A stretch of DNA of 64,000 nt from IMG/VR virus record IMGVR_UViG_3300030104_006454, positions 1 to 64,000 of that record; one strand, 5' to 3'. Below are positions 1 through 64,000 of the stretch, in pieces. The notes under the pieces are model-generated. The model was not told the DNA's origin and ran no database searches. It saw nothing but the letters and a program-made list of their open reading frames with translations. The DNA comes from an uncultured virus (IMG/VR IMGVR_UViG_3300030104_006454) (taxonomy: Duplodnaviria; Heunggongvirae; Uroviricota; Caudoviricetes; Crassvirales). The position numbers and the translations under genes were made by a program. How positions within the stretch are numbered: the first letter of the stretch is position 1; the number at the start of each line of letters is the position of its first letter.

Positions 1-1
1 C

Positions 2-1543
2 TGTGACACTAGTTTTCAACTTCATACTTACCAACGCAAGGGCGCAAGCGAGAAGGTCTATGTTAGACCAACTGAGCCCGCCAACTTTAACGAGGTAAGT
101 ACGAACGTTGAGACTTGGTTCGGTACAAGAGGTATATCAAAACAAACACTCAAGGATCTTCAGGTTACTGAAGGCCCTGAGTTTATGCCTCAGACGGGTA
201 AACAAGAAAATACCATACAGTTTAACTATTTTATGGGTGATCAACTCATTAACGTTAAGTATCGTGATGGTAGAAAGAATTTTAAACTTTACAAAGGTGC
301 AGAAAAAGTATTTTACAATATTAATAGTATTGTAGGCTATGATGAATGCGTAATTGTAGAGGGTGAAATGGACGTATTAGCATTACACGAGGCTGGTATT
401 AAAAATGTAATATCAGTACCTAATGGCGCTACATTAAACAACAACAACTTAGATTATTTAGATAATTGTATTGATTACTTCGATGACAAACAAAGAGTAG
501 TTTTAGCTGTTGATGCTGATGAACCAGGTCAAATGCTTAAGCAAGAGCTTGTGCGTAGGCTTGGCGCTGAAGTTTGTTATCTTGTAGACTTTAATGGAGA
601 AAAAGATGCTAACGATTATTTAATTGAGCATGGCCCAGAGCTACTACGCAATGCTATACACAGCGCACGCCCTGTACCACTCGAAAATGTTTCAACCTTA
701 AAAGATGTAGAAGATGAACTTAGAGACTTTGTTAAAAATGGTTTTAAACCTGGCTTTCAAATCGGGATTAATAACTTTGATAAAATATTTAGCACATACA
801 CTGGCCAATTTATTACTGTTACTGGCATTCCTAGTAGTGGTAAATCTGACTTTGTTGACCAAATGGTGGTGGGATATAACAACCTTTACGGCTGGAAAAC
901 TGCTTACGCTAGTCCAGAAAATCAACCAGTATATCTCCACGCGCATAAATTAATGCGTAAACACTGGCAAGATATGCCTGCTGTAGGTGATATTGGCGGT
1001 GATAAATGGCAGCAAGTTACAGATCACGTTAATGACAACTACTTTTTTATTGATATGGATAAATATAGTTTAGAGTCTGTATTACGTAAAGGTGCTGAGC
1101 TTGTTAAACGTAAAGGTATTAAATGTTTAGTCCTTGATCCATTTAATAAGATTAGAGATGTCGATGCTAAGTCAGATGATGTAAACCGTTACACAATGGA
1201 TTATCTAGCTAAGATTGAAGCTTTTTGTAAAAAGTATGATGTACTAACATTTATCGTTGCACATCCTACTAAAATGTATAAAGGCCAAGACGGTAAAATT
1301 GAAGAGCCAACTATGTATAATATAAAAGGTGGTGGTGAATGGTACGATGCTAGTTATCACGGCCTGTTAGTACATAGGGATTATGAGGCTAAAACAACTA
1401 AAGTAAAAGTATTAAAAGTTAAATTCCAAAACTTAGGTCAAAACGGTGCTGAAAGCCATTTTACGTGGGAACCACGATCAGGTAGCTTTGTGCCTAACGA
1501 GCCCGTAGTTGAAGATGGTGGGCCTATGCCCTGGGAAGCATAA
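2..1543 (+). CDS. DNA primase-helicase (T7 gp4/Twinkle-like), 5'-truncated by the window edge
   Basis: The frame is open from position 2 (CDTSFQLHTYQRK...). TOPRIM motifs IVEGEMD and DADEPG/KDAND, Walker A GIPSSGKS, and SF4 helicase motifs LVLDPFN and VAHP are present. Confidence 0.93.
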   Translation, partial: CDTSFQLHTYQRKGASEKVYVRPTEPANFNEVSTNVETWFGTRGISKQTLKDLQVTEGPEFMPQTGKQENTIQFNYFMGDQLINVKYRDGRKNFKLYKGAEKVFYNINSIVGYDECVIVEGEMDVLALHEAGIKNVISVPNGATLNNNNLDYLDNCIDYFDDKQRVVLAVDADEPGQMLKQELVRRLGAEVCYLVDFNGEKDANDYLIEHGPELLRNAIHSARPVPLENVSTLKDVEDELRDFVKNGFKPGFQIGINNFDKIFSTYTGQFITVTGIPSSGKSDFVDQMVVGYNNLYGWKTAYASPENQPVYLHAHKLMRKHWQDMPAVGDIGGDKWQQVTDHVNDNYFFIDMDKYSLESVLRKGAELVKRKGIKCLVLDPFNKIRDVDAKSDDVNRYTMDYLAKIEAFCKKYDVLTFIVAHPTKMYKGQDGKIEEPTMYNIKGGGEWYDASYHGLLVHRDYEAKTTKVKVLKVKFQNLGQNGAESHFTWEPRSGSFVPNEPVVEDGGPMPWEA

Positions 1544-1830
1544 TGGCATTTAAACGTTGGAATAAATCACCTAGTAAAAGACCACCAGTTAAATCATGGC
1601 AACCTGAAGAAATGAAAATAATTGGCTGGTGTTTACAGCGTAATATAGGTGTAGGTATAACTCCTGATTGGAAACACGATATGAATAGATGGATTATTGA
1701 AATATCAATTAATGGGAATATACACACTGATCCCAACAGATATGATGATGAAACAGTTTTAAATAAACTAAATGAATACTATAAATACTATTATGATAAA
1801 TACAAACTAAATACGAATACCAAAGGATAA
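1543..1830 (+). CDS. hypothetical protein
   Basis: 95-aa ORF translationally coupled to the primase-helicase (TAATG overlap). Confidence 0.7.
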   Translation: MAFKRWNKSPSKRPPVKSWQPEEMKIIGWCLQRNIGVGITPDWKHDMNRWIIEISINGNIHTDPNRYDDETVLNKLNEYYKYYYDKYKLNTNTKG

Positions 1831-1832
1831 TA
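1801..1832 (+). promoter_or_regulatory. bipartite repeat motif copy (putative phage promoter) upstream of the dCMP-hydroxymethylase-like gene
   Basis: TACAAACTAAATACGA-ataccaaa-GGATAATA; the same motif occurs six more times in 60812-63889. Confidence 0.7.
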
Positions 1833-1837
1833 ACAAC

Positions 1838-2494
1838 ATGATAAATACAATAAATAATAAAAAGTTTGAAACAGCAAATGAAGCATATGAATACTTGCAC
1901 GATGCAATTATACAGCATGGTACAGAGTTTGGAGATACAAAAGCCCTGTTTAACGTAGGGTTTTATATTACTAACCCTCTTGCAAACGCTATTACAAACA
2001 AAGAGCGTAAGTGGAATATAGAATATGCAGAGTCTGAATTTCAATGGTATTTATCTGGCGACTGTAACATAACTAAGCTAGGTAAAATATATGGTAAAAT
2101 ACCACCGATATGGATTAAAATGGCTGATGATGAAGGTAACGTTATGTCTAATTATGGTTGGCAATGGGAACGTAAAAGACAGTTAAACCAAATGATATTA
2201 AAACTAAAGCTAGACAAAGACACTAGGCAAGCTGCAATATCAATATACGATGGTAAAGAGCATTATAAGTACAAAACAGATACCCCTTGTACGTATGCAG
2301 TTCAGTTTACAATTGTACATGGTAAATTAGACATGTGCGTTACAATGCGTTCTAATGATCTCTGGTACGGTTTCTGTAACGATCAGTATTGTTTTTCAGA
2401 ATTACAAAAATATGTTGCTGAAGAACTTGATATATCAGTTGGCGTATATTATCATTTTGCACACAATATGCACTTATACAATAATAAAATATGA
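1838..2494 (+). CDS. thymidylate-synthase-fold enzyme, dCMP hydroxymethylase-like (T4 gp42 type)
   Basis: Catalytic PCT, MRSNDLWYGFCND (Asp at the position of ThyA Asn177), SNYGW, EFQWY and HNMHLY. Confidence 0.8.
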   Translation: MINTINNKKFETANEAYEYLHDAIIQHGTEFGDTKALFNVGFYITNPLANAITNKERKWNIEYAESEFQWYLSGDCNITKLGKIYGKIPPIWIKMADDEGNVMSNYGWQWERKRQLNQMILKLKLDKDTRQAAISIYDGKEHYKYKTDTPCTYAVQFTIVHGKLDMCVTMRSNDLWYGFCNDQYCFSELQKYVAEELDISVGVYYHFAHNMHLYNNKI

Positions 2495-3309
2495 CATATT
2501 ACTTATACCACATACCAGGTAAAAAGATCGGTGTAACTCGCGATCTAAAAGAAAGAGTTGAACATCAACAAGGATATAACGAAGATGAATACGTTGTGTT
2601 AATGGAAACAGATAATATATTAGAAGTATCTAACGCTGAAATATTAATGCAAAAAGCATTTGGTTATAAAGTTGATACAATACCTTATAATAAACTTAAA
2701 TTTAATAAAATGGAATTAAAAATAAATGTAACAGAACAAACTACCACTTTCCCCTGTCCTGTTAACAAGCTGAAAGGCCAATTAATGGAACAAATAGGAA
2801 TGAAGTGGGACACAATAGATGGCGAGGTTAGTTTAACTCCAGAGTCTATAAAGTGGGTTGTTAAAAACGCAAAGACATCTATGTATAATGATGAACGATG
2901 TTATGTATATAACAAAGCATTTGCTAGGTGGTTTGATAACAACGAGGCTTATCCAAGAACTGGAGCGTTAACACCTATGGGCGCAAGATCTCCTGAAAAA
3001 GAAGGTCGCAATGTTGTAAGAAGTCAGTTTGATTTAATTAGAGAGTGGGCTAACGATAGAGGCTTGTATGATGGCGGTGATCCTAAAACACAAGCTTTAA
3101 AATTAGTTGAAGAAGTTGGCGAAACTTGTAGGGCTATACTAAAAGAAGATGCTAAAGAAATGATTGATGGTATCGGTGATTGTGTAGTCGTACTAACTAA
3201 TTTAGCTGAGCTAATTGGCACTCCAATTGAAAAGTGTATTGATATAGCTTACAATGAAATAAAAGATAGAAAAGGTAAAATGAATAACGGAACATTTAAA
3301 AAAGATTAA
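2491..3309 (+). CDS. fusion protein: N-terminal GIY-YIG-like segment plus C-terminal MazG-like NTP pyrophosphohydrolase
   Basis: C-terminus has KLVEEVGE...DGIGDCVVVL (all-alpha NTP-PPase EExxE/D motif). N-terminus reads YYLYHIPGKKIGVTRDLKERV. Confidence 0.75.
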   Translation: MTYYLYHIPGKKIGVTRDLKERVEHQQGYNEDEYVVLMETDNILEVSNAEILMQKAFGYKVDTIPYNKLKFNKMELKINVTEQTTTFPCPVNKLKGQLMEQIGMKWDTIDGEVSLTPESIKWVVKNAKTSMYNDERCYVYNKAFARWFDNNEAYPRTGALTPMGARSPEKEGRNVVRSQFDLIREWANDRGLYDGGDPKTQALKLVEEVGETCRAILKEDAKEMIDGIGDCVVVLTNLAELIGTPIEKCIDIAYNEIKDRKGKMNNGTFKKD

Positions 3310-3310
3310 T

Positions 3311-3628
3311 ATGTCAGACAGAGAAATTATGGATGCAAAACAAGGTATTGAACGCAAGTCGTTTGGCTTTCGTGATCCTGTAGTTAAACATGTAGTTACT
3401 AAATTTGTTTCAAGGTCAGATATTGGCTATGAAAAATATGGTAGAACATTAGATGACGAACGTAAAGGTGGTTTTAAAAACCTAGCCGGTTATCTTATGG
3501 ATATACAAGAGGAACTTATGGATGCAGTGCTATACATACAAGCTGCACGCGAAGAGCTTGAAGAACAATATGAAGCGCCTAGAGCTTATTGCACTGCAGC
3601 AGATTATGACGATGAAGAAGAGGATTAG
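3311..3628 (+). CDS. all-alpha NTP pyrophosphatase-like protein (MazG/dNTP diphosphohydrolase-like)
   Basis: RSDIGYEKYGRTL and DIQEELMDAVLY motifs. Confidence 0.6.
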   Translation: MSDREIMDAKQGIERKSFGFRDPVVKHVVTKFVSRSDIGYEKYGRTLDDERKGGFKNLAGYLMDIQEELMDAVLYIQAAREELEEQYEAPRAYCTAADYDDEEED

Positions 3629-4073
3629 AGGTCGTATAAAAAGAAAACGTGGTCCTGTTGTAAGTAAAAAAGTTACTTGCGACGGAATCAAGTTCGCTTC
3701 CGGTCTTGAAAAATATATGTATCTTGCCCTTAAAAAAGCTAAAATACACGCTATATACGAAGGTGCAACATTTGTAGTTCAAGAAGGTTTTGAGTTTAAA
3801 ACTACTAGTTACGAGCGTCAAAGTAATGGAAAAGGAGAGTTTAAAGACAGAGGTAATAAAAAAATATTACCAATAAAATATACTCCAGATTTTGTAAGTC
3901 CTTCATTTATAATTGAATGCAAGGGTCGTGCAAACGAATCGTTTCCATTACGTTGGAAAATGTTTAAAAAATATGTAAAAGTAAACATGCCTCATGTGAC
4001 TATATATAAACCTCAGAACCAGAAGGAATGCGACAAGGTAATCGAATTAATAACCAAATCAAAAAAGAAATGA
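3606..4073 (+). CDS. T7 endonuclease I-like PD-(D/E)xK nuclease / Holliday junction resolvase
   Basis: FASGLE and YTPDF...IIECKG motifs. Start moved to ATG 3606 because the ORF-track start overlaps the upstream gene heavily. Confidence 0.8.
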   Translation: MTMKKRIRGRIKRKRGPVVSKKVTCDGIKFASGLEKYMYLALKKAKIHAIYEGATFVVQEGFEFKTTSYERQSNGKGEFKDRGNKKILPIKYTPDFVSPSFIIECKGRANESFPLRWKMFKKYVKVNMPHVTIYKPQNQKECDKVIELITKSKKK

Positions 4074-4219
4074 AAAAATCAGATTGGGAATTAAGCCTTG
4101 GTACATACCCTGGTTTTTTACTCGGTGTAAGATCTTACGCTGAACCCTACAGAACGAACCACGTATTTTATTTACCTTTCGTGGATATTTGCCTAACGAT
4201 TTATAAACTTAAGAACTAA
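4070..4219 (+). CDS. small hypothetical protein
   Basis: ATGA overlap with the endonuclease stop; abuts the RNR start. Confidence 0.55.
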   Translation: MKKSDWELSLGTYPGFLLGVRSYAEPYRTNHVFYLPFVDICLTIYKLKN

Positions 4220-6088
4220 ATGAATAATAACAATAAAATATTATCCGATATTACTGTGCATATGAAATATGCTAAATATATTCCGGAGTTAAACAGAAGA
4301 GAAACTTGGGAAGAACTTGTAACGCGTAATAAAGAAATGCATCAGAAACGTTATCCGGATTTATATAATGAAATTGAAGAAAATTACAGATATGTATATA
4401 AAAAGAAAGTTTTACCGTCTATGCGAAGCTTACAATTCAGTGGCAAACCGATTGAGATTTCGCCCAATAGACTCTACAACTGCTCCTATTTACCTATTGA
4501 TCACGTTGATAGTTTTAGCGAGTGTATGTTTCTGTTGCTTAGTGGATGTGGCGTAGGCTACTCTGTACAAAAGCATCATGTTACTAAACTACCACATGTA
4601 ACAAAACCTTTTGACAAAAGAACAAGGAGGTTTGTTATTGGTGATAGTATTGAAGGTTGGTCAGACAGCATAAAAGTATTAATCAAGTCTTATTTAGGTA
4701 ATAAGAGATCATCTAAGGTTAAGTTTGATTATTCTGATATTAGGCCAAAGGGCGCAAGGCTTGTGACCTCTGGTGGAAAAGCTCCTGGGCCACAACCGTT
4801 AAAAGAATGTTTATTAAAAATTAAAGGAATATTAGATGCTAAAGAAGATGGCTCAATGCTTACAACTCTTGAAGTACACGATGTTGTTTGTCACATTGCT
4901 GATGCTGTACTTGCTGGTGGTATTCGTAGAGCTGCTCTCATTAGTTTATTTTCAGCTTACGATGAAGAAATGATTTCATGTAAATCAGGGCAATGGTGGG
5001 AAACAAACCCTCAACGTGGTAGAGCTAACAACTCTGCTGTGTTAATAAGACATAAAATAACTAAAGAGTTTTTTATGGATTTATGGAAACGTATAGAGCT
5101 ATCTGGTTCTGGTGAACCTGGCATATATTTTAATCACGATAAAGACTGGGGCACAAACCCTTGTTGTGAGATAGCACTAAGACCTTTTCAATTTTGTAAC
5201 CTATGCGAAGTTAATGTATCAAATGTAGTTGACCAAGATGATTTTAATGCTCGTGTAAAAGCCGCATCTTTTATTGGTACATTACAAGCGGGTTATACAG
5301 AGTTTCATTATTTAAGAGAAATATGGCAAGAGACAACAGAACGCGACGCACTTATCGGTGTGTCCATGACAGGGATAGGGAGTGCCGCTGTGCTCCAAAT
5401 GGATATGAAGGCCGCTGCAAGTATCGTAAAACGCGAGAACACGAGGGTTTCAAAATTAATAGGTATCAATCGCGCGGCACGTACAACGTGTGTTAAACCT
5501 GCAGGTACTACTAGCCTAGTGCTAGGTACTAGTTCAGGTATACACGCGTGGCATAATGATTATTATATACGTAGATTACGTGTAGGTAAAAATGAAGCTA
5601 TATACAGTTATTTATCTAATAATCACCCTGAGTTAATTGAAGATGAATATTTCAGACCACATGACACTGCTGTTATTGAAATACCACAATCAGCGCCTGA
5701 AGGTTCTATATTAAGAACTGAGTCTGCATTTGATCTTATGGAACGTGTTAAACGCGTAGCTACTGAGTGGGTTGCACCTGGTCATAGATCTGGTAGTAAC
5801 ACACATAATGTATCTGCAACTATAAGTTTAAAGAAAGAAGACTGGGATAAAGCTGGTGAGTGGATGTGGGAAAACAGAGACTGTTACAACGGTTTATCTG
5901 TACTACCTTATGATGGTGGTACATACACACAAGCTCCGTTTGAAGATATAAAAAAATCGGAGTTTAACAAGTTGGTTAAATCATTACAAGATGTAAATCT
6001 TGAAAATGTTATGGAATCAACTGATGAAACCGATCTATCTGGCGAATTAGCCTGTGCCGGTGGATCTTGTGAAATTACAGGCTTATAA
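4220..6088 (+). CDS. nrdJ: class II (adenosylcobalamin-dependent) ribonucleotide reductase
   Basis: TNPCCEI (thiyl radical Cys), CNLCEVN, KPAGT, and C-terminal CAGGSC redox pair. No NrdB-like gene is adjacent. Confidence 0.9.
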   Translation: MNNNNKILSDITVHMKYAKYIPELNRRETWEELVTRNKEMHQKRYPDLYNEIEENYRYVYKKKVLPSMRSLQFSGKPIEISPNRLYNCSYLPIDHVDSFSECMFLLLSGCGVGYSVQKHHVTKLPHVTKPFDKRTRRFVIGDSIEGWSDSIKVLIKSYLGNKRSSKVKFDYSDIRPKGARLVTSGGKAPGPQPLKECLLKIKGILDAKEDGSMLTTLEVHDVVCHIADAVLAGGIRRAALISLFSAYDEEMISCKSGQWWETNPQRGRANNSAVLIRHKITKEFFMDLWKRIELSGSGEPGIYFNHDKDWGTNPCCEIALRPFQFCNLCEVNVSNVVDQDDFNARVKAASFIGTLQAGYTEFHYLREIWQETTERDALIGVSMTGIGSAAVLQMDMKAAASIVKRENTRVSKLIGINRAARTTCVKPAGTTSLVLGTSSGIHAWHNDYYIRRLRVGKNEAIYSYLSNNHPELIEDEYFRPHDTAVIEIPQSAPEGSILRTESAFDLMERVKRVATEWVAPGHRSGSNTHNVSATISLKKEDWDKAGEWMWENRDCYNGLSVLPYDGGTYTQAPFEDIKKSEFNKLVKSLQDVNLENVMESTDETDLSGELACAGGSCEITGL

Positions 6089-6102
6089 CTAAACAATAAA
6101 TT

Positions 6103-6513
6103 ATGAAAAATGTTTTAATGAGTTTTGCTTTGGCAGTACTGTGTGCTGTAAGTGTTAACGCTCAAAATCAAGGTGACTGGTACATTGGTACTGGTGACAT
6201 TGCTAATACCGCTTGGACTGAGTGGTCTGTAGCACCAACTGTAGGTTACGGTATTGCTGATAACTTTATGGTTGGAGTAAACGTATCTCAAGCAGACTCG
6301 TCTGCAGAAATGGTACTAGATGCACATGTTAGATATTTCTACAATGGATTATTTGGCTATGTATCTGCTCCTAACTTAGATACAGACAGACTAATGATTG
6401 GTCTTGGTAAAATGTTTACTCTACACAAAGGAGTATACGTTGATCCAAAAGTAGTATATGATACAAACTTAAAAACAACTAACTTAATGTTAGGGTTTGG
6501 TCTTAAATTTTAG
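6103..6513 (+). CDS. small outer-membrane beta-barrel protein
   Basis: Sec signal peptide (AVSVNA-Q), alternating beta-strands, and C-terminal GFGLKF beta-signal. Confidence 0.7.
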   Translation: MKNVLMSFALAVLCAVSVNAQNQGDWYIGTGDIANTAWTEWSVAPTVGYGIADNFMVGVNVSQADSSAEMVLDAHVRYFYNGLFGYVSAPNLDTDRLMIGLGKMFTLHKGVYVDPKVVYDTNLKTTNLMLGFGLKF

Positions 6514-6536
6514 TATTAACTTAAACAATAAACAAA

Positions 6537-6761
6537 ATGGATAAAGTATTTAATTATTTAAATGGATTTTTTAGTGGATTAGCTGGAGTATTATTAACAG
6601 TACTGCCACTTACTATTTTATGGGAAGTGTTATCTGGTGGATTATTATTCAATATGGATGTAATCACTAACTTAACAGCTCTTGTAAATGAGTTTGGAAA
6701 CGGAGGTTTTGCTGGACTAGTTGTTCTAGTATTAGTTGCTTCGTTTTTTGTTAAAAAATAA
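6537..6761 (+). CDS. small two-TM inner-membrane protein
   Basis: Two hydrophobic segments and a C-terminal KK. Confidence 0.65.
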   Translation: MDKVFNYLNGFFSGLAGVLLTVLPLTILWEVLSGGLLFNMDVITNLTALVNEFGNGGFAGLVVLVLVASFFVKK

Positions 6762-6787
6762 ATGTATAACTAAAATTAAATTAAATT

Positions 6788-6982
6788 ATGTCTTTTAACA
6801 AACTAGACAGTTTGTTTGACGAGCTACAAGATACAATTAATGATTGTCAAGCAGACGTAAGTAAATTTGTAGAGGGTAATAACTCTGCAGGAACGAGAGT
6901 CAGAAAGGCCATGCAAGCTGTAAAAGCTCTAGCCCAAGAGGTTAGATTAGAAGTGCAAGACCAAAAGAACTCACAGTTCTAA
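6788..6982 (+). CDS. histone H1-like Hc1-family nucleoid protein
   Basis: KFVEGNNSAGTRVRKAMQAVKALAQEVR matches the GNxxAGTRxRK motif of Hc1-like proteins. Confidence 0.7.
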   Translation: MSFNKLDSLFDELQDTINDCQADVSKFVEGNNSAGTRVRKAMQAVKALAQEVRLEVQDQKNSQF

Positions 6983-6988
6983 AATAAT

Positions 6989-7017
6989 AAAGGGAGCTTA
7001 ACGGCTCCCTTTTTTTT
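6989..7017. terminator. intrinsic terminator, probably bidirectional, between the convergent replication and late regions
   Basis: AAAGGGAGC-ttaacg-GCTCCCTTT followed by a T-run, with an A-rich 5' flank. Confidence 0.85.
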
Positions 7018-7093
7018 ATATTGCTACTAAAAATATAGTAATCATCATTACTATATATACTAGCGGACTAAGATCTATTTTTTGTTTTTCCAT
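7016..7093 (-). CDS. 25-aa single-TM peptide (MEKQKIDLSPLVYIVMMITIFLVAI), not in the ORF track
   Basis: Translated by hand. It has an A/T-rich leader and ends in the terminator. Confidence 0.45.
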   Translation of the reverse strand: MEKQKIDLSPLVYIVMMITIFLVAI

Positions 7094-7149
7094 AATTTAA
7101 CAATTACAGAAATTATAAAAGCACTAAGCATTTTAATGTTAAGAAATTG

Positions 7150-7392
7150 TTAATTACTGGTAGTGTCTTCTATATACCACTCACCGTCTACATCATTTAA
7201 TATTGTTAATATTTGATTGTAGCTATAAGCAGTTTTACCGTATAAAAACTTTGGCTTATATCCTTCATACTTTACAAAAGTCTTTGTATTGTCATTATTC
7301 CACCTTAACGTATCTACAGAAGTTTCTTGTACTTCAGAAAAATCTACACTACTTACATCTTCGCTTGTTATTATTACGTATTGTCTTGCCAT
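7150..7392 (-). CDS. small tail-fibre-associated protein
   Basis: Lies immediately downstream of the LamG-domain fibre gene. Confidence 0.5.
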   Translation of the reverse strand: MARQYVIITSEDVSSVDFSEVQETSVDTLRWNNDNTKTFVKYEGYKPKFLYGKTAYSYNQILTILNDVDGEWYIEDTTSN

Positions 7393-7393
7393 A

Positions 7394-8317
7394 TTAAGGT
7401 GTGTCTGTACTAGATATACTTGTATTGTTGTTTATTCTTAATGTTTTACTATTGCCAGAGTCATCTGCTAAAGTAGTATCACTATTACTATAAGCTTCTA
7501 AAGTGTAATAAGCTATTAAACCTGAGTGATCAGACTCGTCTTTTGGTGATCCTGAGTTATATATAGCTGAAACTTCAGAAGATGTTAATACATCGCTAAA
7601 AAAAGCTATGTCACTCATATGACCATTAAAATAAGCATTGCTTTGTATATCATTTCTACCAATAATAAAACCAGCGTGTCCACTTGCGTCTGACCAAGTA
7701 TTACCTATAGCGTCTGAATCTGTTTGTGATCCGTCTATATATAATCTAACTATATTATTAGCAGACGTTTTACTACCAGACTCCCACGTCATTGCAACGT
7801 GATGCCAATTACCATCGTTTTCTAAACCACTACCAGAATCAACTACATTTGTAGTACCACCAAACTTTACATTACCTCTTATAACAGCAGAGGCATTGTT
7901 CCATAATAGTATAATTTGATTGTCAGTACCTTCTTCTGCTTTTATTTGCCATATAAATCCATTAGCAGACATTGAATCTAATTTAACCCATGCACTAATA
8001 GATCCTATGGCTTCTAAATCAGTACCTATATTACCTTGTTGGAAATCTAAGTAATCATTAGCACCATCAAAGTCAAAACTTTTATCATCAGTAAAAGAGC
8101 TAAGATCATGGTCATAAGCATAAAATTCAGACATTGCATGTGGCGTACTACCGTCAGGTCTATCACTAGCACTGTTAGCAGTGTTAATAGTTGCTACAGT
8201 TCCGTTAGAACATTGTAAAAGACTTGTTTGTGTTGTTGCGCTAGCATTATAAGTATTAGTAGCTAACTCTGCCCTAATACCAGCTAGGCTTAATGTACCA
8301 CTACTTGGAACAGCCAC
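7394..8317 (-). CDS. tail protein with a LamG/concanavalin A-like lectin domain
   Basis: SFDFDGANDY, ISAWVK, WHHVAMTW, LYIDG and FNGHMSDIAFFSDVLTSSEV are LamG-3 hallmarks. Confidence 0.8.
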   Translation of the reverse strand: MAVPSSGTLSLAGIRAELATNTYNASATTQTSLLQCSNGTVATINTANSASDRPDGSTPHAMSEFYAYDHDLSSFTDDKSFDFDGANDYLDFQQGNIGTDLEAIGSISAWVKLDSMSANGFIWQIKAEEGTDNQIILLWNNASAVIRGNVKFGGTTNVVDSGSGLENDGNWHHVAMTWESGSKTSANNIVRLYIDGSQTDSDAIGNTWSDASGHAGFIIGRNDIQSNAYFNGHMSDIAFFSDVLTSSEVSAIYNSGSPKDESDHSGLIAYYTLEAYSNSDTTLADDSGNSKTLRINNNTSISSTDTP

Positions 8318-9641
8318 TGCAAATTTCTTTTAATTTATCAATTTGTTTTTGTTGATCTTTAATAGCTTCAATTAAATAACCTACAATATTACCATAAGCA
8401 ACACCTTTAAAGTTACCATCGTCTATAACTAATTCTGGAGCAACTTTTTCTATTTCTTGAGCTATGACACCAGAACTAGCTTTACCTGTATCTACACGAT
8501 CAAAACTAACTCCTCGCATTTCTAATACTTTTTTACCATCTAATGTTTTAACGTTTTCTTTTAATCTTTTATCAGAATATGCTATTACATCTGCAGAACC
8601 TGTTATTGTACCTACAGCAGTTAAAAGTCCTTGTACTGCAGTTACAGAAGCCGAACCATTTCCTATTGTTACATCAACCTCATTGTCAAGGCTACCACCA
8701 GTTAGTTTAAGGCCTGTGTTGTTACCACCGTCATGACTTGCAACTCCAAAAATTAATTGCCCAGACTCTTGTCCACCAGTTGACACATCTATTTCACCAA
8801 CTATATAAGCATAGTCTTCGCTATTTTGCGCGCTGTCTTGTCCTGAAAACCATATTTCACCTAGATTCTGGCCTGTAGCAACCGCGTCATCAGCTCTTAA
8901 TTTTTGAAACTGTAGTCTAGAAGCTTGATCGTCGTTTGTAGTGTTTTTTATTAAGAAAAGAGGATCATCTGCATTTGCTGATTCAAAAGTAAAAGTGTCT
9001 CCGTTTACTGTCATGTTACCAGTTGTAAACTTACCGGTAGAATCATACTGTCCTACTGTAGAGCCATTTATTCTAAGAAATATATCAGTTTGTCCATTAA
9101 GCATTAACTTACTACCACTTGTAGCTCCCTCTATAAATGTACTACTACTTCCAAATCTTAAAGCTATATCAGAGTTAAAAGTTGTAGTTCCTGTTATAGT
9201 ACCTCCAGCTAAAGGCAATGCGCTTGCCGTGTAACTGTAACCTAATATCTTATCTTCAATAGCGGCCGATGTCATAATGTGTGCGTCATCATTAGTAAAC
9301 TCGCCTGAGTCATCAACACCTGTAATAGTGTTACCGTCTAAGATAATACCACCTAAAGTTGCATTACCAGAAAGAGTTAAATTACCAGTTATATTTACCT
9401 CGCCGTCAGGTGTTAATAATAAATCTTGATCAGCTTCAATTATTAAATCTTCTGGAGTTTCCGAATTAGTGTATATTCTTGTATTTGCATCATTAAACCT
9501 TACACCTTTTCCTGAAGCAAACGTAATATTATCACCTAATGCTAAAGTACCAGATATATCTGCGTTACCATTGATGTCTAGCGATAAGCCTTGTACCTCA
9601 CCGCCGACATCAAGGTCGCATAAAATTTTGTGTGTTGGCAT
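8301..9641 (-). CDS. tail fibre with a C-terminal intramolecular chaperone (peptidase S74)
   Basis: YSDKRLKENV...GVIAQEIEKVAPELV...LIEAIKDQQKQI; G/S/T/D-rich body. Confidence 0.85.
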   Translation of the reverse strand: MPTHKILCDLDVGGEVQGLSLDINGNADISGTLALGDNITFASGKGVRFNDANTRIYTNSETPEDLIIEADQDLLLTPDGEVNITGNLTLSGNATLGGIILDGNTITGVDDSGEFTNDDAHIMTSAAIEDKILGYSYTASALPLAGGTITGTTTFNSDIALRFGSSSTFIEGATSGSKLMLNGQTDIFLRINGSTVGQYDSTGKFTTGNMTVNGDTFTFESANADDPLFLIKNTTNDDQASRLQFQKLRADDAVATGQNLGEIWFSGQDSAQNSEDYAYIVGEIDVSTGGQESGQLIFGVASHDGGNNTGLKLTGGSLDNEVDVTIGNGSASVTAVQGLLTAVGTITGSADVIAYSDKRLKENVKTLDGKKVLEMRGVSFDRVDTGKASSGVIAQEIEKVAPELVIDDGNFKGVAYGNIVGYLIEAIKDQQKQIDKLKEICSGCSK

Positions 9642-9662
9642 TTAATTTAATTTAATTTATTA

Positions 9663-12461
9663 TTAATCTATTTTCTGTATTAATACGATAACATCGCTTG
9701 AAGCTATAGTTGAAGGAGCGTCGTTAGTATTAATTGTAATGTTGTTTGCATCTGTTCTAACTACTTCAGCAATTACAGTTTCATAAGAACTAGCGTCGTA
9801 CATTTGTACAATAACGTTTCTTGTTCCTAAATCATGTTGGATAGTTATATCATCATCACTACCATCACCAATTGTAGCTGTAAAGCTTCTTGCAGCTAAA
9901 CCAGCAGGTGTAACAGCTAATGAAGAACTAGAACCAGCTAAAGCCTCTGCAGTTGAAGCAAGTGTAACAACACCTTTTGTACCAACAGCACCGTTAGCTA
10001 CGGATAATACAGAGCTTGAAGCAGATATGTTAGTACCAGCAAATAGATCAGCTAGTTTACTAACGTTAGTCATACGCATTGTACCACCATCGTTGTGTAA
10101 GAAACCATCACCGTTTGCTACAGCAGTAGTACCTCTTGAAGTACCACCGTCTATTAAGTTTAATTCAGCCGTTGTAACCGTGGCACCATCTAATATTTCT
10201 AATTCAGTTTCGCTAATAGCAGCACTACCAATTGTAAATCCATCTGCATGCACAACACCGTTTCCATCATATATAACTGCTTTACTATTTACAACAGTAC
10301 CAGCTTCAGATGTATCTAAAAGATTTAATTCAGCAGCTGTTGAAGTTATCGATGTACCACCTATTTGTAATGTTGTAGCATTTACTTCACCAGAAGATCC
10401 GTATATAACACCTTTAGAGTTTACAATTGTACCAGCGGAAGAACCATCTACTAAGTTTAGTTCAGCAGCTGTAGAAGACACAGTAGTTCCATTTATAGAC
10501 AAAGCATCAGTTTCTAATGTACCATCAACATCTACATTTCCAGAAATATCTAATGAAGAAGCTATTAACTGAGCAACTTGTAAATCTTCATAACTACTAC
10601 CTAATAGTAATTCAAACTTAGGGCCAGTAGTGCTATAATTAATTTTTGCATCATCACCAGAACCACCTTCAATTGTAATACCAGCACCGTTAACTACAGC
10701 TGATGTACTGTTACCACTATCTAATACAATGTTGTGATCATTAAGATTTACTGTAGTTGAGTTAACAGTTGTTGTAGTACCAGATACTGTTAAGTTACCA
10801 GGTATTGTAACTGTAGAGCTAGAACCAGAACCAACTGTTACATCTACATAGTTACCAGTTTTATGTCCTGCTAAAGTTAAACCAGATCTTAAACCTGTAG
10901 TAGTACCATCACTAGCACCAACTTGTAACGACATTTGACCAGTCTCGTCAGTATTATCAGCTTCAAGAACCTCAACTAATATTTTACCAAAATCAGTTTG
11001 TGCTTGAGCAGCGTCATCACCTGTAAACAAGATTACACCAACATCATCACCATCGGCACCAGCAGCGCCTTTATCTTTTACAAACTGTAATCTAGCACCG
11101 TTAGCATCATTAGTAGTATTTTTAATTATTACAAGAGGATCGTTAGCATTTGCAGAAGCAAAAGTAGCAGTGTCAGTTGTAAAATTAACTTCAGATTGAT
11201 TTATAGTTGCTAAAGTAGTTATAACACCACCACTAACAATATTAGTACCACCTACTGTTATAGCATCAGCTTCAAGAGTTCCGTCAAAGTCACCGTCTAC
11301 AGCATCTATATTTCCTTTAAATATCGTAGCTGTTATTGTACCACTAGATGGATTGTAAGTTGCATTACCATCTGCTTCAAGGCCTAAGTTACCACCATCA
11401 ACATCACCACCAGCAGTAAATACAATAGCATTTTCTTCATTTGTGTTTTCATTATCAGTAATTGTTACTGTTGTAGCAACCGCAGCCGTTGTTGCATTAG
11501 CAACTGTTACCCCTGCAATAACCGTATTTAAAGCAGTTCCACCAACTGTTATGGCGTCAGCCTCTAATGTGCCATCGAAATCTCCATCAACAGCGTCAAT
11601 ATTACCTTTAAATATTGTAGCAGATACTGTACCAGTACTTGGGTTGTACGTTAAATCACCATCAGCTTCTAAACCTCTATTAGCACCACCACCGCCAGCG
11701 CCTTCAACAAAAGTAATTTGGTTTTCTTCGTCTGTGTTTTCGTTATCAGTAACTAATACATGTGCGGAGTTTGTAGCGTTAGTTACAGTAACACCCGCAA
11801 TAACAGTGTTTAAAGCTGTACCGTTTACAGTTATAGCATCTGCTTCTAATGTACCATCAATATCAGCATTACCACTAATATCAAGACTAGCACCATCAAC
11901 TTCACCAGTAACTGTTATACTATCTACATAAGCGTCTTTCCATCTTACTGAGCTAGAGCCTAAATCTACATCACTGTCAGACTGTGGTCCAAATATATTA
12001 TCACCAAGATAAACTTGCTCAACGTTGTTTGCGTAGAAATGTATTTCATTAGCTGTTTCAAAATCAATTTTAGTTTGATCGTCTTCACCAATTTTTATGT
12101 CAGTAGCTAATAACGATGTAATTCCTGTTTGCGCAGCGTCTATAGTTGCTGTAACAGTAGTACCAGTTGCACTAGTAGTTATACCAGTTCCACCAGCAAT
12201 AGTAAGGTCAACGTTTGCACTAGTATCAGCAGCACTACCAGAATCACCCGAAAGAGTTACCCCAGTAATATCACCAGTTGCTGTACCTGTACCAACCGCT
12301 TGGTAAGCTGTTCCATTATGAAATTTTAATACGTTATCTGTACTATTATAATATAAATGTCCTTCGAAACCACTAGGATCACTAGAAAGTATTTGCATAG
12401 CTGCATTTTGAAGCTGGTTTTGATTCAAATTTATATGCGCTAAATATTTTAATTCTGCCAT
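9663..12461 (-). CDS. long tail fibre with internal repeats
   Basis: G/T/S/A/D-rich, with a ~95-aa tandem duplication (DGTLEADAITV...ATIFKGNIDAVDGDF) and STAAELNL repeats. Confidence 0.8.
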   Translation of the reverse strand: MAELKYLAHINLNQNQLQNAAMQILSSDPSGFEGHLYYNSTDNVLKFHNGTAYQAVGTGTATGDITGVTLSGDSGSAADTSANVDLTIAGGTGITTSATGTTVTATIDAAQTGITSLLATDIKIGEDDQTKIDFETANEIHFYANNVEQVYLGDNIFGPQSDSDVDLGSSSVRWKDAYVDSITVTGEVDGASLDISGNADIDGTLEADAITVNGTALNTVIAGVTVTNATNSAHVLVTDNENTDEENQITFVEGAGGGGANRGLEADGDLTYNPSTGTVSATIFKGNIDAVDGDFDGTLEADAITVGGTALNTVIAGVTVANATTAAVATTVTITDNENTNEENAIVFTAGGDVDGGNLGLEADGNATYNPSSGTITATIFKGNIDAVDGDFDGTLEADAITVGGTNIVSGGVITTLATINQSEVNFTTDTATFASANANDPLVIIKNTTNDANGARLQFVKDKGAAGADGDDVGVILFTGDDAAQAQTDFGKILVEVLEADNTDETGQMSLQVGASDGTTTGLRSGLTLAGHKTGNYVDVTVGSGSSSTVTIPGNLTVSGTTTTVNSTTVNLNDHNIVLDSGNSTSAVVNGAGITIEGGSGDDAKINYSTTGPKFELLLGSSYEDLQVAQLIASSLDISGNVDVDGTLETDALSINGTTVSSTAAELNLVDGSSAGTIVNSKGVIYGSSGEVNATTLQIGGTSITSTAAELNLLDTSEAGTVVNSKAVIYDGNGVVHADGFTIGSAAISETELEILDGATVTTAELNLIDGGTSRGTTAVANGDGFLHNDGGTMRMTNVSKLADLFAGTNISASSSVLSVANGAVGTKGVVTLASTAEALAGSSSSLAVTPAGLAARSFTATIGDGSDDDITIQHDLGTRNVIVQMYDASSYETVIAEVVRTDANNITINTNDAPSTIASSDVIVLIQKID

Positions 12462-12494
12462 TTTTTTTGTTTTTTATTTTATATTGTTAATTTT

Positions 12495-12740
12495 TTAATT
12501 AAAGAAAGCTTTTCCTGAAAAAGCAGCTTCAAAGTCTAGTGTACACCTGTTGTCACTGTTGTAGGTAACTTGACCTATTATCACCGTGTTAGCTGAGTCA
12601 ACAACTGTAACGGATGGTTTTTTGGCTAAGTTATGGTCAACAACCCACTGTGTTGATGCGGAACCTTGTGTAAACACAAAATTAGCGTCGGTAGTAAATA
12701 TATTATTTGTAACACTAGGATTTCCTATATATTTAGCCAT
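12495..12740 (-). CDS. small tail structural protein
   Basis: WVVDHNLAKKPSVTVVD resembles the C-terminal HDLGTRNVIVQ domain of the adjacent fibre. Confidence 0.55.
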   Translation of the reverse strand: MAKYIGNPSVTNNIFTTDANFVFTQGSASTQWVVDHNLAKKPSVTVVDSANTVIIGQVTYNSDNRCTLDFEAAFSGKAFFN

Positions 12741-12743
12741 TTA

Positions 12744-13199
12744 TTAAATTATTTTGTAGTTAGTTTTTCTGTTTTCTTTATATGCCTTTAAGCACCTTTT
12801 TCTGTTTTTTTGTGGTGACACGTAACTAACGTGCACCCAGTCTGGATTATTATCGCTACCAAACTCCCATATCATTTGATCAAAATCTAAATGCTCTTTT
12901 ATAAACTCGTACATTTCAGCGTTAGTACATCTACCAAACGTATCGTCTATGTCTATGGCTTGGCCGTGACAATGTTGTGACTTTGTACTACCGCCTATAG
13001 CTTTATTAAGCTCTGGTGATCTGTAAAAACTATTTATTTTTATAGGTCCACCAACATAAGCTCTTAATGGTTCGAATATATTTTCAGCTAATTCAACCAT
13101 GTTTGCTAAATGTTTTTTTGTAGGTGTATTGTCTATATCTAGACGTATCGCTGTTCTGCTATACACACTTTCCTTGTCGCTTATATGTTTACTTATCAT
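12744..13199 (-). CDS. peptidase M15-family endolysin (Zn peptidoglycan peptidase)
   Basis: SFYRSPELNKAIGGSTKSQHCHGQAID...WVHVS motifs. Confidence 0.85.
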   Translation of the reverse strand: MISKHISDKESVYSRTAIRLDIDNTPTKKHLANMVELAENIFEPLRAYVGGPIKINSFYRSPELNKAIGGSTKSQHCHGQAIDIDDTFGRCTNAEMYEFIKEHLDFDQMIWEFGSDNNPDWVHVSYVSPQKNRKRCLKAYKENRKTNYKII

Positions 13200-13200
13200 T

Positions 13201-13527
13201 TTATTTACTCATTAAAACATCTACTGTATCACTACCTCCAACCGTAATATATAAGCCGTAATCACTATTATTAAACGAAACCATATCTTCATTGTCTAAA
13301 AGCAAGGACATAGCTACTGGTATTGAACTTGCAGAAAGTATATTAAAAGTTTCTGGTTCTGCTGCCGCTGGATTACTTTGTAAAAACAAAGTTACTGTCG
13401 CGCCGTTTGTAGAGTGAATATTGGTTATCAAAATAGACTTGATATTACCAGATTTACTACCAGGCTCTATAAGTGTGCTAGTTACCCCAGTGCTACCAGT
13501 TATATTGTGATAAGGTTGGAAAGCCAT
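13201..13527 (-). CDS. hypothetical beta-rich structural protein
   Basis: 108-aa ORF with IKSILITNIH, in a run of virion-like small genes. Confidence 0.6.
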   Translation of the reverse strand: MAFQPYHNITGSTGVTSTLIEPGSKSGNIKSILITNIHSTNGATVTLFLQSNPAAAEPETFNILSASSIPVAMSLLLDNEDMVSFNNSDYGLYITVGGSDTVDVLMSK

Positions 13528-13530
13528 TTA

Positions 13531-13956
13531 TTATGCTTCTTCGTAGAACATTACAAATTCTAAAACTACTGTATCATCAGTAGCCGGAGTTGCAGTAACG
13601 TCATCAGTGTCTATACAAGTAAGAGGCATCATCATCCAGTCACCTCCGTAGAGAAGACCAATTGGCTCTGCTTTTACACCTATTGTAACACCTACTGACT
13701 TATCAATATTACCTTTGCCGTCTCCAATATTTCTAATATATATTTTTGAAGCTACACTGTCTTTAGGCTCTATTAATTCGCTAGCCATCTCCACTAAGTC
13801 TACTACAGTCGCTGCAGATAATTTTCTTCTTTGAAAACCTGTTGTACTATCTATATCTGTAACAGTACCAGCCTGTGTTAATGTCATTGATTCTGATATT
13901 CCACCAAAACCAGAAAGTATATCAGATCCTATACTTATTGTGCATGTTGTTGCCAT
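13531..13956 (-). CDS. putative structural protein, paralog 3 of 3
   Basis: MATT start, KIYIRN and IGLLYGGDWMMMP. Confidence 0.7.
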   Translation of the reverse strand: MATTCTISIGSDILSGFGGISESMTLTQAGTVTDIDSTTGFQRRKLSAATVVDLVEMASELIEPKDSVASKIYIRNIGDGKGNIDKSVGVTIGVKAEPIGLLYGGDWMMMPLTCIDTDDVTATPATDDTVVLEFVMFYEEA

Positions 13957-13982
13957 GTTTATTTATTTTTTTTAATTAATTA

Positions 13983-14396
13983 TTAAGTAGTAGCTAAAGC
14001 TGTTCCTTCGTGAAAAAGAGCATACTCTATTTTGTTTGTTCCACCGTTAGATGTAATTGCTATATCAGCATCACCGTCATGAAAATCTGCAGGTATAAAC
14101 ATCCAGTCTCCACCGTATAATCTACCTATAGCTTGTGTATTTTGAGTAATTGCTATATAGTAAGTTTCGTCTATTGAATGATTTTTAACAAAAAGTTTAC
14201 TTGCTTTTGATGCTGTTGGAGTAGTAGCAATTAAATCGTACTCATCTCCAGTTGCTATTTCTACATACCCATATTCTATTTGATCTAAACCATCAGCAGT
14301 AGTACCCGCTTTCATTAACGTCGTAGACGCTGTTACGGACATATTGTCTGACAGAAGATCACTTGTTAGCGTTACCGCCGCTGTTGTTGTTGCCAT
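13983..14396 (-). CDS. putative structural protein, paralog 2 of 3
   Basis: MATTT start, KLFVKN and IGRLYGGDWMFIP. Confidence 0.7.
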   Translation of the reverse strand: MATTTAAVTLTSDLLSDNMSVTASTTLMKAGTTADGLDQIEYGYVEIATGDEYDLIATTPTASKASKLFVKNHSIDETYYIAITQNTQAIGRLYGGDWMFIPADFHDGDADIAITSNGGTNKIEYALFHEGTALATT

Positions 14397-14422
14397 ATTT
14401 GTTATTTGTTATTTAGTTATTA

Positions 14423-14830
14423 TTAATCTGTTAGTAACATGTATTCTAGTGTTATTGAGCTTGATACACTAGGTGTTATTTTAATATCTGCTGCACCATC
14501 GTGGTTATTCCAAGGAAAAAAAGCCCAATCACCAGCATATAATCTACCTATTTCTTCTGAGTTATGTGTTATTACAAAATATTCTGAAGCCGTTGTAGAT
14601 GTATTTTTAAGATATATTTTATGAGCTTTAGCTGGACCAGAAGAATAATCATCAGCATCAAATAAAATATATTGAGAAGATGATGATGTAGTTTTTCTAC
14701 CTAAACCACCTGTGCCAGTTAAACCAGTAGAGTTGCCAGCACTAGTTAAAGTTGCCGTTGTTGATAATGCTAACTCATCTGATAATAAATCAGTACTGCT
14801 TAGCGTTATAGTTGCTGTCGTTGTTGCCAT
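14423..14830 (-). CDS. putative structural protein, paralog 1 of 3
   Basis: MATTT start, KIYLKN and IGRLYAGDWAFFP. Confidence 0.7.
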   Translation of the reverse strand: MATTTATITLSSTDLLSDELALSTTATLTSAGNSTGLTGTGGLGRKTTSSSSQYILFDADDYSSGPAKAHKIYLKNTSTTASEYFVITHNSEEIGRLYAGDWAFFPWNNHDGAADIKITPSVSSSITLEYMLLTD

Positions 14831-14831
14831 A

Positions 14832-17222
14832 TTATTTTTTTATTAATTGTTTAATTACACTTCCATCACTATATATAAACAGTAGAAGTTTGTTTTTTAT
14901 TATTTTTGTTTTTCTACCAAGAAGATCAGTTACACCTACTAATTTTTTCTCAGCTTGTAGTCTTGTTGGTAATGGACCAGTCCAAGTGCCTTCACAATAA
15001 TTGTATGTTGCTTGACAAACTGTGTCCCACTCGTTCTCACAACAGTACTCATCTATATCTATTACCCAAGCGTAGCAAGGATCGTTTAACCAGTAAGGGA
15101 TGCTATCGCCAGTAACACAGCCTGCACTGTAACGGCAAGATAAAGAATCGTCAATATTAGCATTTGCGTTAAAGTTATATGCCGTTTGATCCATGCAACC
15201 CACAACGATAGAAATACACGAACCGTTATCCGTGTTAGCAAGTGGATTAAAGTTAAGAGCCAAACTATCCATACACCCATAAACATAAGAAACACAACTA
15301 AAATCCTCCGTGTTCGCCGCTGCGTCGTAATTAAACGCAGAAGGATCCGTGCAGCCATATATATAAGGTATACAAGGAATACTATTGTTAGTTGCATTTG
15401 CAAGTGGGTTGTAGTTAAATTGTGTTGAGTCCATACAACCATAAACAAACTCTATACAAGAGCCATTGTCTACGTTTGCTAGTGGATCATAGTTAAACAT
15501 TGTTGGATCTGTACAACCATATACTTTCGCCACACAGGAACCATCGTCAACATTTGCTTGTGGTTGGTAATTAAAAGCTTGTGGATCAGTACAACCAAAT
15601 ACTATTGCAATACAACTACCATCATCTGTATTAGCTAAACTATCATAATTAAGAGCTGTTACGTTTGTGCAGCCAAATATTACTGGTATACAAGTGTCGG
15701 GCGTATTAGCAAGCACATTATAATTAAACGCTAGTGGTTGCATACAACCTAAAATTATAGGTAAACAACCACCATTATCCACATTAGCACTATTATCATA
15801 GTTAAAAGCTAAACTGTCAGTACAACCAAACATAGCTAAAGTATTGCAGCTATCTTGTATATTAAAATCTGTATAATAAGCGTTTGCAGTATCAACGTGG
15901 TATTCTAAATAAGCTGGAGATATACAACCAGGATAATAATAGCAGTCATCATTTGTATTTGCGCTGTCAACATAATTAAAAGCCAAACTGTCTAAGCAGC
16001 CATAAATTTTTTCTTCACATATATTACCACAATATGTTTGTGCTTCATATTTAAAAAATGGTATTATAAAAGGCGGTTGTACGCTTATTGTAGTATCACC
16101 AAATGGGTTTAATAAAGTAAAACCACACTCTAAAGCTGTGTGCTGTGCTTGTTGACTAACAAACAGCTTAGCATGTACTTCATCTGGTGCGTATAAACCT
16201 AAATTAAACACTTGGTTGAAAGCAGGTTGATTCATGTAAAATATACTAGTATCAGCATCTTGCCATATTTCTAATCTTGTACCTACCCAGCCATTACCTA
16301 TAAGATCATGTAGTATTAAAGTATAGCCACATGAGTCAATGTCTTCCATTGCATTTGCTACAGGATCGTAGTTATACATTGTGCTATCAGTACAACCATA
16401 TATTTTTAGAGTTACACAACTACTGTCATCTATTGTAGCCAACTCATTGTATTCTACGTAGTCATCATCCATACAACCATAGACTGGTGGTGGTGGTATA
16501 CAGGTGTCAGCCTGCCAAACATGACTAGTATCATATCCAAAAGCAGGATCGTTACCATATACAACTGTATCGCCACATTGCATCACATAGTATGAGCCAT
16601 TTTGCCCACCCCATAAACTACCTTCTAAACCATCACCATATAAATCATATATAGTAAAAGTTAATTCACCAGGCGGTAAGCATGCAAACTTAAACTGTGG
16701 CTCGTAGTCTGGCACATTAGGATAAGTACCACCTGCAAACAATATATTTCCTAAACTATCTTTTATATCCCAAGACGTTTCTTCAGGATATTGATCTAAA
16801 TTTATATTAACTAATGTTGGTACACATGGTCCTGGCGGTGGAGGTGGTGGTGGTGGCAAACAGCTTGGTACTGGTCTATTGGAGTATACGCCTGACTGAA
16901 AGTTAGGATTAGGATAATTTACTATTGTATCTCCACAAACAGTAACGTAATAACTACCGTTCATACCGTCACCATAAGTATCTCTCATTAAAAATGTAAT
17001 ATCAGCTATACTATCGTTTATATAACAAGTGTCAGTATAAGTTGTGTTAGGCGATGTATAATATCCAGCTGGTACATTACAAATAGTATCACCATATAAA
17101 CTATCAGCAAATAAAGTCCAATATGTTTCTGTAGGATATTGATCTGTAGTTATATGTATTACACACTCTTTTTGAGCAAATGTAATAAAAGGCAATAATA
17201 ATAGTAGTAATATTTTTTTCAT
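14832..17222 (-). CDS. secreted Cys-rich repeat surface protein with a T9SS-CTD-like C-terminus
   Basis: Signal peptide MKKILLLLLLPFITFA-Q, two DQYPxETxW domains joined by a poly-Pro linker, ~13 xGC(T/M)DxxAxNYxxxANxDDxSC repeats, and C-terminal TDLLGRKTKIIKNKLLLFIYSDGSVIKQLIKK. Confidence 0.75.
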   Translation of the reverse strand: MKKILLLLLLPFITFAQKECVIHITTDQYPTETYWTLFADSLYGDTICNVPAGYYTSPNTTYTDTCYINDSIADITFLMRDTYGDGMNGSYYVTVCGDTIVNYPNPNFQSGVYSNRPVPSCLPPPPPPPPGPCVPTLVNINLDQYPEETSWDIKDSLGNILFAGGTYPNVPDYEPQFKFACLPPGELTFTIYDLYGDGLEGSLWGGQNGSYYVMQCGDTVVYGNDPAFGYDTSHVWQADTCIPPPPVYGCMDDDYVEYNELATIDDSSCVTLKIYGCTDSTMYNYDPVANAMEDIDSCGYTLILHDLIGNGWVGTRLEIWQDADTSIFYMNQPAFNQVFNLGLYAPDEVHAKLFVSQQAQHTALECGFTLLNPFGDTTISVQPPFIIPFFKYEAQTYCGNICEEKIYGCLDSLAFNYVDSANTNDDCYYYPGCISPAYLEYHVDTANAYYTDFNIQDSCNTLAMFGCTDSLAFNYDNSANVDNGGCLPIILGCMQPLAFNYNVLANTPDTCIPVIFGCTNVTALNYDSLANTDDGSCIAIVFGCTDPQAFNYQPQANVDDGSCVAKVYGCTDPTMFNYDPLANVDNGSCIEFVYGCMDSTQFNYNPLANATNNSIPCIPYIYGCTDPSAFNYDAAANTEDFSCVSYVYGCMDSLALNFNPLANTDNGSCISIVVGCMDQTAYNFNANANIDDSLSCRYSAGCVTGDSIPYWLNDPCYAWVIDIDEYCCENEWDTVCQATYNYCEGTWTGPLPTRLQAEKKLVGVTDLLGRKTKIIKNKLLLFIYSDGSVIKQLIKK

Positions 17223-17728
17223 TTAATTTTAATAAATTTTTTCATGTTTCTTATATATATCCTGTTCTTTTTTACATCTGTTACAACTCTACCTTTAAGA
17301 TCATATATCACGCCCTTATGTTGTCCGTTTGGTAAAACTTCATTTATACCAACAGTGTTATTCCACTCCACCCACTCAGTACCGTTGTACACTATCCACT
17401 CACATATGTCACGACATTCATATATTGTTTGCCAATTAGTATCTGTTACATAAGCAGTGTAACATACTTTTACCGTATCTGTAAGTTGTATTATTGGAAA
17501 TGATGCCCATGCTCCATTACCAAGAAAACAAAGTTGTGGATTACAAACTGCCCATGCAACACTTACTGTATCACAATAATTATCTAAAGAATCTGTTGTT
17601 TCAATCATCACACTAAATACACCATTAGTATTTGGTAACACTGAGTATGATATTGAATCACACCAGTTTACTTGTGCATTTAAGTTTAATCCAAACAATA
17701 ATACTAACGCTAGTATAATGTTACGCAC
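17219..17728 (-). CDS. secreted protein with a short T9SS-CTD-like C-terminus
   Basis: Likely GTG start at 17728, signal peptide (LNLNA-Q), and C-terminal VGINE...IYDLKGRVV...IYIRNMKKFIKIK. Confidence 0.65.
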   Translation of the reverse strand: MRNIILALVLLFGLNLNAQVNWCDSISYSVLPNTNGVFSVMIETTDSLDNYCDTVSVAWAVCNPQLCFLGNGAWASFPIIQLTDTVKVCYTAYVTDTNWQTIYECRDICEWIVYNGTEWVEWNNTVGINEVLPNGQHKGVIYDLKGRVVTDVKKNRIYIRNMKKFIKIK

Positions 17729-17807
17729 AATTACACTCTTTGCAATAACCAAAACAAACTTTACCTAAAGTAAGTTTGCAAACTAATTTACATATTTTTT
17801 CTTTCAT
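17721..17807 (-). CDS. 28-aa Cys-rich peptide (MKEKICKLVCKLTLGKVCFGYCKECNCA), not in the ORF track
   Basis: Translated by hand. It fills the gap between the thioredoxin-like gene and the next gene, with coupled start/stop. Confidence 0.55.
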   Translation of the reverse strand: MKEKICKLVCKLTLGKVCFGYCKECNCA

Positions 17808-17808
17808 A

Positions 17809-18129
17809 TTAAAAATCACTCATTATTTGTTCGTTAATAAAATTTTGTATTTCTTTTCTTGTTGCAAGCATTTTAAAACTAAGGTCTGCTTGATACCTTT
17901 TTATTTCTTCACCATCTTTAAATATAACTATAGTAGGTACTATAACTATTTTATGTTTTTCTTGTAGCTTTGGTTCTTTAACAATATCAACATCTGCTAA
18001 ATCACAATCGTCTAATTTAGTAAACCATTCAACATTATTAGTAGAGTTCCACTCTGCGTTAAAGTGTGTAACTGTTATTTGTGCAAATACATTGCTACAA
18101 AACAGCATTAGTATTAAAATATATTTCAT
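17809..18129 (-). CDS. exported thioredoxin-fold protein lacking CxxC
   Basis: Signal peptide, HFNAEWNSTN in place of FxAxWCxxC, and cis-Pro motif VPTIVIFKDGEEIKR. Confidence 0.7.
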   Translation of the reverse strand: MKYILILMLFCSNVFAQITVTHFNAEWNSTNNVEWFTKLDDCDLADVDIVKEPKLQEKHKIVIVPTIVIFKDGEEIKRYQADLSFKMLATRKEIQNFINEQIMSDF

Positions 18130-18130
18130 T

Positions 18131-18406
18131 TTATCTTAATTTATCAATTTTATCTTCCATACGGATCATACGCTCTTCAAGCTTTTTAACATCATCTCTA
18201 GTTTCCATAATGGTGTTTCTGATATTTTCATCTTTCATTTTAAATTCCATACGAGATACATCTGGCTTAGGCAGTTCTTTTGCCTCAGCTATATCAGCTT
18301 GTAAAGCAAACCACATACCTATAATTGTAGATATTGCAAAGCCAACTGCTATTAATGTTTTTATGCTTACTGTAAAGCCAGTATCTTCGTTTAATTCTTT
18401 AGCCAT
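18131..18406 (-). CDS. single-TM protein with a C-terminal coiled coil
   Basis: TM segment TLIAVGFAISTIIGMWFAL followed by heptads. Confidence 0.65.
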   Translation of the reverse strand: MAKELNEDTGFTVSIKTLIAVGFAISTIIGMWFALQADIAEAKELPKPDVSRMEFKMKDENIRNTIMETRDDVKKLEERMIRMEDKIDKLR

Positions 18407-18515
18407 TCTTTTTTTTCTTGTTGGATTTGTATAGCTTATTAGCTTTTTTTATTTTGTCTATTTTTGATTTTATTACAGGATTTTTTGCAATAAATTTTTT
18501 TAACCAGTTACTCAT
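18399..18515 (-). CDS. 38-aa basic peptide (MSNWLKKFIAKNPVIKSKIDKIKKANKLYKSNKKKKNG)
   Basis: Translated by hand; its stop overlaps the next start. Confidence 0.4.
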   Translation of the reverse strand: MSNWLKKFIAKNPVIKSKIDKIKKANKLYKSNKKKKNG

Positions 18516-18545
18516 AATTTTATCGTTTTTTGTATTGATACATAG

Positions 18546-19552
18546 TTAGAAGATTACGTAATTTACTCCAAATTTAAAGTCGTACCACTCTCTATTCCAG
18601 TATTTATTATACTTACCTTCAACAAACGAGCCTAAAGACTTATTTAGCTTATAACCAAATATAATACCACCGCTATAATCAAGCCATTGACCGTTATTAT
18701 AAGCATGATAAGAAAACTCACCTTTGTCGTCGTAATGATAAGGCATAATATTAGCCCAAGCATGTGTCCAAAACATCTTAGTATAATGATAATAATCAAA
18801 ACCTAAAACAAGCGAGTGTTGTATAATTTGATCTAAACTATTACGTTTTCTTTCAGTATAATTTGCTAACACTGTTGGTATTACAACCTCTTCCCAAACC
18901 TCTTTGCTTGTAGCAACGAGTTCTCCATCTGGAGAAAAATACTCACTAGCAGCTACATCGACATTATAGCCTTCTTGTAGTGCTAGGTAAGTGTAATGTA
19001 TATTGCCNNNNNNNNNNNNNNNNNNNNNNNNNNNNNNAAGGACAATTTGTCATTAACTTTATATCTATATCTTTCTGATGTTTCAAAGTATTTTATATCT
19101 GCAAAACCATCTTCTAAATATTCACCTTTTAATATATACTTATCGTCAACAAATCTTATAAAGTGATGCTGATCTAAATATTCATTACCTTGTTGTCTTG
19201 TATAATCTATTTCAAATAAAAATTCTAAACCAGATACTTTACCAACATTAGCACCGTCTGACCAAGAGTTTTCAGTACCATCATAAAATGTTTGCGCTCT
19301 GTTTTCATAACCAAATCTAGCTATCTTACGTATACCTAATGCTAAGTTATAATCATAAGGTGTTTGTATTGTAGCTGTTTCAAGGCCATTTGTAACTGAA
19401 AATGTTTCTACATCTGATATAGAAGTACCACCATTTGCAGCTGCATAAAATGTAGAAAATTTAAATATTTTCTTTACATCTTGACTACAACATTTTTTAG
19501 GTGCTGCGCAAGCAACCATTGCTATACATATTACGATAATTAGTTTTTTCAT
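18546..19552 (-). CDS. outer-membrane beta-barrel-like protein, one gene interrupted by an assembly gap
   Basis: The downstream frame is open right up to the N-run (GNIHYTYLALQEGY...VLANYTER). N-terminal signal with a Cys; aromatic-rich strands; C-terminal FGVNYVIF. Confidence 0.65.
19008..19037. other. assembly gap (N-run)
   Basis: 30 consecutive Ns. Confidence 0.99.
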
Positions 19553-19577
19553 TATTTTATTTAGTTGTTATATTATT

Positions 19578-22500
19578 TTATTCTAGCCTAATACCTTCAT
19601 ATTTCCTTTTTTTCTTTTTCTTTTTTTCTTCTTCTATACCAACATTGTAAGGTGTCCAACCAGCACCCATAAATATTCTTTGCCATGTTTCATATTTATC
19701 ACTTAAAGCGTGTTGCACGTTAGTAATATTTTGGTATGGCGAATAAACAGGCGCATTAGTAATAGCTTGTATACTCATTAACCCCGCTTCTAGTTTTGGA
19801 TTACCTAATTCAAATTTAAAAGGAGTTTTTGTGTTAAACTTTAATCTATCGCCAGCTAAATCTAACATACCAATTTTAGATCCAATTGGTGGTGATATAT
19901 TTAACAAGTCTTCTGTAATTTCACCATAATCAGCCATATAACCTTTTGGAGATTGTTTAAAAAATTCAATTGCAGCATTTTTAAACGATGATATAAAAGC
20001 TCCTTGTATACCAAAACCTCTTAACATAGAATCTGAGGTTGATTGTAGTGTATAAGTTTTTGTACTAGCTATTTTTTCTGGAGTAACATCTTCATCATTA
20101 AATAACATTGCAAACAAAGCTGATTGTAAACCAGCAAATATACTTACTTGAGCGCCCATATAGTATGCTATTCTACCCATAGCCTCTGAAGTATTTCTTA
20201 AACCAGTTGTTCTACCTTTAGCTACATCAAGTATATCTTTCATACCCGCTCTATTCATTTGCATTGGAGTATTGGCAAATGGTAGTATAAATCTACCTAT
20301 TAAGGATGTTTGTTGTCTAGATAATAAATCTGCTCTTGATGACTGCTGTGTTCTTTCTGATAAAACTTGAAAATCTAAAAACGCTTCTTTTTCAGCTTCT
20401 TTAGTTTTCATGCCTTGTCTTTCATACATTTTAATTCTGTTTCTATAAAACGTGGCACCACCAAAAGATATTGCAAAACTATCCGCAAGTTTTGTAGGCG
20501 TATAACCAACTTTTAAAACTTTAGATATTATACCCTGTATCATGTTTGGTGAAGCAGCAGCCGCAGAAGCAATTTCAGCTTCAGTAACATTTATTGACAA
20601 ACCGTCACGTCTTTGTTTTAACATAGGAGAGTTCATTATAAACATAAAGTCTTTAGCAAACTGAGGAACATTGGCCATTGCTCTTGCTGCAGATATAGGA
20701 TTATTTTCTCTCATATTAAGAAAATTAAGAGTAGATATAGTTTGTAGAGCAGCTGATCTAGTGTTAAAATTCATAATAGTACCAATACCACCGTTTAAAT
20801 AATTCATCATAGCGCTACTACCTCTATCTAGTTTTAAAGATCTAGTTCTACCAGTTTCCATACGATCAAACATATCTTCAATGTTTTCTCTCCACCTGGT
20901 GCCAAGCTTAGACTCCATTTTGTTTAAATTTTCTTCACTAAATATTTCGTTTTTAGCGTTTGTCCACTCTTGAAGATATTGTTTTCTACTAACGCCTCTA
21001 TCTATATTTGTGACTTCACCAGCCATTGTTTCTGCCCACCAGTTTTCTCCTGGTTCTTTTAAACCTTTTTCTTGTTTTGTAATTGTAGCAAAACGCTCCG
21101 CATAAGCTCTTAATCTCGGATTGTTTATTACATGCTCAACCAATTTGTTTTCTGATGTTTTTGCTAAATCAGGTATTGTGTAACCAGCTTTGTTCCAAAG
21201 ATAAACTCTCATTGCCATGTCGTTTGTAAAGCTAGTACCTTCAACTTCTTTTGAAATTATTTTAACTACGTCTTTATTTTGTTTACGAAGACTCATGTAA
21301 TCGTTTTTAGCAGATTGTCTAGCTACGTTGTAATCTCTTATACCTCTTTCAAATGGTAACACAAGCTCTTCTTTAAACCATTTTTTATTTTCGTTACCTT
21401 TTTTACCTTTACCATACAAAGGCTCTATTAATAATTCTAAATCAGCAGCGCTATCACGCATAAATATTCTTCTTCGTTTGATATCTTTACCTCTAATTTT
21501 TGCTTCAGCTTTAGAAAATCTTTTTTGGGATTCAATACCTAAAGAGTGTTCCATTATTTTGTTTATGGCAAGGTCATTGTTTTTACTAGCTAAAGCTTGT
21601 TGAACTTTAGATTTAATATCTAGCTGGCTTAAGACTTCTTTAACAGCTTTTACATTTGGTAAAGCGTCGTCAACAAAATACATATCGTTATAACCTTCAC
21701 TAAACTTTTCAAGCATCCATAATGCTTTTGCTTCGCCAGTGCTATTACCTAATCCAGTTATATTTTTTAAAGGTATTTTTACACCTTCTGACTTTAAATA
21801 ATCTTGAATTGCTTTAGCACTTTCAGGGGCTCTAGCAGTTAATATAAATACATTATCTGGACCAAACTTTTCTATTTGATTTTTCATTTTCTGCATTAAA
21901 GGCCCTGGCTTACCTTTTGTTACTCTATTAAAATCAGTAAAGTCCATTTTCCAACCTTCTTTTAATAACTTTTCACCAACAAATGGCCACTCGTTAGAAG
22001 CTATTTTCTTTTTTTGTTTTCCTTTAGTTGCAAACACAAAGTTTTCGCTAAAAGCAACGGTTTCATCAAAATCAAAAACACTAGCACCTCTTGCTTTTTT
22101 GTTTTTAACCCTACCGCTTTCTAGCGCTTGATCTCTAATTTTAGCGTTTCTAATCATATTTGCTGTAGAAACGTTTTTAGATGGTAAGCCGGCTTTTTTA
22201 GAAATTGCTTGTAAATTTTCGTAAACATTTTTTGCTTGAAGTCTACCGTCTATAATTTCAGCGTAAGTTTTTCCAGTTTTAAAATCAACAATAGATTCCA
22301 TTATTTGTCTTTCTAGCAAAAAGTTAGCTTTAGCTGTTACATCTGTAGTGATACCTTTTTCAGAATATATATTAGCTGTATTACCACCAGCCTCAGCATC
22401 ATCTATCTTTTTTTGTAATTCTCTACTAATTATGCTTTGCTTGAACTCTCTAATTAAAGGTTTCATGTTATCTTGAAAAGCTTTTTTCTTTCCAAAATTA

Positions 22501-25500
22501 TTTAAAGTATTTAATAGTAAATTACCAGTAAGGTTTGTTAATTGAAACTCGTGTTCACTCCTGTATCTTTCAGAAAGAGTTTTTTCAACATTACCACTTC
22601 TAATTAATGTACTAGCGTTGTGAGTAGCTAAACCTCTAAACCAACCATTACCCAAATTTGTTTGTATTTGTAAAAAATAGCTAACGTTGTTAATTGCTGT
22701 TTCTAAACTACCTTTTTCGCCAGACTTGGCAGCGTTGTTTATATAGTCAAATAGTTTTGTAGAAATATAATTTAGCATACCTTGGTTTGCTTCTAGCATT
22801 TTGTTGTAGCCTTTTAAAGTACCGTCAGGAGATAATTGTTTTTTAATATTTTCAACATATGCTTTTCTTATTTTAGGATTGAAAACATCAAGACCCTTGT
22901 CTTCAAACGTTTTTAAAGCATTGTCTACTGCCTTTTGTACATCTGTGTTATTGTTTACTTTAACAAACTTAGGATCAAAATATTTTTTCTTAAACTCTTT
23001 GTTTGTCAAGGGCTTGCCGGTTTTTGTACTTACTTCTCTAAAATTTACTAAATCAAGTCCCTCAAAAATACCGTTACGCATGTCCTTATCAAATATTTTA
23101 GGCTCAGTGATTTTTCCTCTTTTTTTACTTACTCTAGTCACAAGTGGTCTATAGCCAAACCTTTGATTTCCATAACCCATAGTAGTACCAAGACCACCTC
23201 TATCAGGACCTGGCATGTTTAGTAATCTAGCGTCAAACGATTCAAAAAACTTAGGTAAAAATAATTCAGCAAAGTCTTTGCTAAAATCTCTATCTTTTTC
23301 TCTTTTAGACTTAGCTTGGTTAACATTAATCAAGTCTTTATTAATAAGTCCTTTTTCTGAAAATTTGTCTAATATTTTGTTTAACTCTCCATAAACACTA
23401 ACTCCTTTTTTACCGTCAAACTTAGCATCAAAAATAATTGGCTTAACCGCTTTGCCTTGTATAATACCAAGAGATCTTCCAGCATCTCCAAACTTTACAA
23501 ATAATTCGCCAGTAGTAGAAAGTTCTTCTACGCCTAACTTCATTTTTTCTAGTATCTCTGCTTTGTATGGTTTTAAACTTTCGTTGCTAGCTATAACCTC
23601 TAAAACAGCAGCTTTAGCTCCTTGACCTTTTTTTATTTTTTCAACAAACTGATCAACTACTAGCTTTGTTTTCATAGATGCTAAAGCCTCTGGAGTGGTT
23701 CCTCTTAAGTTTTCTCTAATAGATGTTAAAACTTGATTAAGTTGAAGTCCTTCGTAAACGCCAGGATTCATTTTCTTTAACATTTCAACGTATCTAGGAT
23801 TATTTAACTGCATGTCTACAACTTTTCTAGCTACAGTAAAAGTTCCATGAGGCATTAGATAATCCATTCTTTTGTGATGCTGATCTTTTCTGTTACCTTT
23901 AAATATAATGTCATTAAGAATACCTTTTCTATATGGCTCTTTTTCCATTTTATCTCTACCCTCAGCTTTTTGAGAATCTGTTAATATTTCTTTAGCAATA
24001 CCTTTGTTTAATTCTGCAAAAGTAAACTCTCCCACTTTTTTATAAAGAGGAGCAAAAGTAGATTTAGCAGCGTTTGTAGTTTCCGATGTGTATTTGTCTC
24101 TGCTTTCTGGTAGCGTCGCCTCATAGAGTTCTTTTTCTTTTGCCTCAAATATTTCTTTAGAAATATCGTAATAATCTTTTTTAGCTACTTTTTCTAAAGT
24201 AATACTACCATCTTTATTTTCGACTTCTTTATATCTACCAAATTGCTTTTCAAATAATTTTTGAGTTTCAGGGGTAATAGCTTCTGCTAATTTTTCCGGT
24301 CTTAAATCGATTAAAGCTTTTGTTGATTTTAAATAGTCAGTTGTGTTTTTTCTAATACTAACCAAGTCTTTAGGCTCAACGTAATCAAGTGGATTTATCT
24401 TCTTTTTACCTTTAGCTTCTCTTTTTATTTCTTCTGTTGATTTAAACTCAAAAGTACTAGGGCCTTTAGTATCAACAATATCTCTACCGGTTTCACCCAT
24501 TTCTTGAATACTTCTTGTAAAACCAAGACCTTCTAAATCGCTTTCTTGACCAAGAGCTCTTTCTTTTATTTCGTGTATACGATTAATTAAACCCTCTCTA
24601 ACCGTTTTAGTTAAATTTTGTTTACCTTTGTAACCTTCTTTTGTAGCTTTTTCTATAAATTCAGGTGTTCCAAACTTAGCATCGTATTTAGACTCTAAGG
24701 CTTCAACTTCTTTTTTAGTTAATCTTTTGTTTCCTTCTGAATCAAAAACGTCTGGTTTTCCTTTAGTATAATCAAATTCTTTTCTAGCTTCATATTCTTT
24801 TATTAAACCTTGAACACCTCTATTTTTAGCATCAGGACCTCTATTTATATCATACACCATATCTAAAGCCAAAGTGTATCTTTGATCAGGGTTTTTATAA
24901 ACTTCAGGATACATTCTTTCTATTAAATCATATATAATATTATCAAAGTTTTTACCAGCAACAGAAGATCTATCTTTAGGATCAGGCATTGTGAGTTGTT
25001 CTATAGATCTATCAAGTTTTAAACCTTCTTTGCCTTTAACTATATCTTGATAAGTTTTTTGAGTTTTACTAGATAATTCTACAGACTTAGAAGGCATATT
25101 TGTTTTCATTACCTCTTCTGACTTTTCTTCATTTTTTCTCTGTTGTGTCCTACTGTCTGCTTCTATTTTTTCGGCAAAAGTTCCATCTGCTTTTACTCTT
25201 TTAAACATTTCTATTTGTTTTCTAGTAAGATTACCTTCTAAAGTAGATCTAGAAAAATTAGCTATAAAATCTATTAAGTCTTGTTTAGTACCGCTTTCAA
25301 TAACACTAGTACCCATGTGTCTATTAGTAAACTTATTTAAATCCATTTGTAGCTTTTTCCAAGTGCCATTTGCTACAAACTTACTATAATATCTAGGGTT
25401 GGCTAAAATTTCAGCTGTATAAGCTAAAAATTCATTTGCTTTTATTTTGTCAAAATTAACTTGACTACCATGCTCGTTTTTAACAAGTTCTTCAATAGAC

Positions 25501-28409
25501 ATGTCCTTAAACTTACCAGTTGGCTTACCGTCTTTATCTTTTATTTCAACATCTACAAACATTTTATCCTGAAAGCTAGACTCAATAGTAGCTTTAAAGC
25601 TGTTCATTAATGCAGGATTATTTTTAAACATTTGTTTCATTGTTAAATGAAATACTTCATGAGGTAGTTTTCCTGGTTGAACTCTATTAACGTCTATATA
25701 AATAGTTTTGCCATCTCTAGATAACTCTGCGGCAGAGTCTTCAAACTCAAACAAATCTTTACCCTCTTTGTTTTTTCTACTATTAACAGCTTGTATAGAA
25801 ACTTGTTCTCCAAAAATAGCTTTTATATTTTTGTTTTGACGCTCTATCATTTTAGTAGCTTTTTCAGGGTCGTGCCAATCATTGACTTCGTATATACCTT
25901 CTAGTCTAGTATGAACACCCATAAACAGCTCTTCTGCTTTTTTCAAAAGCTCTTCTGTTTTTTCAGCTTCTTTAGATCTTCCTGTTGCTTTTTGATTTGC
26001 TATAGTACTTTTGTATATAGTTATTTTATTAGCTAACTCGTTTTCTAGTTTTTCTAACCTAGATGTTGTTTTAAAATTGTTTTTCCAGTTTTTACCACCA
26101 CCAAAAGCCCAACCTTTAGCGCCAATAGCAGTAAACACAAAGTAATCAACTAGCATGTCTACACTTGTTAATTCTAAATCGGCGTAGTTTTCTTTTACCC
26201 ATGTTTGGTAAGATTCTTTACCAGCAACATCTCTGATTAAAGCCTCTAAATTAGCAGCCGCTTGAACAGACAAACTACCACCTACACCGCTTTTATTAGC
26301 GTTCATAAAAGTGTTTAGAAGATTATATTTAGATTTAAAATTAGGTATTAAATTTCCAACAGCATAAAAACCAGCACCACCACCCATGTGATAATGTTCA
26401 TCAAAAGCGGCTTTCATTTTTATCTCTTCTTTTATTATACCACCAGTGTGATAAAGTGTTTTTTGAAGTGTGTTACCTTGTGATAGTTTAGAGACTAACT
26501 TTGCTGCGCCAGGAATAATACCTGTTCCTTTTTTTATAGCCAAATCTATTATTGCAAACTCTGCTATAGCAGGAACAAAACCGGTTACGCCTTCATAAAC
26601 TCTATAAACAGTGCCTCTTTTAATTTCTTCCGTTTGCGTTGTTGTTAACGTTATGTTACTATTAGCAGCTATACCTTCTAAAATATCTTTGTCTTCTCTA
26701 GTGCTACCCATTGTTTCAATATCAGCTTGGCTACCGCCAAATATACCTCTAAAACCTTCTACAATTAACTCAGCACCTCTTTCTGTTAACATTGTTTCTG
26801 TAGATGCTGGGTCTACGTTTAATAAGTGCATTTTAGTTAACACTCTACCTTCTTTTATTAAATTAAATTTATCATCACGATAATCTTTAAGCATTCTTTT
26901 AAAAGGTTTGTCTAAATCAACTCCTGGTGTATATTCATCTATACCGGTTAACTGTTGCCATCTAGAGTTTTCAAACTGTTGTAACCCAACTTTATCTGTT
27001 AAACCAAAATAACCCATAGGTGATTTAAAAGAAGATTTGTCTTTAATATTAAGTAAACCAGTAAATTTTGAACCAAAATCTTGTTTACCACTAAATACTG
27101 TAGAGCCTTTTGCACCGGACAAAAAAGTAAAACCATCGCTTTTTACAGTTGCATCGTAATATTTTGCTAAATCTTTTAATTTAACGCTATACTCATATCC
27201 ATTTTCGTTATCTCCAAGTATTTCATAACCTAAAGCCTCAAAAATAGCGCTAGCTTGTGGATCATTAACTGTTATGTTATATGTTTCTTCACCTTGTTTA
27301 TCGCTCAACCATTTTTTTCTACCATTAACGTTAAAAGCTTGCTCAATATTCTGCCCGTAAGTAAGTTTTATTTTATCTTCTGTTTTAGTTAATTCTTCTT
27401 TGCTTACAACAATTGCTGTTGCTGCTTGTGGAGACTCTGGATTTATAGATATTCCAGTTATAGGATCTACTAAAAACTCAGAGTTTTTTCTCCACCAACC
27501 TTCATATTCGCGTAAAAGCTCTTCGTTTGTTTTTTGTTGTGTTTGATATTCATTTGAGTTAGGATCTAATGTTTTAATTTTTTCTAAACCTAAATGTAAA
27601 GCCATACCTTCTTTACTCAAAGTGTTTATCTTAGCTTGTCTGTTAGCGTTGTCAATTTTTGTTGTGGTAGTATTTTCTTCTGTTATGGTATTAACAAGCT
27701 CTATTTCTTTTTCATTAGATTTTATTGCTTTGTCATAATCAAACTTTTTAGTAACAGCATCACCTATAATTTTTTCTATAGACTGCTCACTTAATAAACT
27801 AAAATCTACATCAGTTTCAAAATCTCCACCAAAAAAACCACCAAACTTTCCTACTTGATTTTTTAAAGCCTGCATTACTATTTCATAGTCTTCACCTTTA
27901 CCACCTTTTTCTAATTTTTCAACATAAGAAAAGTCAAAGTTTTCGCCTAATAAATTTGTTAAAAAATCAACATCATCTAGTTTTGCAGCTATAACATTTG
28001 TGACTTTTTCTTTTTGACTTGCAAACTCTTTACTAACAGTTCTGTCTCTATCGAAAAAATTTCTTACATTTAAGTTTACGTCGTCCCAAGAAGTTGTTTT
28101 TCCAGCAGTACTAAAAATATTTGGCAAATCAAAAGCTTCTGACGTTTCATCTGTGTCTGCGTCATACATTACAAATCGATCTTTACCAGCTGTTGCTTCT
28201 TTAAACTCAATACCAGTGTTTTTGTAATAAGTATTCATATTATTAACAAAATCTTTTTCAACAAAACCCCAGCCAACATCTTTTTTCATTTTTTCTACCG
28301 TAGCGTGATTAGTTTTACTTGCGGTAGGGTTTTCAGCCAACCACGCGTCTAACTCTTCTTGAGTATCAAAATTATATGCTTCACCATTAAGATAGTAAGT
28401 TTCAGTCAT
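19578..28409 (-). CDS. giant internal virion/ejection (polyvalent-type) protein with zincin HExxH and HAD-phosphatase domains
   Basis: 2943 aa, downstream of the tail genes. LPHEVFHL; HAD motifs VFDFDET, ILTAR, K and YFVDD. Confidence 0.7.
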   Translation of the reverse strand: MTETYYLNGEAYNFDTQEELDAWLAENPTASKTNHATVEKMKKDVGWGFVEKDFVNNMNTYYKNTGIEFKEATAGKDRFVMYDADTDETSEAFDLPNIFSTAGKTTSWDDVNLNVRNFFDRDRTVSKEFASQKEKVTNVIAAKLDDVDFLTNLLGENFDFSYVEKLEKGGKGEDYEIVMQALKNQVGKFGGFFGGDFETDVDFSLLSEQSIEKIIGDAVTKKFDYDKAIKSNEKEIELVNTITEENTTTTKIDNANRQAKINTLSKEGMALHLGLEKIKTLDPNSNEYQTQQKTNEELLREYEGWWRKNSEFLVDPITGISINPESPQAATAIVVSKEELTKTEDKIKLTYGQNIEQAFNVNGRKKWLSDKQGEETYNITVNDPQASAIFEALGYEILGDNENGYEYSVKLKDLAKYYDATVKSDGFTFLSGAKGSTVFSGKQDFGSKFTGLLNIKDKSSFKSPMGYFGLTDKVGLQQFENSRWQQLTGIDEYTPGVDLDKPFKRMLKDYRDDKFNLIKEGRVLTKMHLLNVDPASTETMLTERGAELIVEGFRGIFGGSQADIETMGSTREDKDILEGIAANSNITLTTTQTEEIKRGTVYRVYEGVTGFVPAIAEFAIIDLAIKKGTGIIPGAAKLVSKLSQGNTLQKTLYHTGGIIKEEIKMKAAFDEHYHMGGGAGFYAVGNLIPNFKSKYNLLNTFMNANKSGVGGSLSVQAAANLEALIRDVAGKESYQTWVKENYADLELTSVDMLVDYFVFTAIGAKGWAFGGGKNWKNNFKTTSRLEKLENELANKITIYKSTIANQKATGRSKEAEKTEELLKKAEELFMGVHTRLEGIYEVNDWHDPEKATKMIERQNKNIKAIFGEQVSIQAVNSRKNKEGKDLFEFEDSAAELSRDGKTIYIDVNRVQPGKLPHEVFHLTMKQMFKNNPALMNSFKATIESSFQDKMFVDVEIKDKDGKPTGKFKDMSIEELVKNEHGSQVNFDKIKANEFLAYTAEILANPRYYSKFVANGTWKKLQMDLNKFTNRHMGTSVIESGTKQDLIDFIANFSRSTLEGNLTRKQIEMFKRVKADGTFAEKIEADSRTQQRKNEEKSEEVMKTNMPSKSVELSSKTQKTYQDIVKGKEGLKLDRSIEQLTMPDPKDRSSVAGKNFDNIIYDLIERMYPEVYKNPDQRYTLALDMVYDINRGPDAKNRGVQGLIKEYEARKEFDYTKGKPDVFDSEGNKRLTKKEVEALESKYDAKFGTPEFIEKATKEGYKGKQNLTKTVREGLINRIHEIKERALGQESDLEGLGFTRSIQEMGETGRDIVDTKGPSTFEFKSTEEIKREAKGKKKINPLDYVEPKDLVSIRKNTTDYLKSTKALIDLRPEKLAEAITPETQKLFEKQFGRYKEVENKDGSITLEKVAKKDYYDISKEIFEAKEKELYEATLPESRDKYTSETTNAAKSTFAPLYKKVGEFTFAELNKGIAKEILTDSQKAEGRDKMEKEPYRKGILNDIIFKGNRKDQHHKRMDYLMPHGTFTVARKVVDMQLNNPRYVEMLKKMNPGVYEGLQLNQVLTSIRENLRGTTPEALASMKTKLVVDQFVEKIKKGQGAKAAVLEVIASNESLKPYKAEILEKMKLGVEELSTTGELFVKFGDAGRSLGIIQGKAVKPIIFDAKFDGKKGVSVYGELNKILDKFSEKGLINKDLINVNQAKSKREKDRDFSKDFAELFLPKFFESFDARLLNMPGPDRGGLGTTMGYGNQRFGYRPLVTRVSKKRGKITEPKIFDKDMRNGIFEGLDLVNFREVSTKTGKPLTNKEFKKKYFDPKFVKVNNNTDVQKAVDNALKTFEDKGLDVFNPKIRKAYVENIKKQLSPDGTLKGYNKMLEANQGMLNYISTKLFDYINNAAKSGEKGSLETAINNVSYFLQIQTNLGNGWFRGLATHNASTLIRSGNVEKTLSERYRSEHEFQLTNLTGNLLLNTLNNFGKKKAFQDNMKPLIREFKQSIISRELQKKIDDAEAGGNTANIYSEKGITTDVTAKANFLLERQIMESIVDFKTGKTYAEIIDGRLQAKNVYENLQAISKKAGLPSKNVSTANMIRNAKIRDQALESGRVKNKKARGASVFDFDETVAFSENFVFATKGKQKKKIASNEWPFVGEKLLKEGWKMDFTDFNRVTKGKPGPLMQKMKNQIEKFGPDNVFILTARAPESAKAIQDYLKSEGVKIPLKNITGLGNSTGEAKALWMLEKFSEGYNDMYFVDDALPNVKAVKEVLSQLDIKSKVQQALASKNNDLAINKIMEHSLGIESQKRFSKAEAKIRGKDIKRRRIFMRDSAADLELLIEPLYGKGKKGNENKKWFKEELVLPFERGIRDYNVARQSAKNDYMSLRKQNKDVVKIISKEVEGTSFTNDMAMRVYLWNKAGYTIPDLAKTSENKLVEHVINNPRLRAYAERFATITKQEKGLKEPGENWWAETMAGEVTNIDRGVSRKQYLQEWTNAKNEIFSEENLNKMESKLGTRWRENIEDMFDRMETGRTRSLKLDRGSSAMMNYLNGGIGTIMNFNTRSAALQTISTLNFLNMRENNPISAARAMANVPQFAKDFMFIMNSPMLKQRRDGLSINVTEAEIASAAAASPNMIQGIISKVLKVGYTPTKLADSFAISFGGATFYRNRIKMYERQGMKTKEAEKEAFLDFQVLSERTQQSSRADLLSRQQTSLIGRFILPFANTPMQMNRAGMKDILDVAKGRTTGLRNTSEAMGRIAYYMGAQVSIFAGLQSALFAMLFNDEDVTPEKIASTKTYTLQSTSDSMLRGFGIQGAFISSFKNAAIEFFKQSPKGYMADYGEITEDLLNISPPIGSKIGMLDLAGDRLKFNTKTPFKFELGNPKLEAGLMSIQAITNAPVYSPYQNITNVQHALSDKYETWQRIFMGAGWTPYNVGIEEEKKKKKKRKYEGIRLE

Positions 28410-28430
28410 CTATTAATTACTTTAATTTTA

Positions 28431-29870
28431 TTATTGAATAAGAGTATTTAAGTGTTCCATATAGTGGTTATAAACTTTAGTACCAAAAGTAACTCCACTT
28501 TCAGCTTCAATCATAACTTGTGCCATGACCTTTTGGAATGATGCAGGAGATGTGCCTTTTAATTTAAAATCAACTGAATATCTTTTTTCAGGTCCTTCAG
28601 CTCCGTACATATTTTTTCTAAAATAATAAAAATTTGGATCATCTTCAGCTTGAACAAGTTCAACTTGTCCACCCATAGCGGTAAATGATGTTAACTGCTT
28701 ATTTTCGTTTACACGTGCCTTTTCAATAACACTTTCAATATCTTGAATTACTGATAAATCTTGAGCTTGTGAAGCTGTTAATTTTCCTTTTATTTTAAAG
28801 TTAGTTGAACTTGTTGGGTTTGAAACTATTGGGTTAAAAGTTTTTTCTAAAGGCTCTTTATGTTTTACAATTTTAGCTAAAAAATTATCTATATCTTCGT
28901 CTAAATTAGTATCTCCTTCCATTAGCTGATTAAGAATTATTGCTTGCGCTTTGTCTTTTTGCTCCTTACTAGTATATTTCTTTAATTCCGCGTCATAATA
29001 TTCTTTTGCATCAACTTCTACTCCGTTAACTTTAATTTTAAGACCCTTTAATCCACTTTCTATATAATGCTCTGACCATTTTTCAGTTTTTAAAACACCG
29101 TTTTGATCCGTAACTTTAAAACCTTTTGGGTTGTCAAGAAGAAAACTATATTTAACGTTTTTATTTTCCATTGCAGTTTCTATAGCTGTCAACGTAGCGT
29201 CTTTACTAGCTGGAAACTTACTATTTTCACCACTGTCAAATGTTGAGCCAATAAACTTTGTTAATATATCGTTTACAGGTTTTCTATCTTCAATTGTACC
29301 CATGTTTTCTAATTTAGCTAACAACACGTTTGGCCTAACATAAGTTACGCCATCTGTATCTAAAACAAGTAAATTACCGTCTGTACCTTGCTGGTAAAAC
29401 GTAGAAATTTCCATTTCTTCACCAGTTATACCGTCTTTAATTTTAACAGGATTGTCTAATTCTCCAAGTCTTAAACCTAAAATGTAGTTTTCGTCTATAG
29501 GACTAACAGATCCAGAAAGACCATTTTCTTCTATTGTTGCTAGTCTTGCGTTAATTTTTGGTATTACATTTTTTACATCAAAAGCAATACTTTTTACTTG
29601 ATTTGTACCATCTTCTAAAGATGTATTTCCATCAATAACATTATTTTGAATAGTACCAACCATACCTGTAACCGCTGCCATATCGGTAGGTATCGAAAGT
29701 TTTTTTACAGATGATTTTAATTCATCTGCTGCCTTTTTTCTCAAAGTAAGGCCTTGTGATATAGCACCAACAGCCTCTATATATCCAGCAAGTCCAAACT
29801 CACCTTCTGCAGGCGTGTATGCTGAACGAGCTGATTGTATTACTGCTTGTGTGTTAAGGTTAATTGCCAT
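28431..29870 (-). CDS. putative internal virion/ejection protein
   Basis: 479 aa, between the small and giant ejection-type genes. Confidence 0.55.
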   Translation of the reverse strand: MAINLNTQAVIQSARSAYTPAEGEFGLAGYIEAVGAISQGLTLRKKAADELKSSVKKLSIPTDMAAVTGMVGTIQNNVIDGNTSLEDGTNQVKSIAFDVKNVIPKINARLATIEENGLSGSVSPIDENYILGLRLGELDNPVKIKDGITGEEMEISTFYQQGTDGNLLVLDTDGVTYVRPNVLLAKLENMGTIEDRKPVNDILTKFIGSTFDSGENSKFPASKDATLTAIETAMENKNVKYSFLLDNPKGFKVTDQNGVLKTEKWSEHYIESGLKGLKIKVNGVEVDAKEYYDAELKKYTSKEQKDKAQAIILNQLMEGDTNLDEDIDNFLAKIVKHKEPLEKTFNPIVSNPTSSTNFKIKGKLTASQAQDLSVIQDIESVIEKARVNENKQLTSFTAMGGQVELVQAEDDPNFYYFRKNMYGAEGPEKRYSVDFKLKGTSPASFQKVMAQVMIEAESGVTFGTKVYNHYMEHLNTLIQ

Positions 29871-29882
29871 AGTTATATTTTT

Positions 29883-30557
29883 TTAGAAAGGTTTAGTTAG
29901 ATCCATTTTACCACCAGCACCAAAGTAAGAGCCAGCCGCTTGACCTACCGCGCTCATATATTGACCGGTTGCCTGTCTAGCGCCAGCTAACGATTGTCTA
30001 GCGCCTGCAACTTTTTCACCTTCAACACCTAGCAAAGTTGTTAGTTTGTCTATTTCAAATTGTCTAGCATCTTGAGCGTTTGCTAATTTAATATCTGTAA
30101 TTGCTTGATTTATTCTACCTTGTTCTTGTAGTTTTAATTCTTTAGCTCTATTTATCATTTGAGTAACAGTCATACCCATTTGCTCTGTTTGTTTATCAGC
30201 TTGAATACTTAATGCTTGAGCTAAACTAGCAGCTCCTGATGTACCACTAGCCATTTGTAAACCTTGCATAATATTAGCTTGTTGTTGTAAAAAAGCTTTA
30301 CGCTGCATTTCAAAGCCAGAAGTGTCTATCTCCATATCTTCAAATATATTTTCTTGATCTACAATACTTGGGTCAATAGGTTGGAATTCTAAATTTTCAA
30401 AATCTTGCATTCTTTTCTCATGCTTTGCTTGTGCTTCTCTCATTTCGCCCCTTGCTCTTCTTTCTGCTTTTTTCTGACTTAAATATCCAGCAACAGCAAG
30501 AGCGGCTGTTACCCACCCAAACTGTAAAGGGCTTTTTTTCTTTATTTTGTTATTCAT
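29883..30557 (-). CDS. putative internal virion (pilot/ejection) protein
   Basis: A/Q/G-rich helical protein with a hydrophobic N-terminal stretch and a Gly/Ala-rich C-terminus. Confidence 0.6.
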   Translation of the reverse strand: MNNKIKKKSPLQFGWVTAALAVAGYLSQKKAERRARGEMREAQAKHEKRMQDFENLEFQPIDPSIVDQENIFEDMEIDTSGFEMQRKAFLQQQANIMQGLQMASGTSGAASLAQALSIQADKQTEQMGMTVTQMINRAKELKLQEQGRINQAITDIKLANAQDARQFEIDKLTTLLGVEGEKVAGARQSLAGARQATGQYMSAVGQAAGSYFGAGGKMDLTKPF

Positions 30558-30584
30558 ATCTATTATAGTTACATTTTTTGTACA

Positions 30585-30914
30585 TTATTTACTACTTTCA
30601 ATTACTTCAGAGCCCAATGTAAACAACTCTGCTTTATCTCTTGAATTATTTGTTAATTTAACTTCAGCATAATAACCAAGCAAACTACTATTATTTACTG
30701 ATGTATTTTTAGAAAACATTATAAAATCATTTACATTTGGACTTGATAAAGGCGTTGTTATTTCAATTGCATCAGCTTCTATATTTGTTATTTCACCTAT
30801 TTTGGTAAATCCATTGCCAAACCCGTTAGCATCTATAACTGAATGATATGCTATATCGCCAATTTGTAAGGAACTGTTGTCTATATTGTTATTTAACTTT
30901 ATTTTTAATGCCAT
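30585..30914 (-). CDS. putative tail protein
   Basis: SLQIGDIAY...SSLLGYYAEVKLTN...ELFTLGSEV; located in the tail block. Confidence 0.55.
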   Translation of the reverse strand: MALKIKLNNNIDNSSLQIGDIAYHSVIDANGFGNGFTKIGEITNIEADAIEITTPLSSPNVNDFIMFSKNTSVNNSSLLGYYAEVKLTNNSRDKAELFTLGSEVIESSK

Positions 30915-30919
30915 ATTTT

Positions 30920-32170
30920 TTATTCGTCAGCTGTACCAGCAGTTATAATTTTTAATGTATCTAACACTACTTTTGTATTAGCGCTAGGATATTTTTTAAC
31001 TTTAACACTACCAGTTATATTTATTACTTGATAAGATCTTTTTACTTTTAACTTTGTTCCAACAGGTACAACGTTGGCTCTAGTTATAGTGTCACTAGCT
31101 CCAGAATAATTAATAGTAACGCTACCAGCTGTTGAACTTGGTGTTACCACAGTAATTAAATTATTGTTACCAGAGTTGTTCATGTTGAAGCCTTCTAATC
31201 TTACATGACTACCACCACCTAAACCGTAAGTTCCAGTTAATTCTAAACTAACATTTCCGTCAGATTGTGGAAACGTAGTGCTTGTTCTAACTTCTTTTTC
31301 TAAAGGCACACCCCTAGCAACAAAGTTACTAAACTCAACTTCTACATCAAAAATAGTTTTCATAAGGCTTGGTCCGTAAGCTCTAAAAACCTGTGAAGAA
31401 CCATCTGAGCCAGAAAGCGCAGCGCTAAGAGTTATTACATTACCAGAAACAGCGGTTACAAAAACATCAGAAGCAGCGTATACTAGCTGCATACCAGGAA
31501 CTATATTTGTTGTACTAGCTAAAGTCCAAGTGGCAGTGCTACTGTGAACTCCATCAAGGGTAGTAGCTTGTTGAACATACCAATAGTTGCTCGGAATTGT
31601 AAAACTATCATTTGTTGCCGTTGTTGGTAATCTTAAGCCAAAACCTTTAGTGTCACTACTTGTGTTTGTAAATGTCCAGTCTACAGCTGAAGTTTTAGCA
31701 ATACCAGATGCTGCTGTTGATCCAACGCTTGATACTGGCGAGGGAAGACTTACTAAGTTGTCATCTATAGTTGAACTGTCTGGTACTTGAACACTAAGTG
31801 TTGTTTGACCAACCTGTGTTATTTCTTTTGAATCAACAAAACTTTCATTGCTAAACTTTGTGGTCTCGTTTTTAGCAATTGTTTTTATGCTATACACATC
31901 TCCATTAGCATCAGCTGGAAAATTAATAACTTGAACAAATGTATCTTGAAGTATAGTGCCGTGTAAAGCATTTTCTGATGTGAAGCTATTTGTAAAAGAT
32001 TTTGATTTAAAATTATAATAACTTTCTTTGCTAGTACCGTTTATTTTAATAATATTTATCATAAACTCAGCGCCTGCTTCACCTATTATAGTTAACTGTC
32101 TACTTTGAGCACTAGAACTCATAGTGCTTTGATTTATTTGAACTCTTGATATAATTTTTTTGTTTATCAT
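30920..32170 (-). CDS. putative tail structural protein
   Basis: S/T-rich beta protein coupled to the muzzle gene. Confidence 0.55.
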   Translation of the reverse strand: MINKKIISRVQINQSTMSSSAQSRQLTIIGEAGAEFMINIIKINGTSKESYYNFKSKSFTNSFTSENALHGTILQDTFVQVINFPADANGDVYSIKTIAKNETTKFSNESFVDSKEITQVGQTTLSVQVPDSSTIDDNLVSLPSPVSSVGSTAASGIAKTSAVDWTFTNTSSDTKGFGLRLPTTATNDSFTIPSNYWYVQQATTLDGVHSSTATWTLASTTNIVPGMQLVYAASDVFVTAVSGNVITLSAALSGSDGSSQVFRAYGPSLMKTIFDVEVEFSNFVARGVPLEKEVRTSTTFPQSDGNVSLELTGTYGLGGGSHVRLEGFNMNNSGNNNLITVVTPSSTAGSVTINYSGASDTITRANVVPVGTKLKVKRSYQVINITGSVKVKKYPSANTKVVLDTLKIITAGTADE

Positions 32171-35100
32171 GGTGTAATTGTTATTATTTCTTTAGCAGTT
32201 CCTAATCCTTGAAAACTTGAATCAGCTGTATTAATTGTTTGGTCACCTTTTATATAATTAAACCACTTACCTTCTTTTTCAATAAACTCAATAACATTAC
32301 CCTCTTGTTTGTCTGTTTTTATATACTCTACGCTCCAACCATCTTTATCTGTACTATTATAAGTTTTTAAAGTGTTGTAATAATTACCCTTTTCTAAAAC
32401 ATTAGGATCACCAGCTTGTACTTTAGACTGACTACCCTCGTAATTTAAAGTGTTAAAAGATTTTACTACAGAAGGGCTTTCATTTAAAATAGCAGTTATT
32501 GTTGAAGGATAAGGTACGCCATAAAAAATATTTCTATTTGTATCAATATCATTTACTAATATTTTTTCATTATGTTTAAACATACCACCGTTTTTAAACG
32601 TGTAATAATTACCCATTAAACTTGTGCTTTGTTCTGGTATAAATGATTTAAAACTTGTCCAACCTCTAACGCTTTCGTCAAATGAAACTGTTTTTTCATC
32701 AATAAGCTCGTATTCTTTTCTAAATAAAATATTATCAATTGTACCATTAGTATTATCAGTATCTACTAAAATAACAAATGTTTCAAGTAGCTCTCCTGCA
32801 GCATGACTATCATCACCTACTGTGTGCAAAACATCGTACGTGTCAATACCAGTAATTGCTGATTGAAATCTAAAGCCTTCACCTAAATTGTTAAAGTAAT
32901 AACCACTTATTGATCCAGTTGTAATAACGTGATGAAACTTAACTCTAAAAGTATCATTTATACTTGGTTCAATATTTAATTGTTGACTTATTTGAACTGG
33001 ACCGTTATCACCCGTTATCGGCGCGTTAATAAACTCTATATTTTCATTTGTAGAGTCAAAAGTTATATAATCATTAACATTAGGATCAAATCCAGAAATA
33101 ATAAAATTACCAACAGATCCTGGTGTAAAATAAGTTGTAATATCTTTTAAAGATATATTGTTAATAGCACCTATAAAACCAGCGCCATCTCCAAAAATTA
33201 TACGATTTTGTTGGTTTGTTCCTATGTTAACAACATCTTGTGTATCATGACCACTGTCAACACCGTCAATATAAACATCATAACTACCACTATCCATATT
33301 AAACTCAATTTTATAACTACCATCTTGATCAATAACGTTGTCTCCCCATTGCCCAACGTTAGCATGATTATTATTATCTACACCATCACCTATAACTCTA
33401 AAACTACCAGCTCCTTCAACATAATTTGTTACGTTAAAAGTAAGTTCGTAGCCATCGTTTGTTGGAATTAAACCATTTATTGGTTGGTGAGCTTGAAGAT
33501 AAAATTGTGTTCCGTTTGATGTTGAGTTATTAAATTCAATACCATTAGAGCTTGGAAATATAAGTGGAATGTCAAATGAAGTGGTAGGATTAGGGTTGTT
33601 AGATGAACCATGATTAAAAATCCAATGAGTAGCGGTGCCACCAGACCATGTTTCACTAACATCTAACATATTTATAGAATGTATAGTTGCAACTAAGTTT
33701 GCAGGTATATTTATAGCTAGTTCAGAGTTAGCGTTATCCCCTTGAAATATACATCTATAAGCACCGTGAAGAACTCCTGAAAAATCAAATTTTACTTGTT
33801 GTTCTACAAAATTAAAGTTAGTAGGTACACCACTTACATTATGTGAAATAAAAGGAACGTCGCCAGTTGGTGTGCCCTGTCTAAGTGTTAAATCTACAAC
33901 GTAATAGTTGCCTGTAACAAAAGTACTAGCTTGTTTTATCTGTATAACATTACCACCACTACCGGTAACTTCGATAACGTCATTTGTACCAATAACACCA
34001 TCGCTATAATCTTGGTAATTAACAGTTCCATTGCTAACACCTCCATCTGGAGACTCTAACCAAGTTACAACATTACCATCATCTTGTATGCCAGAATTTT
34101 GTATAGCTATATAGTTAACACCATACAAAGCTAAACTTTCTGTTGCAAACCCATCTTCTGGAAGTGAAAAGCCATTTACACTAAAATCCCAGTTATAATA
34201 ACCTGTGTTAGGCCCTAATCTTTTAACTTCTGCCCAAGCAGGTATAGCTACTGGTGGCATTGCATCTCCATTTTGAGTTGTTATAGTTTGAAAAGTGTCA
34301 ACGTCACTCATTTGTAAAGTTTTCTTTATATTTAAACTACTTATAGCACCAAAAGCAGGTTTACTAGCAACACCATTTTCATCAAAAAAACGAATACCTA
34401 CTTGTAAATCTTGAACTACAATTTGCTCAGTATTATCAGCATCGTTATTACCAGTGCCAGTATCATTTGTAAATTTAAAGAATATGTTATGTAGCACGTT
34501 ACCAGTGCTTGTTAAAGTTCCAAAATCAGCACCTGACGTAGAATGAAAACCAAGCTTGTAATTATTTTGTGGCATTGGATCTGATTGTGTAGATCCAAAA
34601 TCACCACTAGTGTTAGGTGGTGGGTTACTACCATCAAATATAACTTCATCGCTTAGTACAACGCCACCGCTTCCTGGAACACCATCGAAAAGTTGTAAAG
34701 TTATATACCTGTGATGATCTGCAGTTGTTCCACTTCCTTGCTCGCCTTGAGTTCCATCATCATTTACTTGGTTATAATTACGAGCAAAAAATTGAATTCG
34801 TACTTCTTCTCCATTAAATATAGTGTTTGGCGCAGCATTAGGATATTTATCTAGTACAAGCGTCGGGGTGATAACATTATTAGAATTTACTTTTACACCA
34901 GGAAAAATAGCTAATGCTCCTTGAGTACCATCCCAACAAAGACCTCTACCATGACCGAGGGAATTATTATCTGTAAAAAACCAAGGATTAGCTGTAGTAC
35001 CACTACCTAAAACTGGAGAAACATAACCCCCAGTGCTATCAGCATATGTATGTGAATAAACAGTACTATAATGATCTTTGTCTGGATTCCAAATAATATC

Positions 35101-38100
35101 TCTACTAACTCCAGCTCTAGCTGGGGATGGAAATGCACCATACCATTGTGAACTGTTAGAACGAGGAAAAGTCATGGTGCTAGGGTCCCAATCAGGATAA
35201 AAATCAACAGTACCAGCCTCACTATCTGTAACAAAGTCTGAAGCAATATTTTTTTTGATCTGCCATGCTTTATCAGGGTCAGGAGTGGTAGCACCACCAA
35301 AATGACCTAAAGGGCCAAAAACAGGAGAAGAAGCTGCGTTAATAAAGTTCCAACTAGCAAGGCTATTAGGGTCCTGGTCTTGAACAAAACTAGTGCTAGT
35401 AAGTTGTTGAGTTGTTATTGTTTCTGTTTCATCTTCTAAACTACCAGCAGGTATTGCATCGTGATTTATAATTTCTATCCAAAAATTTAATACTCTATTG
35501 TTTGTTAAATTATTAGCTATATCAATAGTTGGGTATGTTACGTTTACAATGCTAGATAATGGATCACCATCAGTTACAAGTTGTGGATTTGCAGAAGGCC
35601 CTGTCGTATCTTCTCCTTCTTGTAAATAACTATTAACTATAAAGTTTTCTGAAGGTCTTTGAGTACTAAGCGTTATGTTGTAATTTTTACTATGAGCATC
35701 AAAACCACCAGTTATTTCTCCAGCTGTTTTTAAATTGTCTCTAAAAAAATCATCCATACCAGCGTCTGATATAGGTGTTAAACCGTCCATAGATAATCTA
35801 AGCACAGCACCTCTTTGTTTGTCAGCAAAGTAAGCTCTATATGATTCTTTTGCAAAAGACTCTGGATTTTTAGATATACCAAAATCTCCAACAAAAGGAG
35901 TTGCATCACCCAAAACGTTGTTAGAAGAAACTAACTGTACATTACCATCGGCATTATATAAAGCGTCTTTATTAGAAATTATACTTACAACTCTATCTTC
36001 ACAAAAAGAAACTAAACTTATTCTTCTTTGAAACAGTTTTTGTATACTACCATAAGTTGGATTTAAGTCTTTAGTAATTTTATCAGCCATTATAAACTGA
36101 TTTAAATTATTAATACCAGTGTTTGAATTATAAATACCTGAAAATATTAATCCATTTTTTCTATTTTCCTCTTTGTATTCTTGATCTAAACTTATAGATG
36201 CTTTTACTCCATTAGCTATTTGAGGTTTATTAAAATCATCTCTAATTCTATTTGACTCTATACCGTTCCCAAAAGTAAAACAATTAGACCAGCCTAAACC
36301 AACCTCGTTGTTTGTAACTAGTTTTATTTTAAAAGCTTTTCTATCGTTGTTATAAATAGTACCAGTTTCTTCGTCTTCTATTTGCGCATCAAAATAACTC
36401 CCATCTTTTTTAGTAAATCTTATAACAACATTGTTATAGTTTAAATTTAAAGGTGTACTTTGTAAATCATTACCTTGAAAACCGTTGTTGAGTAAAATAT
36501 TATTTGTAATTGTTGAATAACCCCATTGTTGTAAAGTGTTTTCAACATTTAAATCTATAGGAAATTCAACATAAGCGCTTCCATCAAATACTGTTGGATT
36601 TGATAAAAGACTTACTTTACAGCCAATAGGTGCTATAAGTTCCCTAGTTTTTTCAGTTAGTTTAGTAGGATATGCAGAACTTGCTTCATAATAAATATCT
36701 AAATCAAAATTTTCTTTTGGCTCTGTTTCCCATATAGCTGGTTGTGACACTATTTGACTTAATAATACATTTTGATTATTTGACATAAACTGAAAGTCAA
36801 GTTGAGAGTCTACGTCAAGATTGTCAGTGGCAGTTATGTCAATAGCGTCTGTAGATACAGGATCTTTATTTACTTCAAATATATAACAAATTCTTCTATT
36901 GTTAGCTTTTCCAAAATTAACTATAGCGTTTCTTGCATTAGTAAAATTGTTAGAAGTTTTATCCTCTGCCCATGTTAAAACTTTTTCATCAACACTATCT
37001 CCACCGTAAACTATATCAGTACCATTGTATTCCCATCTAGCAACCCAAGGAGTGTGGTTATACAAGTGTTTTTTAATTGGTTCTGTTAGTATTGTAAATA
37101 CAGTATCATCGTCACTAGAAAACTTAAATTTTTGACCAACAGTTAAATTTTGTAAAAACTTAGCTATTTTACCATCAGGATCTTTAGACGCTGGCCAAGA
37201 AGGGTTCCATTGGTTTTCGTGGCGATCTTGATAGTTAGAATCATACCCTTGCCCAACACCACTTTCTGGAGGAAACGGCAAGGCAACGTTACCGTCGTCA
37301 TAATTACCTTCCATTTCAACCGTAGTAGGCGGAGTGGCATGTGGATTATTAAAAACACCACCACCCCAAATACCTTGTAAATGATTTGCAAAACTATCTT
37401 TTCCAAATTGAGTTGTAGTGTTGTAAGCTGGAAGTCCTGTTGAGTCCCAATCACCATCGTGTAAATCTTCTCCAGGACCTAAAAATGATAAATGAACATA
37501 AAATTTTCCACTTTCATTACCATAAGTTGTTTCAGGCGGGCCAGTAAAAGGTTGTTGAGAGTCATTAGAAATGTTACGCCATTTTTTTCTTCCTCCATTG
37601 TTCTCTGTAGTAGTACCATTAACCCCAAGTTGACCTGCTACAATAATACCAGTATGTGTAGGTGTTGTTGTTAAAAATCCTTCTAAACCGTTTATGTGGT
37701 AGTTATTGTAAAAATTTTGAATACCACTAGATTTTAAATAAGTATTATATGATGGTCCTGTACTTAGTTGATCTCTCCAAGGTCTTGGACTATAAGAACC
37801 AACTTGCAAAAGCATAAATTGAGAAGTTGGTGACCATGTTTCAGCACCCCAACCATACACACCAGTTCCTTCGTATTGATTTGTTGTTGGATTTAACGTT
37901 TTTTCCTCAATCCACAAAGGTGCTTTTGACATAGAGTTAGCTGACCAACGTGTACCTATCCAAATTTCCCCTGAGGTTTTAGCCAAACTATTATTTGGTG
38001 GATTTATTTGGCCACTAGCCATATACATATTATCAATAAAAAATCCTCTTTTAGTTTCACTGTTTAAGTCTTCAGCAAGCGTTTGCCAATCGCTTTCAGT

Positions 38101-40434
38101 TTTTGTTAATGGGTTTGAGGCTGGAGTACTATGACCGGCCGCGTCATGTGCATATTGAGTAGATTCAGGAGCAGGAGTACCAGGTGTTATATTAACTAAA
38201 CCACTATTTCCCTCGTTACCATTAGTTGCTTCTTCATTGTAAAACCAATTTATTTTTGCTTCATTTGAAATTACATAATTTTCTAAAAGATCTTCGTCTG
38301 AAACTTCTGGAGCTACAGCCCCTGAAGAAACTATTTGCGCAAAAAACTTTCCAGAAAACTCATCTAATTTTTTTTCTTCTCTTCTTTCACATCTAAACAC
38401 TAAGTCATCAGATAAGTTTACTCCCGTAGCGGTTCCTAATGCTATAGCAGCATCTTCTGTTGTTATACCTTTGCTTAGTGTACACATATAAAAAGGATCA
38501 AAAAATACTATTGAAACTACTTTATATTTTTCTGAGTGTCGATCTGGCGTTGACCAAGACATGTATATATTTTCTACATACATCTCTTCATTATTGCCTC
38601 CTTGAGTTAATGATCCCCCAACTTGATTAACCCAAGCAGATCTTCGAATGTGAATAATAGTATTACCAGCTCCTGTTATTTGATTTTCAGGATCACCATT
38701 CATTAAACCATCTGTTGTGCCTCCATGTAAAAAATCACCAGGATTACTGCCATCAGTAGTTTGCGTTGCACTACCTAAATTTAAGTATTCAAACTTTATA
38801 GCATCTGGCGCTTCATTTTGTACGTCTAATACTTTAAATTTATTTTTAAGTTGAATTTGACCTTCTGTTCCACCAATTTTCTTTTTTAATATTAAGAAAG
38901 ATTCTTCTGTAATTTTATTTCTATCCGAAGAAGGAAACGCAAGCCAAAGCTTGTCTTTTTTGTCATCAAAAACATTAATATCTTTTTGAGCATAAGCCTT
39001 GCTCATTAACAAGTTATAATATTCTCCAGACGTTTCTTTCACATACACTTTGTAATATTCTGCCCAAGAAGGATATTTAGAGTCTATAGTAAGATTAAGA
39101 CCTAAAGACTTACTTGCTAATAAACCAAAATTACTATCGTACCAGCCAACGTTTACCCCACCTTCATCATTAACAAAAACAGGTGTTTCTCTACCGTACT
39201 TATCACCCCAAACTAAACCTAGTTGATATTTTCTTTGTGATTTTATAGAAGGCACGCCGGTCAAGCCTATATCTTTATCGTGATCTTTTAAATTATAACC
39301 AGCTGTTATTTTGTTTAGAATTTTAGATCCGTCTCCTGCTATTAAATCATAATTTTGAGTGTAGTTACCATAAACAATTCTATTACCAGTAACTTCTTGC
39401 GCTAAAGCTTTTTTAGGTACGTTGTCCCAAGGTCTTAATAATTGATTTTCTGGAAGAGCAGCAAATATGCTTTCTGATGTTATAGTGTAAGAGTTGCTAG
39501 TCCACTCTGGATCGTTATTATTTATTTTTTTAATAGAAAAAACAACTGTAGAACCGTCTTCTTTGTACAGTATTTCAACTTGAACAACATCATTTGGTAA
39601 ATCATCACTTTTAAACCCAGATATTTCTATAGACTCTATACTGTTAACCATAGCTGTGTTATAACCTTCTTTATCAGAATAAGCGTTAGAATCAGAATAG
39701 TCCTCTGTATATATAGGGTTAAATACAACGTTTGTGAAAGGACCAAAAGTAGAATACTCTCCATCTTTGTATTTATATCTAAAAGAAAATCTTGGAAAAA
39801 CTTTTTCAAACAATGGATCTTTGTTTGTAGAGGTAGGTTCGTTTATATTTATAATAGGTTGAGATTTTGGACTTTTTCTTATAACAGTTATGTTATCTTC
39901 GTGTAAGTCTCCTTGGCTAACACCATCAATATAGAGATTTGTGTGGGCATTTAATCCTAAGGACTGGTCAGTTCCTTCTATACAAGATGGTATATGTATT
40001 TTTTTTGGTTCTGAATTATTGTCTGTCCAAAAAAGAAAATCATCAATAATATTTATACCAGTTATTATTTTGTTAGTAAATTTTAAAGTATTGTCGTATA
40101 TATCTACTACAACGTATTTTGTAATATTAGTGCGAGCACTATGTTGTAATATAGCGTGAATATTATCATTTTCTTGAGGATCTTTACGTGTTACAAACCA
40201 ATAAATGTTATCGTTTTTATCATCTGTAATAGTTGCTATACACACATAGTCTGTCGGCACATGACTATCAACTCTAATATTTCCTAAAATATTTTGCACT
40301 ACTCCAACACTAGCGTCATCTGAAGAGGTTACCTTAACGTTTAAAGCCTCTCTATATTCTCCATTAGGAATTATTCTTTCATCAAGGTCTTTATTCATTT
40401 TACCTTGAGTGAAAGTGTTTTTAATCTCTGGCAT
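32167..40434 (-). CDS. tail muzzle/stabilization protein (crAss-muzzle / P22 gp10-like) with large insertions
   Basis: N-terminal FTQGKMNKDLDERIIPNGEYREALN, GDFGISKNPESF...YFADKQRGAVLRLSMDGLTPISD, and C-terminal EKEGKWFNYIKG. Confidence 0.75.
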   Translation of the reverse strand: MPEIKNTFTQGKMNKDLDERIIPNGEYREALNVKVTSSDDASVGVVQNILGNIRVDSHVPTDYVCIATITDDKNDNIYWFVTRKDPQENDNIHAILQHSARTNITKYVVVDIYDNTLKFTNKIITGINIIDDFLFWTDNNSEPKKIHIPSCIEGTDQSLGLNAHTNLYIDGVSQGDLHEDNITVIRKSPKSQPIININEPTSTNKDPLFEKVFPRFSFRYKYKDGEYSTFGPFTNVVFNPIYTEDYSDSNAYSDKEGYNTAMVNSIESIEISGFKSDDLPNDVVQVEILYKEDGSTVVFSIKKINNNDPEWTSNSYTITSESIFAALPENQLLRPWDNVPKKALAQEVTGNRIVYGNYTQNYDLIAGDGSKILNKITAGYNLKDHDKDIGLTGVPSIKSQRKYQLGLVWGDKYGRETPVFVNDEGGVNVGWYDSNFGLLASKSLGLNLTIDSKYPSWAEYYKVYVKETSGEYYNLLMSKAYAQKDINVFDDKKDKLWLAFPSSDRNKITEESFLILKKKIGGTEGQIQLKNKFKVLDVQNEAPDAIKFEYLNLGSATQTTDGSNPGDFLHGGTTDGLMNGDPENQITGAGNTIIHIRRSAWVNQVGGSLTQGGNNEEMYVENIYMSWSTPDRHSEKYKVVSIVFFDPFYMCTLSKGITTEDAAIALGTATGVNLSDDLVFRCERREEKKLDEFSGKFFAQIVSSGAVAPEVSDEDLLENYVISNEAKINWFYNEEATNGNEGNSGLVNITPGTPAPESTQYAHDAAGHSTPASNPLTKTESDWQTLAEDLNSETKRGFFIDNMYMASGQINPPNNSLAKTSGEIWIGTRWSANSMSKAPLWIEEKTLNPTTNQYEGTGVYGWGAETWSPTSQFMLLQVGSYSPRPWRDQLSTGPSYNTYLKSSGIQNFYNNYHINGLEGFLTTTPTHTGIIVAGQLGVNGTTTENNGGRKKWRNISNDSQQPFTGPPETTYGNESGKFYVHLSFLGPGEDLHDGDWDSTGLPAYNTTTQFGKDSFANHLQGIWGGGVFNNPHATPPTTVEMEGNYDDGNVALPFPPESGVGQGYDSNYQDRHENQWNPSWPASKDPDGKIAKFLQNLTVGQKFKFSSDDDTVFTILTEPIKKHLYNHTPWVARWEYNGTDIVYGGDSVDEKVLTWAEDKTSNNFTNARNAIVNFGKANNRRICYIFEVNKDPVSTDAIDITATDNLDVDSQLDFQFMSNNQNVLLSQIVSQPAIWETEPKENFDLDIYYEASSAYPTKLTEKTRELIAPIGCKVSLLSNPTVFDGSAYVEFPIDLNVENTLQQWGYSTITNNILLNNGFQGNDLQSTPLNLNYNNVVIRFTKKDGSYFDAQIEDEETGTIYNNDRKAFKIKLVTNNEVGLGWSNCFTFGNGIESNRIRDDFNKPQIANGVKASISLDQEYKEENRKNGLIFSGIYNSNTGINNLNQFIMADKITKDLNPTYGSIQKLFQRRISLVSFCEDRVVSIISNKDALYNADGNVQLVSSNNVLGDATPFVGDFGISKNPESFAKESYRAYFADKQRGAVLRLSMDGLTPISDAGMDDFFRDNLKTAGEITGGFDAHSKNYNITLSTQRPSENFIVNSYLQEGEDTTGPSANPQLVTDGDPLSSIVNVTYPTIDIANNLTNNRVLNFWIEIINHDAIPAGSLEDETETITTQQLTSTSFVQDQDPNSLASWNFINAASSPVFGPLGHFGGATTPDPDKAWQIKKNIASDFVTDSEAGTVDFYPDWDPSTMTFPRSNSSQWYGAFPSPARAGVSRDIIWNPDKDHYSTVYSHTYADSTGGYVSPVLGSGTTANPWFFTDNNSLGHGRGLCWDGTQGALAIFPGVKVNSNNVITPTLVLDKYPNAAPNTIFNGEEVRIQFFARNYNQVNDDGTQGEQGSGTTADHHRYITLQLFDGVPGSGGVVLSDEVIFDGSNPPPNTSGDFGSTQSDPMPQNNYKLGFHSTSGADFGTLTSTGNVLHNIFFKFTNDTGTGNNDADNTEQIVVQDLQVGIRFFDENGVASKPAFGAISSLNIKKTLQMSDVDTFQTITTQNGDAMPPVAIPAWAEVKRLGPNTGYYNWDFSVNGFSLPEDGFATESLALYGVNYIAIQNSGIQDDGNVVTWLESPDGGVSNGTVNYQDYSDGVIGTNDVIEVTGSGGNVIQIKQASTFVTGNYYVVDLTLRQGTPTGDVPFISHNVSGVPTNFNFVEQQVKFDFSGVLHGAYRCIFQGDNANSELAINIPANLVATIHSINMLDVSETWSGGTATHWIFNHGSSNNPNPTTSFDIPLIFPSSNGIEFNNSTSNGTQFYLQAHQPINGLIPTNDGYELTFNVTNYVEGAGSFRVIGDGVDNNNHANVGQWGDNVIDQDGSYKIEFNMDSGSYDVYIDGVDSGHDTQDVVNIGTNQQNRIIFGDGAGFIGAINNISLKDITTYFTPGSVGNFIISGFDPNVNDYITFDSTNENIEFINAPITGDNGPVQISQQLNIEPSINDTFRVKFHHVITTGSISGYYFNNLGEGFRFQSAITGIDTYDVLHTVGDDSHAAGELLETFVILVDTDNTNGTIDNILFRKEYELIDEKTVSFDESVRGWTSFKSFIPEQSTSLMGNYYTFKNGGMFKHNEKILVNDIDTNRNIFYGVPYPSTITAILNESPSVVKSFNTLNYEGSQSKVQAGDPNVLEKGNYYNTLKTYNSTDKDGWSVEYIKTDKQEGNVIEFIEKEGKWFNYIKGDQTINTADSSFQGLGTAKEIITITP

Positions 40435-40437
40435 ATA

Positions 40438-41961
40438 TTAGTGTTTTATCAACTTAGATTTACCTCTAAGCGTTTGTATTATTTCTTCTAACTTAATATT
40501 TGACAATCTTAACTTTGCTTGTCTTGTTGCTGCAAACTTTTCTTGCTTATATCTTCTAACAATATATTCAGGTATATTTGACATTGTGGATAACATTGAG
40601 TATGTTATATGTTTGTATATAGCGTCTTGAGCTAACTTATGAACTTGCATTTCGTTATCTGTTCCTAAGCTATCACTTATATATTTTAAGATTACAGTTT
40701 TTCCTGAAATATTAGAACTAAAGTGAATTAAACCTTTTAATTGATCTATATAAAAAGAGCCATTTGCTTGAGCGTGCTGCGGGTCAAGTCCATATCTTTT
40801 ACCAATAATCAAATCATAGTTATCGCTATCGTAATTATAATCATTTTGGTTTTCAGAAGGTGTTGAAGATTTGTAGTTAGTCCACGTTGTAGAATCTTCG
40901 GTTGATTGTAAAGTATTGTAAACACCTTCATAACCTATTTCAACGTCGTCTAATGTTAAAGTAACACTACTATTGTCGACCATTGCTGAAAGATTACCTG
41001 GCACAAACATAGTTACTAAAACAAAAACCTCGTCAAAAGCACTTACATCTATACTTTGTAAAGTTTTTGTTGCATTATCTACAACGGTACTACCGGTCCA
41101 CTGTACGTAGGCTTTGCCAGCCGAATTACCAGTGTACGGTATAAAATTAGGTCCTACCATTGCTTTACCAAATGTTTGACCGTTCATACTAGGGCCATTA
41201 GTTTTATGTGGATTTGTAACACCATGACCAGGCGTTCTACTAATACCAAGTCTAATAATTGCCCCTGAAGCACCTGTTATATCTACTGGCGCAACACCTA
41301 AACCTGATAAATTAATTTCATCTACTCCAGTAACGTTAACCGCTTGCCAACAACTATAATGCCTACCGTAAGTATGTATAGTTGTACCATCATCATATTC
41401 TTCTTTATGTATTGTTGCTGTTAACTTACCACTTACAGAATTAAATACATCTATAGTTTTTAAACTATTAGGATTTGTTTGGCCACCTTGAGGATTTACT
41501 TTTGCAGCCGTAGCTGTCCAGTCATTTGTTTTTGATAACTTTGTAGAAAAACTGTTATTTTTAAAGTCAGCTAACACAGGTAGTCCTGCAAAATCATAAT
41601 TACCGTCTGCGTCTTGTTTTATTTTAAAAGGGTTTGAAGTTTTACTTGTTGGATAAATAATACGTTCTATACCACTATTATCTGACCAGCATAGCTTAGT
41701 ATAATTAACATAATCGTGCGGAAGTATCATTTGCAGTGATGGTGGTAAAACTATTTCTTGAGACTTTACAGATTTAAAAGTATCAAAAGATAACTCTTGT
41801 AAAGCTCTTTGAGCATGAAAAGCAACATCTGTTTTACTAGCTTTACTTATTATTTTTCCTTCACCAACATATACAACTAAAAATTGGTTTATAATATCTT
41901 CAAGAGATGTAAATTGATAGTTACCGTAATCGTTACCTTCATAATAATCTTTTTGAGTCAT
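40438..41961 (-). CDS. tail ring/adaptor protein with an inserted domain
   Basis: LPHDYVNY at the N-terminus and VILKYISD...AKLRLSNIK at the C-terminus flank a ~230-aa beta-rich insert. Confidence 0.65.
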   Translation of the reverse strand: MTQKDYYEGNDYGNYQFTSLEDIINQFLVVYVGEGKIISKASKTDVAFHAQRALQELSFDTFKSVKSQEIVLPPSLQMILPHDYVNYTKLCWSDNSGIERIIYPTSKTSNPFKIKQDADGNYDFAGLPVLADFKNNSFSTKLSKTNDWTATAAKVNPQGGQTNPNSLKTIDVFNSVSGKLTATIHKEEYDDGTTIHTYGRHYSCWQAVNVTGVDEINLSGLGVAPVDITGASGAIIRLGISRTPGHGVTNPHKTNGPSMNGQTFGKAMVGPNFIPYTGNSAGKAYVQWTGSTVVDNATKTLQSIDVSAFDEVFVLVTMFVPGNLSAMVDNSSVTLTLDDVEIGYEGVYNTLQSTEDSTTWTNYKSSTPSENQNDYNYDSDNYDLIIGKRYGLDPQHAQANGSFYIDQLKGLIHFSSNISGKTVILKYISDSLGTDNEMQVHKLAQDAIYKHITYSMLSTMSNIPEYIVRRYKQEKFAATRQAKLRLSNIKLEEIIQTLRGKSKLIKH

Positions 41962-41964
41962 TTT

Positions 41965-42666
41965 TTAGCTTTTTTGTTGTTGGATTTGTTTTGATTCTTC
42001 GGTAGATGCAATTTGATATAAGTTTGGATCTTTTAGTGTTATACCAGCTAAACTTAAAATTCTTATAACTAATTCTGTTTGTTCAGATTCATGTAATTCA
42101 AAATGATTATGATCCGTTGCGTTTGGATTATATAATGCTTTTTCGTTTATAACGGCATACGTCCAGTTAGGAGTTTGTGGTAGTTTAATATAATCACAAG
42201 ATACGTTTGAAGTTTTTGCAGTTTTACCTATAACAGTTAAACCATTTGCACTTCTAAGATACATTAATCGAGAGTCTGTTGGTGTAAGAAGCGGCACGTT
42301 TAATATTTGGCGCCAAGATTTTCTATCAGTATATTCTGCGGTATAACGTCTACCTTTAGTTACGTTTAACCAGTAAACGTTTTGTAGTTTATATAAATTT
42401 TCTGGTAATGTAACACCGTTACCAACCGTTGCACCAGCAACTTCAAATAAACTTATTTTTTCTTCTAATAAATTTACCATATCAGAATAAGCAGTGTTAT
42501 TTCCAGGTATTCTTAAAAATTGATTTAAATCATAAAAGTATTGTTCAAAAATACTCATTTGTGCTTGATTGGCAAATAAATTAAATTCTTGAGGCGTTAT
42601 ATATCCTCTTTGTTCTTTATTAGCTAAAGCCAATACTGTTTGATATACCGTGTTTATATTTACCAT
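41965..42666 (-). CDS. tail ring/head-tail adaptor protein
   Basis: NKEQRGYITPQEFNLFANQAQ and FELHESEQ; position after the capsid genes. Confidence 0.65.
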   Translation of the reverse strand: MVNINTVYQTVLALANKEQRGYITPQEFNLFANQAQMSIFEQYFYDLNQFLRIPGNNTAYSDMVNLLEEKISLFEVAGATVGNGVTLPENLYKLQNVYWLNVTKGRRYTAEYTDRKSWRQILNVPLLTPTDSRLMYLRSANGLTVIGKTAKTSNVSCDYIKLPQTPNWTYAVINEKALYNPNATDHNHFELHESEQTELVIRILSLAGITLKDPNLYQIASTEESKQIQQQKS

Positions 42667-42676
42667 ATTTTTTTAT

Positions 42677-42715
42677 TGTAGTTTGCGATCGCCCCGTAGA
42701 GCGACCGCTCCTACA
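42677..42715 (-). terminator. intergenic hairpin (terminator/attenuator)
   Basis: TGTAG..GCG.TCGC-loop-GCGA.CGC..CTACA, an imperfect GC-rich stem between two genes. Confidence 0.45.
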
Positions 42716-42721
42716 GTTTGA

Positions 42722-43549
42722 TTATTTTAATTGTTTTTCTATGTTTGCATAGATTTCCATACCTTCGTCAGTTTTAAACCAAGAGGCTAAAGCTGAATAT
42801 GGATGTTCGTCAAAAGGAACGTTCATTAGTTTTCTATTGTTAGAACCCCAACTAAATGTTCTTTGATCTTGAGATAGTTTTAATAATCCCATTTCAGTTG
42901 CTTTAATACCAAAGTTTCTTAACATAACATTATCGTCAGCTAAAAGATCTAGTAGCAACTCAGGGTTGTTACGAGCAAACAGTAACAAATCTCTTTTAAG
43001 CTCCTTAGAACTCATCTGTGATACCTTAGAACCTATTTCAACTCGCATAATAGCCTCAGCCATATCAATATCCATTTCTCTAGCGGCTAACATTGCATCA
43101 GCTTCCATTTCTAAAATTTCAATTTCATTAGCAGCTATTTTAGCCGGTTGAAACTCTCTATACAATTTATTTTTATGAGGATGGTATAAAGAAAGAAATT
43201 TTTGTAAAACAGTTTTTTCTTTTGGAACATTTAAAACTCCTGCTCTAAAAGTTATATGCTCTAATCTTTGATCACCTTTCATTTCATCAACAAAACAAGT
43301 TCTTTGATTTGAACAATATTTTAATTCTCTTTCGTAACCTTTTTCTTCGTCAAACCAATATACATTAGCTGATTTAATAGTGTAAGATAAAGGTTTACCT
43401 TGCCCTTTTAATAAATATGTTCTAGGTTTAACTTCCCAACCGTCAATACTTTTGTTAGTAGGTTCTTTTCTTTTTGGTTTAGCTGTTTCAACAACTGGTG
43501 TTTCAACAACAGGTACCTCTACCTCTTGTGTTTTTTGTTTTTTTGCCAT
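42722..43549 (-). CDS. conserved-type protein downstream of the major capsid gene (possible capsid-associated)
   Basis: 275-aa ORF directly after the MCP gene; function not determinable. Confidence 0.6.
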   Translation of the reverse strand: MAKKQKTQEVEVPVVETPVVETAKPKRKEPTNKSIDGWEVKPRTYLLKGQGKPLSYTIKSANVYWFDEEKGYERELKYCSNQRTCFVDEMKGDQRLEHITFRAGVLNVPKEKTVLQKFLSLYHPHKNKLYREFQPAKIAANEIEILEMEADAMLAAREMDIDMAEAIMRVEIGSKVSQMSSKELKRDLLLFARNNPELLLDLLADDNVMLRNFGIKATEMGLLKLSQDQRTFSWGSNNRKLMNVPFDEHPYSALASWFKTDEGMEIYANIEKQLK

Positions 43550-43570
43550 AATATAATATATAATAAAATT

Positions 43571-43627
43571 AATAAAAAAATAAAGAGGGGACGGAGAACG
43601 TTTACGTGTATGCCGTCTCCCTCTTTA
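43571..43627 (-). terminator. intrinsic terminator after the major capsid gene
   Basis: On the minus strand: TAAAGAGGGAGACGG-loop-CCGTCCCCTCTTTA followed by a T-run. Confidence 0.75.
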
Positions 43628-43640
43628 AAATAATAAGTGC

Positions 43641-45167
43641 TTACTTCATTAACATGAAATTGTTAGCACCTTGTGTAACTAAACATCTTTCAGATAAATA
43701 ATGAACTTGCATCGCATCTAAATCAGATGTAACAGCTCCAACTGAACCAGTAACCCAAGTTTTGAGTTTTCTTGATTCTGTTTGAGAAGCTCTATATCTA
43801 ACATGTAAGAATGGACGCTTTAAGTTTTTACCTAAAGATTGGTCATATACAGTAGATGTTCCAGCAGGAATAATAACCCCTCTAACTGGAGCTACAGCAT
43901 CTCTTGAATTAATACCACCTCTTGTAGCTTTGTCATTTAAGTATCTAAAGTCAGACTTGTAGAAGTCATAAGAACCTCTTCTGAAACCAGAGAAACCTAA
44001 GTTTAATGCCATATCTTCAGAGTTGTTAAATACTCCGTAAGAAGTACCACCAGCTCCGTAAGAATTCATAGAAGCTAACATATCATCCATAGCTAAGCTA
44101 GTAGATCTGTTAACAAACATCATGTTTTCTTCAATAGCACCTTGAGAATCAAACTCAGCTAAGATAGCGTCGAATTCAGCTAAATCAGTCGCAGCGTTTA
44201 CACCAGTAACACCAGTAGTGATATTACCTCTAGTTTCAATAGCAGCGAATAATCCTTCAGAACCAATAGTGTTTCCAGCAGTTAAACCACCTTGACCAGC
44301 ATCAGCACCGTGAGATCCATGAGCTACAGCTTTTACAGACTCAAGCATTGTCATTTCTAAGTAATCAGAAAAACGAGATCTAGTATCACCTTCAGCTTTT
44401 AAGTACCATAAGTAACCTGATTGACCAGCTTCACCTGTAATTTCAACCCAACCAATTTGAGAAGCATCAGATCCTGAAACTTCGTAGTAATCTTTCATTA
44501 TAATTGGTTTGTTAGTAAATGTAGTGTGAGTTGGTTTAACGTTACCAAAACCTGCAGTTGAAGAAGCAGACGCTCCTTGACCTTGAGATCCTTTACCAAA
44601 CTCAGAACCAATAACTAATAAAGTACAAACACCAGCAGTTACAGAACTACTAAAAGCAGCTGTATCTTCAATGTTTTCATCTTCGTAAGGCTTACAAGTA
44701 ACTGTATCTGCAGCAACTGCTGTAACGTTACATTTAATAGCTCCTTCAGCACTAGCTAAAATAACCATATCGTTAATTCTTACACCGTGTTCACCTGAAG
44801 CTATATCGTTACCATCAATATCTGTAGTAACTCCAGTAGAACCACCTGCAATAGTAACAACGTTAGTGTTACCGTTGTAAGTACCAATATAAGATAAATG
44901 TAATCTACCTTGTTCTGACCAAATAACTTGGTCTGAGGACATTGCCTCTTCAGCACCAACTTGTGATAAAAAACCTGCAATAGTTCTGTTTCCAAAAACT
45001 TCTGCTTCTTTTTCCATAATGTCTGGTACGTATTGTTGACCCCAGTCGTTTCCGTCTGCGGTAAAATCTATGTAGTTTGAAGATAGTGTTGCTTTTTTCG
45101 AAGCTGGTACACTATTTAAACTACCACTGGCTCCTGAATGACCAGGACCCGGATTTGAAATTGCCAT
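43641..45167 (-). CDS. major capsid protein
   Basis: Follows the portal and scaffold genes, uses highly biased codons, and is followed by a terminator. LNLGFSGFRRGSYDFYK and YLSERCLVTQGANNF are typical of this phage group's MCP. Confidence 0.8.
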   Translation of the reverse strand: MAISNPGPGHSGASGSLNSVPASKKATLSSNYIDFTADGNDWGQQYVPDIMEKEAEVFGNRTIAGFLSQVGAEEAMSSDQVIWSEQGRLHLSYIGTYNGNTNVVTIAGGSTGVTTDIDGNDIASGEHGVRINDMVILASAEGAIKCNVTAVAADTVTCKPYEDENIEDTAAFSSSVTAGVCTLLVIGSEFGKGSQGQGASASSTAGFGNVKPTHTTFTNKPIIMKDYYEVSGSDASQIGWVEITGEAGQSGYLWYLKAEGDTRSRFSDYLEMTMLESVKAVAHGSHGADAGQGGLTAGNTIGSEGLFAAIETRGNITTGVTGVNAATDLAEFDAILAEFDSQGAIEENMMFVNRSTSLAMDDMLASMNSYGAGGTSYGVFNNSEDMALNLGFSGFRRGSYDFYKSDFRYLNDKATRGGINSRDAVAPVRGVIIPAGTSTVYDQSLGKNLKRPFLHVRYRASQTESRKLKTWVTGSVGAVTSDLDAMQVHYLSERCLVTQGANNFMLMK

Positions 45168-45188
45168 AATTTTTAATTTTTAAATTTA

Positions 45189-46367
45189 TTATTTGTTTTT
45201 AATTTTAAACTTAAAATCAGAAGAATTATCACCTAATACTTTTACTTTTATTCCTCCAGCTTCAACAACACCATGTTCTTGACGTGGATTCATATCTACG
45301 TTTTTAGCTTTAGCAACACTTGTTTTTAAAGCGTCAGCTTTACCTTGCTCGTAAAAATGTTTTGCAATAGCATCAGGATTGTTAGCGGTAAATAAAGATT
45401 TATGATAACCTTTAGCATCGGACATTTCGTTATTTTCATTCAAGAACTTCTTGACAAAATTATTAATATCACTTTGGTTTTCTTTTACTTTATTAGAATC
45501 TTTAACATTAAACCTATACTTTTTATCTCCAACATTATAATCAAAGCCTTTAAATTCTTTATTAAAAACATTATTTGTTTTCATTTTAAAAGTATTAGCT
45601 TGTTTTTCAACAACCGCTTCGTTTTCTTTTGATTCCTTGTTATATCTATTAAAAAAATCTACAGCTTTTTGTTGTTCTTTGGTCAACTTTGACCCAGCTT
45701 TAATTTCTTCATAGTATTTGGACTTTTGCCTGTCCAGATGGGCTTTAGCGTCGGCAACTTGCTCTTTTAACGCTATTTTTTTCTTTTTAACCTCTCTTTC
45801 TTCATCAACTTCTTCGTCATACGAAAATCTATCTTCAATTAAAAAATTCACCTCTTCAGGTGTTAAGTGAGATTTTGTTTTTTTATAGTACTCTCTAAGA
45901 ACTGTCATGTCGTCGTAGTTAGAAAAGTCTTGGTTAAGTGTTACATAATCTTCTAAACTACCACCAGTCTCTTCCATAAAGTCCATTAACTTTTGCACAT
46001 TTTCAGGTATTGCTTTGCCAGTTTCCTCAGCTTGTTCTATAGCCTCAACTACTTCTTCAGCTAACTCTTCTGTTTTTTCTTTAACCTCTTCTTCAGTAAT
46101 TTCTTCTAATACTGGGGTTTCTTCTTGTGCTTGCTCTTCCGACTGTACTTCTTCTTGTTTTTCTGTGGGCTCGGCATTATTAGGCTCTGCAGCCACTCCC
46201 TCGTCGACAAGGTTATCTTCTTTAATTTCATTTTCTTCTGGTTTTGGTGGTTTACTTAAATCTACTTTGGTAACTTCGTTATCTTGTTTTGCTTGTTTAA
46301 GATCAACTTTTGTTACGTTGTCTTTAGCAGCCTTTTCGACTACTTCTTCTTTTTTCTTTTTTGCCAT
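45189..46367 (-). CDS. capsid scaffolding protein
   Basis: Very acidic N-half, coiled coil and HFYEQGKADA; lies between portal and MCP. Confidence 0.7.
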   Translation of the reverse strand: MAKKKKEEVVEKAAKDNVTKVDLKQAKQDNEVTKVDLSKPPKPEENEIKEDNLVDEGVAAEPNNAEPTEKQEEVQSEEQAQEETPVLEEITEEEVKEKTEELAEEVVEAIEQAEETGKAIPENVQKLMDFMEETGGSLEDYVTLNQDFSNYDDMTVLREYYKKTKSHLTPEEVNFLIEDRFSYDEEVDEEREVKKKKIALKEQVADAKAHLDRQKSKYYEEIKAGSKLTKEQQKAVDFFNRYNKESKENEAVVEKQANTFKMKTNNVFNKEFKGFDYNVGDKKYRFNVKDSNKVKENQSDINNFVKKFLNENNEMSDAKGYHKSLFTANNPDAIAKHFYEQGKADALKTSVAKAKNVDMNPRQEHGVVEAGGIKVKVLGDNSSDFKFKIKNK

Positions 46368-46395
46368 AATATAATATAATAATAATTAATAATTG

Positions 46396-48816
46396 TTATC
46401 TAGGATCAAACGCACCTAAATCAAACCCGCCGCCTATACTATCATTACCTGCGGATTCAAAGTTTTTAGGTGCTTTATCACTTTTTCTTTGGTCAATTAA
46501 CTCGCTTTGTTGAGTCGCTTGAATTCTTGTTCTTTCGTCTTTACGATCTTCTTTTTGTTTTTCTTTATCACTTACAGTTTGATTGTCTAGTTTTCTAAGC
46601 TCCATGTTATACTGAAACTCTTGTTCCATCAATTCTTTTTTCAACGCACCTTCTGCTTGAAGTTTTTGCAGACTTAACTGCATTTCTATTTGAGCTAAAT
46701 TTGCTTTTGACTGCACAATTGCATCATTTTTTTGTATTTCTGCTTGAGCAGCAACTTGTTGTGTCTGTGCATTAGCGTTTGCTTGAGCTTGTATGTTTCT
46801 TTCGTTTATTTCTTGATCTTTTTCTTGTTTTTTTCTACGTCTTATTTTAAGAAGTTGATTAGCTAATTTTAAATTTTTAATTTCTCTAAGATCAATAGCG
46901 TCTTCAAGGTCTATAGTTTGTTGAGCTAAAGCAACTTGGATATTATTTTCTAATAATGCTTTCTCCTCTTCGTCTGGTTGTAATTGTAAAAATATACCAA
47001 AATCATACAAATGTAAATTCCTCATTTCATCAAGAGTAGCTACATTATGAGCTCCTATTTGCTGTATAAATGCATCAGCTGTTGGAGAGTACTCTATAAT
47101 ATCAGATATTCTTAATGACAAACATTCCGCTATACTAGAAGTTAGATATAATCCAGACTGTAATATGTGTCTTGTTGCTGTGTTACTATTTGCAGCCGCA
47201 AGTTTTTGTACACCTACTAAAGCATTTTTATCTGGCATGCTACCATCTCTAGCTTCGTTTAGCCCGGTTGTATCTCTTATCATTTGTAAATAATAATTAT
47301 AATTACCAATAAGTGATTGTAACTTTGCACCTCCAGATCCTGATTGTATTTCTTGAATAGGCACTTTACCTGGATTCATTTCACCCTCTGAAGTAAATGA
47401 TCTACCAATAACAGATCCAGTTTGGAAGAACATGTTTAAAGCTTCTTGCGGGCTATAATTTGTTCCATTACCAAGATCTATTTCAGCTAAACCATCAGCA
47501 TCTAAATAAACACCATCTGGTACCATTCTAGCTAAAACTTGTTGAATTTTTAAATGAGTTAATTGTATCATATCAGCAAAACCTGTAACACGTCTTACTA
47601 GGCTTTCTATTTTGCCTTTATACATTCTAGGGGCAACAATAGCATAATTCATTTTTACTTTTGTAAAATCACTTTTAGGTCTCATCATGTTTTTAACCAT
47701 TCCCCATTGAAGCAGTTTGTTTGTACCTAATATTAAAGCACCTTCATATAACGTTTCTATACTTCTTTGTAATCTAGAATAATCAGCTGCTTCAGCTGGA
47801 GGGTTAAAAGTGTCATCTTTTTCAATTACTTTTTCAGCTCCACTACCAACTTCTTTTACTTTATAAACCTCGTTCATATAAGTTTTATAATTAAAATATA
47901 AAACTTGAACTTTATTGTTGTCTATTTTATTGCTATAGTTAGAAGAGTGACGAGAATTACTTTGGTGGTAATTGTTATTTGTTATTATCTCTTCTAAGTC
48001 CTCGCTATCTAAATGTGGGAATTGTTTTGCTAGTTCATTTACAGGCACATTTTTAACCTCACCTACATAGTATATATCATCAAAATAAGGCGATTCAGTA
48101 TAAGAGTAAACTAAATCAGCAGGATCAACATAATTTATAGTAACACCCTCTGAGGTATTAAAGTCAGTTTTAACAGCCCCAATACCTAGTACAGTTAGAT
48201 CGTAATAAAATTGTTTTTTAATTAATTCATATTTATTACCTTCAAATAAAACATTTAACGCTTGTTCTTGCGCTATTTCTGTAGCCTGCTTATAAGTAAG
48301 CTGCATGTGTAAAGCTAGCTCTTCTTCATTTGCTGGCAATGTATTTTGGTCTGAATTAGAAAGATCAACACCAAGCTCACTCCCAACGAAATCATTAAAA
48401 CCTTTCATTTCTATATCTTGCAACAAAGCCTCCATATATTCTGTTCTCTGAGAAACTCCGTAAGGATCTTGAGAATAAGCTTTTATATCATACATACGTT
48501 CAGCTAACCCATTAACAACTATGTCTACAAACTTAGGTATAATAGGCACTGGTGTCCAGTCTAAATTAAGATAGGACAAATCACCGTTTATAGATAACTC
48601 GTCCTTGTATTTTTGTATAGACTGTTCGCCTCTAGCGTAAAGCCTTAATTCGTGAAAATTATTTTGATTTGAATCGTATCTCGTACCTCGATTATCATTA
48701 TTAAACCATTCTGTTTCTATTGCTTTAGCAACTTTTAAACCATAGTCGTAGCTAAGCTTTTCAGCGTCGCTAACAACTTGACTTGGAAAATAATTTTTTA
48801 TAACAGACTCTGCCAT
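46396..48816 (-). CDS. portal protein
   Basis: 806 aa immediately downstream of TerL; WTPVPIIPKFVDIVVNG, TGLNEARDGS and a Q-rich C-terminal coiled coil. Confidence 0.85.
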   Translation of the reverse strand: MAESVIKNYFPSQVVSDAEKLSYDYGLKVAKAIETEWFNNDNRGTRYDSNQNNFHELRLYARGEQSIQKYKDELSINGDLSYLNLDWTPVPIIPKFVDIVVNGLAERMYDIKAYSQDPYGVSQRTEYMEALLQDIEMKGFNDFVGSELGVDLSNSDQNTLPANEEELALHMQLTYKQATEIAQEQALNVLFEGNKYELIKKQFYYDLTVLGIGAVKTDFNTSEGVTINYVDPADLVYSYTESPYFDDIYYVGEVKNVPVNELAKQFPHLDSEDLEEIITNNNYHQSNSRHSSNYSNKIDNNKVQVLYFNYKTYMNEVYKVKEVGSGAEKVIEKDDTFNPPAEAADYSRLQRSIETLYEGALILGTNKLLQWGMVKNMMRPKSDFTKVKMNYAIVAPRMYKGKIESLVRRVTGFADMIQLTHLKIQQVLARMVPDGVYLDADGLAEIDLGNGTNYSPQEALNMFFQTGSVIGRSFTSEGEMNPGKVPIQEIQSGSGGAKLQSLIGNYNYYLQMIRDTTGLNEARDGSMPDKNALVGVQKLAAANSNTATRHILQSGLYLTSSIAECLSLRISDIIEYSPTADAFIQQIGAHNVATLDEMRNLHLYDFGIFLQLQPDEEEKALLENNIQVALAQQTIDLEDAIDLREIKNLKLANQLLKIRRRKKQEKDQEINERNIQAQANANAQTQQVAAQAEIQKNDAIVQSKANLAQIEMQLSLQKLQAEGALKKELMEQEFQYNMELRKLDNQTVSDKEKQKEDRKDERTRIQATQQSELIDQRKSDKAPKNFESAGNDSIGGGFDLGAFDPR

Positions 48817-48818
48817 AT

Positions 48819-51032
48819 TTATTTTTTAATTAGTTTAGAAGTATTACCACTATTTGCATATTTAGCAATACTTAAGTTTAGTTTAGGTTTTTGTACTGGT
48901 GCATTTGGTCTGTATAAATGTCTATTGTTTGCCATTATTGCTAATCCTGAACTAATAGAAGCATCATGTTTTGTTCTTTTGTTTATATCAAATTTAGCCC
49001 AATCATTTAATAACTCATTAAAATAACAGCTACCAATACTACCATCTTGTTGTAAACCCACGTGATTTTGTATATACATTTCTATAGCTGCAGCGTGGGC
49101 TTGTTTTATATCTTCACTTGAGTTAGGCATACCACCTATTTCTTTTTCTGCTACAGATAATTTGTTCCATATTTTATCAGGTCTATTCATACTATAACCT
49201 CTATAACCTCTACGCCTTAAATAGTACAATAACCTTGGTTTATTATTCTCTGCAAGTAATGGCATACCATAAAATACTAACGCCATTAAAACATCTTCAA
49301 AAAATATTTCTGCAGTCTGCGGTCTTGCTAAGTATTCTAAAAAAAATTGGTTAGCTGGCGCATCTTCCATTGAAAACCTAGTTAATCCATGTAACGCTCC
49401 TTTAGATCCTTGACCATCAACAGTACCACTAATATCGTAACTGTCACAGCCAAACGCACCGATGTGCTCGTTACCTGGGTATCGTATTCCATTTTTTATT
49501 ATAATTTTATTTTGTATTTCAACAGGTGGTGTCCAACTTATTTTAAATCTACCTTTTTGATCTGGGTAAAATATTACTTTAGAATCTTTAACACCATTAA
49601 CCCATTGAAAATTACCCTTAGTAATACCTAGTGTTCTAGACATTTCTTCATTGTAATCTATTTGTTCGTATATTTTTACTAAGTTAAATATACTATTTTT
49701 TGTTTCATCTCTAAACGCATGTTCAGTAGTTCTTGGAAACTGTCTGTAAAATTCGTTTAACGCATCTTGATCGCCTTTTAAGCCATCAGCTTCATTTTGC
49801 CAATTGTCTATTACACCTACGTCTATTAACTCTCCGTATGGGTCGAAGACATCATGGTCTGGACTATCAAATACTGGAATTCCGTACTCATCAATAAATC
49901 CTTCGTAATTCCACTCCATAGGGATAAAGAGAGAATACAAGCCAGACGCTGTTTGTCCATTTCTGTTTCGTTTATTAACGTCTGACGCGTTATATAGTTT
50001 TTTAAAGTTTTCTCCACCTTTATCTAATGAGTTTGATGTTGAGCCCATCATACATTTACCTATAATTCTACTACCTAATCGTAAACATGTTTTTGTAACT
50101 CGCCAGTTGTTTAATATATTATCGGGTCTTTCCCACTTACCACTTTCATCATGTACTAATAATTGAAGCTTTTCTCCGTCATAACTGTTATCACCTGTAT
50201 TTTTCCAATCAATAGTAGTATCAAGTCCAGCCAAGTCTTCCTGCTGTTCGTTTGTAGTAATCTTTTTACGCGTAAACTTACTTGCAGGAACCCTATAAGC
50301 AAGCTCAGACTTAGGCCTGTCCATACCGTCTTGTATCGGTTTAAAAAAGAACGGGTAGTTAATTGATATTGGAACCACCTTGTCTGTAAACATTTTTTTA
50401 GCATCAGCACCTGTTTTAGATAATATACCAAATCTTGCATCGCTTGATATTGTAGCTTGATTTACTGTTTCTGCTGAAGACATAAAAGAAAAACCAGATC
50501 GTCTGTTTTTAAGGTAGCACATACCATAACATCTTTTATCTGCTTTGCAAGCCTCCCAAAATATATAAAACAACCTGTTAGCTTCTCTAAAGTCTGGCGC
50601 ACCTACATCTATTTTACTCCATTGCAAGTACATATAATGCGTGCCTGTTATATATGTTGGTGTACCATTGTTGTTAAACCAAAAGCCATTATCTCTTCTA
50701 TTAAACTCTTCATCTATGTAATCAAACCATTTAGCTTTATTTTCTTCAGGATAAGCTCTCCAGTCAAATATGTTTTTAAGTCTACTTAATTCTTTTGGAT
50801 ATTCAAACTGTTTCCATTTTTTTTCTTTGTTGCTATACACACTACGCTCTTTCGGTAGCGCTATATGAAAATTTTGTATTTCATATATATCACCTATTTC
50901 ACCAGTTTTAGATATGACTACAATATCATGTTCTTTATTATAACCATACTTCCACTTTTTACCTTTATTAAGTCTACTTATAGTAGTCTTTTTTATAGGT
51001 TCTACAACATTATATAAATTTTGCTTATACAT
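48819..51032 (-). CDS. terL: terminase large subunit
   Basis: Walker A KNRRSGFS, Walker B LLVHDESGKW, motif GSTSN, and RNase H-like nuclease GCDSYD...HDASISSG. Confidence 0.9.
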   Translation of the reverse strand: MYKQNLYNVVEPIKKTTISRLNKGKKWKYGYNKEHDIVVISKTGEIGDIYEIQNFHIALPKERSVYSNKEKKWKQFEYPKELSRLKNIFDWRAYPEENKAKWFDYIDEEFNRRDNGFWFNNNGTPTYITGTHYMYLQWSKIDVGAPDFREANRLFYIFWEACKADKRCYGMCYLKNRRSGFSFMSSAETVNQATISSDARFGILSKTGADAKKMFTDKVVPISINYPFFFKPIQDGMDRPKSELAYRVPASKFTRKKITTNEQQEDLAGLDTTIDWKNTGDNSYDGEKLQLLVHDESGKWERPDNILNNWRVTKTCLRLGSRIIGKCMMGSTSNSLDKGGENFKKLYNASDVNKRNRNGQTASGLYSLFIPMEWNYEGFIDEYGIPVFDSPDHDVFDPYGELIDVGVIDNWQNEADGLKGDQDALNEFYRQFPRTTEHAFRDETKNSIFNLVKIYEQIDYNEEMSRTLGITKGNFQWVNGVKDSKVIFYPDQKGRFKISWTPPVEIQNKIIIKNGIRYPGNEHIGAFGCDSYDISGTVDGQGSKGALHGLTRFSMEDAPANQFFLEYLARPQTAEIFFEDVLMALVFYGMPLLAENNKPRLLYYLRRRGYRGYSMNRPDKIWNKLSVAEKEIGGMPNSSEDIKQAHAAAIEMYIQNHVGLQQDGSIGSCYFNELLNDWAKFDINKRTKHDASISSGLAIMANNRHLYRPNAPVQKPKLNLSIAKYANSGNTSKLIKK

Positions 51033-51304
51033 TACTTTGATCTACCTTCTGCAAAGCCTTTAAAAACTTTAACTTCTGTTTTGTTTTCTTTACCTTCTAA
51101 TATGTTTTCTTCTTCTTGTATACGGTTGAGAATTTCAAATGCATCAAATATAGCTAGCTTTTTAGTAGCCGCAGCATTTTTAAGTCTGTCAGCTGATATA
51201 TCATCATCACTATCAACTATAGGTTCTTTAGCAACTTTAATTAACTCATCAACTGCTTTGTGCCCAGCCTGGATTATACTCTTCTTCGTTTCCTTGATAT
51301 TCAT
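51032..51304 (-). CDS. putative terminase small subunit
   Basis: Small helical protein coupled (TAATG) to TerL; probable start ATG 51304. Confidence 0.5.
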   Translation of the reverse strand: MNIKETKKSIIQAGHKAVDELIKVAKEPIVDSDDDISADRLKNAAATKKLAIFDAFEILNRIQEEENILEGKENKTEVKVFKGFAEGRSK

Positions 51305-51863
51305 ATTTAATTGTAATAAATTTTGATAGTAGTCTATATAATTTTTGTCCATCTACAATAAACTCATATTCTGAACTTGGTCTAAATCCTATTAAGTCAC
51401 CTTCATTAACCGTACCGTCTGTGTACTTAACAACACCCATCAAAGGCTGTTCTTTATCAGTATTTAATTTATTTATAGATTTTATTGGTGTTACAAAACA
51501 ATAACCTTTCATTGCCTGCCACTTTCTACTGTGATAACTAAATATAGCTTTTGGTTTATGTAAAAATATTTGATCTGGCTGCACTAAATAACTATCTTCA
51601 TCAATATAAGCTCTACTGTTTTTTTCTATACCGTATTGGTTGTGCCATCTTCTAAAAACATTATGATGTACAATTACAGTATCACCAACTTTTATTTCTG
51701 TTTCACCTACAGTTGGTATTGCTTTTACTATAGCTTCTCTGCTAACGTATTGATGATTAAATATTTCAGTATTAACTATAAGTTCTTTGCCGTCTATTTT
51801 TTTTGTATTGTTGTATCTTGATTTTACAGGCGTTACAACAAAGTTGTAAACCGCTTTCATCAA
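51249..51863 (-). CDS. GroES-like tandem-domain protein
   Basis: Two GroES-like units (FVVTP...IKVGDTVIVHH and YCFVTP...VNEGDLIGF...EFIVDGQKLY). Confidence 0.55.
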   Translation of the reverse strand: MMKAVYNFVVTPVKSRYNNTKKIDGKELIVNTEIFNHQYVSREAIVKAIPTVGETEIKVGDTVIVHHNVFRRWHNQYGIEKNSRAYIDEDSYLVQPDQIFLHKPKAIFSYHSRKWQAMKGYCFVTPIKSINKLNTDKEQPLMGVVKYTDGTVNEGDLIGFRPSSEYEFIVDGQKLYRLLSKFITIKYEYQGNEEEYNPGWAQSS

Positions 51864-52081
51864 TACTGTAAGTTATATTCTACAGATACAGCCATATTTT
51901 TATTAAAGTCTTTCCAAGGTAATACGTCTTTATCTTTTTTAATATATACGCTGTACTTGTCGTCTTCTTCTAATATATCGCAGATAGTATGACCACCATA
52001 CACCTCTTGCCCAACGGCATAGTGCATGGCATCATTTTTATAGTCTTTGCCTATAGATATTTTACGAATTAGCTTCGACAT
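51860..52081 (-). CDS. hypothetical protein
   Basis: 73-aa ORF coupled to its neighbours. Confidence 0.65.
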   Translation of the reverse strand: MSKLIRKISIGKDYKNDAMHYAVGQEVYGGHTICDILEEDDKYSVYIKKDKDVLPWKDFNKNMAVSVEYNLQY

Positions 52082-52334
52082 CGTAGTTTATTTCTCCTGT
52101 TTGTATGTTAATATTTACTTTACCATACTCTTTTTCTAGTGCAACTTGTTCTTCTTGTAAAGACTCTTGAAGTTGACTAACTTGATGACATAACATATGT
52201 TTTCTAGATTCCATTCTACCTAGTTCCATTTGCATATTGTTAATAGGTGAAATTATATCTTGAATAGCTTTTAGTTGCTCATCAGTAATATTTGTAGGTT
52301 TAAGGTCTACTACCTTTTCTTTCTTTTTTGCCAT
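52062..52334 (-). CDS. coiled-coil hypothetical protein
   Basis: Heptad pattern ending in EKEYGKVNINIQTGEI. Confidence 0.65.
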   Translation of the reverse strand: MAKKKEKVVDLKPTNITDEQLKAIQDIISPINNMQMELGRMESRKHMLCHQVSQLQESLQEEQVALEKEYGKVNINIQTGEINYDVEANS

Positions 52335-52364
52335 TTTATTTAATTTAAGTTAATTTAATTTGTT

Positions 52365-52745
52365 TTATTTTCCTATATAAGCTATCATAGCTCCCGCACC
52401 TCCACTTTTAATTTCAGCACTAGTCCATCTTCCATAAATTGTTAAACCTGCTGGAAAAGTATTGCTACCATCTACTATAACACCACCACCACCACTAATA
52501 GCAGTTTCAGATCCTACAGAAACGTTGTGAGCAGCAACATCTGTACCAATATGCTCATAATCAGCGTCAGAAGTATCACCCGTTAAACCACCAGCGTTAG
52601 TTCCAAGTGTTTCGAGTTGAGTGTTTGCTACGAAAGTTATAGCTATAAAAACCTTATTTGTCGGAGGAGTTATTCTTCCATCTGCAGAGTCTGCAAAAAC
52701 AGATCCCATAACCCCTAATTCGTTTCTACCTGGTATATATCCCAT
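52365..52745 (-). CDS. putative minor structural protein
   Basis: G/A/T-rich, with FPAGLTIYGRWT. Confidence 0.55.
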   Translation of the reverse strand: MGYIPGRNELGVMGSVFADSADGRITPPTNKVFIAITFVANTQLETLGTNAGGLTGDTSDADYEHIGTDVAAHNVSVGSETAISGGGGVIVDGSNTFPAGLTIYGRWTSAEIKSGGAGAMIAYIGK

Positions 52746-52749
52746 AATT

Positions 52750-53136
52750 TTATTTTTTTACTTTTTCTAGTGATCTACCGCCAAAATAAGCACCGATCAC
52801 AGTTATTAATACTAATTGCAAAAGATCTACATACGAGTCTTTTACATTGAATTTTAAAAAGCCAGCGTCTATAAATATTAATAACATTGTACATATTACT
52901 AAAAATATTAACACTAGCGGTCTTATATTTTTACTTAGCCATGAGTCTGAGTTCATGTCTAACTTCCACCTTTCAGTTACTTGTTTTTGCATCTCAGCTT
53001 CGTAACCCATTATCATATCTTTTATTTTAGCTTCTGCGGCTAGTTTTTCTTCTTTAGTTGTAGTTAAGTTATCTAACACTCCACCTACATTTTTAACTAA
53101 CTCACTAGCTCCTGCTGAAAATATTTTACTTAACAT
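52750..53136 (-). CDS. holin-like protein (GTA-type 3TM holin family)
   Basis: LTTTKEEKL...ERWKLDMNSDSWLSKNIRP followed by two TMs and AYFGGRSLEK. Confidence 0.75.
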   Translation of the reverse strand: MLSKIFSAGASELVKNVGGVLDNLTTTKEEKLAAEAKIKDMIMGYEAEMQKQVTERWKLDMNSDSWLSKNIRPLVLIFLVICTMLLIFIDAGFLKFNVKDSYVDLLQLVLITVIGAYFGGRSLEKVKK

Positions 53137-53154
53137 TTGTATTTGTTTTTATTT

Positions 53155-53574
53155 TTAAATAGCTCCGTAGTTTGCATCTTTTTCCCAAGGAAAATTTCCA
53201 CCAGCTTCAGTCCATTTACCATCTACTTTAATCATATCTTTACCGTTTCTAGTTTCCCTAGGATATGTTACGCCATCGTATTTTACAAAGTTGTCACCAT
53301 ATTCTAGTTTGCCAGTACGCATTTGTGTAGCGTGTACCATTTCGTGGTTTACAACTTGTCTTTCTTCAAAACTACCTGGTTGTATTTTATTACTTATGTA
53401 TATACTACCGTCCATATTAGCCTCACCCATAATACCTTCGCTTAATGGTTTTCTAATAACAGGTGTTCCAGGTACTGATGCATCACTACCAGCCTCTTGA
53501 TGAAATCGCATTTTTTTACGTACTTCACCACCAACAGCATAATTACCTTTTTCTGATCCTAATTTAAATCCCAT
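53155..53574 (-). CDS. zincin-like metallopeptidase
   Basis: VVNHEMVHATQM (HExxH) with a distal PWEKDA third-ligand motif. Confidence 0.65.
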   Translation of the reverse strand: MGFKLGSEKGNYAVGGEVRKKMRFHQEAGSDASVPGTPVIRKPLSEGIMGEANMDGSIYISNKIQPGSFEERQVVNHEMVHATQMRTGKLEYGDNFVKYDGVTYPRETRNGKDMIKVDGKWTEAGGNFPWEKDANYGAI

Positions 53575-53696
53575 TATTTTTTACCAGGTTTATAACAACT
53601 ACCTTTAGCACCTTTTTTAGTACCCGGCTTTCTTACATAACCAGCTTTTGTCCAGCACCTTAATGGTGTTTTCATTTTAAATGGCCCTTTTTTCAT
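53574..53696 (-). CDS. 40-aa basic peptide (MKKGPFKMKTPLRCWTKAGYVRKPGTKKGAKGSCYKPGKK), not in the ORF track
   Basis: Translated by hand; TAATG coupling on both sides. Confidence 0.65.
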   Translation of the reverse strand: MKKGPFKMKTPLRCWTKAGYVRKPGTKKGAKGSCYKPGKK

Positions 53697-53869
53697 TATT
53701 GAGAATCTTTTAAATCTTTTTCACTAGGTGCACCTTTACTACCAGGTTTTCTCATTTTTTCACCAGAACCAGCTTTTATTCTTTTTCTTTTTGCATGAAT
53801 ATTATCCCATAAACCTCTTTTGCCTTTTAAAGGTGATTTCATTTTAAATGGTCCTTGTTTTGATTTCAT
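53696..53869 (-). CDS. 57-aa basic peptide (MKSKQGPFKMKSPLKGKRGLWDNIHAKRKRIKAGSGEKMRKPGSKGAPSEKDLKDSQ), not in the ORF track
   Basis: Translated by hand; TAATG coupling on both sides. GLWDNIHAKRKR...KPGSKGAP is a motif recurrent in marine phage small proteins. Confidence 0.7.
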   Translation of the reverse strand: MKSKQGPFKMKSPLKGKRGLWDNIHAKRKRIKAGSGEKMRKPGSKGAPSEKDLKDSQ

Positions 53870-54177
53870 TATTTTTTCTTCATTTTAGTTACAGATTTCT
53901 TTTTCATTGCCATAGCTGATTTCTTCTTCATTGTCATAGCTGATTTCTTTTTCATTGCCATAGCTGATTTTTTCTTCATTTTAACTGCAGCATCTTTTTG
54001 AGCTTTTGTTTTATATGTTTTACCTGCGTAAGTAAAAGATCCTTCACCAGCGTTAGCCGCTTTTTTTGCTGCGTATGTAAAATTTTTAGCAGGTGATTTT
54101 TTCTTCATAGTCATTGCAGATTTTTTCTTCATAGTCATTGCAGACTTTTTTTTCATTTTAGCTGGTGCTTTTTTCAT
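53869..54177 (-). CDS. Lys/Met-rich histone-like repeat protein (copy A)
   Basis: MKKKSAM(T/A) octapeptide repeats encoded by 24-bp DNA repeats. Confidence 0.7.
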   Translation of the reverse strand: MKKAPAKMKKKSAMTMKKKSAMTMKKKSPAKNFTYAAKKAANAGEGSFTYAGKTYKTKAQKDAAVKMKKKSAMAMKKKSAMTMKKKSAMAMKKKSVTKMKKK

Positions 54178-54179
54178 TG

Positions 54180-54710
54180 TTATTTTCTTGTATTATTGTA
54201 CATTAATTTACCTAATTCATCGCCTTCTTTACTATCTGACAAATAGTGGGCATGAGCGACTCTCCTACTATATGAAATATTTTTACCTGTTTGTAAAAAC
54301 GCAGATTTTGCTTTTGGATATTTATCTGCTAACAATAACGCTATGCCTGTGCCTTGAACAGAATGTCCTGAAGGATATGATGGTGTTTGCATAGACTTTA
54401 AAATTATTGCATCTAACTTTTTATCTAACTCGTAAGGTCTTTTTCTATTATGATGTTTTTTTAAATCCAATATTATTGGGGCTGATTTTTCTATAAAATT
54501 AGCAGCAATACTTTTATCATAATCTTTTACATTATTATCTTTAGCTGTTTTGGAAAAAGCAGATTCTATGTTGTCAAACTTTTTTACAAAAGATTTGTTT
54601 AAAGGTATTTTTCTAAGTTCATTTAACTCTGTGTGAGTTGTATAACTACCGTCACTTGGTGGTTTGTTTTTTTTAAATGCGCTTATATCAGCTTCTTTTA
54701 ACATTTCCAT
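54180..54710 (-). CDS. PAP2-superfamily phosphatase/haloperoxidase-like protein (copy A)
   Basis: KKHHNRKRP, PSYPSGHS and SRRVAHAHYLSD match KX6RP / PSGH / SRX5HX3D. Confidence 0.85.
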   Translation of the reverse strand: MEMLKEADISAFKKNKPPSDGSYTTHTELNELRKIPLNKSFVKKFDNIESAFSKTAKDNNVKDYDKSIAANFIEKSAPIILDLKKHHNRKRPYELDKKLDAIILKSMQTPSYPSGHSVQGTGIALLLADKYPKAKSAFLQTGKNISYSRRVAHAHYLSDSKEGDELGKLMYNNTRK

Positions 54711-55033
54711 TTTCTTCTAGCTATATCATTTGGACAATCGCCATTTTTATCTGGATTTTTACATTTTTTAATACCAGCAGATCTAGCACAATAACTTTTT
54801 TTACGTGGACCTCCACCTGGTTGAGGTGGTCTTACTTTTTTACCAGGGTTTTCTCTATTGTATTTGTCTCTATCTTTTTGTGTCCAACTAGTATGTGGTT
54901 TTACTCTATCAAAAAGAGGTGAACCTGTGTTTCTTCTACGTCCACAACTAGTAATAGGATAAGGATGGTTCATACTTAAAGTAAAACCTTCCGCTTTTGG
55001 AAACATATTATTTTGTCTTTTTGATCCAGGCAT
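54698..55033 (-). CDS. small basic protein (DUF6321-like)
   Basis: PQPGGGPRKKSYCARSAG...ARRKWKC. Confidence 0.6.
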   Translation of the reverse strand: MPGSKRQNNMFPKAEGFTLSMNHPYPITSCGRRRNTGSPLFDRVKPHTSWTQKDRDKYNRENPGKKVRPPQPGGGPRKKSYCARSAGIKKCKNPDKNGDCPNDIARRKWKC

Positions 55034-55474
55034 TTATCTATTTTTATCTTTAATCATATCATCTATAGCTTTGTTATAAACTTTATCTGTATATGATTTG
55101 TTATTATAGAATATGCTACGCTCTGATGTAGGCATGTCTTCTTCGCCTAATAATATACGGTATATTCTATTTATTAATTGTTTACATCTATATGATGTTT
55201 TGTATACACTATACTTAATAGTAGTGCGATTTCTATGTCTCCAAACATCTATCCAACCATCTTGTCTAAGCCTGTCCCACCTGGCTTTGTCCCAAGAAAA
55301 TGTGTATACTCCGTCCATGAAATCTTTTCGTGTGAATCTTCCTTCACAATCTAAATAAAATAAAAGTTCTAAGTCTGCGTCTAAAATACCGTAAGTCTTA
55401 CAAGCCCACTTTCTAGTGAGCCTGTAATACTTAAGTATATTCATATCACGCAAATCTTGCGCGGATAATCTCAA
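55034..55474 (-). CDS. putative winged-helix DNA-binding protein
   Basis: DADLELLFYLDCEGRFTRKDF...WDRLRQDGWIDVW fits a MarR/wHTH-like pattern. Confidence 0.5.
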   Translation of the reverse strand: MRLSAQDLRDMNILKYYRLTRKWACKTYGILDADLELLFYLDCEGRFTRKDFMDGVYTFSWDKARWDRLRQDGWIDVWRHRNRTTIKYSVYKTSYRCKQLINRIYRILLGEEDMPTSERSIFYNNKSYTDKVYNKAIDDMIKDKNR

Positions 55475-55480
55475 TTGCTA

Positions 55481-56176
55481 TTAGTAACTAGCAACTTTAG
55501 CATCTACAAGATCTGTTATTCCTAAACCAGGAGCACAGTACTTGCCTTCCATTAAGTCAATAACTACTTGAACCTTGTGATCTTTATCAGCATTAATACA
55601 ATCGTTGATACCAGCCATTAAAGCTGTAAACTTACCGTCAGCGTGAGTTACTGTAAAAGTATCATCATTATCAGTACCTTTTAAAGCGTTGAAATGAAGA
55701 ACTGTAGTAGTTCCATTTGTTGCAGAACCTCCAATAAATCTATCAGCAGGGTACACAGAAGCTTGCTCTAAACCAAAGTGATTTGTAGCGAAGTTTACAG
55801 TTACAATATCACCAGCTGCTAAAGTATAACCGTTAGCAGTGTCAATATTAGCACCAGAACCAGAACCACTTGCTGGTTCAATTCTTAACTTACTATCTGT
55901 AATATCAACAGCATCTCCCAGGTCTAAAGTTGTAACAGTGCCAGCACTAACAGCACTGTAATTACTACCAATGTTAGAGTTAGAGCCTGCCGATGTAACA
56001 GTTACAGAAACAAATTCAGTATCGCTATCAATATCATCACTACCTACACCAGTTATAGTCATAAATGATGTAGCTGAACCTTGATCTATATTTGCCCAGT
56101 TACTTACGTTTGTACTAGTTATAGTAAATGATTGTGATAAAGGTCTTTCTTTTCTAAAATATAATAAATTCGCCAT
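55481..56176 (-). CDS. putative structural protein (paralog family B, with N-terminal insert)
   Basis: LLYF...ASVYPADRFIG...THADGKF. Confidence 0.6.
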   Translation of the reverse strand: MANLLYFRKERPLSQSFTITSTNVSNWANIDQGSATSFMTITGVGSDDIDSDTEFVSVTVTSAGSNSNIGSNYSAVSAGTVTTLDLGDAVDITDSKLRIEPASGSGSGANIDTANGYTLAAGDIVTVNFATNHFGLEQASVYPADRFIGGSATNGTTTVLHFNALKGTDNDDTFTVTHADGKFTALMAGINDCINADKDHKVQVVIDLMEGKYCAPGLGITDLVDAKVASY

Positions 56177-56535
56177 TAGTCTTGAGTTGTTATAGTTAAT
56201 GCAGTAACACCAGATAAACCTGTTGCTGATATTGCACCTTCGTTAGCTGGTAGATTAGTGTTTAAATCTACAACAACTGTGAAGTTATTCGTGTTATTTC
56301 TTGATCCGCTCATTAAAGAAGCTAGTTCATCAGCTAATTCCTTGAACTTACCAGCACCGTGAGTAATTAAGCATCCATCTCCTACAGTTTCAGTACCATC
56401 TTTTGGCATGAAAAATATTTCAGAAGTAGTGTTTGTTAAAGGCACCATTCCTAAAAAGTGACTAGCAGGATATAAAGCCGCATCTCCGGAAGCATCGTTT
56501 TGCCCATCATTGGCAAAGTATAAATAGTTTTCCAT
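56176..56535 (-). CDS. putative structural protein (paralog family B)
   Basis: YLYF...AALYPASHFLG...THGAGKF. Confidence 0.6.
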   Translation of the reverse strand: MENYLYFANDGQNDASGDAALYPASHFLGMVPLTNTTSEIFFMPKDGTETVGDGCLITHGAGKFKELADELASLMSGSRNNTNNFTVVVDLNTNLPANEGAISATGLSGVTALTITTQD

Positions 56536-56547
56536 TTTTTAATTATT

Positions 56548-56883
56548 TTAAGAGACAGCCGTTACTTCGGTGATGTCTGGGTGAATAAATTTACCGGTTA
56601 ACGTGTTTGCAACAACAACGTGTTTACCAGCTTTGTTTGGTCTCATAGCGTTTGCTAGTGCTTGACATACTCTTTTAAATCCTAAACCATCATTATCATT
56701 GATAGCTAGAACTACTTTGTCAGCGTCTGACGTCCCTTCACTTACTTGGAAGAAAACCTCAACGTCTGTACCGTCAGTAGTGTCAACACCTAAAAACCTA
56801 TGTGCAGGAACAACAATAGCATTAGAAGCGTCATCGACAAATTCTAGCATAGTGCTGTTACCTTTTTTTAAATCTGTTTTCAT
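56548..56883 (-). CDS. putative structural protein (paralog family B)
   Basis: MLEF...AIVVPAHRFLG. Confidence 0.6.
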   Translation of the reverse strand: MKTDLKKGNSTMLEFVDDASNAIVVPAHRFLGVDTTDGTDVEVFFQVSEGTSDADKVVLAINDNDGLGFKRVCQALANAMRPNKAGKHVVVANTLTGKFIHPDITEVTAVS

Positions 56884-56945
56884 GTTTTTTACTTTAAATT
56901 AATAATTTGTTTTTGTTTTTTAGTTTAAGGTTTTGGGTTTGGGGT

Positions 56946-57206
56946 TTAGGCATCAATTAATACCACATCGCCTGAGCGAATAACGTGGTATAATGTTTCT
57001 TTGTACTGAACTCCGTGTCCAGCATGTTTATCATAATAAACAACATCTTTGTCGCTTATTCCTTCTACAAGGTTACCAGTTGATATTACGTTAGCCTTTA
57101 TATACCTATTGTCCGCATCAACGTCTTCAGTTAATATAAGTCCACCAACTTTCTTTGGCCCTTGTTTTATTTTTTGTACTATTATATAATTATTGACTGC
57201 TTGCAT
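56946..57206 (-). CDS. groES: co-chaperonin GroES
   Basis: KKVGGLILT mobile loop, VISTG and DVVYYDKHAG; overlaps the groEL end. Confidence 0.85.
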   Translation of the reverse strand: MQAVNNYIIVQKIKQGPKKVGGLILTEDVDADNRYIKANVISTGNLVEGISDKDVVYYDKHAGHGVQYKETLYHVIRSGDVVLIDA

Positions 57207-58758
57207 CGCCTCTCATGTTTGAAATTATACAATCAGCGGATATAATAGTAGTTACAACACTTACCGCATTTTTAAGTGCTGACTTAGTAACAAGTACTGG
57301 ATCTATAATACCGTGTTTAATCATTTCATATGTATTTCCATTTGTTACATCTATTCCCTTACCGTTTGTAGGTTCTACCGCTTCAATTATACCAGCATTA
57401 TCTAATATAGTTTGGTAAGGTGCTTTTATAGCATTAAGTAGTATTTCTTCACCCCATCCATTTGGCTTTATTTCTTGAGCAGCATTTAACAGTGCAATAC
57501 CACCGCCTGGCACTATGCCTTCTTTTAAAGCAGCTTTAGTAGCATATATTGCATCTTCAACTCTGTCTTTCTTTTCTTTAAGCTCTACCTTAGACGCTGC
57601 ACCTACACGCACCATACCTACTTTACCTGACAACATTGCAAGACGATCTTGTATTTTTTTCTTTAAAAACGGGTTTTTTTCGTTTTTTATAGCTTTTTTA
57701 ACATTTTCTATGCGTTCTGTAAGATCTTCGCTAATGTCTATAGTAGTAATTACAGTATTTTTGTCATTTGTAACAGCTTTATCAGCTTTTCCAAGGCAAT
57801 CAACAGTAATTAAGTCCATATCATCACCTAATTCTTCATTTATTACCGTAGCTCCGGTTAAAAATGCTAAATCTTGAACTGTATCTTGCTTAGTTGGGCC
57901 AAAACCTGGTAGATCTACAATGTTTACCTTAATATTACCCTTAACTTTGTTCATCATAAGGGCTGATTTTAGTTGAGTATCAACATGTGCAACAATAAGT
58001 AACTCTTTTTTGTTCTTTATAACATGTTCTAGTATCGGTTGTATTTTACGTATGTTAGGTATTTCACTACCTACAATCAAAACTAGCGGTTCTTCAAGTA
58101 CACACTCGTGTTTATCAGTATCTGTAACAAAATGTGGTGATGTTAAACCACAGTCAAACTGCACACCGTCAACAATATCAACGTAAGTTTCTTCAGTTCC
58201 AGAACCTTCCATGAAAACTACACCATCTTTACCTACTTTATTGTATGCATCAGCAATAATCATGCCTAAAGTTCGATCATTATTGCAGCTTATACTGCTA
58301 ATGTCCTCAAGCATGCTGCCTTCAACGTCTATAGCTATATTTGTAAGGTATGTATTTACTTTTTCAAGTGCTGAGCTTATACCTTGTTTAATAAATCTAG
58401 TAGAAAGTTCTGCATACTGCTCTTTTTGTACTTCTTTTATCAGTGCTTCAGCAAGGACAGTAGCTGTAGTAGTACCGTCACCTGCTTCTTTCACTGTGTT
58501 TTTAGCAGCTTCTTTAATAAGTGTAGCGCCGAGGTTTTCAACCGGGTCATATAAGACTACGGATTCTGCTACCGTTACACCATCTTTTGTTATGACCGGG
58601 TTGCCTCTAGCATCTTCGTATATTACACACTTACCAGATGCTCCTAGAGTAGACTTCACTGCTTTTGCTAATTTGTCTACACCCGTAATTATTTTACTTT
58701 TAGCTTTTTCACCAAAGTTTAGCTCTTTGATAAGTTCGCTGGGTTGGTTATATTCCAT
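57190..58758 (-). CDS. groEL: chaperonin GroEL (phage-encoded, no GGM tail)
   Basis: STLGASG, ITKDGVTVA, AGDGTTTATVLA, GIVPGGG and GIIDPVLVT. Confidence 0.95.
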   Translation of the reverse strand: MEYNQPSELIKELNFGEKAKSKIITGVDKLAKAVKSTLGASGKCVIYEDARGNPVITKDGVTVAESVVLYDPVENLGATLIKEAAKNTVKEAGDGTTTATVLAEALIKEVQKEQYAELSTRFIKQGISSALEKVNTYLTNIAIDVEGSMLEDISSISCNNDRTLGMIIADAYNKVGKDGVVFMEGSGTEETYVDIVDGVQFDCGLTSPHFVTDTDKHECVLEEPLVLIVGSEIPNIRKIQPILEHVIKNKKELLIVAHVDTQLKSALMMNKVKGNIKVNIVDLPGFGPTKQDTVQDLAFLTGATVINEELGDDMDLITVDCLGKADKAVTNDKNTVITTIDISEDLTERIENVKKAIKNEKNPFLKKKIQDRLAMLSGKVGMVRVGAASKVELKEKKDRVEDAIYATKAALKEGIVPGGGIALLNAAQEIKPNGWGEEILLNAIKAPYQTILDNAGIIEAVEPTNGKGIDVTNGNTYEMIKHGIIDPVLVTKSALKNAVSVVTTIISADCIISNMRGDASSQ

Positions 58759-58784
58759 TTAATTAAATTTAATTTGATTGTATA

Positions 58785-59078
58785 CTATTTGAATGTTTTG
58801 ATTACCTTAGGACCTTTAGTTGCTTCTAGCTTTTTAGCAAAGTGATCGATGCTTCCATCAATTGCAGCTTCAGCTCCTTCTACAGTTTCACGCCTAGTAA
58901 CATCTGTCCACTCGTTATCTGTATCTGGGTTTAAACATTCAGTTTGGAAAAATCCATTAGGCAGTTGGGTTATCCTCCAATTAGCTTTATTAGCTAAATG
59001 GTTCCACTGTTTAATTTCTTTTTCACTTGGTTTTTGGTTGCTAGTATATGTACTAGTCTTGTAATATAAGTATGTCAT
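58785..59078 (-). CDS. hypothetical protein
   Basis: 97-aa ORF upstream of groEL. Confidence 0.7.
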   Translation of the reverse strand: MTYLYYKTSTYTSNQKPSEKEIKQWNHLANKANWRITQLPNGFFQTECLNPDTDNEWTDVTRRETVEGAEAAIDGSIDHFAKKLEATKGPKVIKTFK

Positions 59079-59117
59079 TGGTTTTATTTTGGTTAATACT
59101 TGGTATAGGGTGTTTCC

Positions 59118-59381
59118 CTATTTCTTTTTCTTCATCTTTGCAGCTGATTTCATTTTCATTTGCATAGCTGAAGCTTTTTTCATCATAGCAACTGATTTTT
59201 TCATCATTGCCATAGATTCTTTTTTCATTTTCATAGCTGATTTTTTCATTGCAGCAGGTGATTTGTCAACAATAGCTTTAAACTTAGGATTATTATCTAG
59301 CTTGCCAGCTTTAGAAGCTGCTTTTAAACCTTTATTTAATTTAGCTGGAGTTTTTTTCATTTTAGCAGGTGCTTTTTTCAT
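59118..59381 (-). CDS. Lys/Met-rich histone-like repeat protein (copy B)
   Basis: Same MKKAPAKMKK start as copy A, with MKKSAMxM repeats. Confidence 0.7.
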   Translation of the reverse strand: MKKAPAKMKKTPAKLNKGLKAASKAGKLDNNPKFKAIVDKSPAAMKKSAMKMKKESMAMMKKSVAMMKKASAMQMKMKSAAKMKKKK

Positions 59382-59382
59382 T

Positions 59383-59913
59383 TTACGTTTTATTTTTAAT
59401 ATGTTTATACATTGAGTTACCTAATTGTTCGCCCATCTTACTGTCTGACTTATAGTGAGCACGGGCAACTCTACGACTATAAGATATGTTTTCTCCTGTT
59501 TTAGCAAAAGCTGATTTTGCTTTAAGATATTTATCACCTAACACCTTTGCTATTAATATACCTTGAACAGAATGTCCAGAAGGATATGATGGCGTCTTCA
59601 TTGAAGCCATTTCGTAGTTAGGTAAATTTTTATCTAAATCTTTAGGTCTTGGTCTATTGTGATACTTCTTTAGTTTTAGTATTACAGGTGCAGACTCTTT
59701 TATTAACTTTGCTGCAACACTTTTATCGTAATTTTTTATATTATTATCTTTTGCGGTTTTTGCAAACGCAGATTCTATATTGTCAAACTTCTTTACAAAG
59801 TCTTTTTTTAAAGGTATTTTTTTAAGCTCGTTTATTTCTGTACGAGTAGTGTAACCACTATTAGCTGGTGGCTTCATTTTTTTAAACGGTCCTATGTCAA
59901 AATCTTTAAACAT
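59383..59913 (-). CDS. PAP2-superfamily phosphatase/haloperoxidase-like protein (copy B)
   Basis: KKYHNRPRP, PSYPSGHS and SRRVARAHYKSD; same length (176 aa) as copy A and clearly paralogous to it. Confidence 0.85.
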   Translation of the reverse strand: MFKDFDIGPFKKMKPPANSGYTTRTEINELKKIPLKKDFVKKFDNIESAFAKTAKDNNIKNYDKSVAAKLIKESAPVILKLKKYHNRPRPKDLDKNLPNYEMASMKTPSYPSGHSVQGILIAKVLGDKYLKAKSAFAKTGENISYSRRVARAHYKSDSKMGEQLGNSMYKHIKNKT

Positions 59914-60245
59914 TATCTTGGACCTACACCAGGTGCTTTAAAAAAGTTTTTAATAGATTCCATGTAATTACTAGCAGTCTCAAAAACAGGTTTCATACCA
60001 AACATAGATCTAGTTCTATTACTTTGTTCTGGGCTCATGCCAAAAGGTTTTGAAAGCCTCTCTCTTTGTTTTTCGTATTCTGCTCTTTTTTGGTCTAAAC
60101 TCTTTGTTAACTCTTTATCGTCATGCTTAACTGGAGATTCATCACCAAACCCACTAAAACCTTTCATTAGAAATGGCCCTTTACCTTTTGGCACAAACTT
60201 GCCTCCAATCTTATTATACATAGTTTTTTTTGACCTTTTTTTCAT
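59913..60245 (-). CDS. basic hypothetical protein
   Basis: Contains GPFLMKGFSGFGDESPVK, a motif similar to neighbouring small basic proteins. Confidence 0.6.
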   Translation of the reverse strand: MKKRSKKTMYNKIGGKFVPKGKGPFLMKGFSGFGDESPVKHDDKELTKSLDQKRAEYEKQRERLSKPFGMSPEQSNRTRSMFGMKPVFETASNYMESIKNFFKAPGVGPR

Positions 60246-60256
60246 GTCTTTTATTT

Positions 60257-60529
60257 TTATATTTTATACTTCTTTTTACCTTCTTGTCGTGTCCCTTTAC
60301 CACCATTACCCCTATTTGCTCTAATTGACTTAAATTTACTGTCTTTATGATCGTAATCTTTACCAGCTATATTCTTACCTTCTTTAATAGCTTTTCTACG
60401 TTTTACTTGATTATCTGCTTTCTTAGCTTTTCTACCTTCAGTCATAGCCATAGCTTTATCTCTAATAGCTTTTCTTTTTGCAGCAGATGCAGACAGTTTT
60501 TGTTTAGTTACTTTAATAGGTGAATTCAT
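60257..60529 (-). CDS. very basic protein with a degenerate HNH-like motif; first gene of the late region
   Basis: GKDYDHKD...ANRG; about 30% Lys/Arg. Confidence 0.55.
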   Translation of the reverse strand: MNSPIKVTKQKLSASAAKRKAIRDKAMAMTEGRKAKKADNQVKRRKAIKEGKNIAGKDYDHKDSKFKSIRANRGNGGKGTRQEGKKKYKI

Positions 60530-60811
60530 AATCTTATTATTACATAGTTAATAGCAAATTTAAAATGTGGACAATAGGGTGTTACTAGATAACTATAATA
60601 GGCTAATGTCCTAAAAAAATGACATTACAAATATTGGGGTGTAGTGTTGCCCCACTATACTCGTTTTTGTTTTGTAAAATAAAAGTCAAATTGTTAAAGC
60701 GGGCCCCCCTCGTTGTTTTGCGTTTATACGATTTTTTTTTACATTTTATATTTTATTTTTTTTTTACTAAATATTTCGCATTTTATTTTTTACATATTAT
60801 ATTTACATTTT

Positions 60812-60845
60812 TACAAACTAAATACGACTACATATGGATAATATA
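60812..60845 (+). promoter_or_regulatory. bipartite motif copy (putative early promoter)
   Basis: TACAAACTAAATACGA-ctacatat-GGATAATATA. Confidence 0.7.
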
Positions 60846-60938
60846 ATTGTAAAAAGAAATTAATAAAATGAATTACACTAACACACTTCGCGCAATACAT
60901 ACACACTAAAAATAATAACTAAATAATAATATTACTTT

Positions 60939-60972
60939 TACAATGTAAATACGAGACAATGTGGATAATATA
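60939..60972 (+). promoter_or_regulatory. bipartite motif copy (putative early promoter)
   Basis: TACAATGTAAATACGA-gacaatgt-GGATAATATA. Confidence 0.7.
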
Positions 60973-61009
60973 AATACAAAAACAAAGTTAAACTAAATAA
61001 ATAAAAATT

Positions 61010-61231
61010 ATGAAATTAAATTCTAAAAGATTTGTAATCAGAAAATCACTAATCGGTAAAAATGCAGTAATAACAGTAAACTTCACAAATGGCAAAACTG
61101 CCACTTATAATCACGACAAAGTGTTTGAAGTAATGAAAGATAAACTAGAACAAATGCCATGTTTTATCAAGTACAAAAGCTATACTGCTTCTAACAATGT
61201 GCCACTCGTTGCAAGAGAAATCTGCGAGTAG
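61010..61231 (+). CDS. early hypothetical protein
   Basis: 73-aa ORF downstream of a motif copy, with an A-rich leader. Confidence 0.7.
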   Translation: MKLNSKRFVIRKSLIGKNAVITVNFTNGKTATYNHDKVFEVMKDKLEQMPCFIKYKSYTASNNVPLVAREICE

Positions 61232-61244
61232 TAATACAAAGTCG

Positions 61245-61334
61245 AGTTAGTTCCACTTGTTCCCTCGTATAATCAAATATGAATGAGTAATGTAGTCATG
61301 GTGCCGAGGTGGGTTCGATTCCCACGCTATAACT
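61245..61334 (+). ncRNA. tRNA-like element (perfect T-arm, no clear D or anticodon arm)
   Basis: GTGGG-TTCGATT-CCCAC at 61309-61325, with possible acceptor-like pairing TGTAGT/GCTATA. Confidence 0.35.
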
Positions 61335-61346
61335 AAAATAATTAAT

Positions 61347-61538
61347 ATGAATAAAGTAAAACAACATATAAATAACGCAAAGCGTTTTAGACAAGAAAAC
61401 TATAAACCACTAATTGAGTACATCAATTGGAGTGAAATCACTAAAGATTATAACTTAAAAACAGGCGATTTAAACTACACTGATTACAACAAATTAGAAT
61501 TAATATTAGATAATTTTGTTAAAAGTAATACAAAATAA
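61347..61538 (+). CDS. early hypothetical protein
   Basis: 63-aa ORF; its stop lies inside the next motif copy. Confidence 0.6.
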   Translation: MNKVKQHINNAKRFRQENYKPLIEYINWSEITKDYNLKTGDLNYTDYNKLELILDNFVKSNTK

Positions 61539-61562
61539 ACACGAACACTAATGGATAATATA
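61529..61562 (+). promoter_or_regulatory. bipartite motif copy (putative early promoter)
   Basis: TACAAAATAAACACGA-acactaat-GGATAATATA. Confidence 0.65.
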
Positions 61563-61575
61563 ATAAATTAAACAA

Positions 61576-61728
61576 ATGATATACGAGCACGAAATAACTT
61601 TTAACGATCACTCAATACAATACTTAACTTCAACAACTAATTATCTAAATGACGAAGATAAAGAGTTTCTCGAAGCGCTCGATGTCGACTTGTCAACAAT
61701 TAAATTAATAAATACTTATAAATTATGA
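61576..61728 (+). CDS. 50-aa early hypothetical protein (MIYEHEITFNDHSIQY...)
   Basis: Translated by hand; starts 14 nt after a motif copy. Confidence 0.55.
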   Translation: MIYEHEITFNDHSIQYLTSTTNYLNDEDKEFLEALDVDLSTIKLINTYKL

Positions 61729-61850
61729 TAATAAGAAAAGTAGCAGGATTATGGATAGTGCAACGTCAGCACTCACAGCAAATAGTATTTTCACACAAAA
61801 GCAGAATGACGTGTTATGAGTGGATATTTAAATCAGTACACTATGCATAA
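61725..61850 (+). CDS. 41-aa early hypothetical protein (MIIRKVAGLWIVQRQH...)
   Basis: Translated by hand; ATGA-coupled to the upstream ORF. Confidence 0.5.
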   Translation: MIIRKVAGLWIVQRQHSQQIVFSHKSRMTCYEWIFKSVHYA

Positions 61851-61935
61851 AGTAGCAAAAATACTACTAGATATAGTAGCAATAGGATGGTTAGTATTTG
61901 TAATTGTAGCAATAGTAACAATAATTACAAACTAA
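61843..61935 (+). CDS. 30-aa single-TM early peptide (MHKVAKILLDIVAIGWLVFVIVAIVTIITN)
   Basis: Translated by hand; overlapping start, and its stop lies inside a motif copy. Confidence 0.5.
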   Translation: MHKVAKILLDIVAIGWLVFVIVAIVTIITN

Positions 61936-61959
61936 ATACGAATTAAGTCGGATAATATA
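61926..61959 (+). promoter_or_regulatory. bipartite motif copy (putative early promoter)
   Basis: TACAAACTAAATACGA-attaagtc-GGATAATATA. Confidence 0.7.
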
Positions 61960-61966
61960 TATAAAT

Positions 61967-62158
61967 ATGAATATGAAAACAAACATAAACACTTTAAACT
62001 ACAACGAAAAAACTAAAACACTAATTTTAAACAAAATAAAATACAAAGGCTATGAAATTTGCGAACTACCTGCAAACTTTGGTTGTATTGAATTTAACGA
62101 AAAACCAGGAATTAGTGAATGGATTAACTACAAAGGTCTAACATTTATACAAGAATAA
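61967..62158 (+). CDS. early hypothetical protein
   Basis: 63-aa ORF directly after a motif copy. Confidence 0.65.
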   Translation: MNMKTNINTLNYNEKTKTLILNKIKYKGYEICELPANFGCIEFNEKPGISEWINYKGLTFIQE

Positions 62159-62160
62159 TT

Positions 62161-62421
62161 ATGAAAAAAAACAAGTATAAACTAACAATTACAGAAGCAC
62201 ACAGTGATCTACTCAAAGTAGAAATGACAGACAAGTATTGTAACTACTGCTGTGTATACGAACCAAGTATTGAAGACGCACTAGCGTATGCAGGTTACTG
62301 GTTTGCTGAAACTGAAGCAAGACGCGAGTCAAATCAAACTCACGCAAAAGCAGTAATGGAAATGAATAAACTAGATAAAGAAGCTGGTATACTAACTGGC
62401 AACTATGATGGATTAGATTAA
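62161..62421 (+). CDS. early hypothetical protein
   Basis: 86-aa ORF, tightly packed with its neighbours. Confidence 0.65.
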   Translation: MKKNKYKLTITEAHSDLLKVEMTDKYCNYCCVYEPSIEDALAYAGYWFAETEARRESNQTHAKAVMEMNKLDKEAGILTGNYDGLD

Positions 62422-62431
62422 AATAATAAAT

Positions 62432-63007
62432 ATGAAAGAAAATAATAAATGGAAGTATCAAGGCGATAGCAGGTACGAGAAAATATATGAGAAAATGCAA
62501 CTACTTGGTATACAAGACGTTACCACAGATAGGCAACACAAGAATGGTACAATAGTTTGGCGATTACCAATCAAAAATAATTGGCCAAGACAAAACGCTA
62601 GTTTCATTGAAGTAGCTAGTATGAAAACAGGTTATGTACGTAATCAGAATAGTGGTTATAGTAACTATCAACTCAATAAAAGATGTGAAAACGAGCCGGA
62701 GTATTTTAAACTACCTAATGGTGATTATAGAAAATTTACAACTCGTGGTTGTGTACTAATACCAATAGAAATTGATAGATTAGAGTATTTAATAAAGTAT
62801 TGTGTTAAAAACTATTACATTAAAAATGCTAATCAAGTGCCAAATGGCGAGTTCTATCCAAAGTGGATGTATGATAATGCTAAAGAAAATGCAGACTTTC
62901 ATGAGAAAAGATCTGATGAGTACATGAATAAGTTTGCTAATGTAGCACCTGATGGTACAAAAGAAGTAACATTAATAATAGATGGCCATAAATATAAAGT
63001 AATATGA
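62432..63007 (+). CDS. early hypothetical protein
   Basis: 191-aa ORF. Confidence 0.7.
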   Translation: MKENNKWKYQGDSRYEKIYEKMQLLGIQDVTTDRQHKNGTIVWRLPIKNNWPRQNASFIEVASMKTGYVRNQNSGYSNYQLNKRCENEPEYFKLPNGDYRKFTTRGCVLIPIEIDRLEYLIKYCVKNYYIKNANQVPNGEFYPKWMYDNAKENADFHEKRSDEYMNKFANVAPDGTKEVTLIIDGHKYKVI

Positions 63008-63144
63008 GTAAGAAAAGAAAACTAAACAGCAAGAATCCAAAGTATATGGACAAAAGCCTAGTAACCGAAAAGAAGGTTATAAGAAAAGAATTAATTAATA
63101 ATGTAAAAGGCGTTAAAATAAACGCAGTATGGTATGAAAAATAA
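63004..63144 (+). CDS. 46-aa basic early protein (MSKKRKLNSKNPKYMDK...)
   Basis: Translated by hand; ATGA-coupled to the upstream ORF. Confidence 0.55.
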   Translation: MSKKRKLNSKNPKYMDKSLVTEKKVIRKELINNVKGVKINAVWYEK

Positions 63145-63340
63145 TAGACTAAAAACAATGAACTGTATAACAGTGTTAGATTTTGAAGTGGGAAAAGTGT
63201 TTCAATACAATATAGGTAAAGATCACTTATGCTGGAACCCTGAATATGAGAGATGTGAGCAATTCTTAACAGGTGAAGGACACAATTTAAGTAACATAAA
63301 CTGGATGGTACATAGTAATGAGGAAATAATTACAAATTAA
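63134..63340 (+). CDS. early hypothetical protein
   Basis: 68-aa ORF; its stop lies inside a motif copy. Confidence 0.6.
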   Translation: MKNNRLKTMNCITVLDFEVGKVFQYNIGKDHLCWNPEYERCEQFLTGEGHNLSNINWMVHSNEEIITN

Positions 63341-63364
63341 ATACGATTGCTATTGGATAATATA
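63331..63364 (+). promoter_or_regulatory. bipartite motif copy (putative early promoter)
   Basis: TACAAATTAAATACGA-ttgctatt-GGATAATATA. Confidence 0.7.
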
Positions 63365-63379
63365 TACAAATAACGATAT

Positions 63380-63589
63380 ATGATTTGTAAATGTAAAAAT
63401 ATAATACCACCTGGCAGAGTTAAACTTGGCTTTAGTACGTGTGTAAACTGTTCAACAGTAGAAGCATATGGTTGCGCACCACTAATAAACCACAAAACCG
63501 GCAATTCTATTCAGATAATGTCAAGCAGTGACGCTGCTCGTATTGCCAAGTTAACTCGACGCAGGGGTTATGGAACAATGTTGGCTTAA
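63380..63589 (+). CDS. DksA/TraR-like C4 zinc-finger protein
   Basis: CKCKNIIPPGRVKLGFSTCVNC fits the C..C..IP..R......C..C pattern. Confidence 0.6.
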   Translation: MICKCKNIIPPGRVKLGFSTCVNCSTVEAYGCAPLINHKTGNSIQIMSSSDAARIAKLTRRRGYGTMLA

Positions 63590-63855
63590 CTTTGTTTTCA
63601 AAACGTGTGGAAGAACAAAGATCAGGTTAATTCTTGAGCCACACGGACATGTAGAGGCTTGGGTGGTTGCGCGTAAGGCGAGTAGAGACAGTATCTAAGA
63701 ACAGTTACAGCTTGAAATAATAGTGTACGACTGAGACGACAGTATCTCATCTTACTTACATGGCAGAACGGCAGGATAAAGCAAAATGTTCGTAAGTCTG
63801 TAAGTTCTTTATGAGTACGCAGAACAAGAACCACGCCTGCCCTCCCTCTTCATGT
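63590..63855 (+). ncRNA. putative structured non-coding RNA
   Basis: GC-richer ORF-free interval with several complementary pairs (see findings). Confidence 0.5.
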
Positions 63856-63889
63856 TACAAACTAAATACGATAATAGAAGGATAATATA
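63856..63889 (+). promoter_or_regulatory. bipartite motif copy (putative early promoter)
   Basis: TACAAACTAAATACGA-taatagaa-GGATAATATA. Confidence 0.7.
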
Positions 63890-63904
63890 ATAAAATTAAA
63901 TCAA

Positions 63905-64000
63905 ATGAAATTAACAAGTAAAAAAGTAAAACAATATATGGCGTGGAGAACTGATGAAGAGCTCACGCATTGCCCTAATGCTATTGCTGCGGCTTGCAAT
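63905..64000 (+). CDS. early hypothetical protein, 3'-truncated by the window edge
   Basis: ATG 16 nt after a motif copy; frame open to the window end (MKLTSKKVKQYMAWRTDEELTHCPN...). Confidence 0.55.
   Translation, partial: MKLTSKKVKQYMAWRTDEELTHCPNAIAAACN

What the first reader, a model, noticed from the sequence alone, without database searches (positions are those of the whole stretch)
63590..63855. Structured ~265-nt non-coding region with possible pseudoknots
Seen in the 5' module: CTTTGTT (63590-96) pairs with AACAAAG (63614-20), its loop CGTGTGG (63604-10) pairs with CCACACG (63639-45), and a TCAGG/CTTGA hairpin lies between, giving an H-type-like pseudoknot. Seen in the 3' module: ACATGTAGAGG (63647-57) pairs with CCTCTTCATGT (63845-55), GTGGTT (63663-68) with AACCAC (63829-34), and GGCAGG (63770-75) with CCTGCC (63836-41). 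Two related hairpins share GACAGTATCT, and CTTAC/GTAAG pairs are also present. The region is GC-richer than its flanks and is bounded exactly by a stop codon and a promoter motif. I could not match it to a known family. Inference: a novel phage ncRNA (6S-like decoy, ribozyme or protein sponge).
Basis: partly seen in the sequence, partly recalled or inferred. Interest (0 to 1): 0.7.

Follow-up and report, generated by a model that had tools for sequence, protein, structure and literature searches.

The report
Mix-and-match phage RNA module library
This stretch is one copy of an uncatalogued, predicted non-coding RNA of uncultured phages (likely infecting flavobacteria) in which a fixed knotted frame holds small folded modules that are swapped freely between relatives, likely as decoys that bind host molecules.

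Summary
The 3' part (63648-63854) is a conserved core: stem P1 closes a two-helix pseudoknot (P2, P3) with two cargo slots. I found 131 distinct copies in viral and metagenome contigs, including 29 of 73 relatives fetched by a neighbouring protein. P1 and P3 covary; P2 never varies. The slots hold 0-139 and 4-106 bases drawn from about 56 recurring sequence modules, 21 seen in both slots; in the two tested, a fixed loop sits between stems that covary. Near-identical cargo in one slot usually goes with unrelated cargo in the other (81 of 91, 106 of 134 pairs). The window carries five modules. Folding energy is no better than shuffled. No Rfam family, no fixed partner gene, no rRNA or self-antisense match. 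Two relatives carry a tmRNA cut down to its tRNA-like part, a form with published decoy precedent. Best reading: a recombining library of trans-acting decoy/aptamer RNAs in the putative early region; targets, expression and activity are not shown.

The parts
63380..63589 (+). 69-aa ORF with four Cys; neighbour used as an RNA-independent anchor, not a fixed partner of the RNA
   Evidence: no Pfam or PHROG hit; nearest named Atlas cluster zf-dskA_traR at 0.87, a lead only; core present in 29 of 73 loci that have this gene
63587..63599 (+).
   Evidence: same or similar leader runs straight into P1 in L012, L315, L329, L417, L420
63604..63645 (+). Module B: hairpin with a fixed 11-nt purine-rich internal loop opposite a single bulged G; flanking stems and inner cargo vary
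   Evidence: 20 copies; outer 3 bp 83% paired against 48% permuted, 0 of 2000; local fold z -2.8; other cargo inside it in L397 and in RNA-library contigs
63648..63657 (+). P1 5' strand (carrier stem), pairs with 63845-63854
   Evidence: 67 distinct strand pairs: own duplex -10.0 against -6.8 kcal/mol permuted, 0 of 2000; 6 of 7 pairs change on both sides
63663..63667 (+). P2 5' strand, pairs with 63830-63834; invariant
   Evidence: 40 of 40 unchanged; both strands present in all 29 protein-anchored copies; invariance gives no covariation support
63668..63766 (+). Cargo slot X (99 nt here; 0-139 nt in relatives): nested modules A (63669-83 with 63749-66), C1 (63685-96 with 63733-48) and C2 (63697-63736)
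   Evidence: A 30 copies, inner 3 bp 97% paired against 42% permuted; C1 2 copies, C2 5 copies; fold of this part alone is not better than shuffled, z +1.1
63767..63782 (+). Core middle: short linker, P3 5' strand (63770-75) and a near-invariant unpaired purine-rich segment (63776-82)
   Evidence: P3 pair 1 and pair 3 covary; unpaired segment identical in 132 of 134 hits, partly by construction of the search
63783..63829 (+). Cargo slot Y (47 nt here; 4-106 nt in relatives) holding module D (63787-63826)
   Evidence: D 5 copies with variable inner loop
63830..63854 (+). Core 3' strand: P2 3' strand (63830-34), one-base link, P3 3' strand (63836-41), P1 3' strand (63845-54)
63856..63890 (+). 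Repeated promoter-like DNA motif of the small-ORF region, between the RNA and the next ORF (ATG at 63905)
   Evidence: 8 copies in the genome, all on +, 7 between 60812 and 64964; promoter function is inferred

Best explanation
The stretch is a predicted trans-acting non-coding RNA built as carrier plus cargo: a closing stem and a conserved pseudoknot core display interchangeable fixed-loop modules that likely act as decoys or aptamers for host proteins or RNA-handling machinery early in infection. Shown by comparison: the core helices, the two slots, the module library and its reassortment. Inferred: that it is transcribed from the + strand with the small-ORF region, that the closing stem (followed by a U run in many copies) or a tRNA-like end protects it, that each fixed loop is a binding surface, and that recombination through the short shared stems reshuffles the set under host counter-selection. 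The core itself behaves as one more module with two arms, since the same closing stem also carries other modules without it.
For: 131 distinct cores after three drops; covariation in P1 and P3 with 15 G-U cells favouring + strand RNA; cargo lengths fall in all three frames, so not coding; 56 merged modules, 36 in three or more inserts, 21 in both slots; fixed loops with freely covarying flanks for modules A and B, the pattern expected of binding sites; reassortment in 81 of 91 and 106 of 134 pairs, L397 shares X but not Y with the window; optional and gene-independent: 22 of 47 full-length loci have it, no early ORF co-occurs strictly, next ORF falls in 18 families among 99; module B also rides inside tRNA-half carriers (L007, L049); L047 and L050 carry 71- and 84-nt tmRNA ends above the Rfam cut-off (49 against 47 bits) with the mRNA part gone and G3-U70 kept, a form reported for phage DS6A, a similar molecule inhibiting tmRNA perhaps by titrating SmpB (PMC4131195, passage).
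Against: No target is identified for any module of the window; none matches Rfam or shares more words with E. coli or Persicobacter rRNA than reversed controls (87 against 59 and 78; 106 against 74 and 110). Transcription of this RNA is not shown: contigs in RNA libraries match the upstream gene and the 5' start of the element at about 98% but contigs cannot show strand, ends or level. Folding energy is not above shuffles and a strand test by energy is weak (75 of 130). P2 and three P3 pairs never vary, and pattern searches fixed them in part of the set; relatedness inflates covariation counts. The tmRNA-like decoy is a different unit in 2 relatives, not part of the window. Host chromosomes could not be searched with the model.
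Confidence: 0.5

Rival explanations
1. The modules are small-molecule aptamers that would soak up nucleotide signals or metabolites (an RNA counterpart of phage sponge proteins), with the core as one such aptamer.
For: About 20 invariant positions in a compact pseudoknot with two dispensable arms and purine-rich asymmetric loops between variable stems resemble riboswitch and selected aptamers (recalled).
Against: No Rfam riboswitch match even at loose thresholds; dozens of unrelated loops would need dozens of ligands; module B shares only its first five loop bases and the bulged G with the selected ATP aptamer (recalled comparison) and keeps fixed closing pairs.
Confidence: 0.15
2. The core is a new self-cleaving or processing ribozyme, or a nuclease-blocking knot, that would cut or stabilise units of a long non-coding transcript; the cargo is separate.
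For: Compact invariant pseudoknot that survives loss of both arms (L085); a T-arm motif follows within 400 nt in 51 of 131 copies; sits directly before tRNA-Asp or tRNA-half units in several loci.
Against: No match to Rfam ribozymes; no hammerhead core word in the element; the core lies inside a closed stem, and many carriers with cargo lack it.
Confidence: 0.12
3. It is a selfish or neutral repeat acting at DNA level (miniature transposon-like element or recombination hot spot); hairpins reflect palindromic DNA.
For: Patchy presence (29 of 73) and rapid reshuffling; a similar reading was reached for a giant-virus repeat by another agent (e1-5509512, unchecked).
Against: One copy per genome here, always in gene orientation in the 29 anchored loci; G-U pairs and a pseudoknot; unpaired loops are more conserved than stems; module B also occurs inside tRNA-shaped carriers.
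Confidence: 0.1
4. It is a cis-acting leader or riboswitch/attenuator that would control the next gene.
For: P1 is followed by four or more T in 76 of 131 copies; 58 of 99 copies precede the same ORF family; in L080, L085, L112 it lies shortly before a start codon.
Against: A promoter-like motif lies between RNA and ORF in the window and in 46 of 131 copies within 60 nt; relatives without the RNA have the same next gene behind the same motif; 18 downstream families; cargo changes without regard to the gene.
Confidence: 0.08
5. It is a scaffold for a phage-encoded small protein (ribonucleoprotein or toxin-antitoxin-like pair).
For: Lies within 50 nt of a basic 46-aa ORF in 13 of 18 loci that have both.
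Against: That ORF is absent in 9 of 22 loci with the core and present in 8 of 25 without (Fisher p 0.08); no ORF tested co-occurs strictly.
Confidence: 0.05

Closest known systems
tRNA-like-domain-only tmRNA of mycobacteriophage DS6A (PMC4131195, PMC11915505; passages read)
   Same: A phage RNA cut down to a host-protein-binding part; the same form is present in two relatives of this phage (L047, L050), in the same small-ORF region.
   Different: The window's element has no T arm or acceptor end and no tmRNA match; DS6A RNA is a single fixed unit, not a reshuffled module set.
Phage RNA decoys: pseudo-ToxI of phage TE and RNA anti-CRISPRs (Racrs) (recalled, not read)
   Same: Works like them in the preferred reading: phage non-coding RNA that would titrate a host defence protein.
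   Different: Those copy one host RNA (antitoxin or CRISPR repeat), often in tandem; here no Rfam match to such RNAs, no tandem repeat, and dozens of unrelated modules nest in shared carriers.
Abundant early intergenic ncRNAs of Cellulophaga crAss-like phage phi14:2 (bioRxiv 10.1101/2020.03.07.982082; passages read)
   Same: Flavobacterial phage, early region, stable non-coding transcripts of unknown function.
   Different: No sequence match in the phage collection; no DFDxD polymerase motif in the four large ORFs tested here.
RNase P RNA catalytic domain (topology recalled)
   Same: Order of strands is alike: closing stem, second stem, optional hairpin, pseudoknot strand, optional domain, second stem partner, pseudoknot partner.
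   Different: Conserved RNase P sequence regions are absent, link before the pseudoknot partner is one base, no Rfam RNase P hit on the core.
GOLLD, ROOL and other large phage-associated RNAs near tRNAs (search listing only)
   Same: Highly structured phage-linked ncRNA beside tRNA genes, function open.
   Different: Those are single large conserved folds in Rfam; this is a 60-nt core with exchangeable cargo and no Rfam hit.

Membership tests
Any Rfam 15 family | Score at or above the family's gathering threshold | tested here: not met
   0 in the window; only sub-threshold snoRNA-type noise at E<=10; only tRNA in 20 related loci at gathering and nothing on cores in 20 loci at E<=5
6S RNA | Long rod with a central bubble, about 180 nt, Rfam match | tested here: not met
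   Comparative structure is a branched pseudoknot with length from about 60 to 290 nt; no Rfam hit
Known self-cleaving ribozymes (hammerhead, twister, pistol, hatchet, HDV-like) | Catalytic consensus and secondary structure | tested here: not met
   No Rfam hit; hammerhead core word absent
Self-cleaving ribozyme (new class) | Site-specific cleavage in vitro | not testable with these tools
   Needs a bench assay
tmRNA or tRNA-like-domain-only decoy | Acceptor stem with G3-U70 and T arm | tested here: not met
   Absent from the window's element; met in relatives L047 and L050
RNase P RNA | Conserved regions around the P4 pseudoknot | tested here: not met
   No Rfam match; invariant core bases differ (RNase P consensus recalled)
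Riboswitch or cis leader | Fixed position in the 5' leader of functionally related genes | tested here: inconclusive
   18 downstream families among 99, one with 58; promoter-like motif often intervenes
rRNA-mimic decoy | Modules share sequence with rRNA beyond chance | tested here: not met
   Exact words of 9 or more bases not above reversed controls for E. coli and Persicobacter operons; flavobacterial rRNA and 3D mimicry not tested
Phage decoy RNAs (pseudo-ToxI, Racr) | Copy of a host antitoxin RNA or CRISPR repeat that binds the cognate protein | tested here: inconclusive
   No Rfam hit to such RNAs; host chromosomes not searchable with the model; binding untestable here
Antisense sRNA against own genes | Extended complementarity to a phage mRNA | tested here: not met
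   Longest match elsewhere in the genome is 11 nt on either strand

The most novel reading that the evidence does not exclude
These phages keep a natural, recombining RNA aptamer library: dozens of binding modules snap into shared carriers (closing stem, pseudoknot core, tRNA halves), so each phage fields its own combination of RNA inhibitors or sponges against host defence and quality-control proteins or immune signal nucleotides - an RNA counterpart of anti-defence protein arrays.
Probability: 0.3. Interest if true: 0.92.

Novelty: categorically new. Interest (0 to 1): 0.74.

Why it matters
Known phage decoy RNAs are single copies of one host RNA. Here a group of environmental phages appears to carry a combinatorial kit: about 56 recurring modules that nest in one another and in several carriers. 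If they are binding modules, this is a new layer of phage counter-defence and a ready-made set of natural aptamers whose targets can be fished one by one; the 60-nt core is a small new pseudoknot fold suited to structure work and to use as a two-slot display scaffold. It also gives a testable handle on the open question of what abundant early non-coding RNAs of flavobacterial phages do.

Tried and rejected
Single-sequence folding: not informative. Rfam at two thresholds on window and relatives: nothing for the element. BLASTN in annotated phages and plasmids: no meaningful match. Exact short-core pattern in GTDB genomes: 0 (covers only Y up to 32 nt and the commonest P3). Model R1 on five cultured relatives and MW202828: 0 of 6, so no cultured carrier is known; on two rRNA operons: 0. 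rRNA mimicry by shared words: no excess. Fixed protein partner: none. Sigma-70 promoter and short terminator scan: 0. Pattern scan was mostly chance hits; 44 anchor hits were rejected for lacking the 5' strands, L492 was dropped as false, L367 and L405 as mis-parsed. Alignment A2 had two rows with wrong coordinates and was not used. RNA runs: all hold under 0.2 of the words; laid contigs leave most of the core uncovered, which shows nothing either way. GroEL scan of genomes gave no host handle. Literature searches with no paper on this family; the alignments of the 10,006-candidate viral RNA catalogue (PMC10690425) could not be read, so an entry there is not excluded.

Full report
Setting. The window is nearly the whole of a 65,946-base virus record. 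Terminase and portal find 87 records each in the annotated phage collection; 86 are phages of Flavobacterium, Cellulophaga, Tenacibaculum or Maribacter at under 60% identity and one is an uncultured phage, so a flavobacterial host is inferred, not shown. The finding lies in a run of small + strand ORFs punctuated by a repeated promoter-like motif (8 copies), which I read as the early region (inference).

Observation check. On the single sequence they are not above chance: folding z = -0.25, 7-base complements 3 against 2.5. Rfam gives nothing and ARAGORN nothing.

Relatives. The neighbouring 69-aa ORF fetched 73 viral loci without using the RNA. A covariance model built from 40 copies hits 29 of these 73 and neither of two rRNA operons. 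No match was found in GTDB genomes for a short exact form nor in six annotated phage relatives.

Anatomy. A closing stem P1 encloses P2 (63663-67 with 63830-34) and P3 (63770-75 with 63836-41), which cross. On 40 of the copies, 91% of cells pair against 83% shuffled and 36-50% for slid registers; 6 of 7 P1 pairs and 2 of 6 P3 pairs change on both sides; P2 and three P3 pairs never vary. Some rows have P1 one column out of register and count as misses. Over 67 distinct P1 strand pairs, own partners beat permuted ones in 2000 of 2000 trials. In 13 copies the second P3 pair is a mismatch, best read as a bulge. The patterns fixed P2's 3' strand and half of P3 in part of the set, but both P2 strands are also present in all 29 protein-anchored copies. 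Relatedness inflates these counts; no tree-aware test was run. Fifteen G-U cells, gene-sense orientation in all 29 anchored loci and a T run after P1 in 76 of 131 point to + strand RNA; an energy-based strand test is weak (75 of 130). Slot lengths fall in all three frames.

Cargo. Slot X holds 0-139 and slot Y 4-106 bases. Clustering of 189 distinct inserts gives 56 merged modules, 36 in three or more inserts, 21 in both slots, up to five per insert (automatic clustering, so the number is approximate). Of 91 pairs of cores with X at least 90% alike, 81 have unrelated Y; of 134 pairs with like Y, 106 have unrelated X. L397 has the window's X and P1, another Y, and other cargo inside module B. 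The window carries modules B (5' hairpin), A, C1, C2 and D, with 20, 30, 2, 5 and 5 copies found by motif. For B the outer three pairs are 83% paired against 48% permuted, and for A the inner three 97% against 42%, both 0 of 2000; B's inner two and A's outer five pairs have too few variants to test. Since the motifs defined the loops, loop conservation is partly by construction; the free covariation of the flanks is not. Module A also sits directly in a P1 stem without the core (L020, L028, L038, L066), and module B inside carriers shaped like half a tRNA (L007, L049; one search lists 50 T-arm carriers, true tRNAs included).

Its strand at 63590-96 is part of a leader that runs straight into P1 in L012, L315, L329, L417 and L420; three of these lack module B downstream, two have it 44 nt away in slot Y. 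It adjoins the loop in 1 of 20 copies. The leader's start fits the Bacteroidota -7 promoter consensus (recalled), which would put a start near 63600, but no -33 element is present, so this is a lead.

Expression. Twenty-four runs (19 studies; 23 on record as RNA) hold 9-15% of the words. In three of four laid runs, contigs 97-100% alike cover the 69-aa gene and the start of module B and then diverge. Contigs cannot show strand, ends or level, so transcription is not shown.

Mechanism. No early ORF co-occurs strictly with the core (22 of 47 full-length loci have it), the next ORF falls in 18 families, relatives without it keep the same next gene, and there is no antisense match to the own genome beyond 11 nt: this favours an optional trans-acting RNA. 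Fixed loops on free stems suggest binding surfaces (inference). Shared words with E. coli or Persicobacter rRNA do not exceed controls, so simple rRNA copying is not supported. The best hint comes from two relatives, L047 and L050, whose 71- and 84-nt RNAs pass the Rfam tmRNA cut-off with 326 model positions replaced by 23-36 bases and G3-U70 kept. PMC4131195 (passages) reports the same form in phage DS6A and says a similar molecule strongly inhibits tmRNA, perhaps by titrating SmpB; PMC11915505 (passages) repeats this. I therefore favour a decoy/aptamer library (0.5), then metabolite sponge, ribozyme or protective knot, DNA repeat, cis leader and phage-protein scaffold.

Known systems and novelty. 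The phi14:2 preprint (passages) describes two abundant early intergenic RNAs of unknown function; no sequence link was found. Pseudo-ToxI, Racrs, the ATP aptamer and the RNase P topology are recalled, not read. Searches found no paper on this family; PMC2864571 and PMC11662646 were seen as listings only. For PMC10690425 I saw passages, the supplement list and part 1 of one table; its alignments and PDFs could not be read, so one of its 8,495 DNA-virus candidates may overlap a module. Other agents of this scan noted modular phage RNAs in other genomes; these are unchecked leads, and no look-alike of this sequence was on record. Verdict: a real, uncatalogued RNA family with a combinatorial build; function inferred.

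Noticed in passing
window 61235-61345 (+): Second candidate ncRNA: hairpin module followed by a T arm and short acceptor-like stem; BLASTN matches in 30 of 73 related loci, no Rfam hit.
   Followed up: partly
L047:3822-3892, L050:2886-2969: tmRNA cut down to its tRNA-like domain, above the Rfam cut-off, G3-U70 kept; candidate SmpB decoy like that of phage DS6A.
   Followed up: partly
L016:4079-4330, L048:4250-4480, L068:4768-5000: A core subfamily with its own P1 and P3 variants sits directly before a tRNA-half carrier with variable cargo, suggesting processing of a multi-unit transcript.
   Followed up: partly
window 63787-63826: Module D can be drawn as a miniature pseudoknot with the same strand order as the core (by eye); invariant in 5 copies, so untested.
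   Followed up: no
window 63380-63589: 69-aa four-Cys protein with an Arg-rich end, widespread in these phages; nearest named cluster is the DksA/TraR zinc finger at 0.87, a lead only.
   Followed up: partly
window 60812-63890 and 1801: Repeated promoter-like motif with two fixed blocks and a variable spacer, 8 copies, all on +.
   Followed up: partly
L080:635-740, L085:676-748, L112:649-740: The core also occurs in phages with different flanking sequence; in L080 and L085 it follows a full Bacteroidota-type promoter (consensus recalled), and L085 is the minimal form.
   Followed up: partly
window 56946-58758 (-): Phage-encoded GroES and GroEL.
   Followed up: no
L008, L045, L048, L051, L068, L366: Relatives carry single tRNA genes (Asp, Arg, Ser by anticodon) next to the RNA clusters.
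   Followed up: no
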